Positions 1-64,000 of a stretch of DNA of 64,000 nucleotides are shown piece after piece. Location of the stretch: assembly GCA_964016885.1 (NCBI GenBank), contig OZ024741.1, positions 39,680,001 through 39,744,000 on the forward strand, in the 5' to 3' direction. Below the pieces are notes generated by a model. The model did not search any database. It had not been told where the DNA came from and saw nothing but the letters and a program-made list of their open reading frames with translations. The stretch comes from Eledone cirrhosa (lineage: Eukaryota). How positions within the stretch are numbered: position 1 is the first letter of the stretch; each line of letters starts with the position of its first letter. The position numbers and the translations under genes were made by a program.

Positions 1-343
1 TGTGTGTTGTATGTATGTAGAGAAACATCTAATCATGTGATCAGTTACGTTATAATTTGTTATATATTTGGCTAATGTCCTAATAAATATTTATATATAA
101 AACAATGTATATTATAATCCTTCAATTAAATTTAATATAGATAAAGCGACAATTTCGTAATTTCAAAGCGTTATAGCTACACAGAATGTATCATAAATAT
201 TACAGAATACCTCATGTACAACATAAATATTTAATATTTTACTAGTTATGTTGCCAAACAATTGCAAGTGTCTGGTAGGTTATTTCTGCATTTCGGTTTA
301 AAATAAATAGCGTCCGTTATACCGCAAAATTATGAGGGTAATT

Positions 344-390
344 ATTTACTGATGAGGAAACTTTTGATATCTTAAACGCATATCTTAAAT
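344..390 (+). ncRNA. Degenerate type I hammerhead ribozyme-like motif
   Basis: attta-CTGATGA-gga..tct-(t)AAA-cgcatatc-t-taaat. Stem I attta/taaat is present, but G12 is mutated and stem III is poor. Confidence 0.3.
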
Positions 391-546
391 GTACTCTTTT
401 AAATTGTGCTGTGTGGGAAAGAATAAAAGTATATTCCTTTCGAAGGGAGGATTGTAATTTAAATAAATGTAATTTTATATTCAGTAAATTAATCATAAAC
501 CTGAATATATGTATAGAAATATCCATATATATGTGAATATATATGG

Positions 547-571
<25 letters not shown>

Positions 572-577
<6 letters not shown>

Positions 578-677
578 GTTTTCGAATTTGTTTTGGGAGA
601 TTTCTTATCTGGAAACGTGTGTTGAAACAGATATTGTTATACTTTGGGAGCATGACCCTCCCAAAGTATAACAATAT
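572..677. mobile_element. TA-flanked inverted-repeat family E copy
   Basis: atattgttatactttgggag / ctcccaaagtataacaatat inverted repeat; same motif recurs at ~16190, ~53660, 58590-59045 and 59585-60573; flanked by (TA)n. Confidence 0.65.
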
Positions 678-729
678 ATATATATATATCAGATAGGGTG
701 TAGTAAAATACCAGGTGGACCATAACCAT

Positions 730-760
<31 letters not shown>

Positions 761-1680
761 ATTGTGTATTTCTGTGTGTATGGGCGGGAAGGTCTGTGTA
801 AATAAGTAAATAGGACCGTCAAATACCAAAATCTGAAGGTTGATACATTTGGAACAAACAAAAGCAAAGTAATTACCAAATATCCCAATATGGAAATAAA
901 ACTCTGAGTAAAACTAATCCAATTACAAACTAAATGTCTATACTAAATCCAAGACATTATCCATAAATCCGACCTCATAATTCCTACTTCAGGCATCATG
1001 AATATTTTCTGACCCATACTCCGTAAATCCTACCTCCAAACCATTAAAAAAATATAGTATAAGTGAGATAGGCTTTGTCAAGTTGCAGGGGTTATATTAC
1101 ACAGTTTTTGTATTATTGTAAACACCAACCCATGCTTATTATTATCTACAGCGACTGCAACTCTATTGCCTAATAATCTATACCAACCAGACCCATTCCC
1201 GTGACTAACAGATGAATTTATTTTAAAATACTAGAGCGCTATCCCGCCGACCAAACCGAAATCTTTGTAATTGCCATTAGCCCCATGCAAACCTACCCCG
1301 AACCATATGAAATTACATATAGATATTAAAGGCATAAAATATAACTTACTTATGAAAAAAAAAAAGAAAAAATTAATACGAAAGTCAAATCTAGAAAATT
1401 GTGTGAAACGAAATAAATACAGGGAAACTCGACTCTCATACACAGAGTTAACGCTAAAATATCTCAGCTTAAATTTAATTACGTTAACCTAAGTAAGTTA
1501 TTAAACATTATAGGTCCATAGAAAAATTACTAACTAAAAATATCCTAAATGATTGACTTAAATATAACTGTATAAACAAGATAAACATTGAAATTTATCG
1601 TAAACTTCTAAATTGAACAACTCAAGTAATTTATATAAAATAGAAGAGACATATACGAAACAATACATTAATATTTAAAT

Positions 1681-1790
1681 GAATCCCACCGGGGTTAACT
1701 TTCCCTTTCATCCTTACGGGGTCGATAAAATAAAGTACCAGTAATGTACTGGGATTTTGCTGGCTTTGTGCCAAAAGAAGAAACAATTAT
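1681..1790 (+). mobile_element. tRNA-derived Meta-domain SINE, 5'-truncated
   Basis: ctttcatccttacggggtcgataaaataaagtaccag core plus the gctggc(c/t)ttgtgccaaaag..gaaacaattat tail shared with full copies. Confidence 0.8.
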
Positions 1791-2092
1791 TTAAACGAAT
1801 TTAAACCACAGTTACTTAAACAATCATATATGTATGTATAATACTTATGCATATATGTATGTATATACTTATGCTTCCATATAGCATGTATCTATATGTA
1901 TCATATCATATGATATATATATATATAAATATACATATAAATATATATAAATATATAAATATATATATAAATATATATATAAATATATATAAATATATAT
2001 ATATACATAACTAAATATATTTATATATATATTTATATATATTAATATATTTATTTATATTTATATATATATTTATATATATATAAATATAA

Positions 2093-2247
<155 letters not shown>

Positions 2248-2314
2248 CACACACATATATATATATATATATATGTATGTAAAAGGTAAACAGAAATAGC
2301 AACACAATCGGTAC

Positions 2315-2346
<32 letters not shown>

Positions 2347-2559
2347 ATGAAAGAAGTATGTTTGGATTGCGGCGGGCGAAGTCGAGAATTAAAACAGAAA
2401 TAGAAGCTTTCGTTTCATATTTTTTACTATACTATAGTGAACAGTATTAAGGTGAAAGGTATTTCGGTTTCAGGTTTATATTATATGTTGTAAATATCCG
2501 CATGTGTAAAAAAGGAAAAAAGAAAACACTGCCGAATCAAATATGAGAACTGATATAAC

Positions 2560-2662
<103 letters not shown>

Positions 2663-2666
2663 GATA

Positions 2667-2695
<29 letters not shown>

Positions 2696-2697
<2 letters not shown>

Positions 2698-2915
2698 TAA
2701 AATAAGAGATTAAAGTTTAAGCCAAGAATCGCTGCTTTCACCCTTAACGGGATCTTCTGCAGATCCCGTTAAGGGTGAAAGCAGCGATTCTTTGCTTAAA
2801 CTATAATCTGTTATCTTAATAAATATTTGCTCTACGGTTCTTATTTATTTGATATATATTTATCCTTATCGAGCCCTCTTTGGATTTTAGTCTTCGCATT
2901 TATTATTATTACTAT
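2696..2915 (+). mobile_element. Fold-back PLE-like element, family A (HHR-bearing)
   Basis: Palindrome around tcttctg|cagatccc, followed by a ~95-nt unpaired tail (aaatatttgctctacgg...attattacta); (TA)n on both sides. Confidence 0.8.
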
Positions 2916-2950
2916 AATATATATATGTATATATATATATATATATATAT

Positions 2951-3080
2951 AATGGCTTCTACAGGACAAGAACTATTTCATTCGAATGAAACAGTTCTAG
3001 TCCTGTAGAAGCCATTTCTATATTCAATATTTATACTCTGCTATGTATTGAGTACCTTACCTCACTGCGGTAACCCCCAA
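2951..3080 (+). mobile_element. Fold-back PLE-like element, family B
   Basis: aatggcttctacaggac..tttcattc|gaatgaaacagttctagtcctgtagaagccatt palindrome plus tail atactctgctatgtattgagtacc; TA-flanked. Confidence 0.75.
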
Positions 3081-3142
3081 TATATATATATATATATATA
3101 TGTATATTTATTTATATATATATATATATAATATATATATTT

Positions 3143-3248
3143 ATTAAAATAACAGAATAATAATTTGCTCTACGGTTCTTATATATTTGATATATATTTA
3201 TCCTTATCGAGCCCTCTTTGGATTTTAGTCTTCAAATTTATTATTATT

Positions 3249-3255
<7 letters not shown>
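3143..3255 (+). mobile_element. Family A tail-only copy
   Basis: Tail nearly identical to 2820-2915; TA-flanked. Confidence 0.75.
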
Positions 3256-3820
<565 letters not shown>

Positions 3821-4081
3821 GTGTATATATATATGCTTCATTGCAAACTATGCGCTTCGAAATTCCAAACACACATATTTTATATAGTTTAAATAAGTTC
3901 TATTTTCTGTCGCGTAATTAAAATATGTTCCTTACATTCTTTTAAACAATACAAAATATTCTCTCCCTAACTTTTCTAGATTTCTTTTTTTATATTATTT
4001 TTCTTGTGTATGTAAATATTTCCCACACTTTCCAATCACGTAAAGGTATTTAGACCAAAAATAATTTTTAAAAATGTTTAA

Positions 4082-4125
<44 letters not shown>

Positions 4126-4205
4126 AGGCCCGCATCCACATGCTCTTATGTTTCGCTCTTTCTCTCTTTGTATATATGCATATATATGTGTATGTGCGTC
4201 TGCGC

Positions 4206-4241
<36 letters not shown>

Positions 4242-4437
4242 TATATATACATATATATAATATATATATACATTATATATACATATATAACACACACACA
4301 CACACACATATATATCTATATACATAGATACATATATATAAATATTTAGTATGAGCAGAAAATGTACAGTTACATAAGATGAACAGGCAGCTGTGCATCT
4401 ACATCGTCAGTCTCCTATGTATATGCTGTGCATATGT

Positions 4438-4479
<42 letters not shown>

Positions 4480-4572
4480 GCACATAAACATATACATTTA
4501 TTACACACATACACAAACTGAATCATGTTTGTACTCATACTTATAGACATACATACATACATACATACATAC

Positions 4573-5003
4573 ATGGTGGCTGCCAACTCGTTTTCGAGTA
4601 CGGCCACTACTTTATATCCATGTAAGAGAACCCCTACCGATAAGCTGAACGAGTGTGACGTTCTAGTCCAGCCAGCGACTTGAAAACTCTGGTACAAACC
4701 TGTGACAATTATTGACACATAGTACTGGGCCCATGGTACCATATGACGACAAGTGCAGAGGGATCTCCAGATATAAAGCAATGCCTGTGCCGTGAAGCTT
4801 TTATAGTGAGCAAAGGCACTGCACAAAGCCAGTCCCACTTTCTTAACCAAGATGATATTTACCAAAAAGAAGAACAAGTCAACATCATTGGATACCATCA
4901 GGGTTGCAGGTGTTATATCAGAGTTTTCCTTCTCCTAGAATTCTGCCTTGACAAAGGCTAAGGGGTCATCTCTCCCGGTGATTTTGGATGGCCATTGACT
5001 CTA
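4573..5003 (-). mobile_element. Non-autonomous RTE-derived retroelement, family G
   Basis: Near-identical to 17244-17562, 21240-21666 and 48564-49000. Contains tagcctt..aaggca..tctaggagaaggaaaactctga (RTE 5'UTR/Ceph-domain-like) and ends in cagccacc(atgt)n. Confidence 0.75.
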
Positions 5004-5111
5004 ATACATACATACATAGTTACATACATACATACATACGTAGATACATAGATAGATACATACATACATACATATATACATACATACATACATACATACA
5101 TACATACATAC

Positions 5112-5270
5112 ATGGTGGCTGCCAACTCGTTTTCGAGTACGGCCACTACTTTATATCCATGTAGGAGAACCCCTACCGATGCGCTGAACGAGTGTGACTT
5201 TTTAGTCCAGCCAGTGACTTGAAAACTCTGGTACAAACACTACACTTGTGACAATTATTGACACATATTG
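5112..5270 (-). mobile_element. Family G, 5'-truncated copy
   Basis: Repeat of 4573-4720, embedded in (CATA)n. Confidence 0.8.
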
Positions 5271-5814
5271 ATACATACATACATACATACATACATACAT
5301 ACATACATACATACATACATACATACATACATACATGTTTAATTTTGATTATATAAACGGGAGAAAATATATTCCGTACATAGGTAGTGTGGTGTAAAAT
5401 TTAATAAACGGAAATAAAAATATCACCATATATGATATACACATACATGTGTGTATGTTTTTGTGTGTGATTAGGTGTGTGTATATGTGTGACTAAGTGT
5501 GTGTTTGTGTGTATGTGATTATGTGAGTGTGTAAGTGTAGATCCTTGAGTTTGGGGCCGTATAATATCGTTTTTCGTATGTTCTTACTGCCAAGAGCCAC
5601 GTACAATATAGTTGCTTGCTTCACGTCAATATTAAAGTCACATTCGTCTTTCTTGGGTGGCAATATATTCTATAAACTTTATGGCACTAATTAACCGATA
5701 GATTTCCTCATAATAATCAGTTAAATATATGATATATGATATATATGAAATATTTGATATACATACATACATACATATATATATATTTGAATATATATAT
5801 ATATATATATTTGA

Positions 5815-5955
<141 letters not shown>

Positions 5956-5958
5956 TAA

Positions 5959-6046
5959 ATATTTTCCCATATCTTACGTTAAATATTTTCCATCTTGACG
6001 TTATAGTCAAGACGGAAAATATTTAACGTAAGATATGGGAAAATAT
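5959..6046. repeat. Near-perfect 41-bp-arm hairpin next to (TA)n
   Basis: atattttcccatatcttacgttaaatattttccatcttgac / gtcaagacggaaaatatttaacgtaagatatgggaaaatat. Confidence 0.9.
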
Positions 6047-6958
6047 CTATATCTATATAGAAAGAAAGGAATCAACCCCTGTACTAACGTGGTACATTTT
6101 CATCGACCTTAAATTGATGAAAGGCAAAGTTGACCTCAGAGGGAGTTGGAACGAATACCACAAATCATTCTACCTGACCTATAACGACGCTGCCAATTCG
6201 CCGCTTCTAATACTTCTTTGAATGCATATATTAAGAATATGTTTTCTACTATGAACAGAATAAACCTCCATCGGTTTCCAGGATGACTATCCTAATTGTT
6301 CGATGAATGCAATAACCTGTTCGTGCAATTAAAGTTCCACGTGAATCTTATTTTCTTTGACCGCAACATGTCTTCGTGAGCTGATTTTTTCCTCGTTTCT
6401 TAACCTCCTGAAATCCATTCTTTCAAAAAGGAAAAACCGGAAAACATAAAATATTGTATGTCTGTTGCTTTTGCATATAAAAATCTGTTGGCTTTTTAAC
6501 TATATCAATGTTCGCTCCATGAATACGTTAATAAAATATTAAACACGGGTAAAACAAACTCAAAATGGACAAGCATGCCATAGACAATTTAACACTTAAC
6601 GTAATTCTCGGCAAGATTCAGCTGGACAGTTTGTGTCGAAGCTGGCAATCCATCGGGATTCCAAACAGTTTCCGTCAACAAAATTTGATGTCGAAGATTT
6701 GAGTTGACCCGAAGCTATGTTAAATGACATTTATCCCAGATACCACACACTGGTAACACACCCGGAACCTTATAATTGCGAAGCAAACATATTAAGCACT
6801 CGGTAATGCTCAGTAGAAATTATATCACAGTGATATGTTAATTCATTTATGATATTATGAAACTTATACTGTATGAAATTTATCGCCAATCTCATCACTT
6901 TGTCTACTATACCAGCCAGCACCGCCCGAAAAACACATTACTGTATTACTGGTCATGA

Positions 6959-7034
<76 letters not shown>

Positions 7035-7157
7035 AGTAAGGTTGCTTGGATGCATCCATAGGCGGTATGCCAGTTGAGTACTCTATGCTCCTACGGAACA
7101 GAGTATAATAATATGGAAAAGGAAGAATCAGTGATGCATCGGAACACAATTTATTAC

Positions 7158-7248
7158 CGTATTACAATTATTTCTCCGGCGGACAGCGCGAGGTGCGATC
7201 TGTTTGTGGATCGAACCTGACTCTGGGTTAACAAGTTCCTCAGATACG
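7158..7248 (-). ncRNA. Type I hammerhead, extended domain II
   Basis: Minus strand: cgtat-CTGAGGA-[62 nt]-GAAA-taattg-TA-atacg; stem I cgtat/atacg. Confidence 0.65.
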
Positions 7249-7293
7249 TCTGGTGACTTCGAAGCAAATCCTCTGTCTGAGATATTCACTAGA

Positions 7294-7384
7294 CGTATCT
7301 GATGAACTTGCGAATCGAGAGTCAGGTTCGATCCACAAAAAGATCACAGCTCGAGCTGTTCACCGGAGAAACAATTGTAATACG
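7294..7384 (+). ncRNA. Type I hammerhead, extended domain II
   Basis: cgtat-CTGATGA-[62 nt structured]-GAAA-CAATTG-TA-atacg; palindromic stem III, GUA cleavage triplet, perfect 5-bp stem I. Confidence 0.75.
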
Positions 7385-7429
7385 GTAATAAATTGTGTTC
7401 CGATGCATCACTGATTCTTCCTTTTCCAT

Positions 7430-7483
<54 letters not shown>

Positions 7484-7590
7484 TAAGGTTGTAAGGCAGG
7501 TCCAATTTGAACTCAGAAGTTATACGTTATGCGGGAAGGCGTTTAATATGATACTGATATACACGCAAACATATACACATATGTACACAC

Positions 7591-7717
<127 letters not shown>

Positions 7718-7845
7718 TATATATAAATATGTGTCTGTGTATGTAATTTGTATATATAGAGAGAGGGAGAGAGAGAGAGAGATAGATTGATAGAGAAAGA
7801 AAGAAAGAGAGAGGTTGAGACAGACAGACAGAAATACAAAAAGTG

Positions 7846-7891
<46 letters not shown>

Positions 7892-8019
7892 GTGTAAGTG
7901 CTTTATATAAGGAAATAAATATGCTTAATATTCAAATTATATTAACGAAGGCTCCTAATTGTTAATTATTGTTAGAGGAAACAACTGTTATATGTAACTG
8001 ATATTCTATATTCCACGCA

Positions 8020-8076
<57 letters not shown>

Positions 8077-8170
8077 TGTATGTATGTGTATGTGTGCGTG
8101 TGTGTTTGTGTGTGTGTAGATATATTTATATATATATAATATATATAATACATATGTATATTCATATATA

Positions 8171-8232
<62 letters not shown>

Positions 8233-8699
8233 CATATATCTATATATGAGGTGTGGCATTAAGAATAGCTCATTATTAAGTATCTATTAATATTTTAAGT
8301 ATATTATATTATTATTGTGGTGTATATTTATATCTGAATGATTTTGCATTCTGCTGAGATTTATACTAACGAACTATGACACACACACATATATGTATGT
8401 ATTATGTATGTATGTATGTATGTATGTATGTATGTATGTATGTATGTATGTATGTATGTATGTATGTATGTTCTTCTGGTTTTATAATTTCACAAAGTTT
8501 TACCAATAGAGAGAGAGTCGGTTTCTAACATAGACACAAGACTCTCTCATTGGAATTTACACAACATCAACTAGGTAGATATGTCTGCATGTCCGCATGC
8601 ATGTGTAGGTATGGATGTTATTGTATGTGTGGATGTGCATATTTTGAGTTGTATGTGTGCATATGTATATGCTTTGTACATGTGTATATGCAGTTATTA

Positions 8700-8960
8700 G
8701 ATGCAACATTTTTGGAATGTTTTACATATTTTTACTGTTCCATTAATGGAGTGTACTTGTAATTTCCTAACTAGTTGTGTTCTTTCTGTTCCTGTGAAGC
8801 CTAGCTTCTCAAGATTTGTATTGAGGCAGTTACTACCATATCCTAGTGCCCCAATAATCACAGGCATAAATCTGAAAGTATTGTCAGAGTGGAGTATCTG
8901 CAGATTTCTCATCAGTTCTGCATAAATATTCTCCTTTTCACTAATCTTTGATATTATATT
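8700..8960 (-). pseudogene. C-terminal RLE-endonuclease region of an R4/Dong-like non-LTR retrotransposon
   Basis: KISEKENIYAELMRNLQILH..FRFMPVIIGALG..LEKLGF..LVRKLQ resembles the K..Y..L...PVVIGALG C-terminus of RLE LINEs; homologous to 11335-11640. Confidence 0.7.
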
Positions 8961-9033
8961 GTATGTATGTATGTATGTATGTATGTATGTATGTATGTAT
9001 GTATGTATGTATGTATGTATGTATGTATGTATG

Positions 9034-9345
9034 TTGTGTCAGGCTCTCTCGAGTGCTACTGGTAACATTTAACCCAGTACAACCTGTTTCATGCTTGGGT
9101 CGTCGGCGACTAAACTGGTAACCCCACCAAGCTTGCTTGGTGAGGAGGGTGGTATTTTGGACACCCTGCGGGATGAAATACACGATCCGGCAAAGAGCAG
9201 AGGAACTCAGCAGAGTGAACGGCCATCCAAATAGTACTTTCTTTTTCACCTGGGAGTGAACGTCCCCCAGATGTTATCACAACACCTTTCTAGGAGAGGG
9301 AAACTCTGAAAAAAACCCTGTGGCTTCGGAAGCATCCGATGATGT
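9034..9345 (+). mobile_element. RTE-type 5' UTR fragment (diverged family G 5' end)
   Basis: gggtcgtcggcgactaaactggtaaccccaccaag...acggccatccaaa...tctaggagagggaaactctga, matching 21081-21330 and 48920-49112 (reverse complement). Confidence 0.7.
9051..9118 (+). ncRNA. Possible decayed HDV-like ribozyme
   Basis: P1 gagtgct/catgctt (G-U first pair, CpG-decayed), P2 ccagt/actgg, GG, P4 gtcg-tcgg-cgac, J4/2 ctaa; P3/L3 imperfect. Confidence 0.4.
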
Positions 9346-9558
9346 TGACCAGGTCTCCTTTTCGGGTAGTGTTTATGATGCTCAGAGAGTAGGATTGGTC
9401 GAGTGCAAGGCCTTTCCTCACTTAAAAAAACCTTCAAAGCACCGGCATTGTTTGTCCAGGATATATATATTGGGTATAAGCCCAATGAAGATATCTTCAT
9501 TGGGCTTATACCATTATGTTCACATGAAGTTATGTCACTATCTTAACACCAAATATTA

Positions 9559-9619
9559 TATTTTATCTGACGAAAGCGTACTTAAATATTAGTACCTTTG
9601 AAATACGTATAATAAAATA
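9559..9619 (+). ncRNA. Type I hammerhead (family K)
   Basis: tattttat-CTGACGA-aagcgtact-loop-agtaccttt-GAAA-TACGTA-TA-ataaaata; 8-bp stem I and palindromic stem III. Confidence 0.8.
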
Positions 9620-9957
9620 AATATGGTTTTATAAATATATTTTCCATTCATTAATATTCTTAATATTAATTATACTCTAGATAAACTGTTAAGTGCTTCT
9701 AATCTGTTGTAAAATTAACTTTGTTGAATAATCAACAAACCTTATAACTCATTGTTTATGTTTATATGTATATATATATATATACCACTCCACCCGCCAC
9801 CACCCCTACACGCCCCACACCCTTCCACCACTTGTTTATCTTCATGTTTATTTTTATTTTTATTTGTACCCCTTCCACCGTTTTCCCTCTTTTTTCTAAA
9901 TGTCTCTCCTCCACTCCCTTACACACCCTCGGAATTCTCTTCCCACCCACTTTTCGC

Positions 9958-9983
9958 CTGAAGAAGGGCTTATGCCCGAAACG
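9958..9983 (+). ncRNA. Penelope-type hammerhead core, stem III disrupted by poly-C
   Basis: CTGAAGA-agggc-ttat-gccc-GAAA-cg followed by C15; downstream aataaa and (TA)n. Confidence 0.6.
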
Positions 9984-10081
9984 CCCCCCCCCCCCCCCCT
10001 TCTCAAGAGCGTGAAACTAATAAACCTTTGTTCGTACTGCCTCTCTGTTTTGTTCCCGTTCCATTTTTCACTATATATATA

Positions 10082-10149
<68 letters not shown>

Positions 10150-10270
10150 GGAGAGAAAGAGATAGAGGAAAAGGGATATGTAAAAATCCCGACCGGGGCG
10201 CCAAGCGGTTTCGATTTGTATGTTCACCAAGCCTTTTTATGTTCAAGTTCAAGTGATAGAGAAAGTGTGT

Positions 10271-10365
<95 letters not shown>

Positions 10366-10555
10366 TGAGCATGCATCCGGTTTGCATACTTGTTTCACAT
10401 ACTCTGCGAATTGTGTTGGGAAGATGCATGAACGCCACAAACGCACAACTCTACCTTTCTTTTGAAATTCTAAAATATCAGGATTTCTCCCTTCCCAAAT
10501 GAAGAAGCAATGTTAAATATCTTGAATAAATCAATACATAAATAATATATACCTC

Positions 10556-10805
10556 ATGATGATGATGATGATGACGTTGGTGGCGAGGAAGAGGGTGATG
10601 ACAATTATGATGATGGTGATGATGATGACTATGACGATGATAATGATGATAATGATGAGGAGGAGGATGTGGTTGATTATGATGATGATGCTGATGATGG
10701 TGATGATGATGGTGGTGATGATGGTGGTGATGAGGATGAGGATGATAAGGATGATGATGATGGACGATGAAAATGATGATGTTGATGATGATTGTGATAA
10801 TGATG
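10556..10805. repeat. Degenerate (GAT)n tract
   Basis: Direct reading. Confidence 0.95.
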
Positions 10806-10842
10806 TATCATTTTCAAACTTGACAAAGTAGTTTCAATCTTT

Positions 10843-11158
10843 TGGGCAAGTGGTTTGAGCATTGGCCTTGCAATCGAAAGGTTGTGAGTTCAATTCTCAG
10901 ACCAGGTGATGTGTTATTTCCTTGAGCAAGACACTTTATTTCACGTTGCTCCAGTTTACTCAGCTGTAGAAATGAGATGATAGCGACTGGGGTCCCTATC
11001 ATTCCACTGCAAAGTGGACGTGGAAGCACCACGGAAAAAAGCACCCAGCACTCCCTGTAAATGAGGTTGGTGTTAGGAAGAGCATCCAGCTGTAGAAATC
11101 AAGCCAGAATCAGTTCGCGTCCCACCCTTGCAAGCAGGGAAAAGCGGACGTAAAATGA
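10843..11158 (+). mobile_element. tRNA-derived CORE-type SINE
   Basis: A-box-like agtggtttgag, B-box gagttcaattc, core tccttgagcaagacactttatttcacgttgctccag; sisters at 26627 and 50575. Confidence 0.75.
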
Positions 11159-11164
11159 TATATA

Positions 11165-11201
<37 letters not shown>

Positions 11202-11260
11202 CTAGCAAAAGTTTCGTAGAAATATCCAAGGGTAAGAGCACTCAGACCATATATATACAA

Positions 11261-11307
<47 letters not shown>

Positions 11308-11334
11308 CATCAATCCATCCATATATGTATAAAT

Positions 11335-11640
11335 AAGAAACTAAATATAATAGCCACCATCAAATTAGAACACATAAGGCCTGATCTTGTAGTTTGGAAC
11401 CAAATATTTTAAGCATGTTTTGTTGTAGAATTTAGCTACAAATTTGATATCAATATAATTTATAAATGCAAGAGAATGAGGATATCTAGTAACCATTGAT
11501 GAGGAGTTTTTAGATCCAGTACCTATGATATCTGTTCTGCTTCATACCTGTTAATATTGAAGCTACGGGTTATATACCAACAGGCTTGGAGCATTGTATA
11601 ACTGAACTTGCATTTGTGGAGAAAGAACGTAGCTCTTTAT
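11335..11640 (+). pseudogene. RLE endonuclease fragment of R4/Dong-like LINE, with stops and frameshift
   Basis: Manual translation IKLEHIRPDLVVWNQIF*ACFVVEFS...LMRSF*IQY..FIPVNIEATGYIP shows the PD-(D/E)xK-type RPD..E motif. Confidence 0.7.
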
Positions 11641-12144
11641 ATTTATTCTTCTATTGATTGATAAGCAGCTTATATAAAAAAACGTCGGCAAGAAATTCAG
11701 TGCAAAACAGTTGACAACGACCGAATAATAGAATGAACTTTATAGATATGGTCCGAACGTGGAAGAGCCCAACTCCCACTGTCATCGCCTCCATCTCTCT
11801 CGCCCTCCCCATGTCTCGGTATGGTGGGCAAATGGAGTCCCACATGCTCGCCTCCCCACAGCCCCGGCGGACAGAGTGGAGAGGCGTTTCCCCGGAGGAT
11901 GGTAAGGGAGATCCATAAGCTACAAATGTCCGCGATAGGTGGACCCTTCAAAATCTGTAAAATACTCTGTCGATTCAAAGAATGAACGATTACACAAGAG
12001 ACGACGATAATTTTCTTTTCTCCACAACCTTGCCACCGGGAAGGTGGCCGGGAAGAAATAAACTAAAAATTAAGAGAAAGAAAGACAGCTCATACACACA
12101 TACAAACACACACATTCTCTCACTCCTCCCCCAAATATACACAC

Positions 12145-12224
<80 letters not shown>

Positions 12225-12298
12225 GTGCGTGTGTGTATTGAGTGTGTATGTATATACAAGCACACACATTCTCTCACTCCTCCCCCAAATATACGCGC

Positions 12299-12330
<32 letters not shown>

Positions 12331-12362
12331 ATTGTGTGTGTATGTATATACACACACACACA

Positions 12363-12404
<42 letters not shown>

Positions 12405-12929
12405 ATAAAAAATACCTCTATTGTTGATTTATATCAGTAATCCGAGTAGGATTAGTAGTGCTAGTAGCCTTCTTAAGTACTCCTTGAATATGGATCAAAC
12501 CACATGTGCTGCGATTAGGTAAATTAGTGTTAAATTCTGTTATATGTTCAATTAGAAGTTATTGTAATTTATTATATTTTCATGTACTCTATGACTAGTA
12601 TCACCCTTTGGGTTTGAGTTTGTGGCTTGTGGGTTATGGTGGGCTACTCACTTCAATGTCTAGAGTTGATGTAGTCCATTATAACGATCACAATTTATAA
12701 ATACAGAAACATAAGTGTGTGTCTGTAAGTATGCATATTTGTGCCTGTGTGTGCGTATGTATGAGTGTGATTGTATATGTGTGTGTGTGTGTGTGTGTAT
12801 GTCCATGAGTTAGTTTTTCTCCAAAATGGTTGACTAAATAAACACGTGGTTTTTCTCAAAATAAAATTTTTTCCGTTCTTTCCTCTTCTCAACCTCTATC
12901 TTTCTATCTAGTCTGTTATTTCGCATTCT

Positions 12930-12968
12930 ATCTCCTGATGAAGAACTAGCGTCCAAAACGTGAAGACT
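12930..12968 (+). ncRNA. Degenerate hammerhead motif
   Basis: tctc-CTGATGA-agaactagcgtcc-AAAAcgtga-agact; G12 and stem II mutated. Confidence 0.35.
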
Positions 12969-13057
12969 CTTTTCTTACTATATCGTCATTGTAGTATGGC
13001 GTTTGATTTGTTATTTTTGTTTAGTGTTAACATATATATATAAATATATATATATAT

Positions 13058-13132
13058 ATTAAAATAACAGATTAAAGTTTAAGCAAAGAATCGCTGCTTT
13101 CACCCGTAACAAAGTTAGTTTCAGAAGATCCC
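13058..13132. mobile_element. Family A fragment
   Basis: ttaaaataacagattaaagtttaagcaaagaatcgctgctttcaccc..agtttcagaagatccc. Confidence 0.75.
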
Positions 13133-13318
13133 TATAACACCGGTATTACACCCTTATAGAGACCAATCTCGTTTGGAGACGTTTTGCGAACGGCTCAATC
13201 AATGACAGGATTTTTTCCGCTCACCTTTTCAAGCACAGAAGGTATACAAGTGTCACAAAATGAATATATATATAATACTCTCAACTTAAACAGCAGATGT
13301 TTAATGTATTTCAAGTGT

Positions 13319-13373
<55 letters not shown>

Positions 13374-13923
13374 CGTCAGATAAAATGACATTGTGGTATT
13401 TGTTTAAGCTATTTCACTTCCGAATTTCAATTCAACCGTGGTCAACTTTGCCTTTCATCCTACAGGGTTCGATGAAATAAAGTCCTAGTCAAGTGCTATG
13501 GTTTATTTAGTCAACTTTGTCCCTTCCCAAATTTTCTGGCTTTGTCCCTAACTTAGAAATCAATAATTATATTTCATATATCATCTCAGTATAACAACGT
13601 AGACTACAACAAAATATTTATAATGAAAACAAAAAATTAAATATACCGGACAGCAAAGATTGGTTTCATCTTTTGTGGAATCTTCAGCGAGAAATAAATA
13701 GCAATATAATTTATACGAGAAAATTATTCAGAATTATTAGGTTTAATTTCAAAATAACATCATTGGCTGTTGGATATAATTTTCATGTCGTTTCTCTTTA
13801 CGAAAAACTAAGTCAAATGTACAGGATCACATACAGACTTAGTAATGATGTAAAATAGTAATAAGAAATGAACAAATTATAAAATACATCTACTACAGGT
13901 GCTGATACATTCAATCTCTTATA

Positions 13924-14113
13924 ATAATTGTTTCTACTTTTGGCACAAGGCCAGCAATTATCCCAGTGAATTACTGGTACTTTATTTTATCGACCCCGTA
14001 AAGATGAAAGGCAAAGTTAACCTCGACGGGATTTGAACTCAGACCACAAAGGTCCGTAACTCTATGTTGCAAAATATGGTGTCCAACCCTCTACCGATAC
14101 TGCCAATCCACTG
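13924..14113 (-). mobile_element. Meta-domain SINE, full length
   Basis: Reverse complement has A box tggcagtatcgg, B box gagttcaaatcc, Meta core and tail. Confidence 0.85.
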
Positions 14114-14789
14114 CCCTTGTAATCTTTTATAATAATATATTCGGCCATGATAAGAGATCGTCAGATAGTCTCTAAATTTCCTCAAACATTTCTACCCAAA
14201 TCACAATGGCTTTCCGTTGGCGTGTCGACAGTGATAGCCATGGTTATCTTTTCTTAATCTTTAACTCAAATTCTTTGGCCTGTTCCCAAGCAAGCCAAGG
14301 ATTCTTTCTTAGGGTTGCTCTAACCTCCGAGCAGATATTTTTTTCAGTAGATGCCAACCTTTCCTTTTATTCGCCTGGCTGTAACACTCTTCCATACAGA
14401 CTACACCGGGAAACCCCTGCAGTTAACCTCAACAGTACAGAGGAAGACCTGTCTATATATCCTGAAATAATCCGGAATTGCAAAACAATAAATTTAATTT
14501 GCTTCATTTGAAATTAAACAAAAAATCTGTACAATAAAATATAAGCCTATCGAATGTTATATGAGTTATATTCCAGACTAGCATGTAAATCACACTGTTA
14601 TATTTATTATGTTCAATTATATTAGTGTTGTAGTGTTGACGTAGCAACAGCAATACATACATACAGACACACTCACATATATAGAAAGATATATATTATT
14701 CTCCATATATTTCATCCTTACGGGGTCGATAAAATAAAGTACCAGTAATGCACTGGGTTTTTGCTGGCCTTGTGCCTAACGTAGAAACA

Positions 14790-14851
<62 letters not shown>

Positions 14852-14886
14852 TTGAGTCCAAGAGGGGAATAGGACCCAAGGGGGGA

Positions 14887-14918
<32 letters not shown>

Positions 14919-14926
14919 TAAAATAA

Positions 14927-15000
14927 CAGATTAAAGTTTAAGCAAAGAATCGCTGCTTTCACCCTTAACGGGATCTTCTGAAACTAACAAAGTCAATCTG
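14927..15000 (-). ncRNA. Hammerhead variant (CAGAAGA core), family A
   Basis: Exact reverse complement of 15600-15673. Confidence 0.6.
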
Positions 15001-15599
15001 TAAACGCAGAAGTGGATATTTCAAAAAACGTTGCAACCGGAGGTAGACAGGAAGACGATACGTTGGTTCGTGGAAACGTTCGCTGGCAAAGAACGGGAAA
15101 AAACGAATATAATACGTCATTAATAGGAGCGGTGAAAAACAATTACGCGCAAAGACAGAACCATGTTTATGGTATAAAAGAGGTCGTAGACTAATGTTCT
15201 CTAAGTGGTTCATAGAGACGTTCTCTGGCAATGAACGAAAAAAACTAAGATAATACGTCATATGTGGTGCGTGGAGAACAATAGCACGCAAAGTCAAAAC
15301 CACGAAAATGGTATAGCAGAAGTCGTAGACTAAAATTCTAACTAGGAGACCGAATGATTCTCCGCTACAGAGTTAAGAACAAAGTAAATAAATACAATAC
15401 AGAAGTAATAGAAATAAATAAATGCATACACGCAAACAAATTCGTACATGCACATGCATACGCAAAACACTTACCATAGGTATACAATTATATTCGTTTT
15501 TTCCCGTTCTTTGCCAGCGAACGTTTCCACGAACCAAAGTATCGTCTTCCTGTCTTCCTCCGGTTGCAACGTTTTTTGAAATATCCAGTTCTGCGTTTA

Positions 15600-15673
15600 C
15601 AGATTGACTTTGTTAGTTTCAGAAGATCCCGTTAAGGGTGAAAGCAGCGATTCTTTGCTTAAACTTTAATCTG
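15600..15673 (+). ncRNA. Hammerhead variant (CAGAAGA core), family A
   Basis: cagattga..agttt-CAGAAGA-t-ccc-gttaa-ggg-t-GAA-AGCAG-cgattct-TTGCT-T-aaact-ttaatctg; all three stems pair; cleavage triplet CUU. Confidence 0.65.
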
Positions 15674-15778
15674 TTATTTTAATAAATATTTGCTCTACGG
15701 TTCTTATATATTTGATATATATTTATCCTTATCGAGCCCTCTTTGGATTTTCGTCTTCAAATTTATTATTATTACTAT

Positions 15779-15964
15779 CGGTGGATTGGCAGTATCGGTA
15801 GAGGGTCGGACGCCATGCTTTCCAGCATAGTTACGTCCCTTTACGATCTGAGTTCAAATCCCGCCGAGGTTGACTTTGCCTTTCATCCTTACGGGGTCGA
15901 TGAAATAAAGTACCAGTAACGCGCTGGGTAATTGCTGGCCTTGTGCCTAAAGTAGAAACAATTA
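15779..15964 (+). mobile_element. Meta-domain SINE, full length
   Basis: ggtggattggcagtatcggtagag..gagttcaaatcccgccgagg..gcctttcatccttacggggtcgat.. Confidence 0.9.
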
Positions 15965-16262
15965 CTATATATATATATATACATGCATACTGTTATATTG
16001 TTATATTTGAGGATGGACCCGTTACCAATATAGCCTAACAAAGAAGCACACGCTACATATAAATTTCACATTATCTTTAACTTTATTCTTCGGTGTTCGA
16101 GTGACAAACAATTGAACAATGAACAATAAGGATAAGGTGTGAATTATATGGTGCGTGTGTTTCTTTCTATTAATAAAATTGGCAACATGACCTTCCTCCA
16201 AGTATAACAATAACAATATCGGATTCAACACATGATTTCACATGTAGAACATAAATATATAA

Positions 16263-16309
<47 letters not shown>

Positions 16310-16436
16310 TATATATTATACATATTATATATTATATATATTATATATATAAATATTATATATACATATTATAGAGATATATAATATATATATCATATAT
16401 ATATAATATATATATAATATATGTATATAATATATA

Positions 16437-16509
<73 letters not shown>

Positions 16510-16514
<5 letters not shown>

Positions 16515-16715
16515 AATATAAGTATGTATACGTACATACAGCCGTACAGTAGCATGTATATACATACATACATGCACACATATATATATGTACGTATAAG
16601 TTTACCGAACATTTATTATAATGCTCGGTTTGTTTGTAAACAAACAGCCCGAATTATTAGCCGTACAGTGTTCGGCAACCATCGTTGCCCTTTTGTTCAA
16701 CACTGACAAAGGAAC

Positions 16716-16719
<4 letters not shown>
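16510..16719 (-). mobile_element. Family I copy beginning at the predicted HHR cleavage site
   Basis: Reverse complement matches 56233-56480 and starts at catcgttcc, directly adjoining (TA)n. Confidence 0.75.
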
Positions 16720-16793
<74 letters not shown>

Positions 16794-17243
16794 GTATGTG
16801 TGTGTATGTATATTATATATATACACGGTGTCCCCCCCCAAAAATATATACAAACTTCAACACCATTCTAATAATGTTGCTTGTACAAGTGTGCATACAC
16901 TTTTTGGGGACACCATATATATACATATATATTCTTTATTACACATAGACATGTGTGCATACATATACATATATACACATATAACATACGTACATATATA
17001 CATACGTACACACATACATGCGTTCATACGTAGATGTGTGTGAATGAATATGTGAGTTTATGTGTATATGGATATTTGTGTGCCTAAGGGTATGCGCCGT
17101 ATCCATTACATCAAAAGTGTTTTATCAACACAACAAACGTCCATGTATTCCACCCCAAACGACTGAAACATTCCTTTAAAACAACTGTCATTTATCATAG
17201 TTCAATATACAGATACATACACACATTCATACATACATACATA

Positions 17244-17562
17244 CATGGTGGCTGCCAACTCGTTTTCGAGTACAGCCACTACTTTATATCCATGTAGGAG
17301 AACCCCTACCGATGCGCTGAACGAGTGTGACTTTTTAGTCCAGCCAACGACTTGAAAACTCTGGTACAAACACTACACTTGTGACAATTATTGACACATA
17401 TTGCTGGGCCCATGGTACCATGTGACGACAAGTGCAGAGAGATCTCCAGATATAAAGCAATGCCTGTGCCGTGAAGCTTTTATAGTGAGCAAAGGCACTG
17501 CACAAAGCCAGTCCCACTCTCTTAACCAAGATGATATTTACCAAAAAGAAGAACAAGTCAAC
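17244..17562 (-). mobile_element. Family G copy
   Basis: Matches 4573-4883; (CATA)n on both sides. Confidence 0.8.
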
Positions 17563-17623
17563 ATACATACATACATACATATATATATACAATACATACA
17601 TACATACATCCATATATATATAT

Positions 17624-17718
<95 letters not shown>

Positions 17719-17724
17719 TATATG

Positions 17725-17878
<154 letters not shown>

Positions 17879-17887
17879 TATATATAT

Positions 17888-18360
17888 AAATTAATAAAAT
17901 AATGAATAAACAAAGAACCAGTTCCTTATATTAAAAAAATTCATCATTTTACGATCGTTTCTAGGATATATATGTATTAGAGTTGGTATGCATATTCTAT
18001 AGATTTATGTACAATATTTATACAAACTATCAGAGGGAATATACATACCTACACATATATATGCTGTCTTCAGATTCCCTCTGATAGTTTGTATAAATAT
18101 TGTACATAGATCTATAGAATATGCATACCAACTCTAACACATATATATCCTAGAAACGATCGGAAAATGATGAATTTTTTTAATATAAGGAACTGGTTCT
18201 TTGTTTATTCATTAATTTATCTTGACTCTGTTTTCCGTTTATTTTTCACCGAAAGTAGTTTTTGAATGCATCTTCTCTTTTCATGATATCCGGATTACAT
18301 TGAGTTCTTCATACGGATTGGACACTACCGTAAACTTTTGGTAGATTTATCTACATAAGT
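17888..18360 (+). mobile_element. Fold-back PLE-like element with ~140-bp arms
   Basis: Arms ~17900-18040 and 18074-18213, tail to ~18360; TA-flanked. Confidence 0.8.
17945..18073 (-). ncRNA. Hammerhead with 105-nt domain II (stem I 5' strand lost at the inversion junction)
   Basis: CTGAAGA-cagcatatatatgtgt..ggtatgtatattc..gaatatgcatacc..atacatatatatccta-GAAA-CGATCG-TA. Confidence 0.65.
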
Positions 18361-18389
18361 ATATATATATACATTCTTACGTACATACA

Positions 18390-18429
<40 letters not shown>

Positions 18430-18472
18430 TTCAAAATATTAACAAAAATAGACATTCGTGTGATCAAGTATA

Positions 18473-18535
18473 TTTTATTATACATATTTCAGAGGTACTG
18501 AGCTATCTTCAACAGTACGTCCTCATCAGATAAAA
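18473..18535 (-). ncRNA. Type I hammerhead (family K-related)
   Basis: ttttat-CTGATGA-ggacgtactg-loop-cagtacctct-GAAA-tatgta-TA-ataaaa. Confidence 0.8.
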
Positions 18536-18940
18536 TAAGATGATGCATGACATACCCTGACTTAGTAGATGGTTAAGATTCAGTATAGATTCATTCCAAT
18601 CTATTGTAAAACTCATTCTTTAATTTATTCATTGAACCTTGTTTAACCTTTAAATATATATATATATATATATATCAATATACATAAATATACGTACAAA
18701 CACACATATATATGTATATATTGTATATATATACATACATACATATATGTTTACATATGCATACATTCGTACAAACATACATATTTATGTATACATATAC
18801 ATACATACGTACACGTACACACACACACACATACGCACATACACACACACACATATACATATTATATATATATTTATATACATACACACACACATATATA
18901 TATATATATATGTATATATATAAATATATATATAATACAT

Positions 18941-19021
<81 letters not shown>

Positions 19022-19030
19022 CACACATAT

Positions 19031-19083
<53 letters not shown>

Positions 19084-19389
19084 CATTTTATATATATATA
19101 TATGTGTGCGTTTTTCCGTATGTGTATACACATGTTTATGTGTATGTATACACACAGATATATCATCACCATCACCATCACCATCCTCATTGCCGTAGAC
19201 TTCTTTGTAGTCACGTATTGAAATAATGTGGTTACTGTTCCCTCTGTACCCGGTTGACTCTCTAAATGCATATTGGACATACCCGGTTACCCTACCCACT
19301 TCAACAGAAGTCTACCCGTTACCCCTTCCCTAACTAGGACAACACTTCAAACTGTCACCTGGGGTATCAATAGATACAACACCAACCAC

Positions 19390-19476
19390 AGCAGCAGTAG
19401 TAGCAGTAGTAGCAGTAGTAGCAGTAGTATAGTAGTATTTGTGGTGGTGGTGGTGGTGCTGGTGCTGGTAGTAGTG

Positions 19477-19508
<32 letters not shown>

Positions 19509-19672
19509 TGTGGTGGTGGTGGTGGTGGTGGTGGTGGTGGTGGTGGTGGTGGTGGTGGTGGTGGTGGTGGTGGTGTTAGTAGTAGTAGTAGTATTAGTAG
19601 TAGTAGTAGTAGTGGTGGTGGTTGTGGTGGTGGTGGTGGTGGTTGTGGTGGTGGTGGTGGCGGTGGTGGTGT

Positions 19673-19707
<35 letters not shown>

Positions 19708-19809
19708 ATAGTAGTAGTAGTAGTGATGGTGGTGGTGGTGGTGGTACCAGTAGTAGTAGTAGTGGTAGTAGTAGTAGTAGTAGTAGTAGTAGTGATGGTG
19801 GTGGTGGTG

Positions 19810-19856
<47 letters not shown>

Positions 19857-19857
19857 G

Positions 19858-19907
<50 letters not shown>

Positions 19908-19944
19908 GGTGGTGGTGGTGGTGGTGGTGGTGGTGGTGGTGGCG

Positions 19945-19989
<45 letters not shown>

Positions 19990-20270
19990 ATGGTGGTGGT
20001 GGTGGTGGTACCAGTAGTAGTAGTAGTGGTGGTTGTGGTGGTGGTGGTGGCGGTGGTGGTGGCGGTGGTGGTGGTGGTAGTGGTAGTAGTGGTAGTAGTA
20101 GTAGTAGTAGTACTAGTGGTGGTGGTGGTGATGGTGGTGGTAGGGGTTGAGGTAATAGTAGTAGTAGTGGTGGTGGTGGTGGTGGTGGTAGTGGTAGTGG
20201 TAGTAGTAGTATTAGTAGTAGTAGTAGTAGTAGCAGTAGTAGTAGTTGGAGGGGGAGCAGGAGGAGGAGG
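19390..20270. repeat. (GTA)n/(GTG)n compound trinucleotide tract
   Basis: Direct reading; explains the 358-aa poly-Val ORF. Confidence 0.97.
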
Positions 20271-20391
20271 ATGTACTATAAAACGGAAATCGTTAGTGAG
20301 AACAATATATTTTCTTGTCTGCCACAGAACAACAAATGAATTAACATAAAATATGATATATATTTAAGAAATATGTTTATTGTGCATAAAC

Positions 20392-21040
20392 ATAATTGTT
20401 TCTACTTTAGGCACAATCCCAGCAAATACCCAGTACATTACTGGTACTTTATTTTATCGACCCCGTAAGGATAAAAGGCAAAGTTAACTTCGACGGGATT
20501 TGAACTCAGACCGTAAAGGGACGTAACTATGCCAGAAAGCATGGCGTCCGACCCTCTACCGATACTGCCAATTCACCGCCATTGTGCATAAACATACTGC
20601 GGTGCATTGACTCATATGTCAGAGAGTTAGATATAATGGTTTGTGGCGTTTAGTTACCGAAGTTTATATTCCGGGTTCATAACCCATAAAATGTCAACTC
20701 TGACTTTCATCCTTCCAAGGTTGATAAAGTATAGTACCTGTAACGTACTGGGATCGATATAATCACATTTCACAACCACAAATTGCTGGCCTTGTGCCTA
20801 AATAAGTTATCACTTTACATAAAAAAGCGGGTTGGGGTGACTTGGCGAATGTTTAGAAGTACCAGACAAAATGCTTTGTGGCATTTTAGGATCAATTCTA
20901 AGTTCAAATCTTACCCAGATCAACTGTGATTTTCATTATTCTAGGGTTGATAAAATACCAGATATAATCGACTTTCTTTTGACCACAAACTGCTAAACTT
21001 ATGCCTAAGTTAGAAGACTTGTACCTAAGTTAGAAGAGTA
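20392..21040. mobile_element. Cluster of three Meta-domain SINEs (20392-20580 minus, young; two older plus-strand copies)
   Basis: Meta core and B-box remnants in each copy. Confidence 0.75.
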
Positions 21041-21080
21041 TATTGCATATGTATATTTATACGCCTTTATTAGTATGTAT

Positions 21081-21666
21081 AGTCGCCAACGACCCGACCA
21101 TGAGACAGTTTGTACTGGGATACATGTTACCAGTAGCACCAACTGGTGACCTGACAAGGTTTCTTGGTGAGGAGGGTGACTTTGGACATCCTGCAGGACT
21201 AAAACCAAAACTTGTCAAAGGGCAAAGGAGCTCTTAAGAGTCAATGGCCATCCAAAATCACCGGGGGGGGGGGGGTGACCCCTTAGCCTTTGTCAAGGCA
21301 GAATTCTAGGAGAAGGAAAACTCTGATATAACACCTGCAACCCTGATGGTATCCAATGATGTTGACTTGTTCTTCTTTTTGGTAAATATCATCTTGGTTA
21401 AGAGAGTGGGACTGGCTTTGTGCAGTGCCTTTGCTCACTATAAAAGCTTCACGGCACAGGCATTGCTTTATATCTGGAGATCTCTCTGCACTTTACCAAG
21501 GGCCCAGCACTATGCGTCAATAATTGTCACAAGTGTAGTGTTTGTACCAGAGTTTTCAAGTCGCTGGCTGGACTAAAAAGTCACACTCGTTCAGCGCATC
21601 GGTAGGGATTCTCCTACATGGATATAAAGTAGTGGCCGTACTCGAAAACGAGTTGACAGCCACCAT
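21081..21666 (+). mobile_element. Near-full family G copy with inverted 5' ~60 nt
   Basis: 21081-21140 is the reverse complement of the 9052-9111 homologue; the remainder is colinear with 48564-49090 (reverse complement). Confidence 0.8.
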
Positions 21667-21854
21667 TAGTATGTATATATGTATTTTTGTAGAGTTAGAA
21701 AGTTATACTGTGTATCCGGTAACTCTGCGCATTCTGAGTTCAAATCCCGTCTCGTTCTACTAAGAATTACGATCGGCAGATAATATCAACCAAGGAAAGG
21801 CCAATGGAACCATTAATACAGTCCAAAATGTTGATCGTCTACTTTCCTTTCTCT

Positions 21855-22402
21855 ATGTATGTTGTCGGTTGAAAATTCCATAGGCTTACCAAGATACTTT
21901 CATGGAATGACCAAATGAGGTTTATTTGTTAATATAGTCCTTGGAAAGAAACAATGCTGTTAATAATAATTGTTTCTACTTTTGGCACAAAGCCATCAAA
22001 TACACAGTACATTACTGGTACTTTATTTTATCGACCCCGTAAGGATGAAAGGCAAAGTTAACCTCGGCGGGATTTGAACTCAGACCGTAAAGGGAGGTAA
22101 CTATGCTGGAAGCATGGCGTCCGACCCTCTACCAATACTGCCAATCCACCGCCCTCTGATGTTAATAATAATAAGAGTTGAAATTAATAAATGCAAGATT
22201 TCACAGTAATAGCATCACTCCTTCATAGGCTGACCAAGATACTCTCATGGAATGACCAAAAGACATTTATTTTTCTGCATAGACCTTAGAAGGAAACAAT
22301 GCTGTTATTAATAAGAAGAGTTGAAATTAATGCATGCAAGATTTCATAGCTCTAGCATCACTCCTTCATAGTCAACCTATGAACCTTTCAACACACCCTC
22401 AT
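21855..22402. mobile_element. Mariner-derived MITE tandem dimer interrupted by a SINE
   Basis: TIR-like ends ttgaaaattccataggct / caacctatgaacctttcaacacaccctc; unit cataggctgaccaagatactctcatggaatgacc occurs twice; sister at 51035-51505. Confidence 0.6.
21966..22153 (-). mobile_element. Meta-domain SINE with target-site duplication tgttaataataat
   Basis: Full SINE; duplication at ~21958 and ~22160. Confidence 0.9.
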
Positions 22403-22660
22403 ATAATTCTCCTTTGCCTATCTATATTTCATTTCTTAGCACCCACGTTATAATCAAAGAATCATTCTCGCTAAAATGTCAATCCTTCAATCAGATGTAT
22501 ATCGTATCTCCCGAGTATCTCACAAACTTTTTATACTCCTTCTAAATATTCTTTGTTTCATATTTCCGAGCATCTCGTCAATTATAAAATCTTTTTGCAA
22601 CCCGACACAACAATACATCATGTGTGTAAGACCCACTGTTTGTATATGTCTGAATATATA

Positions 22661-22695
<35 letters not shown>

Positions 22696-22709
22696 GTGGT
22701 TACACCATA

Positions 22710-22749
22710 CCGGGAACAATTGTTTCACCTTCGCGGATCTTCAGCTCGG
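22710..22749 (-). ncRNA. Minimal type I hammerhead in a ~60-bp TA-flanked insert
   Basis: ccgag-CTGAAGA-t-cc-gcgaa-gg-t-GAAA-CAATTG-TT-cccgg. Confidence 0.7.
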
Positions 22750-22770
22750 GATGTATATATATATATATAT

Positions 22771-23000
22771 AGAAATAATAATAAATTTGAAGACTGAAAT
22801 CCAAAGAGGGCTCGATAAGGATAAATATATATCAAATATATAAGAACTGTAGAGCAAATATTTATTAAAATAACAGATTAAAGTTTAAGCAAAGAATCGC
22901 TGCTTTCACCCTTAACGGGATCTTCTGAAACTAGTTTCAGAAGATTCCGCTAAGGGTGAAAGCAGCGATTCTTTGCTTAAACTTTAATCTGTTATTTTAA
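22771..23000 (-). mobile_element. Family A fold-back element (axis 22932/22933; HHR on each strand)
   Basis: ...tcttctgaaact|agtttcagaaga...; tail on the left. Confidence 0.85.
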
Positions 23001-23096
23001 TATATATATATATATACACATGCGTGTGTATGTGTTTGTATGCATAAGTACATAAGTATATATATGGATATACATATATATATATGTATATATGTG

Positions 23097-23132
<36 letters not shown>

Positions 23133-23138
<6 letters not shown>

Positions 23139-23413
23139 AGAAAACGAAAAATCAGTGATGGATCTAAACTCAATTTATTGTGTGTTACAATTGTGTTGAT
23201 CATTGTGTGGATCTGTCTGATTCTGGACCCAGAATCAGACAGATCCACACAATGATCGCGTCTCGAGCTGTCCGCCGGGGACACAGTTGTAACACAATAA
23301 ATTGAGTTCAGATGCATCACTGATTTTTCGTTTTCTATTCTATCATACTCTGCTCTGTAAGAACATAGAGTGTTCAACCGGCATAACGCCTATGGAAGCA
23401 TCTTAGCTACCAT
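23133..23413 (+). mobile_element. Family D-related fold-back element
   Basis: Palindrome with axis at ttctgg|acccagaa; 3' HHR half degenerate (gacacagttgta); tail atactctgctctgtaagaacatagagtg. Confidence 0.7.
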
Positions 23414-23445
<32 letters not shown>

Positions 23446-23465
23446 AACATACACACACACACACG

Positions 23466-23530
<65 letters not shown>

Positions 23531-23537
<7 letters not shown>

Positions 23538-23765
23538 TAACAGATTAAAGTTTAAGCAAAGAATCGCTGCTTTCACCCTTAGCGGAATCTTCTGAAACTA
23601 GTTTCAGAAGATCTCGTTAAGGGTGAAAGCACTGATTCTTTGCTTAAAATTTTATCTGTTATTTTAATAAATATTTGCTCTACGGTTCTTATATATTTGA
23701 TATTTTGATATATATTTATCCTTATCGAGCCCTCTTTGGATTTTAGTCTTCAAATTTATTATTAT

Positions 23766-23770
<5 letters not shown>
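23531..23770 (+). mobile_element. Family A fold-back element (axis 23599/23600)
   Basis: Inverted copy relative to 22771-23000. Confidence 0.85.
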
Positions 23771-23806
<36 letters not shown>

Positions 23807-24320
23807 TGTATGTGTGTGTGTGTTTACAAATAAATGCATGTGAATGTAGACCACAATGATGATGATGATAAATATGTATCTATACATGTAAGCAAAGGTG
23901 TGCAAATGTATAGATTTGTGTGTGTCCCATCAAGTAGAGGCAGTATGAGTATACTATATTTTGTTCTCCATAACAACTTAACATCCATTTGATCAAAATC
24001 AATTTAAAATGTAACTCTCGGCCCCCTCTAGTTTAACATTATATCACCCTCACCCTTGTATACACTATGGTGTAAACATTATTTTCAACTGTGGAATCAG
24101 CGCCATTCCACCGAAATCAAATTATAAACAGAGGATATTCATAATAATATAATAATTATATAGTATTCTGCTTTTATATTGAGTAGTTTTTTGTTGGGTT
24201 TGTAACCCCTAACTGCGGATACATACACACATACATACACACGCACTCACACACACACACATACACACGCACTCACACACACACACATACACACACACAT
24301 AAATATATATATATATATAT

Positions 24321-24507
24321 GAAAATGTATGACCCCGACGGCAGAGCTCAAGCCGTTTCGATGGCTATTTCAGTCCAGAAATAGCCGTCGAAACGGCTTG
24401 AGCTCTGTCGTCGGGGTCATACATTGTTCTATTAGCCACTCAACTACCTAAGTATTGAGTACTCTGGTGCGTTATGGTCCATCTGGTTCCTTACCACAAC
24501 TTCGTTA
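24321..24507 (+). mobile_element. Fold-back element, family C (3' half of HHR duplicated)
   Basis: gaccccgacggcagagctcaagccgtttcg..cgaaacggcttgagctctg(c/t)cgtcggggtc plus tail aagtattgagtactctggtgcgttatggtcc. Confidence 0.8.
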
Positions 24508-24528
24508 TATTATATATATAACATAACA

Positions 24529-24594
24529 TCTGTCTGACGACCGATCCAGACGTGTATTATTATTGTCTGGTATCCAGAAACCTTTGGTAATGGA
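24529..24594 (+). ncRNA. Type I hammerhead
   Basis: tctgt-CTGACGA-ccgatccagac-loop-gtctggtatcca-GAAA-cctttgg-TA-atgga. Confidence 0.7.
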
Positions 24595-24970
24595 GTAGTT
24601 ATATTTTGTGTTGTTCACTTACTAATATATATATATATATATGAGTGTGTGTGTGAGAATGTATATATGGATGTATATGTAGGTATGTATGCATGTATGT
24701 ATTCATTTATTCAATTTTTGCTTAGCAATATTTTGAAATAGGTGTTTGTAGTAATCCAGAACTCATTCCATATCTCACATATTTACAACAACACTGTCAT
24801 CAACAAAAATCATTTTAATGGAAGTGCAGGAATCCATGAATGTAATATAAACTTCTGAGAGAGATGTTTGATTTTTTTCCCATTTACATTTCATAGCATA
24901 AACAAACTCCTCACATATACTGATATTCCCTGTGAATATGCTGTAGATCATAGATCAGTAGCTCCCAACG

Positions 24971-25051
<81 letters not shown>

Positions 25052-25470
25052 ACCTTACACACACTGTACGCCATTTTACAGTCACGTCTTCTCTATATAA
25101 GTCTATGCTCTAAGCTGCAATCATCGTGTCAGTCACACCCTAATACTGTTGACAATAGCCAACACAACAATTGCAATTGTTTAAAGCCAGTCTGACTGCT
25201 CAGCTCAGACCTATAGACCTAAATCTCTTGTTTCATACAGGGAATGCTTTAATGCTTACTGCTTTGCTGCTTTACAGATAGTGATAGTGTGATTGATAGT
25301 GATATGGCTTAAAACAGACGATGTTGTATCAGTACAAGCAATCTGGATCAACTCTGACACAATTTTGATGCCAACAAAAGAAGCCTTTGCATGTTCATAC
25401 GAACACACGCATATGTATATCTAAGTGTGTGTGTGTATATATATATATATATAGGGGGCTATGGATGTGC

Positions 25471-25537
<67 letters not shown>

Positions 25538-26149
25538 TATATACACATACATATATATATGACAACATGTGTATGTATGTATATATGTGTATGTATTTAT
25601 ATATGTATATATATATAACCTTTTCCAATATTATATTATATTATATAACTACTCACTACTTGTAGCGGAATATATGGACTATTTCAACAGATGTCCTTTC
25701 ACCCCAATTGAATGGAATGGAATGGAGCTCCGTCGATCTCGACGATTAATGATTTAGTTGTTAGATCAAAGTAACAGCTCGAACAAATGGGAAATTATAG
25801 TGCAAGTGTTTGACCATTCTTCATACATGATTCGCCACGACCTAGTGTGTAACAACTCAAGCGCTTTGAAGGACAGGTGCAATTCATCCGACGGGCTTCC
25901 AAATAGGTTTCACTCACACAGCGTGGGTCAACTCGAGGCTATAGTAAGAGGCACGCCATTCCTAACAAGGGAAGTTACAGCATAGAGACAACCTCATTGT
26001 CATGATTATTTTAGATTTCAGTCAATGAGTGTGGGTTTTCATGTGCTCAATTTTCTGAGGCCATTTACACGGATTTAGTAAAAGTCGCTTCCGTCATGAA
26101 AGAAGAGTTTAATTCAGACAAATTTAGCCTGGGTGATCTTGAGATTCTT

Positions 26150-26595
26150 CTCGGCGCAGCTATAACCATCTATAATTGCTTCAATACGAGGTTTGAAATT
26201 TCTACATGCTCGAATCAGATGATCTTTAACAATTTGGGACATAGTGTTATTTATGGCGGACTTCATTGTAACTCATTGACTTTCCTCTCGACTAACTCTG
26301 ACGTGTATTAGTCCAACAGATTCAGGTCTAGAGAGCTAGGAGGCCATATGGTTGGGTAGTGTGATAGTGGAGTTCATAACACATCCATTCTGGGGGCATC
26401 TTGGCCTTCCTTTGACGACATTCTCCATTCAAGGCCTCACAACCCTCTACAACACCTCATTATATTGAGCAGCATTGATCATTAAACCCTGAGGAAAGAA
26501 GTAAAGAGGCATGATATCTCCCTCGCTGCTGAATCCCCGTCAGCGGCTTCCAGATCTTTGCGAACTTTGACAACAAACGACCGCGCAACTTTCGT
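26150..26595 (-). pseudogene. Decayed Tc1/mariner-superfamily (maT/DD37D-like) transposase
   Basis: Manual translation: KVARSFVVKVR; SEGDIMPLYFFPQGLMINAAQYNEVL*RVVRP; WPPSSLDLNLLD*; KDHLIRACRNFKPRIEAII. Confidence 0.75.
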
Positions 26596-26626
26596 ATTCC
26601 TTAATACAACCCTACTCAACAACCGT

Positions 26627-26793
26627 GAAGGCGCATGGCTTAGTGGTTAGAGCATTGGGCTTGCAATCGAAAGGTTGTGAGTTGAATTCTCGGACCGGGT
26701 GATGTGTTGTTTCCTTGAGTAAGACACTTTATTTCTCGTTGCTCCAGTTTACTCAGCTGGAGAAATGAGATGATAGGACTGGGGTCCCTATCA
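26627..26793 (+). mobile_element. CORE-type SINE, 3'-truncated
   Basis: ggcgcatggcttagtggttagagc (A box), B-box-like gagttgaattc, tccttgagtaagacactt core. Confidence 0.8.
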
Positions 26794-27132
26794 TTAAATC
26801 ACCCAAGACACCTCCAACGAGATATACCTTGGAGGAGGCCAGCTAAACCTGCATAGGTGCGAGCTGTCATACACAGACAAAACTCAACAACCACAAAAGT
26901 AAAACCCTGAACTCACCGAAAGCACATCACACGCAATCCAATTAAATAAAATTTACTTAAAATATCGCCCACTATACTGGTATTCTAACCACACGAAGCA
27001 CAATCGCTCCCATCTATATATTTATATATGCATGCATTATTCATTTCATGTAAGCCCAACTATCAAGCTTCACCCGTTTCCTCCCCGACATCACAACCAC
27101 GAACACCAACACAATGGCCACTGTTGCTGCTG

Positions 27133-27198
<66 letters not shown>

Positions 27199-27209
27199 CA
27201 CCACCTCCG

Positions 27210-27253
<44 letters not shown>

Positions 27254-27511
27254 GAATACATTCCCACTAAAAAATAACAGCCACATCTTTTTTAAAATGC
27301 TGTGAATTTCATTGGAATTCCAATAGTGTTGGTTATGCTTACATTACTAAGGTGTGTGTGTTGTAGTGTGTGTGTTCTTGTGTATATATGTATGTGTATA
27401 TATTTGTGTATATATATGTGTATATTTGTGTATATATGTGTATGTATGTCTATGCGTGTGAATTTACTAGTGGTACAACCATACAAATATATGGATGGAT
27501 GTATATCTGTG

Positions 27512-27606
<95 letters not shown>

Positions 27607-27805
27607 ATTTTCCCTCCCTGCATGTATGTATATATATATATATATATATATACATACTGAGAGGGAGAAGGAGGGAGAATGAAGAGAAATAGAGAGAAAT
27701 GATACATATACATGTGTATAGATACATGTGCATTATATATATGTGTTTATATATATATATATATATATATATGTGTCTGTTTTTGTGTATATATATATAT
27801 GTGTA

Positions 27806-27863
<58 letters not shown>

Positions 27864-28810
27864 TATATGAGTGTATGTGTGTAACTGTGTGTGTGTGCGC
27901 GCGTGTGCGTGTGTAGTAGTCTATATGTGGTGTATGTATGCATACGTGCCTATGTTTCAGATACTTGTATATAATGGATAACAGGTGATGCCCCACGTCA
28001 AATAGTATCGTAAATACTGACAAATAAACTCGTTGTTTGTCTTTGATTTGCACTTATTGACCTTTGTCGTGGGTGGGCGCGGATTGGTTGGCGTGTAGGT
28101 GACATGCTGGTGACATGTCGTAGAACGAGTGCCAAGATTTCGGGAGTGACCCAACCAAATGGCAATATGCTATTACAAATTATCCTTCATGTAAATTTTG
28201 GCACAACAGCAAGAACTTGGAAAAGGCATTCACCTACACTATTTTCTTATCTGTTTTTCCACTATTTGGTTGATATACACAGGCGGAAAATTAGCAGTGT
28301 CTTTAGGATATGGAACAAGAAATGCCACACTATTTGTTTCGGCTCACTGTGGGCTGAGTTCATATCCCACCGAGGTTCAATATGCCTTTACCAGTCCAGT
28401 ACTTGAGTCGGTTCTTCCTCTCTTTCATTCTTTCTTTAGTGGTAATCAGCTGTGTCCCTACGACTAAACGAAGAGTTAAGTGCGCTTTACTATTTTAGCC
28501 ACACACGCAGATTATATATAAGACAACGAACGAAAACAAGGCAGAAAAAAATATTTTTTATAGAAACACTAACGAAAATCACAGAACTCCAAGGTCTTCA
28601 GCCGTCGAAATGGCTTTAGTAGTTTCGTCCACTACCGACAGTACTGGTGGTCCACAAGCCAAAGCGCTGTCTGTGGAGTAAAAGACAAGACAAAACAATA
28701 ACTTACAGCAATTAAGCCATAATAGGTTACACAGAGAATATATATATATATATATGTGTGTGTGTGAGTGTGTGTGAGTATGTGTATATGTGTACCTCTT
28801 TATATATATA

Positions 28811-28873
<63 letters not shown>

Positions 28874-29128
28874 ATCGTTTTTGTATCTGTCTTGCAAGAT
28901 ACTTGATGTGCAACCGTGTTTAAAACAGTTATATATTGGTAAGGTCATACTGCTAATAACATTACACGCACCAGTTGTGTTTGCTTTTGTCTCATCAGTC
29001 AAGTAACTAATCAATTCCTCCGTTGGTTTAATAAGCGGATCGATATCTTATTGTCAAAATTCTTTCGGAGCCCCTAAAAAATATAAAGTCATGGGTGATA
29101 CACCTCTTTGCCTCACTAAATGGCAAAT

Positions 29129-29560
29129 ATTATAGTATGGCTGAATTGGCAGTATCGGTAGAGGGTCGGACGCCATGCTTTGCAGCATAGAGTTACGGTC
29201 TTTTACAGTCTGAGTTCAAATCCCGCCGAGGTTAACTTTGCCTTTCATCCTTACGGGGTCGATAAAATAAAGCACCAGTAACGTACTGGGGTCGATTTAA
29301 TCGATTTTCCCCTCCCCCAAAATTGCTGGCCTTGTGCCTATATAAGAAACCATTATAGTATGGCTGAATTGGCAGTATCGGTAGAGGGTTGGACGCCATG
29401 CTTTCTAGCATAGTTACACCCCTTTACGGTCTGAGTTCAAATCCCGTCGCGGTTAACTTTGCCTTTCATCCTTACGGGGTCGATAAAGTAAAGTACCAGT
29501 AATGCACTGGATAATTGCTGGCCTTGTGCCAAAAGTAGAAACAATTATAGTATGGCTGAA
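29129..29560 (+). mobile_element. Tandem Meta-domain SINE dimer
   Basis: Two full SINEs; attatagtatggctgaa occurs at 29129, 29352 and 29544. Confidence 0.9.
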
Positions 29561-30013
29561 ATAAATATAATAGTATTTTAGTAAGACGTAGGTCAAAGCA
29601 TACTAAACTTTTCATAATGGTAATACCCTCTTTAAAAAAATATTTGTTCCTGGCGTTAAGTTTTGTTAACATGAATTATGAAATAAACAACTAAATAGTA
29701 TATTATATGTTCTCGCCACGTGTCTCAGATACAGTTTACTATCAAATATTAGTAAAAAATTGATCTGATTTCATTAAATTTCGGGACACACCTAGAGATT
29801 ATCGACGGCATCATAGAGGGCCGGGACACACCCAGAGATTTTTCGACGACAGAGTAAAGCATTACAAAAGAGTTTGGAAACGTCTGCCTTAGGTCAACAG
29901 CTTACTTATTCGAGTAGAGTTGACTTGGTACTGAGCAACACAACTTCAGAAATAGTTGACAGCTAGTTACAAATTGACTATATATATACATACATATATA
30001 TATATATATATAC

Positions 30014-30197
30014 GTTATTCCGGGTTGAATCGGAGGTAACCACAGTAAGTAAGGTACTCAATACATAGCAGAGTATAAAAGTTTTAATATAGATGAGATT
30101 CTACAGGACTAGAACTGTTTCATTCATTAGAAATCATCATGATGATTTCTAATGAATGAAACAGTTCTAGTCCTGTAGAATCTCATCTATATTAAAA

Positions 30198-30200
<3 letters not shown>
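30014..30200 (-). mobile_element. Family B fold-back element
   Basis: Axis tcatca|tgatga; perfect arms; TA-flanked. Confidence 0.85.
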
Positions 30201-30239
<39 letters not shown>

Positions 30240-30347
30240 CGTGATACTAATGAGACTGTGTTTTTGCATCCCTATGTTTTCGTTGGCATTTCTTTAACCA
30301 CACATACATACACACACATATATATATATATATACACACACATACAT

Positions 30348-30380
<33 letters not shown>

Positions 30381-30382
<2 letters not shown>

Positions 30383-30562
30383 AATGGCTTCTATAGGACT
30401 ACAACTGTTTCATTCGAAGGAAATCATCAGGGAAGCCCTTATGATTTCCCTTGAATGAAACAGTTCTAGTCCTATAGAAGCCATTCCTATATTAAATATT
30501 TACACTCTGCTATGTATTGAGTACCTTAATTACTGAGGTTACCTTCAATTGAACTCGGGATA
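30381..30562 (+). mobile_element. Family B fold-back element
   Basis: Arms plus tail; retains CTGATGA on the minus strand. Confidence 0.8.
30386..30437 (-). ncRNA. Hammerhead, family B (most complete copy)
   Basis: ggcttcc-CTGATGA-t-ttc-cttc-gaa-t-GAA-ACAG-loop-CT(A/G)T-A-gaagcc; other copies have a perfect ACAG/CTGT stem III. Confidence 0.65.
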
Positions 30563-30638
<76 letters not shown>

Positions 30639-30765
30639 AGTAAGATGTATGGTAGGTCGTATGTGAATCGCGATGATCACGTCTGACTTACCAAATATGT
30701 GACGGTAGCTAGTTAAGCTCTATGCGTATACGCAGAGCAGAAATATATATATATATATATATATA

Positions 30766-30932
30766 GGAAAATGTATGACCCCGACGGCAGAGCTCAAAGA
30801 AATAGCCGTCGAAACGGCTAGATACTCTGCCTCCGGGGTCATACATTTTCCTATTACCCACTCTATTACCCTAAGTATTGAGTACTCTGGTGCGTTATGG
30901 TCTATCTGGTTCCTTACCACAACTCCTTCGTT
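30766..30932 (+). mobile_element. Family C copy
   Basis: Same arms and tail as 24321. Confidence 0.8.
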
Positions 30933-31382
30933 ATATATATATATATTATAGTAACTCTCTAATGCAAGATACAACAGCTGCTGTCGTGTGGTGACCGTCA
31001 ACGTCATATCAGTATTTGGAGCAGGCTGGTTGTTGTTTTGCCGGAAGGTTCGGGGATATGGATTTGAACAATGTATGTGATTTTACATTTCTTTGTACGG
31101 TATGGTGGGTGTAGTTGGATATATGTTTAGGGATTAGGTTAGCTTGTGCTCTTAGACAGCTTTCGTTTGACGTAGATATATTTACGTTCAGGCTAAGAGA
31201 ACTGACTTAGTTCCGCATCGGTATGTCATACCTTGATACCTTGTGGAATACATTCCCTGCTGCTAGGTGACTGATATAACTGGCCCTCGGCAGGATAGGT
31301 TAATATTGCATTTGTGTTCCTGGATAACATTGGATTGGTGTAGATTTGTTTATGTTCAAGTTAAAGTAATTGACAAGTAGTC

Positions 31383-31453
<71 letters not shown>

Positions 31454-31533
31454 GTATGTATATGTGCGTGTGTGTATGTATGTATGTATGTATGTGTGTG
31501 TATAAATATATATATATATATATATATACATAC

Positions 31534-31582
<49 letters not shown>

Positions 31583-31616
31583 CATATATACATATATACA
31601 CACACACACACACACT

Positions 31617-31663
<47 letters not shown>

Positions 31664-32317
31664 GGAATATATGTCAACCTACCAGCAGAAGAAGTACAAA
31701 ATTTACTTTAATAATTTCCGATACAATGGACCACCATCTTTCCACAGAAATATTAAATTGTAAATTATAACTTGGAAACCCAAACAGCCCACAGCCACAC
31801 ACAAGCACACACACAGACTCAGATTAATTATAAACATACATTCATAGGTTTATTCTTCTCTAAGGACGTGTATTTCCAAGATCTTACACAGTGGAATCAA
31901 TATCATTAATTACCTTTCTTTAAGATATAATATAGCAAGAAATTTCTCCTTGGAAATTAAGTCATAGTTCTTAATCTACTGCTAGTATCACCTCCACTTC
32001 TGTGAGGTTTCTTTTCTCTTTAGAAGCTAAGATTCAACGACGATAATACATAGACGATATCTTTGAAGTGAAGTGTCGCTGGTCTGTCTGGACACCATTG
32101 GTCTTGTCAAAACTCTCTTTCGTCTTTCCAGTTTCTCTTATTTACATATTCTTCTCTTGATTTTCTGAACTTCAATACTCATTCATCTGCACACACACAC
32201 GCCCCCCCCCCCACGCACACACACGCACACACACACACACACATATATATATGCATACACACTTGTATATATACACACAAACACTCACACATATGTGTAT
32301 ATATATATATATATATA

Positions 32318-32515
32318 TAACGAAAGAAATGTGGTAAGGAACCAGGTGGACCATAACGCACCAAAGTACTCAATACTTGGGGTAGTAGAGTGGGTAATAG
32401 GAACGAGTGGTACCCCGACGGCTGAGCTCAAGCCGTTTCAGCGGCTAATTTTTTTTTAGTCCAGAATTAGCCGTCGAAACGGCTTGAGCTCAGCCGTCGG
32501 GGTCCCACTCGTTCC

Positions 32516-32516
<1 letters not shown>
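32318..32516 (-). mobile_element. Family C copy
   Basis: Tail on the left, palindrome on the right; TA-flanked. Confidence 0.85.
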
Positions 32517-32542
<26 letters not shown>

Positions 32543-32546
<4 letters not shown>

Positions 32547-32733
32547 ATTGTTTCTACTTTTGGCACCATGCCAGCAATTATCCCAGTGCATTACTGGTAC
32601 TTTATTTTATCGACCCCGTAAGGATGAAAAGCAAAGTTAACCTCGGCGGGATTTGAACTCAGATCATAAAGGGAGGTAACTCTATGCTTCAAAGCATGGC
32701 CCCCGACCCTCTACCAATACTGCCAATCCACCA
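32543..32733 (-). mobile_element. Meta-domain SINE
   Basis: Full-length reverse-complement copy. Confidence 0.88.
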
Positions 32734-32870
32734 ATAATAATACTATTTATAGTTATGTATATAGTATAAACAACTATTAACTGGAAGGTCAGCAATTTCC
32801 TACTACCTTATTACCAGTAAGAGAAATAGCTCAATGTAAGAACATGAGTTGTTTTACAGAGCAGGAAAAT

Positions 32871-32960
32871 AAATAAATTAGACAATTATCAAAGTTGTGT
32901 TCAAATCATTTAATAGCTGAAATGATTTGAACACAACTTTGATAATTGTCTAATTTATTT
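32871..32960. repeat. Perfect 41-bp-arm hairpin
   Basis: aaataaattagacaattatcaaagttgtgttcaaatcattt / aaatgatttgaacacaactttgataattgtctaatttattt. Confidence 0.92.
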
Positions 32961-32983
32961 ATATATATATATGAATCTCTCTC

Positions 32984-33111
<128 letters not shown>

Positions 33112-33650
33112 GCTCTCTCTCTCTCTCTGAAACAACTCTATTTGCTCTATATATATTTGATATATTATCCTTATCCAGCCCTCTTCGGATTTAAGTCTTC
33201 ACATTTATTATTATTACTATTATATATATATATATATACATATTACTATTATATATATATATATACATATCGCGCACATATTGCTTTGCAAGGGAGATTA
33301 TTGTGACGTGTATTTTATTTCCCTTTACATTTTGTTTTGTTTTTTAGTAGTAACTTAAAGTAATATGTTTATTAAAACCACATTTATTTTGATGAAATTT
33401 AATCAAAGCTAATCCATTTCATTTATATCTAGAGATGAATTCTTTTCCAGATTACATTGGTGTCTTCAGTACAGAATGGCAAACTGCTAAACTTAGATTT
33501 TAGATCCTAAGATTACATATTAAGTAGAGATATATAATATAGTACAATGAATGTTATAAACAGAGGAGTTACAAGACATTTCGGTCTGAATAAATAGATT
33601 TATATGAAAACGTTGGGTGAACAACTACACCTTCATTATCAACTCCAGCA

Positions 33651-33836
33651 GTGGATTGACAGTATCGGTAGAGGGTCGGACGCCATGCTTTGCAGCACAG
33701 TTACGTCCCTTTACGGACTGAGTTCAAATCCCGCCGAGGTTAACTTTGCCTTTCATCCTTACGGGGTCGATAAAATAAAGTACCAGTAATGCACTGGAAT
33801 AATTGCTGGCCTTGTGCCAAAAGTAGAAACAACTAT
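33651..33836 (+). mobile_element. Meta-domain SINE with 14-bp target-site duplication
   Basis: tatcaactccagca at 33637-33650 and 33834-33847. Confidence 0.9.
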
Positions 33837-33864
33837 CAACTCCAGCAACATTAATGATACTTTT

Positions 33865-34675
33865 GATTTCTGATTAGTGGTAAGGCCAACGATTTGGGGG
33901 CAGGGGAAAGTCGATTAGATCGACGCACTGCGTTACTGGTATTTATTTTATCGACCCCATAGCGATGAAAGGCAAAGTTAACCTCAGCAGGAATTGAACT
34001 CACATCGTGAAGGGGCGTAACACTATGCCATAAAGCATGTTTTCCAATGCTCTACTGATATTGTCAATCCACCGTCATTTTAATATTAATGATAATAATG
34101 TTTTCTGATTTAGGCACAGGGCCAGCAATCATGGGGGAGGGGCAAGTGGATTAAATTAACCCCACTGTTTTACTAGTACTTATTTTATCGACCAGATAGG
34201 GATGAAAGGCATAGCTAACCCCGGTGAGATTTGAAATCAGAACGTAAAGGCCCGTAACTCTATGATATAAAACAAGTTGTTCTACATTCTAACGACACTG
34301 TTAATATCCACCGTCCTCAATAATAATAATAATTGTTTCTACTTTAGGCACAAGGCTAGCAATTTGGGGTGAAGGGAAAGTCGATGAAATCAAAGCCAGT
34401 GTGTTACTGGTACTTAATTTTATCGAGCTCGTGAGGATGAAAGACAAAGCTAGCATCGGCGAGATTTGAAATCGAAACGTAAAGGTCCGTAACTCTATGC
34501 CATAAAGCATGTCCTACATTCTAACGACACTGCTAATCCACCGTCCTCGATAATAATTGTTTCTAATTTTGGCACAAGGCCAGTATTTACCCAGTACATT
34601 ACTGGTACTTTATTTTATCGACCCCGTAAGGATGAAAGGCAAAGTTAACCTCGGCGGGATTTAAAATCAGAATAA
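33865..34675 (-). mobile_element. Head-to-tail array of four Meta-domain SINEs of differing age
   Basis: Repeated gatgaaag(g/a)ca(a/t)ag(t/c)ta..., each unit ending (a/t)atccaccgtc. Confidence 0.85.
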
Positions 34676-35103
34676 TAATAATAATGATAATATATTCATT
34701 TTTTATGAGCCTCAAGGGCAATGGGCGTGAGGAGATATTACTAGGTCACACTACAGTAACATAAATCTAACGTCGTTATGTTGCAAGATAGGTTTCAGTT
34801 AAAAAGATAAAAAGCAGCTGTTACCTAAGTGTGTGTTTAACTTTGTAGAAACACCTGTCTGTGACTAAGTAATGGCTACAAGACAAACAACAACTATAAT
34901 AACTGTGACCACAACAGCAACATATATGTATGAATATATATATATACATATGTATGAATATATATATATATATAATATGTGTGTGTGTATCTGTAAATAT
35001 ATATATTATATATGTATGCATATATATATATATATGCATATATAAATATATATATATATGCGTGTGTGTGTGTGTGTGTTTATGTGTATATATATATATA
35101 TAT

Positions 35104-35297
35104 AGAAAAAGGTATGACCCCGACGGTAGAGCTCAAGCCGTTTCGACGGCTATTTCTGGATTCATTCCAGAAATAGCCGTCGAAACGGCTTGAGCTCTGC
35201 CGTTGGGGTCATACCTTTTCCTATTACCCAATCTACTACCCTACGTATTGAGTACTCTGGTGCGTTATGGTCCATCTGGTTCCTTACCACAATTCCT

Positions 35298-35346
<49 letters not shown>

Positions 35347-35427
35347 ATTTTAAAGATCTCATATTCCTTTTCCTTTGAGCACATTATTTACAGGGATTAA
35401 CGAGAGTCTATGGCTCCGTTAATTTAT

Positions 35428-35478
<51 letters not shown>

Positions 35479-35633
35479 AACGAGTTGGACCCCGACGACT
35501 GAGCTCAAGCCGTCCAAACGGCTTGAGCTCAGCCGTCGGGGTCCTACTCGTTCCTATTACCCACTCTACTACCCTAAGTATTGAGTACTTTGGTGCGTTA
35601 TGGTCCATCTGGTTCCTTACCACATTTCCTTCG

Positions 35634-35672
<39 letters not shown>

Positions 35673-35760
35673 AAAATGGTTGACCCCGACGGCTGAGCTC
35701 AGTCGTCGGGCTCAAACATTTTCCTATTACCCACTCTACTACCCTAAGTATTGAGTACTC
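35104..35760 (+). mobile_element. Three family C copies (35104-35300, 35476-35635, 35670-35760), each in (TA)n
   Basis: Same arms and tail, with variable central deletions. Confidence 0.85.
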
Positions 35761-36089
35761 TGAAAGGCCGAATCAATGGCCTGTGCTTCCTTACGACATC
35801 CGTGAAATGTGGCGTTCGATTCCTCGAAGGTACCTTATATATTGTTGTCCCATTTCCTGGGGCATTGTATCCGATTTTCTGAACTATAATTATTATTTAT
35901 AGAAGGAGTATTTCATCTTTACAGGTTCGATAAATTAAAGTACCAGTAACGCACTGGGGTCGGTTTAATCGAAAGGCTGTTGGCCTTGTGCTTAAACCAG
36001 ACACCATTATTTCTAAATTAGAAACAAGACCATTAGATTTGAAGGGAAGAGGATGTCGATTACATCAACACCAGTCCTTGTGGAGCTAT

Positions 36090-37650
36090 GATCTCTCAAT
36101 TCAGAGCATTAGCGGATCTACCTGATCTTCGCGTTACTCACTCTATTGAAGGAAGCCCGTTTCTGTTGTTTGTATTCGCGATCGTATTTATGACCATAGG
36201 AAAGGGTCGGCACGAATACTGAATTGAAGGTAGCGAGTAAGGATTTTACATCTACCTCCCATATCCAGTTTACCCAAAGCTGAAGCTTGCACATGACTGC
36301 ACCAGCTCTCGCAGTTCTTACACTTAATTCAGCATCCTCCCTATCATCACAACTGAACACTGCTCCGAGATACTTGAACTACTCCACCTGTTTAAGTGGA
36401 ACTCCCCAGACTACATTGAGAAGACGAATGTTTTAGTCTTCGTAGCATTTATTTTCATTCCAGCCGTGCAGCACTCGGCATCAACCCTAACGCGTGTATG
36501 TCAGAGAACATCTTCTGACGAGTTAAACAATACGATGTCGTCTGCAAATTCCAACCGAATGATCAACCTGCCAGTTGTGATACCACTTCCAACCCAGCTG
36601 CCCATGTCAATCCTATTCATGAAGATTATGAAGAGGAGAAATGAGATTACGCATCCTTGGCGGAGTCCGACACCCATATTGAATGGTTCAAATGAGGATG
36701 TTGAAACGGAATCAAGACTGTTTAAATTGGTAGTTTCTGCTGCAGCTTTAACAGCTGAAGCAGAAACTACCGATTTAAACAGTCTTGATTCCGTTTCAAC
36801 ATCCTCATTTGAGTCAGGGAATTCTCTGAATTTGGATGTAATAATATCCTCATACTGGTCCTGACTTCCTTATCCACCAATGCTTCTCACTTTACCCTGT
36901 AGGTTGATCTGGACCTGCTAGTTTTCTGGGATTCCTTGGCTTTAGGTTGTCTCAAGTTGCAGATAACTCGACAATAATCAGTTGACAGCTCAGTCCCTCT
37001 CTTCACACGAACATCCAGTACAGAATCGAAGAGATCAGTAACAATAACAAAATCAATTATTGATCTTTGCCTCTGATTCCCCTTATCCTGTGAATATTTA
37101 TGGATGTCTTTGTGCTGGAAGTATGTGTTCATAATAGAGAGCCCATTACTAGAACATGAATCTAACAATATCTCTCTATTCGCATTTAGATTGGGATCTC
37201 CGTTCTTGCCAATCACTCCTTTCCATACCAGTTGGTCAGCATGTGCATTGAAATCTCCCATTAGGATATATGACTTGTCTTAACTACATCTATCACTGCA
37301 GTGACGTCATCAGATTCATAGCTTAGTGCATAAACTTGCACCACCCACACAGATCTATCTTTCAGCCAGAGCTTCGAGTGACAAACCCTCTCTCCCAACG
37401 AGTTTCAGTTCATAACACATTGTGACAGCCGGGGTTTCCGAATATCCCCAAACCCACCTATGCAATCACTTCTGGTGCCACAATTTAATAGTTGTGCTTC
37501 TATCCTCAATCCAAATTTACAGTACCAGAGCCACAGAACATTGTTGAGAAATCCCCACTACATTAGCCGGTAGCATCTAGTCTCATCCACAAGTTCTTGC
37601 TCCTTACCTGTAAGGGTTGTGATGCTTCAGGTCCCAATGGCGAGAGATTT
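36090..37650 (-). pseudogene. Decayed RTE-clade LINE (APE endonuclease + RT), internally deleted
   Basis: GDFNAH..VIGKNGDPNLN..IMNTYFQHK..RSIIDFVIV..LSTDY (EN); GVGLRQGCVIS.LLF.IFM..FADDIVL (RT); VFVPTLSYGH (C-terminal region). Confidence 0.88.
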
Positions 37651-38425
37651 TTTTCCTCCCGAACCATTATTTGGGTCTCATGATACGCAATATTTGTGCG
37701 TCCATCGCACGCTTCCCAGGACTGGTCGCAGGCCCATTGCCCGTTTTTGCAGCATGCGATGGAGGCTCTTCTAACTAAGCCTGTTAAACCATGCGTAGGA
37801 AGTTCCGATAATATTATTCTTGATACCTCTAAGCATATTGCAGTTTTGGTGTTCCTATTCGCGCCAGTCACTAATCTGGTAATTTTCTCGGACTCGTGAA
37901 GACAAGGCTTTTATAGAGTTGTAGCTACACCACTGAGTTGTGAGAGTTTTCTTGTGAGCTGACAGTGTCATCCATTGCTTCATTTTCCCTAGTATTTTAC
38001 CGCTGTTGGTCCGGGGATGATTCTTCGTCCAAGAGAAGTCCGCTTATACCGTAACTAACAATAATATCTGGTGGTCGTATCGCTATCTGCCACCTGTGAC
38101 TCGTTCTCTAGCAGAACAGCTCTGCAGAGAATATTATATATATATATATATGTGGTGTGTGTGTGTGTGTGTGAATGAATGTATGTGTGTATAGAGAGGA
38201 GAGAGACAGATAGAGAGACAGAAGGAAAATTAATTATACATACTGTATATTATTTCCTGCCTCGATTCCATCAGTGTGAAAGGTTTCAGCTTACTCTCAC
38301 AATATATTTTTTAATCGCTATTTAACTATTAAGTGGGGGCCGTTTGGCCATTTCTTTCACAACACCTAACACACTTTTGATTAACAGTTATTTTAATTGC
38401 TTCGCTTGCTTACGTACATCCTTAC

Positions 38426-38454
38426 CTACTACTACTACCACCACCACCACCACC

Positions 38455-38497
<43 letters not shown>

Positions 38498-38595
38498 ACA
38501 CCACTACCACTACTACTACTACTACCACCACCACCACTACTACTACTACTACTTCTTTCACCCCCACTACTACTACTACTACTACTACTACCATC

Positions 38596-38657
<62 letters not shown>

Positions 38658-38706
38658 CGCCACCACCACCACCAGTACTACTACTACTACTACCGCCACC
38701 ACTACC

Positions 38707-38772
<66 letters not shown>

Positions 38773-38800
38773 GCCACCACCCACCACCACCACCACCACC

Positions 38801-38832
<32 letters not shown>

Positions 38833-38854
38833 CGCCACCACCACCACCACCACC

Positions 38855-38885
<31 letters not shown>

Positions 38886-39046
38886 TCACAGGGCCAGCTG
38901 TAGAGTAAAAGCAGCAGCACCACCAGTCGCAGTAGCAACATCAGCAGTAGTATTAGCAGCAGTAACATCAGCAGTAGCATCAGCAATAGTAATAGTAGTA
39001 GTAGTTGTTGTAGTAGGAGCAGCGGCAGTAGTAATATTAGTAATAT

Positions 39047-39105
<59 letters not shown>
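38426..39105. repeat. (ACT/ACC)n followed by (GTA/GCA)n compound tracts
   Basis: Direct reading. Confidence 0.95.
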
Positions 39106-39479
39106 ATCAACACCATTAACGGCGATGTTTAACGAACCTTAAAAAATTAAAGAAGGAAGAAAAATTGGCGGAATTATTTTTTGTTTTTGATTCGTTGCTT
39201 TTCTCGTTTTGCTTATAACGAAAACATTAAAATTTAATGAGTATCACGTGTTACAGTTCATCACGTGATCATTTTATTACGAACTTTAATAACTATATAC
39301 CAGCACCTTTCTCTGTCTCTCTTTTTCTGTCTCTCTCTCTCTCACTTCCACTCTCTCACTTTTTTCTCTCTCTCTCTTTCTCTCTCGCTCTTCCTCTCTC
39401 TCTCTCGCTCTCTCTCTCTGTCGCTCTTGCTCGCTCTTTCTCTCTCTCTCTCTCTTCTGCTACTGTAGACATAACATAC

Positions 39480-40330
39480 TATACTACATCACACAACAGC
39501 ACAACACGCCACATTACACCCCCGTTACACCACACGAAATCCCACCACACCACAATATTCTACTCTACTTCACATGGCACAATGCTACACAAAACCCACA
39601 CGACACCATATGATACTATACTACACAAAACACACTATACTTATACCGCACCATATCATACCACTATATTACACCTCTAAATAACACTACACCACACCAC
39701 ATCTCAATCCATCCCTCTACATAACATCACAACTTCACACTATGCTACACTTCAGAACACCACACCACACCATGCCACACGACACTACACACACCACACC
39801 ACACTAAACCACACAACACTACACCACACCACACCACACTATACCACACAACACTACACCGCACCACACCACACTAAACCACACAACACTACACCACACC
39901 ACACCACACCACACTAAACCACACAACACCACACCACACTAAACCACACAACACTACACCACACCACACTAAACCACACAACACTACACCGCACCACACC
40001 ACACTAAACCACACAACACTACACCACACCACACTAAACCACACAACACTACACCACACCACACTATACCACACGACGCTACACCGCACCACACCACACA
40101 AAACCACACAACAATACACCACACCACACTAAACCACACAACACTACACCACAAAACAGCACACCACACTATACTACACTTCAGAACACCACACCATACC
40201 ACATGACACTACACACACCACACCGCACTAAACCACACAACACAACACTACACCACACCGCACCACACCACACTAAACCACACTACACCACACCACACCA
40301 TACCACACCATACCACACTACACCACCCCA
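39480..40330. repeat. (ACACC)-derived pentamer array with ~30-bp higher-order unit
   Basis: acaccacaccacactaaaccacacaacact repeated across ~39790-40150. Confidence 0.9.
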
Positions 40331-41009
40331 TTCAATACGACACTACGCCACATCCTACCCCTCTAACGTCTAACTACAGCATACCACTCTATATCTCACT
40401 CTATACCAGAATCTATCGGAAACATAATCGTGTGACACTAAAACCCCACGATACTAAAATTAACAGCTTGCAGTTTCCTCCACAGGGGTTAACATTTGGC
40501 AGACTGACCCTATTAAATTTATGAACAGAAATAAAAAGAAACCCAACCCAAAACAACCCGAGTTTTATTTACCCCCAATGGAGTCTTTATGCGGTCGCTA
40601 ACTCAGCTAGAAATAGCAGTCAGTGATATCGCCTTCATATCACATATCCAATAATGGTGTCCAATTCAAACACCATAAGGCCAATAACTTTTGATAGGAG
40701 GGGACAGTCGATTACATCGAACCTGGTACTTTATTTTACCGACTTTAGAGAAACGAAAAGAAAAATTATCTTCAGCAGGATTTGATCTCAAAACTTAGAG
40801 ACGAAACAAATCCTGCAAGGTATTTTGTCGAACGTAACAACGCCCTCGAGTGCAGGCTTCATGGTGAGACGGAAGATGAATTGGTAGAGTTTGCGAGGAC
40901 AGTATTTGTCCTGGTTTTGGGTAATTTGAGTTGAAATACCAATGAGATCAACGTCCCCTTTCATCATTTTGGAACTAATTACTCCTTTACTATGCTCCAT
41001 TAAAATTCT

Positions 41010-41134
<125 letters not shown>

Positions 41135-42071
41135 TTCTCGCTTTCACACTTGCTCGCTCTCTTCATTTCTTTCTCTCATTTTCTTCCTCTCTCCAGAAGA
41201 AAACGACTGTGACCAACAGCAGTTGTGATCATCCACTAGGCGAAACTTACATTACAAGTAACTACCATTTATTGATATAAAATAAATTATTCTTACAGGC
41301 ATACAAATACACTCATAAGTTACCTGTTGATTCAAATGAAACAATATTCAATGTTATATGGCTAACCCTGTTTACAGGGTGAATCCTGCGCTCTCTAACC
41401 CTTTTCTCTCCATCTACTATTAGGTTCAATGGATTTTTATAACTAAAATATTACAAAGAAACTTCATAACACCTGTGGTCTAATATGAACCATCTACGCA
41501 ACTCAGTCGTACCTTAACGGTATACATCATTTGTTTTTCTTAGATTGTAAGAGTGTGTATATTTCACTATATTTGTCCCAGTGTTGACACAGCATAGACA
41601 AAAATATAACCCTTGAGCAAGACACTTTATTTCACGTTAGACCAGATTTGACACACGTTGTGTTGTGCTGTAACTATGTTACACAAGAAACTATAGTAAA
41701 GGTAGACATGGCTGTGGAAAGATCAGCGACTTGGACGGTAATTTTACTAGCAGACTGTTCCGTAGGTCATACAACAGAAACACTGTATGTCGGAACTGGC
41801 GGAAATCCAACAATTGTGTATGAATTTGTGACTGCAGGCAATGAGAAAAAGAGGCGAGAACACACTACATGAAATGGCGAGTAAAATTAAAGGAAATGAA
41901 GAGACAAATATGATGAAGGAGAAGTAGAAGATGAGGGAAAGAGAAGAGAGAAGATATAGCCATGTGGAGTAATGAAGAAAATTAGAAATTGATCAGCGAA
42001 ATACATACATACACACACACATACATACATATATATATACATACATTATATATATATGTATATGTGAGTGT

Positions 42072-42134
<63 letters not shown>

Positions 42135-43407
42135 TGTGAGTGTCTGTGTGTTTGTGTGAGTGTGTGCGTGTTTGTTTGTGTGAGTGTGTGCGTGTGTGTT
42201 TGTGTGAGTGTGTGTATGTGCGTATAAATACATACATCATCATTTATATATATGAGAAAGTGTGGGGTGAGGATGATCGCATAAACAGTTATGTTATCCG
42301 ACGGAAGAAAACAATTCGAAATGAAATTTTAATGATTAAATATTTAGTCAAAAGTTATTTTTAAGAAGCATCCACACACATACACACACACACACACAAA
42401 CGCACACACACACACGGACACACACACAGTGTACTGAATACACCACTTATCTAGGAGAAAACAGTTGCGAAAGTGAGCGAACATTAAGCCGGACCTCATC
42501 AATAATGACAGAGAAGACACAGACTGGGACGAAAGAGCAACGCATTAAAAAGCAATGCATTGAGAACATCAACACCAAACAGCCACGCGCATGAAGTAAC
42601 ACATTGAAAATCCATTAGAAGCATAAAAGAAGATTACACATTTAAAACCCGATGAAAGAATTTTTTTATAGGAGATTTATAACAAACATCAAATGCTTTA
42701 GTGCTGATAGTTATCTTAAAATCATATTAGTTTGATAAAATAGAAAACAATGCTTAAATTGCTTTTTAAAATATGTTAAACAAAATGATGTTGGAGAAAA
42801 AGGAAACTACGTGAAATTATATTAATTTAATTTTCAACTTTTCCTGTACATCTCTATATAAATTTGAACGACTTCCGTCCGTTACACAATGCTTGTATAC
42901 GTGTGATGTGTGTGTGTGATGTGTGTGTGTGTATGATGTGTGTGTGTGTGTGTGTGATGTATGTGTGTGTGTGTGTGTGATGTGTGTGTGTGATGTGTGT
43001 GTGTGAATGTATGTGTGTGTAAAAGGGAGGTGTTGGTGAAAAAAACTATAATAAATTAGCGTAAATGTGTGAGTGTGTCTGTGTTGCGCCTTTATATTTA
43101 TATACTCATACATATAAATGCATGTACATATACATACTCACACACATGTACATGTACATATACATACTCACACACATATACACATACGCGTCAGTGAAAA
43201 CATTTCTAGTATATGATAATTACGAACTTTATGACGTCTTCCAAGAAAGTTTAATACTGCAGTGTTTGAATAGATGTCCTTCAATACATAATAAGAAAAC
43301 TTATAAGAATTATAATAAAACAATTACGTGTACACATCGTACTTCAATAGGTATTTTCAAAGAAGTTTATTAATTGAAGTTGTATGAAATATTGTTATTA
43401 TTATTTT

Positions 43408-43985
43408 GTGTTGGATTGGCAGTATCGGTAGAACGTAGGACACCATGCTTTGCAGCATAGAGTTACGGTCATTTAGCACCAGTAACGTACTGGGGTCGAT
43501 TTAATCGAATTTCCCTTCCCACCCAAATTACTGGCCTTGTGCCTATACTAGAAATCATTATTATTTTGCGAAAGGGTGGTGATTTGGCAGAATCAATAGA
43601 GCGGCGGACACCATGCTTTGCAGCACGTTCTGAGTTCAAATCCCGTCGAAGCTAGCTTTGCCTTTGATCCTTATGGGGTCGATAAAATAAAGTACCAGTA
43701 ATGCACTGGGGTTAATTTAATCGACTTTTCCCTACCCTAAAATAGCTGGCATTGTGCTTAAATCAGAAACCATTATTTTTTTTTTTAAATAAAGAGGATG
43801 CTGGATTGGCCGATCACTGGAGCATCGGAGAAAATTATTTGCGGCATTTCGTTACCGCCCTATGTTCACATATCTCCGTGGTTAACTTCCGTGTCCAATA
43901 AAAGTGTCAGGAAAGTACTAGTATCGATTTCATTCACCCTCTCCTCATCACAAATTGTTGGCTTTATGCATGAATTAGAATTCAT
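43408..43985 (+). mobile_element. Three tandem Meta-domain SINEs
   Basis: Heads ggattggcagtatcgg, gatttggcagaatc and ggattggccgatc; tails ending attatt. Confidence 0.8.
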
Positions 43986-46436
43986 TAGTTTTAAAATAAA
44001 TATGATATACGAGACCGTTTCTTTTTATCAAGATAAGAAATGGAAAAGCATTGCTTGGTATAAAGACTTAATTATAAACATAATTATACAGTGTAATATA
44101 ACAATGATAGTTATCTTGATGAGCTACAGGCTGTTCGGAATTCTAATGGAGGCCACTCTGCATTCTACGGGAATATATGTATGTATGGACGGGTAACTAC
44201 GGAGGGAGACGTAGTGACACGTTAAATCTTGCCGAGCCTATACCCTCTCCAGGTCTAAACACAGCCGATTTCTGCCAGAGAACTATATCGATTAAGAGAG
44301 GGAAAATGAAAAAGAGATATAGAAGAAGAATCGACCCCTAGTACTGGATTGGCATATTACTTTTATCAATCTCGGAAATGGACCGCGACACGATTTGAAC
44401 TCAGAGCGGGGAATACAGGAACGAATGCCACAAATATTCTATCTCATGTTCTAACGATTTGTCAATTCGTAGTCTGGTTTACTGTAGTGTATACAAGACT
44501 AAATTCTAATGATAATTACATTATCAACTCAAGAATTGAATTGAAATTCAGAGTGTAATGAAACGTAACTACACCACGATTTGTCCTTCTCACATTATAT
44601 CCAACTGACTAAACTTTAGCTTGCATTGATGATTCAGTTTACCCGACGAAAGGATCATAATAAAACCTTTAGCAGCTTATATGAACCTACGAAATCTTTT
44701 ACAGGCCGCACAAATCTATCGGACCCGTGTTCCGATATTTTAAACGTTAAGTGGATAAGAATTCATTTTTACAAAGAGAAAAGCCAGTTTATTGACAAAA
44801 AGCTCTTCCAGGAATCCATGGTAACTATGATTCAAAGAGAAGGTATTTGTGCGGGCATTTAACCAACTAGAACTAACAGCCAGATCAGCGTAAAAGCACA
44901 CGCTAACTTCATACATATAGAGAAGACCACATTGGATAATGTGGGTTTAGGTACACTGTTACTAGGGAAAAATACGAGGTGATTATGGCTGGAATGCTGT
45001 TGATCGTACGTCAGTTTCATCAAGACAGACCAGAGTTTAAACTGCCTCAACTATTATATATATTCCCATAGCAAAGCAATAAAGCCACTGTGAACGGAAA
45101 AGAACAAGACTGAGAGAATGTGACTCAAGGTGAGAGATAAAGACTGATATTGATTTTGAATTTATATATATATTGTAGTGGTCAGGAAAGGAAGATGTTG
45201 GAAGAGTATTTCAAGGGTGAGATGTGTGAAAGAAGCAACTATCAGAGAATAATATGTGATTGAATTTAAGAACTTTAGCAATGAAGGAATGTATTTAATC
45301 CCAATAGTTAGTTGGAAAGAAATTCAATGTTATTTATAATTGAACTCAGCACACGAACAAATATAATTAAACACCGCCAATTATTTTGTTCGATATTTTA
45401 CCAAGTCAGCCTCTAACAGATCTCTAATCATTATCAAAGGCAGAACATTGGCAGAATCGCTAGAGAGCTCGAAATAAGAATGCCTTGCAGTATTTAGTTA
45501 TGGTGATTTGCATTCAGAGTTCAAATCCTGCTTAGCTATACTTTGCTTTTCATCCTAAGACTGAATTAATGTAGAAGTTTCCAATCTTTTCCTCTACAAT
45601 GGATCCGAACCCTATCAAAAAGTTTGTCTTTCAAATAGCTTACAAACCTGAAGTTGATCTAATCGATAATTCTTATGCTTTAAATTTGAGGCATTGTACA
45701 TTCGATCAAAAGTCATTATGTTAATGGTCTATTGTTTATTGATCACAGGAATAATATAAGGAACCGCTGATCGATTGTTCTGATATCCTAAATTTAAAGA
45801 TGTATGCCTATTAAAAAAATTCAATGCAATGGCTTCACTTCCCAATCCTAAAGTCCCGTGTTTCATCGCTTCACGTGTTGGAAAAGTCATTTATCATAGC
45901 TTTGACTAGACCCAGACTTTGTGAGTTACAGACCTGCCAACCTCTAAAAACCCAAACGGGGAGTAGCATGAAAAAAAGGTGCCCCAAAGCGCGGAGAAAT
46001 GAGTCAAAATGAGGAGATTTTACATGAACGAAAGCTATTCCCATTTTCACAAGAGAAGACATTTCTCACCCACCCCAAAGTGGGTTGGGCGTCTCCCCGT
46101 TGGACGGGGAGAGTTGACATGTCTCATTACTGGTCTTTTGTTTTTGTATCACAGAGGAGTAAAATAGGCGAACATGCTGAAATTGAACTCAAACCACGGA
46201 ACAACAAAACTATACGTAATATAAGTGTGTTGGCCCGATACTCAAATGGTTCTACTAGTATATCAAACCACGTGTAAAGCGAGATGTTTCCGTATAATGA
46301 AATGCCAATCACTATAGATTCTTGACAAGATCTTTTATCAAAGTACTTCCGGTTTTACAAAGTGTCAGGTAGAAGGAAATAATAAACAAAAACAAATAAG
46401 AGAACCGAACATAAATATATAAACAAAACCACATGC

Positions 46437-46475
<39 letters not shown>

Positions 46476-46526
46476 AAGATATACTTATTTATATACACAC
46501 ACACACACACAGACACACACACACAC

Positions 46527-46598
<72 letters not shown>

Positions 46599-46829
46599 GC
46601 ATATATAAATAAGCAATAATATATATACACAGATACTCAGCCACTCAAACATACACACATACACAGACACAAATATACCATCACACACAAAATATACATC
46701 CATCCCATACACATACACACATATATACACACATATATATAGACCACCTTATACAGACATTACTACAGAAATATAGAAGTAAATAAATAAATGTAATTGA
46801 AGTTATCCGATTTCCGTTTGGTGTTAGTT

Positions 46830-47785
46830 AGCGGGTGGTGGTGGTGGTGGTGGTGTGGTGGTGGTGGTGGTGTGGTGGTGGTGGTGGTGGTGTGGTAGTG
46901 GTGGTGGTGGTGTGGTGGTGGTGGTGGTGGTGGTGGTGTGGTGGTGGTGGTGGCGTGGTAGTGGTGGTGGTGGTGGTGGTGGTCGTCGTCGTCGTCGTCG
47001 TCGTCGTGGTGTGGTGGTGGTGTGGTGGTGTGGTGGTGGTGTGGTAGTGGTGGTGGTGGTGTGGTGGTGGTGATGGTGTGGTAGTGGTGGTGGTGGTGGT
47101 GGTCGTCGTCGTCGTCGTGGTGGTGGTGGTGTGGTGGTGGTGGTGGTGTGGTGGTGGTGGTGTGGTGGTGGTGGTGGTAGTGGTGGTGGTGGTGTGGTGG
47201 TGGTGGTGTGGTGGTGGTGGTGTGGTGGTCGTGGTGGTGGTGGTGTGGTGGTGGTGGTGGTCGTGGTGGTGGTGGTTAGCGGGTGGTGGTGGTTGTGGTG
47301 GTGGTGGTGTTAGTTAGCGGGTGGTGTTGGTGGTGGTGGTGGTTAGCGGGTGGTGGTGGTTAGCGGGTGGTGGTGGTGGTGGTGGTGGTGGTGGTGTGGT
47401 GGTGTGGTGGTGTGGTGGTGTGGTGGTGGTGGTGGTGGTGGTTAGCGGGTGGTGGTGGTGGTGTTGCTGGTGGTGGTTGTAGCAGTGGTGGTGGTGGTGG
47501 CAGTAGCAGTGGTGGTGGTGGTGACGTTAGTGGTGATGGTGATGGGGGTGCTGGTAGTATTGATGGCGCTGGTGGTGTTGGTCGTGGTGGTTGAGTTGGT
47601 GCTGGTGGTGTTGGTGGTGGTGGTTGAGTTGGTGCTGGTGGTGTTGGTGGTGGTGGTTGAGTTGGTGCTGGTGGTGTTGGTGGTGCTGGTTGAGTTGGTG
47701 CTGGTGGTGTTGGTGGTGGTGGTTGAGTTGGTGCTAGTGGTGTTGGTGGTGGTGGTTGAGTTGGTGCTGGTGGTGGTGGTGGTTG
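46830..47785. repeat. (GGT)n tract with 33-bp minisatellite at 47590-47770
   Basis: ttgagttggtgctggtggtgttggtggtggtgg repeated ~5-6 times. Confidence 0.95.
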
Positions 47786-47913
47786 TGTTCGTTACACGAA
47801 TGTCAGTTTTCTGTTTACATTTTATGGTGTTGTGTGTGTGTATGTGTATGTGGGTATATGTGTGTGTATGTGGGTATGTATGTGTGTGTATGTGGGTATG
47901 TGTGTGTATGTGG

Positions 47914-47958
<45 letters not shown>

Positions 47959-48314
47959 TGAGCGTGCACATGGTTAAGAAGTTCGCTTCGCAATCAAAAT
48001 ATTTAGGGCTCCATCCCCTTATGTGGTGCTTGGGGCTGTTTTATTTACCTTAGAATCGAATCACCCCTAACCATGAAGGGGAGTTTGAGAGGTAGGAAAC
48101 TGTTTCTGAAGCCCACTAAATGGAACTTACCTGTAATTGTCAAAGGCAGGTTGTCGCACTAAAACTTCAATAAGTTAAGGGTACACGCGTTTGTCAAATA
48201 CTCAGCCACATACAGTATGGTTCTCTTGAAAGGACCAGCCTCACAAGATTGTGTCCCACACACACATATTTATATATTCTATTACTAAATTACGTGAGGC
48301 CTGGCTGGGGCACA

Positions 48315-48360
<46 letters not shown>

Positions 48361-48366
<6 letters not shown>

Positions 48367-48536
48367 GAGCTTCTACAGGACTAGAAATGTTTCATTCATG
48401 AGAAATCATCACGAATTTCTCACGAATGAAACAGTTCTAGTCCTGTAGAAGCTCTTCTCTATTAAAACATTTATACTCTGGTATGTATTGAGTACCTTAC
48501 ATACTGTGGTTACCCCAGATTCAACCCTGAATAACT
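48361..48536 (+). mobile_element. Family B fold-back element
   Basis: Axis at tcatca|cgaattt; tail atactctggtatgtattgagtacc. Confidence 0.8.
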
Positions 48537-48563
48537 TATATATATATATCTATATATATATAT

Positions 48564-49112
48564 ATGGTGGCTGACAAATCGTTTTCGAGTACGGCCACTA
48601 CTTTATATCCATTTAGGAGAACCCCTACCGATGCGCTGAACGAGTGTGACTTTTTAGTCCAGCCAGCAACTTGAAAACTCTGGTACAAACACTAGACTTG
48701 TGACAATTATTGACACATAGTGCTGGGCCCATGGCACCATGTGACGACAAGGGCAGAGAGATCTCCAGATATAAAGCAATGCCTGTGCCGTGAAGCTTTT
48801 ATAGTGAGCAAAGGCACTTCACAAAGCCAGTCCCACTCTCTTAACCAAGATGATATTTACCAAAAAGAAGAACAAGTCAACATCATTGGATACCATCAGG
48901 GTTGCAGGTGTTATATCAGAGTTTTCCTTCTCCTAGAATTCTGCCTTGACAAAGGCTAAGGGGTCATCTCTCCCGGTGATTTTGGATGGCCATTGACTCT
49001 TAAGAGTTCCTTTGCTCTTTGACAGGTTTTGTTTTTAGTCCTGCAGGATGTCCAAAGTCACCCTCCAAGAAACCTTGGTGGGGTTGCCAGTTTAGTCGCC
49101 AACGACCCCACC
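48564..49112 (-). mobile_element. Family G, longest colinear copy (~550 bp)
   Basis: Reverse complement runs from gggtcgttggcgactaaactgg to cagccaccat; TA-flanked. Confidence 0.85.
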
Positions 49113-49190
49113 ATATATATATATATACATACATATATACACACACAAACAGACAAACAGACACACACAGACACATACACACACAAAACA

Positions 49191-49225
<35 letters not shown>

Positions 49226-49230
49226 CACAA

Positions 49231-49262
<32 letters not shown>

Positions 49263-49293
49263 ACAGACACACAGACACACACAGACACACACA

Positions 49294-49382
<89 letters not shown>

Positions 49383-49892
49383 ACATTTATATATATATAA
49401 GTGTGTGCGTAATGTGTATTTGTATATATACGTGTCTATTCTAAATCTTTTCTGCAACATCCTATAAAGAAAATTTAGAATTTGATGGACAAACCCCGTC
49501 CGTGAAGATACGGTCAATCAACCGTGGGGCCTTTCAGCTAAAATCCGGAACTAACTGTTGAAACGGCAAGAGTTCAGCCGTTGAGCCCTGACTCATAATA
49601 TATGTAGTGTAAACAAAGTTTCATACACTTAACATGTATGTGCTACTAATACTTCCGGTGTCTAGCTAAGCCACCATAGTATAATAGGCCTTCAATCGTG
49701 CCCGAATGAAGGACCAAATGAAGAGCCAGTTTAAAAATCTCCCATCTAACATGCAGTGGTACTATAACTTGACCCCGAAACAAATGGTTGCACATACATT
49801 TTAAATTTATGAAACTTTGTTTATACTAAATATGTTCTCTTGCAACAGATTGAGCACTTTTCCTCGATCTTACATCTACAGATTTCTAACTC

Positions 49893-49981
<89 letters not shown>

Positions 49982-50054
49982 CCCCAACTCTCAAACGTGA
50001 ACCTAATATCAACAGTGTTCGTAACTGCACTCCTTGTTTTTGTTTTGTTCTTTG

Positions 50055-50091
<37 letters not shown>

Positions 50092-50104
50092 ATATATATA
50101 TATG

Positions 50105-50138
<34 letters not shown>

Positions 50139-50145
50139 TATATAC

Positions 50146-50206
50146 ATGGTTAAACAATCATCTGCACAGCCATAAAAACGACCAAGTAATTCGGGTCAAA
50201 CAAATA

Positions 50207-50303
<97 letters not shown>

Positions 50304-50490
50304 CATATATTTTTATTTGTTTGACCCGAATTACTTGGTCGTTTTTATGGCTGTGCAGATGATTGTTTAACCATCATCTCAGGCCTTTAACGTATGTTGT
50401 AGCTCTGGTTCATCTGAATCATTGAGCGCTTGCCACACATCTCGGAAGTTGATTTTCGTTAATTCATAAGCCGAAATACGATTCTCGCTA

Positions 50491-50492
<2 letters not shown>
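50146..50492. mobile_element. Fold-back element with perfect 65-bp arms around a (TA)n centre
   Basis: 50146-50210 is the reverse complement of 50310-50374; one arm continues to 50492. Confidence 0.75.
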
Positions 50493-50540
<48 letters not shown>

Positions 50541-50574
50541 CGACAGAGAACGAGAAAGAGAGATACATACACGC

Positions 50575-50797
50575 ATATCGACAGTCGATCGACTTTCGTC
50601 AAGTTGGACCGAGGAAACAATGTTTCCATCGGTCTTTCCAATTGCTAACACTATCTACCAGTTGCAACTCCAGGTAGAAGGAGCAACGTGAAATAAAGTG
50701 TCTTGCTCAAGGACATAACGCATCACCCTGTCCAGGAATCGAACTCACAACCTCACAATTGCGAATCCAATTCTCTAACCACTCAGCCACGCGCCTT
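50575..50797 (-). mobile_element. CORE-type SINE
   Basis: Reverse complement: ggcgcgtggctgagtggttagag..gagttcgattcc..gtccttgagcaagacactt. Confidence 0.8.
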
Positions 50798-51034
50798 ATA
50801 TATGTTTCTAATTGAGGCTCAAAGCCAGAAAGTTGGAGTGTGATGGAGAAAGGATGCTCATGACTGGAACACCGTGGGTTATAGGTAATATCAATCAGAA
50901 CTGATTTGGGAGCAAAAAAAGAACAACAAATACAACAACAATACTTTTGAAGGTCATTAGTATTAATTATCTGTATGATGTTTGTGTGTGAGTCTTTTTT
51001 ATATGTTCAGGTAGGTGTGTCTGTATGTGTGCAT

Positions 51035-51505
51035 GGTCGTGGGGCAGTTGAAGAAGGTCATAGGCTGCAAGGTTTATAGGCTGACCAAGATACTCTCATA
51101 GAATGACCAAACGGGATTTGGGAATGAAAAAGGTCGATTAAATCGACCTCAGTGCATTATTGGTGCTTTATTTTATCGAACCCGCAAGGATGAAAGGCAA
51201 AGGTGAAATTGGCGGGATTTGAACTCTGAATGTGAATGGACATAACTATATGCCACAAAGCATTTTGTCTGACGCTCTTTCGATTCTGCCAATACGTCGC
51301 CCTAGACAATAATACAATAATACGAAAGATTCATAGGCTGACCAAGATACTCTCATGGAATGACCGAATGCGGTTTCTTTTTCAACATAGACCCTGGAAA
51401 ATAACTGCATTAAAAAGAATATTTTGAAATTAATGCATGAAAGCTATCACAGCTCTAGCGTCACTCCTTCGTAGTCAGCCTATGAACTTTTCAGCCGACT
51501 CTCGA
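51035..51505. mobile_element. Mariner-derived MITE pieces with an intervening Meta SINE (51125-51302, minus)
   Basis: cataggctgac ... gtcagcctatgaacttttcagcc TIR pair. Confidence 0.6.
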
Positions 51506-51719
51506 TGAATGTGTTCAGTTAAGTTTAGCTCAATAGAGAAAAGAAGGACGCATTAGAGAAAGATATCGATTACTTTCATAGAAGGCTCGGCTGCTGGGAT
51601 AGAGGCTAATATGTAAATTGATCTAGAGGAAGAATATTTAGTATATATTTTATGTAGAGCAATAATAGCTCACAAGTGACATCGGTACAGCATTTCAAAC
51701 AGCAGCAATCTGTGGCTAC

Positions 51720-51782
<63 letters not shown>

Positions 51783-51833
51783 ACCCACCCACACACACGC
51801 ACACACACACACACACACACGCACACACAGACA

Positions 51834-51963
<130 letters not shown>

Positions 51964-52089
51964 GTTTAATTAAAATTTAATACACTTAACATACATGCTC
52001 GGCTTTAGGTTTTGGGGTCCAGTTATGGTCACTACTGTTTCAATACAGGCTTGTCAGTGTTTTCCAGGAAAAAATTATGGAAAATGATA

Positions 52090-52432
<343 letters not shown>

Positions 52433-52598
52433 TACACACACATATATATATATATATATATGATGTATGTATGTATATACGTATGCATCTTTCTCACTCC
52501 TATTCACTCAGTCTCTATCCCTCTCTGGAAGGAATCTTCTGTATTCAGACATGGAGAAGAGATAACCACCTACGACTCAATCAGGCATTACGCGTCCA

Positions 52599-52764
<166 letters not shown>

Positions 52765-52770
52765 TGTACG

Positions 52771-52802
<32 letters not shown>

Positions 52803-52889
52803 GAGATAGATAGAGAGGATGTGTGTTTAGTTAGGAGAGAGAATGTATCAAACTATACTCTATATTTATGATCACTTTTCTTTGTTGTT

Positions 52890-53010
<121 letters not shown>

Positions 53011-53016
53011 GTATAC

Positions 53017-53068
<52 letters not shown>

Positions 53069-53386
53069 GTATACATATGCAAACCACGAATCATCAGTTA
53101 TAAGTAATTAACAATAATTCACACAATATAAAAACCACAAACATGTCATCAGGAGCATTAAGTGCGATTGAACTTAAACCAAAAGCACGTAGCAAGAACA
53201 TTAACATTAGTAAAACCTGTGGCTTTCATTTCTACTTTTATTTTAAAAAAGTAATTTTTCAAGTCCCCCCTTTAAAAAATTGCTTTTCTTTTTGCTTTGT
53301 CCTCTCTTTGTTGAGTTTCCTAAGTTTATATACAGCGTAATGGCACTCCCTGGGTTACAATGACGAGTGTTCAAGTTGATATTTAC

Positions 53387-53477
<91 letters not shown>

Positions 53478-54067
53478 TTGTATGTATGTGTGTGTGTGTG
53501 TATTTATATATGTATTTTTAACCACTGGTCAGTCAATGATAAACATTGATTGCCAAATAAATTAACTATGGAGATATAAAAGATACAGAAGAGAAAACCA
53601 ACCAAACAGTGAGTGTGTTCTGCTATTATTTCTGGCAATATTATTACAACAATATGACCCTCCACAGGTATAACAATATATTATATGCATGTGTGTATGT
53701 ACATATATGATGGACCCATCGATCCGATATACGGGTGTCCAGAAGCTTCTGCGTAGTCTGTTGACGGATGTCTATCCATGACGTGACATTTATGTCCCGT
53801 CTAAGTTTTGGAAACATGGCCACATACGGTGAAAGTGTATGTGTTACGAGTCTCGATATCTGGTACTACAGAATTCTTTAGACGGTACTCTTGCCACTCT
53901 CAGCTGCTAGGAACGGTAAGATTCGTAGGTTTTACCTCACTCTGTATTTCTTTAGGTCCAGGGTCACCAGGTCAAAGGTCTTAGATTTAAAAGATACAAG
54001 TTTTGATACTCTGTAGTGGTTACTGGTTATATATTGTTTTGTCTCTAAATGTATTTATTCAACACTT

Positions 54068-54098
<31 letters not shown>

Positions 54099-54186
54099 CT
54101 ATCTATCTATCTATATATATATATATATATATATACACGCATATATAGTTAATGGATTAAACAAAACACAGGAGGCAATTTTAGTT

Positions 54187-54255
<69 letters not shown>

Positions 54256-54550
54256 ATGAGATATGTATATATATGTGACATACTTATACACGCATGTATG
54301 TGTGTACATATATCTGTGTGTGTTTGAGGGTGTATTTGAATTCCTTATGTATAATTGAAAATAATAGGGGACATGATTGGTTAACAGATTGCAAGTCAGT
54401 TAAATTAACTAGACAAGTCAGTTATACATTCCGTCTACATATTATCAATTGTTTGTCATTTGGGTTGATAGCACACACGGGAATAGAGAGGATGTGTGTT
54501 CAACTTATCCTTGTGTCAGTGAAGCTATCAAATATTTATCCGTCATTAAT

Positions 54551-54590
<40 letters not shown>

Positions 54591-54633
54591 TTATCTATCT
54601 ATCTCTCTATCTATCTAGCTATCTATCTAGCTA

Positions 54634-54683
<50 letters not shown>

Positions 54684-55344
54684 GATACAAACATACATAG
54701 ATACATACCCACACCGACACATATATATGTGTGTGTATGAATGGCAAAGAGGGAGGTTTATGTGTGTTTATGTGTGTTTATGTGTGAGTATGTATGTATG
54801 TATGTGCGTTTATGAGTGAGTATATAAATGTTTTAAGTTAGATAAGGCTTTAGCTCGTTATGTTACAAGGCATTAAACTATGCGAATTAAACGCCAATAA
54901 ATGAGTTTTCCACCCACTAAGTATAGCTGCAAAATCTCCTTCAAATCCAGTCCTATGTTCTTAGGAAATAAAGAGTATATTGGATAATGTTCTCTCTAGG
55001 ACTAAAGACACGATGATTATTTTTTGTCGATCATGTGATCAGGTTTCAAAATGCAATTCGATTAATGATTGATAATCAGTCATATATATAAGGTGCCCCC
55101 CCCCCCCAAGCATATACACATTTATTAGAATGCTGTTGAAGCGTGTATATATTTTGGCGGGGCCACCCTGTATATTTGACACTAGTCTATCACTGGAAGG
55201 TAGTATAAAGTAACCTTCAAGTGGTTGCTCTAGGTGCCAGAAACGATGGCACAATGAAATTACATTCACTTTTATTTAATGTAGGCAAATTGGTGGAGTC
55301 GTTACGCTGTCGAAAACAATTATTGTGCGTTATAGGGCTAAGGT

Positions 55345-55690
55345 CTCTGGCAGTATTGATAGAGCATCGTACAACATGCTTCACGGCATAAAGTTACGAC
55401 CCTTTACGTTCTGACTTCAAATCCAGCTGAGGTTAGCTTTGCTTTTCATCTTTTCGGGGTCGATAAAATAAAGTACAAGTAACACACTGGGATCGATTTC
55501 CTCTCCCCCAAATTGATGGCCTTGTGCCTAATCCAGAAACCATTATTTCTAATTTAGGAACAAAACCATTAGTTTTTAAGGGAAGAGGAAGTCAATTACA
55601 TCAACCTCAGTCCTTCACTGGTATTTATTTCTATAACCCTAGAAGTATGAAAGGCAAAGTTAACATCGGAGGGATTTGAAATCAATAAGG
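55345..55690. mobile_element. Two tail-to-tail Meta-domain SINEs
   Basis: Plus copy 55345-55545; older minus copy 55545-55690. Confidence 0.75.
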
Positions 55691-55884
55691 ACTTGTCCTA
55701 CACATCTATAAATGCAGAAATATCATTACTGCCATAGTACTCACTGGCTAACTATAATGTGTGCACTCTGAACTTCAAGATGCAGTCTTATAACTCCATC
55801 CTTATTATCTCATTGAGTGAGTGGGTCATGGCCAGAAACCGCTGAAATAAATTCGGTGACTTTCGTATACTATATGTATATATA

Positions 55885-56480
55885 ACACATCGAGCATTAT
55901 AATAAATGTTCGGTGAATCCATACATATATATATATATGTGTGCATGTATGTATATATATATATACATACTACCGTACGTCTGTATACATATATGTATGT
56001 ACGTATACATACTTATATTTAAGTAACAGCCGTACGAAGAGTGAGAAATGAAATTTCGTTTCATTTTTTTCGTTTATCGTTTTCGGTGCGCCCCGCCGAT
56101 TAACTCACTCGATATGTAAATTAGGCTGCTCAGCCGTTAATATGCATAAGGAAAGTATATACTTTCAGACGTTCAATCATCTAACAGGAAGGTATACGGT
56201 GCTAACGATAGCTAATAAGCTTGAAACTAGTACATCGTTCCTTTGTCAGTGTTGAACAAAAGGGAAACGATGGTTGCTAAACACTGTACAGCTTAATTCG
56301 GGATGTTTGTTTACAAACACACCGAGCATTATAATAAATGTTCGTACATATATATATGTGTGCATATATATGTGTGTGCATACGTACATATATATATGTG
56401 TGCATGTATGTATATATATACATACTACTGTACGTCTGTATACATATATGTATGTACATATACATACTTATATTTAAATA
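55885..56480 (+). mobile_element. Family I element with terminal direct repeat (partial tandem, ~430-bp period) and HHR
   Basis: cgagcattataataaatgttcg...catacttatattta occurs at 55890-56020 and 56322-56476. Confidence 0.7.
56197..56237 (+). ncRNA. Minimal type I hammerhead with G5A mutation
   Basis: cggtg-CTAACGA-t-agc-taataa-gct-t-GAAA-CTAG-TA-catcg. Confidence 0.65.
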
Positions 56481-56931
56481 TATATATATATAGGATGGGG
56501 TTTGTTCGCGTGTGTGTGTGTGTGCATGCGTGTGTATATTCATGTGTGTGTGCTTATGTGATTAACTTTCCTCATAACTAACTGCCTCTCTGCCGCCATT
56601 GTCGGATCCCTTACAGCGACCCCTATGAGCAATCAAATGACGCTAAGGGTATCAAAGTTGACAGCAACTTAATGGCAAAGTTAGTTTTCATGTTTGCCTA
56701 GGATTTAAAGTTATTGTAAAGCTAACGTTGCCCACTAGGAGGCCTAGACCGTCTTACAACCAGCAGCACAGCTGCCATCCAGTAGGCACCGGAAGTGAAA
56801 TGTTTCACATCGAGGCTGTTGGATTACTTACTTTACTACGTGCTTACGTTATTTATTTATTTTTGTTTCGTTTCTCTTCTTGTTTTTATAAACAACACTG
56901 TATCTAAATTATCAGTGAAAATTGTATTGTT

Positions 56932-56974
<43 letters not shown>

Positions 56975-57508
56975 CATGCACACACACACACGGACATGCA
57001 CACACGCGCGCGCACGCGCACACACAAACACACACATACATACAAAACGCAAATTTATTCATTCAACTACAGATAGAAACACACGCACATACACACACTC
57101 AGATATGCAGGCATACACATTCAACGCCACACACAAATACAAGCACATACACATACTCAAATTTACTCATTCAACAATACATACAATCACACACACATAT
57201 CTATACAGACTTACACGCTCAGCCATACGTAGAAACACACACACACTGAGCTATGTACACATAACCATTTAACCACACATACAAACACATACATAAATAT
57301 ACACACTAGCCCATTCAGTAACCAAAGCATAGACACGCACACACTAATAAGGGGGAACATACGTAGGCATTCATAAGCTCACCTGGCCATACATTCAAGT
57401 ACTCTCTCATACAGATAATATAATACACGCTCGCATTCAACAAAATACAAGCATTGGAGCACCTATACTCACATACGAACATATATCTTTAAATTTACAT
57501 TTATCCAT

Positions 57509-57957
57509 CCGCGTATGTCAGGGTGTAATAACCGCGTATGTCAGAGTGTAAAAACCGCGTATGGAGTGAAATGACCGCGTGTGTCAGGGTGTAATAACGG
57601 CGTATGTCAGGGTGTAATAACCGTGTATGTCAGGGTGTAATAATCGTGTATGTCAGGGTGTAATAACCGCTATTGTCAGCGTGTAATAACCGCGTATGTC
57701 AGGGTGTAATAATCGTGTATGTCAGGGTGTAATAACCGCTATTGTCAGCGTGTAATAACCGCGTATGTCAGGGTGTAATAACCGCTTACGTCAGGGTATA
57801 ATAACCGCGTATGTCAGGGTGTAATACCAGCGTATGTCAGGGTGTAATAACCGCGTATGTCAAAGTGTAATAACCGCGAATGTCAAAGTGTAATAACCGC
57901 GTATGTCAGGGTGTAATACCAGCGTATGAAGGGTGTAATAACCGCGTATGTCAGGGT
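57509..57957. repeat. 23-bp minisatellite (~19 copies)
   Basis: Unit gcgtatgtcagggtgtaataacc, no spacers. Confidence 0.95.
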
Positions 57958-57968
57958 ATGCTTCATAA

Positions 57969-58025
<57 letters not shown>

Positions 58026-58327
58026 CCTAAATACATATTAAATATATATAAATCTGACTTTTTCGAATATGAATAATAATATTCGATTCGTTTGCAATTA
58101 TACAAACACCCTCTGAAGCCATATAAATAGAATGACACCGTCTTCATGATCTTTTGTTTGCATACAAACATATAGATACATAAATGTTTGTGTATATATA
58201 TACAGTATATGTATATATATATGTAAATATATATAATTGTTTCTACTTTTGGCACAAGGCCAGCAATTACACAAGGCCAGTGTATTACTGGTATTTTATT
58301 TTATCGACCCCTATATAATAATTATAC

Positions 58328-58369
<42 letters not shown>

Positions 58370-58589
58370 GCAAGCTTGAAGAATTATTAGATAAAATATA
58401 TACAGTATTTCCTCTCCCTATTTTACCTAATATTTCTTCAAACTTGCAATTTTATATATAGCCCTGATAAATGATTATTTGCTTAATTAATTCTTCAGTG
58501 AGCCACACCGTGAAAGGTAGCCAAACTCATATATGTATCTGTGACTATGTCTAATTATATACATATATCCCTTTGAATTTAATATATAT

Positions 58590-59041
58590 ATATTGTTATA
58601 CTTTGGGAGGGTCGTGTTGCCAATAAGAAACACACGCACTAGTTGCTTTCACTTCAATTTATTATAAATTAAATTTATAAATTTACGAATTTATAAATTT
58701 CCGGTTGGTTGGTTGGTTCCACAACCAGACGATTGTTCATATATTGTCAAAGTTCTTTCGTCACACATTCTGTGACTTCTTCAGTTCTTTGTTTTTATGC
58801 CTTTCCTTTGTTCTGTCCTACGCCATCTTGTTTTTGTGTGTGTTGTGTGCTTAGTTTGCGCATGTGTTACATCCGGGTGTCTGTGTGTGTTTATATTTGT
58901 TTATTTACATGTTACTGGTTGGTTGTTTGTTCTATGTGTGCGTGTGTTTCTTATTGGCAACATGACCCTCCGAAAGTATAAAAATATCGGTTTCAACACA
59001 CGTTTTCAGATAAAGAATCTTGCTAAACAAATTCAGAAACG

Positions 59042-59045
<4 letters not shown>
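58590..59045. mobile_element. Family E element with ~50-bp inverted arms
   Basis: tatactttgggagggtcgtgttgccaataagaaacacacgcac / gtgcgtgtgtttcttattggcaacatgaccctccgaaagtata. Confidence 0.7.
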
Positions 59046-59111
<66 letters not shown>

Positions 59112-59152
59112 AAATGAAAATCCGAAGGCAAGGTACAATTCCAATCATTTAA

Positions 59153-59223
59153 TCACACATGTTTCAATAAGAGATAGATCGATTGTGAAGCCATGATCGA
59201 TTATCACTGATCTCATCAGGTGA
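59153..59223 (-). ncRNA. Hammerhead with 47-nt domain II, position 17 apparently deleted
   Basis: tcac-CTGATGA-gatcagtgataatcgat..atcgatctatctcttatt-GAAA-CATG-T-gtga. Confidence 0.6.
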
Positions 59224-59262
59224 AAATGAATTGTCTTCAAATTCTTGATATGAGAGAGAGAA

Positions 59263-59327
<65 letters not shown>

Positions 59328-59584
59328 GTAGAGTTCTATGAAATGAAATATAGGTTTAAAATGTAATTCTAAAGCTAAAAAATCGCAATATATTGTGATA
59401 TAGAATATTATACCGTATTATAGTTATCGACTGAAAGAGACGCTGTGTATATAACTGTGTATATGTGAAGAGATGGATATATATATTTACAACAAAATTA
59501 TAATGTATTTACTTTGCATATATACATATATATATATATGCACACACACACATGTATATGTATATATATATATATATATATATA

Positions 59585-60692
<1,108 letters not shown>

Positions 60693-60830
60693 TTAACTAC
60701 ATATATATATGTATATATATAAGCAGAAGGGATATTCAATGTGTTGGTAATTCAACATAACTATCCAAGGAAAACTTGAACCGTTAAGGTATTTTCCTTG
60801 GTTATGTCAAAATTTATAAATCACATTTCG

Positions 60831-60891
60831 TATTTTATCTGATGATAGCGTACCAAAGTTTTGGTACCCTTGAAATATATATAATAGAATA
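60831..60891 (+). ncRNA. Type I hammerhead (family K)
   Basis: tattttat-CTGATGA-tagcgtaccaa-agtt-ttggtaccctt-GAAA-TATATA-TA-atagaata; same downstream flank as 9559. Confidence 0.8.
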
Positions 60892-61008
60892 AATATGGTT
60901 TTATAAATATAGTTTCCATTTATTTAATATCATTGTATATGTATATATATGTGGTGTATATAAATGTATATGTATATAAATATGAATATATGAGTGTATG
61001 AATATACA

Positions 61009-61053
<45 letters not shown>

Positions 61054-61067
61054 TATATATATATATA

Positions 61068-61614
<547 letters not shown>

Positions 61615-62075
61615 CATATATGATATACATATATATGTATATGTTTGTATATATATATGATATATGTTTATGTCATATGTGTGTGTGTCTTTTATTATTT
61701 TAAATTTTAAATAAAGAAATCATTATTTTAAATACATGAAATTATAGATAAACTGAATTACAATTCAGTTCGATTAATAAGTATATCAAATTACATAGTG
61801 TACCAAAACACCTTACATTTTCAAATATGTATTCACTAGGACCCTTCAAGGTATTCTCTTCAACTACTTTTAAATTCAAAGGATGAAGGACCACTTTCAT
61901 TGACAACGTGATGTAATGTGCATTTTGGTCTTTAAGTTCACCAACTTGAGCACTCGATGCGTAGGTGGGGCGGTTTCCCTCATATGTAGAGTGTAATATT
62001 AAAGTAAGTAGGAACGGTGTTAGTGTATCATCCTTAGTAATCTGTGTATAATTGTATATATCTATATAAATTTAA

Positions 62076-62115
<40 letters not shown>

Positions 62116-62117
62116 TA

Positions 62118-62370
62118 TAATTATGTCCATAGAATCCTTTGATAAGATATATACTCCATTTCCTCTCCCAATTAGCATAATCAACCACACAAAAAACTAA
62201 ATAAACCAGGCTATAAGATTAAAAGGCACCTATGAAGAAATAATAGATAAATAAACGACAGCCATCTATTCGCGATCAACAGCTATAGAATATTTACCCA
62301 ACATTTCAATACCACGTGGAAATCGATTAAATATATCGTCAACCATACACAATTAGGTATCAAATTAATA
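62118..62370. mobile_element. Family F copy
   Basis: Homologous to 3318-3570. Confidence 0.7.
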
Positions 62371-62429
62371 TATATATATATATATACGTACGAACGTGTG
62401 TCTATATATGTGTGTGTGTTTGTGTGTTT

Positions 62430-62560
62430 ATAGTAATAATAAATACAAAGACCTAAATCCGAAGAGAGCTCCATAAGGCATGTATATATAAACCCGTATG
62501 GACAATATATATTATAAGTATAGATTAAAGTTTAAGCAAAGAATTTCTGCTTTCACCCTA
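62430..62560 (-). mobile_element. Diverged family A copy
   Basis: agattaaagtttaagcaaagaatttctgctttcaccc plus diverged tail. Confidence 0.7.
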
Positions 62561-62562
62561 TA

Positions 62563-62690
<128 letters not shown>

Positions 62691-63305
62691 TATATATATA
62701 TGTGTGTGTGTCTGTGTGTGTGTGTCTGTGTGTGTGTGTGTGTGTGTCACATATTTATATTAATCATCTATCAACCAGTTTGAAACCTGCCAATTGACAG
62801 ATCATTATAACATTCATTCTACTGGAGTGCATAAGTCCACACGTCCTTAACATAACATAAGTAACAACTCTGTATTCTGGTCAGATCAATATAGTCTCTC
62901 CTTATGCAAGCTCTCCTTTATCTTACAATGTATGGCCTTGTAACTTCCATATTATAATATCAATGGCTGACTTGAAAGAGCTAACAGATTGTTTTCCTTT
63001 CATTTTTATTCATTTTTTAATTATTTTTCTTATTTTATATTGGATATCCATATCGAACAAATTTTTGTAGTAGTCATTGCAAAAGCAGGCACCATATCTA
63101 AAGTTGTTAGAGCTATTGTTTACATAGATGTATGTCTGTATGTATCAGCAAAATAAGAGAGGGGGAGTGTGAGGTAGATATTTGACAGCGGTTTTAGAAT
63201 AAGATTCATACATAACATACAAAGAAGTATTGTGTGTACAGGGTAGTTAAAGAAAGATGGACATGTGTATATGATGAAATATGCTTTATATATATGTTCC
63301 CACAG

Positions 63306-63451
63306 CAACGGGCGGCGAGGGAAATTCGTTCACAGAACAAGTCGAACTCATAGGGATTGTTAATGACGGTGGCTATTTACTACCTGATCGAACTGTGTAT
63401 AGGGAGGGGTTCTATTTCTCAGACCATCAAATCTTTCCACCAATTACATGC
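63306..63451 (+). other. Possible isolated coding exon
   Basis: ttcccacag acceptor, 48 stop-free codons ([48 protein letters not shown]), gtaatt donor; no recognised homology. Confidence 0.2.
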
Positions 63452-63471
63452 GTAATTTAGTTTGAATTGCT

Positions 63472-63551
<80 letters not shown>

Positions 63552-63602
63552 CAGAGAGATGCATACATGTGTATGTATTGTGCATATATGTGTGTGTATT
63601 GC

Positions 63603-63651
<49 letters not shown>

Positions 63652-63652
63652 C

Positions 63653-63697
<45 letters not shown>

Positions 63698-64000
63698 TTT
63701 GTGTATATGGTGAGAGGGACTGTTCATGCGGTTGTGTGTGTATGCCTGTCCTGTGTGTGTTTGTATTTGTAGGTGGATAGAGTGATTGATTCATTGCTCG
63801 ATTCATTCGATCATTGAATCTTAAATAAATACTGTGTATGAGTATATAAGGGGTTAAGTGAGAGAGAGAGAGGGGGGAGGAGGAAGACAGAGAGAGAGAG
63901 TGAGAGAGAGGAGAAAGAGACGAAGACAGAGAGAGAGAAGGGGGTGGATATTGTCGAGTGCCGTTTGCGGCAGAAGCGCACCGTGAAAAGTAGAAGGTAA

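Follow-up and report, generated by a model that had tools for sequence, protein, structure and literature searches.

A hammerhead with A at core position 4, present lineage-wide in a Penelope-like retrotransposon of Eledone cirrhosa and predicted to cleave

We analyzed a 64-kb window (64,000 nt) of the Eledone cirrhosa genome (contig OZ024741.1, positions 39,680,001 to 39,744,000), which is microsatellite-rich animal DNA. The heptamer CAGAAGA, the 5' core strand of a hammerhead motif with A in place of U at position 4 (U4A), occurs at 2759(-), 13122(+), 14980(-), 15620(+), 22927(-), 22938(+), 23594(-) and 23605(+). An initial annotation had stated that every arm of this family (family A) retaining the core reads CAGAAGA, and this was borne out for all eight arms with a 5' core strand in the window. 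Its claim that the stems are intact applies to 15600-15673, where the parts are as it described; whole hammerheads, however, are found only at 14980(-) and 15620(+). The arms at 22.9 and 23.6 kb are without the bulge and the distal stem I, the 2759 arm stops at a fold-back junction, and the 13122 arm is scrambled. The copies are listed here in window coordinates.

2690..2915: short fold-back copy, whose minus arm has CAGAAGA at 2759-2753 and is without the 5' strand of stem I
13052..13132: short, scrambled copy; its 5' core strand is at 13122
14911..15487, minus strand: left inverted arm, with ~550 nt of 3' UTR and a second whole U4A hammerhead (core 14980-14974)
15064-15333, minus strand: 139-bp direct repeat in the left arm 14911..15487
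15491..15778, plus strand: right arm of the 5'-truncated fold-back insertion 14911-15778, with ~170 nt of the 3' UTR end, the hammerhead and a long tail of ~117 nt
22769..23007: palindrome truncated at stem I, CAGAAGA in each arm at 22927 (minus) and 22938 (plus)
23525..23771: palindrome sharing the junction of 22769..23007, CAGAAGA in each arm at 23594 (minus) and 23605 (plus)
62431..62559, minus strand: remnant from an older lineage of this element, with the 3' half of the hammerhead and the tail; the core strand is lost

The short end of the left arm abuts (TA)n, and the two-copy repeat at 15064-15333 belongs to the element's own 3' UTR, immediately upstream of the hammerhead. The two palindromes lie 700 nt apart and have in common both the junction and the variant arm (U.G in stem II, different loop); they are likely a local inverted duplication. 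The whole motif in the right arm has the following parts.

15600..15673, plus strand: type I hammerhead with U4A core, whole motif
15600-15605 with 15668-15673, plus strand: distal stem I
15606..15614, plus strand: U-rich internal loop of stem I, facing UU at 15666-15667
15615-15619 with 15661-15665, plus strand: proximal stem I, enclosing stems II and III (block 15615..15665)
15620..15626, plus strand: core strand C3-A9, CAGAAGA, with A4 at 15621 and N7 at 15624
15627-15639, plus strand: stem II, U.U followed by 3 bp, with a 5-nt loop
15640-15642, plus strand: GAA
15643-15659, plus strand: stem III, 5 bp with a 7-nt loop
15660, plus strand: N17, which is U, giving the cleavage triplet C-U-U
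15660/15661, plus strand: predicted cut, positioned by established hammerhead numbering
15667, plus strand: U1.7, which we take to be the position contacting loop II in Schistosoma-type hammerheads

The descriptor match and the anatomy agree on three helices that surround the core in the order of type I. In family A hammerheads C3, G5, A6, G8, A9, G12, A13, A14, the A15.1-U16.1 pair and H17 are all present, and the departure from the type I consensus is at U4 of the CUGA turn, where A4 stands instead. Rfam returned no hammerhead at gathering score in the window and none at E<=10 in 15500-15800. This miss is not attributable to U4A, since the canonical hammerheads of the window were missed by Rfam too. 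The expectation in the initial annotation that standard searches would overlook the motif is right for the 'cuganga' descriptor used by Craig et al. 2021 (PMC8557442), and the Rfam result is unrelated to it.

Through copies with long upstream homology we reached a unit of 3,243 nt that has a single ORF of 713 residues and carries the hammerhead at its 3' end (pseudo-LTR). Inspected by eye, the ORF contains YRDD (reverse transcriptase, RT) and IVY...YIG (C-terminal GIY-YIG endonuclease), as well as RWR, DKT, CNCRNRADC (CxCx5C linker), CDLC (CxxC) and CKH (CxH), and the motif order matches that of published Hydra proteins. [quoted passage not shown] Pfam and PDB sequence scans of the 713-residue ORF gave no useful match; its nearest database proteins are 56% and 47% identical. 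Seven metagenome loci hold relatives at 37-43% identity, of which four have in common a canonical hammerhead lying downstream of the ORF; in one further locus a canonical-core match falls inside the matched region. The protein search scored 68 copies in the genome at 95-100% identity, and 38 of them have an open frame of at least 710 residues with no stops. Further Hydra-like ORFs at 34-47% identity to family A were seen in the same genome (L069:3813-5476, L078:8855-10000, L079:2710-4484, L001:5-223 and L049:435-668).

Copies of the element lie in (TA)n targets, in tandem or as inverted, 5'-truncated fold-backs. Sixteen of 30 sampled arms end shortly after the hammerhead and 14 have the long tail; in tandem copies this tail begins the next unit. 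Inserted copies cross the cut site and end ~20-30 or ~117 nt past it. Among 100 family A copies listed in a search for starts at the cut site, 2 (3 with one ambiguous) start at +1 in a flat spread, scored by eye with 30 script-checked; in a canonical control family 7 of 100 listed do so, in a narrower window with TA microhomology and no clear spike. By its ORF motifs, targets and arrangement, we assign the element as an autonomous, active-looking Hydra-clade PLE. It shares with that clade the (TA)n targets, the tandem and inverted arrangement and the type I hammerhead at the 3' end (PMC8557442). Unlike the Hydra-clade hammerheads given there, those of family A have A4 and G15.2-C16.2, and their stem III is 5 bp long with a loop of 7 nt; the element is also longer (3.24 kb) than the published Hydra elements, and its hammerhead differs from that of Hydra-1_Obim.

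To tabulate position 4, as the initial annotation had proposed, we searched the 3.0-Gb assembly for exact matches to a 31-base pattern in which position 4 was left open, with the reversed pattern as control. The search returned 18,083 matches, against 0 for the control. The genome-wide state is A4 (17,900 of 18,083), and the CUGAAGA consensus that the annotation had named as counter-evidence was not seen. The remaining 183 matches have another base. Among the 100 of these non-A matches that were listed, the bases were 40 T, 37 G and 23 C by a by-eye count, as expected from decay after insertion; from the matches listed, U4 makes up ~0.4% of family A and is no commoner than G. A4 is also present in 55 of 55 arms that were reached via the protein and anchored on their flanks. 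Five C4 copies are clustered within 210 kb (G000:C3:139294071-139501845), probably as a segmental duplication of one mutated copy. In contigs of four sequencing runs, two of which contain the hammerhead in just one low-depth contig each, no change at position 4 was seen among the rows listed. A-to-I editing of A4 was considered and set aside, as it would not restore U.

Two pattern searches were made for a U4 sister lineage of family A. A CTGA pattern gave 981 matches, mostly fold-back junctions, and the 5' stem I strand of the family was absent from all 30 that were fetched. With a second pattern 309 matches came up; the 30 fetched from these comprised 2 unrelated sequences and 28 junction products or point mutants of family A, 8 of which retain the 5' stem I strand. 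Among the matches fetched (30 per genome search) there was thus no U4 sister lineage, so that the U4A change is undatable and compensating changes cannot be linked to it. A second A4 family was also sought and rejected: of 1,172 matches, against 125 for the control, the 20 fetched were chance matches, junctions and single mutants of abundant families, and the main abundant family behind those single mutants has U4 in 8 of 8 unselected copies. Fold-back junctions inside the core strand recreate CTGAAGA without stem I at roughly 900 places in the genome (examples L111-L140; in the window 2753-2767), and a motif search would wrongly call these the canonical form of the family.

Other hammerheads of the genome were compared with family A. 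The fetched loci gave 56 descriptor matches that were classed outside the family: 52 with U4, 1 with C4 and 3 with A4, these three being decayed copies of the family A lineage. A minimal-hammerhead family that seemed to be A4 (2 of 10 copies) proved to have U4 in 96 of 100 copies listed. The CUU triplet, which the initial annotation had named together with the non-canonical core, occurs alongside canonical U4 in two other families of the genome. A canonical hammerhead is reported as universal in the Hydra clade (PMC8557442), and in File S2 of that paper all 26 Hydra and Repbase hammerhead rows have CUGANGA with C15.2-G16.2; U.U closing stem II and U17 (or A17) are frequent, and CUU is in 0 of the 26 rows. 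Since U.U and U17 are common in the Hydra clade and CUU occurs in U4 families, U4A is the only unusual feature, and it is lineage-specific.

The window itself holds several of these other families. At 9567(+), 18529(-) and 60839(+) is an abundant canonical hammerhead family whose stem II is long and whose stem III is palindromic and made of A and T only. Another abundant family (2988, 30158, 30457, 48428 and 52226, all plus strand) has U.U in stem II, a long stem III loop, fold-back insertions and U4 in 8 of 8 unselected intact copies, and is probably one more Hydra-like element. Additional families are represented by hammerhead-like motifs, mostly with CUGA, at 58784(-), 56223(+), 9958(+), 12935(+), 13687(-), 22744(-) and 9106(-); the 58784 family has the CUU triplet with U4, and 9106 reads CCGACGA (C4). 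Elsewhere, satellite-like tandem and inverted arrays (L062:2405-8502) contain two hammerhead-bearing repeats, with 12 and 8 descriptor matches and units of ~490 and ~310 nt.

Older lineages of the element, whose protein fragments are 62-78% identical to the young family, bear on the age of U4A. A pattern that fixed most of the core found 64 older copies, with A4 in 61 and U4 in none. To avoid circularity, we also assembled an unbiased old set using anchors that flank the motif and lie outside the core, stems II and III and the proximal stem I; all 37 matches were kept. Of the 35 copies in this set that align without gaps at position 4, 34 carry A4, and U4 occurs in none. A column was scored as changed if at least 20% of copies have a non-family base. 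By this measure, changes affect 0 of 11 core columns and 1 of 27 columns in stems and closing pairs (a C-to-T change permitting a wobble pair), as compared to the single N7 column (1/1), 4 of 5 in loop II, 2 of 7 in loop III and 3 of 11 in the internal loop. In the 22 old copies with homologous upstream UTR, 26 of 70 UTR columns are changed and the sequence is 30% different. Constrained columns (1/38) differ from free columns (N7, loops and internal loop; 10/24) with Fisher p=1.5e-4, and the core differs from the upstream UTR with p=0.014, both values being a guide only, since the columns are not independent and no covariation is seen.

The core of the 37 old copies has 11 differences in 398 cells, and N7 is the only variable column of CAGANGA. 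U1.7 is invariant (37/37), and the last base of loop II is A in 31 of 37, whereas the other loop II bases are variable. The distal stem I and stem III are kept in old and young lineages, while loop II varies in both sequence and length. No compensatory stem changes were found across lineages, and the helices are invariant only. We read this as U4A having been fixed before the older lineages split, with the rest of the core, unchanged while N7, the loops and the UTR drifted, constrained afterwards. The initial annotation had suggested a recent amplification with the variant; this agrees with the young copies, which are 95-99% alike, but U4A itself is older, being present in lineages with 30% UTR divergence. 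The pattern of a fixed core with free N7 and loops argues against a decaying relic. The persistence of A4, on the other hand, is one column and is not significant alone, as ~37% of UTR columns changed; A4 may thus have been tolerated rather than favored, and the absence of reversion does not show that A is preferred.

A natural viroid hammerhead with a substitution at position 4, U4C (Ambros and Flores 1998), reportedly self-cleaves. This viroid variant is a pyrimidine swap, whereas family A has a purine, fixed in a retrotransposon lineage. The U4C case is cited in PMC4075628 and PMC3907566, and the first of these describes an MS2 phage selection against cleavage in which none of 46 point or single-base escape mutants was at U4. 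From these escape mutants and the cited natural C4, U4 would seem to rank with the more tolerant positions of the core. Nevertheless, when one hammerhead was mutagenized pairwise, all single CUGA-turn mutants except the C3-G8 swap had low activity (PMC9901934); no activity figure for U4A was found in the passages or supplements consulted. Perreault et al. 2011 (PMC3088659) describe natural core variants (C3U/G8A, A6C, insertions and U15.1-A16.1), some active and some inactive. Family A resembles these in having a rare natural core change, with some activity kept in that study, and the U10.1-U11.1 mismatch is called tolerated there; those variants are mostly single examples, in contrast to the 18,000 copies of family A. 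No U4A is among the variants in the sections of that paper that were consulted, and no CAGANGA string in the supplements searched, where gapped alignments could hide one. Cervera and De la Pena 2014 (PMC4209133) report minimal hammerheads in PLE pseudo-LTRs, with low in vitro activity, and a family-wide core variant, U3-A8, in Schistosoma. Their minimal hammerheads have no stem III and likely act as dimers, unlike family A, and their U3-A8 change is compensatory; for U4A no compensating partner is known. Our literature search found no report of a U4A hammerhead or of family A, although other papers, such as Lunse et al. 2017, reportedly on variants of PLE hammerheads, and Ruffner et al. 1990, may contain U4A data.

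The closest functional comparison is PAc, an Anolis element of the Poseidon type (Frangieh et al. 2024, PMC11167929). Its reverse transcription starts from two internal sites that define a 'tail', its hammerhead mutants insert normally in vitro with uncut RNA as the main template, and its cleavage was demonstrated and requires protein. PAc and family A are alike in having two copy ends downstream of the hammerhead and AT-rich targets; PAc differs in its canonical core and in belonging to another PLE clade.

Our preferred reading, which we hold at about an even balance of probability, is that this is a pseudo-LTR hammerhead in which U4A was fixed before the older branches split, and which likely cleaves after U17, at a rate that is probably below that of a CUGA core. 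Reverse transcription would start downstream of the cut site. As both end classes of the copies lie downstream of that site, complete 3' ends would, by the logic of PAc, be copied from uncut RNA only; and because the template must be uncut, a slowed ribozyme would cost little or might even help. Residual cleavage would split tandem or read-through transcripts into units, perhaps with protein assistance as in the anole element, and such residual or assisted cleavage could keep the other core bases under selection. In the predicted folds A4 would pair with U11.1, extending an off-state helix of five pairs, formed by the stem I/C3-A4 strand with U11.1-A15.1, over G12 and hiding it. This helix has a predicted probability of 0.40 at 37 C and 0.23 at 15 C in the A4 copy, and of 0.00-0.08 at 37 C in six natural U4, C4 and G4 copies. 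The argument from the helix is a weak one, since every copy, with or without A4, has a predicted minimum other than the active fold (-9.3 for the active fold vs -15.3 to -17.7 kcal/mol), and non-A4 copies have other inactive folds.

The strongest rival, unlikely though with a substantial share of the probability, is that the motif has lost all or nearly all of its catalysis and persists as a folded RNA signal, bound by the element's RT just upstream of the start of copying. The low activity of the CUGA-turn mutants (PMC9901934) fits this, as do the cleavage-independent insertion of the anole PLE in vitro (PMC11167929) and the success of Naiads, which thrive without canonical hammerheads. Family A also combines several weakening features (U4A, U.U closing a 3-bp stem II, the CUU triplet and an A/U-rich stem I), and its core bases also form structural pairs that a fold-binding protein could conserve. 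However, core columns that stay unchanged across 30% UTR divergence while N7 is free are the pattern of a working hammerhead, and nothing in this analysis supports protein binding.

A more speculative proposal, to which we give a small probability, is that the U4A hammerhead does cleave and that A4 was retained as a tuner, or as a switch between an off-fold, in which the A4-U11.1 helix hides G12, and a protein-triggered on-fold, controlling the cutting of the element's own template.

It is improbable, in our estimate, that A4 is compensated by its context in the family (the long stem I with its U-rich internal loop, U1.7 and a stable stem III), giving near-canonical speed. Such compensation would fit the conservation, in young as in old lineages, of the distal stem I, U1.7 and stem III; tertiary contacts can raise rates about 1000-fold (PMC11014351), and most published Hydra hammerheads have a shorter stem III. 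Yet loop II, the expected tertiary partner, varies between lineages, and we found no literature report of a fast U4A hammerhead. The many copies made through the cut site also count against fast cleavage of the template, although canonical families are likewise copied through. Finally, it is very improbable that A4 was a chance change hitch-hiking in one recent master copy with a simply decaying motif: a single master can spread any neutral change, as the likeness of young copies would allow, but older lineages that differ at N7, in loops II and III, in the internal loop and in the UTR all have A4 with an otherwise unchanged core, and their distinct loops argue against recent recombination of old copies with a young hammerhead.

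Taken from sequence, family A is a real, lineage-wide core variant within a known type of element, in which U4A is the unusual feature and cleavage is predicted. U4 has been treated as an invariant hammerhead base and hard-coded in search descriptors. A lineage with A4 that kept the rest of its core through ~30% UTR divergence and now counts at least 18,000 copies amounts to a natural experiment, and the same genome also carries natural U4, C4 and G4 copies on the same background. It addresses two questions, namely how variable the hammerhead core can be and whether Penelope-like elements need ribozyme cutting. If the tuning or switch reading were true, natural hammerheads would not strictly require the CUGA turn, and searches with 'cuganga' would be overlooking entire families.
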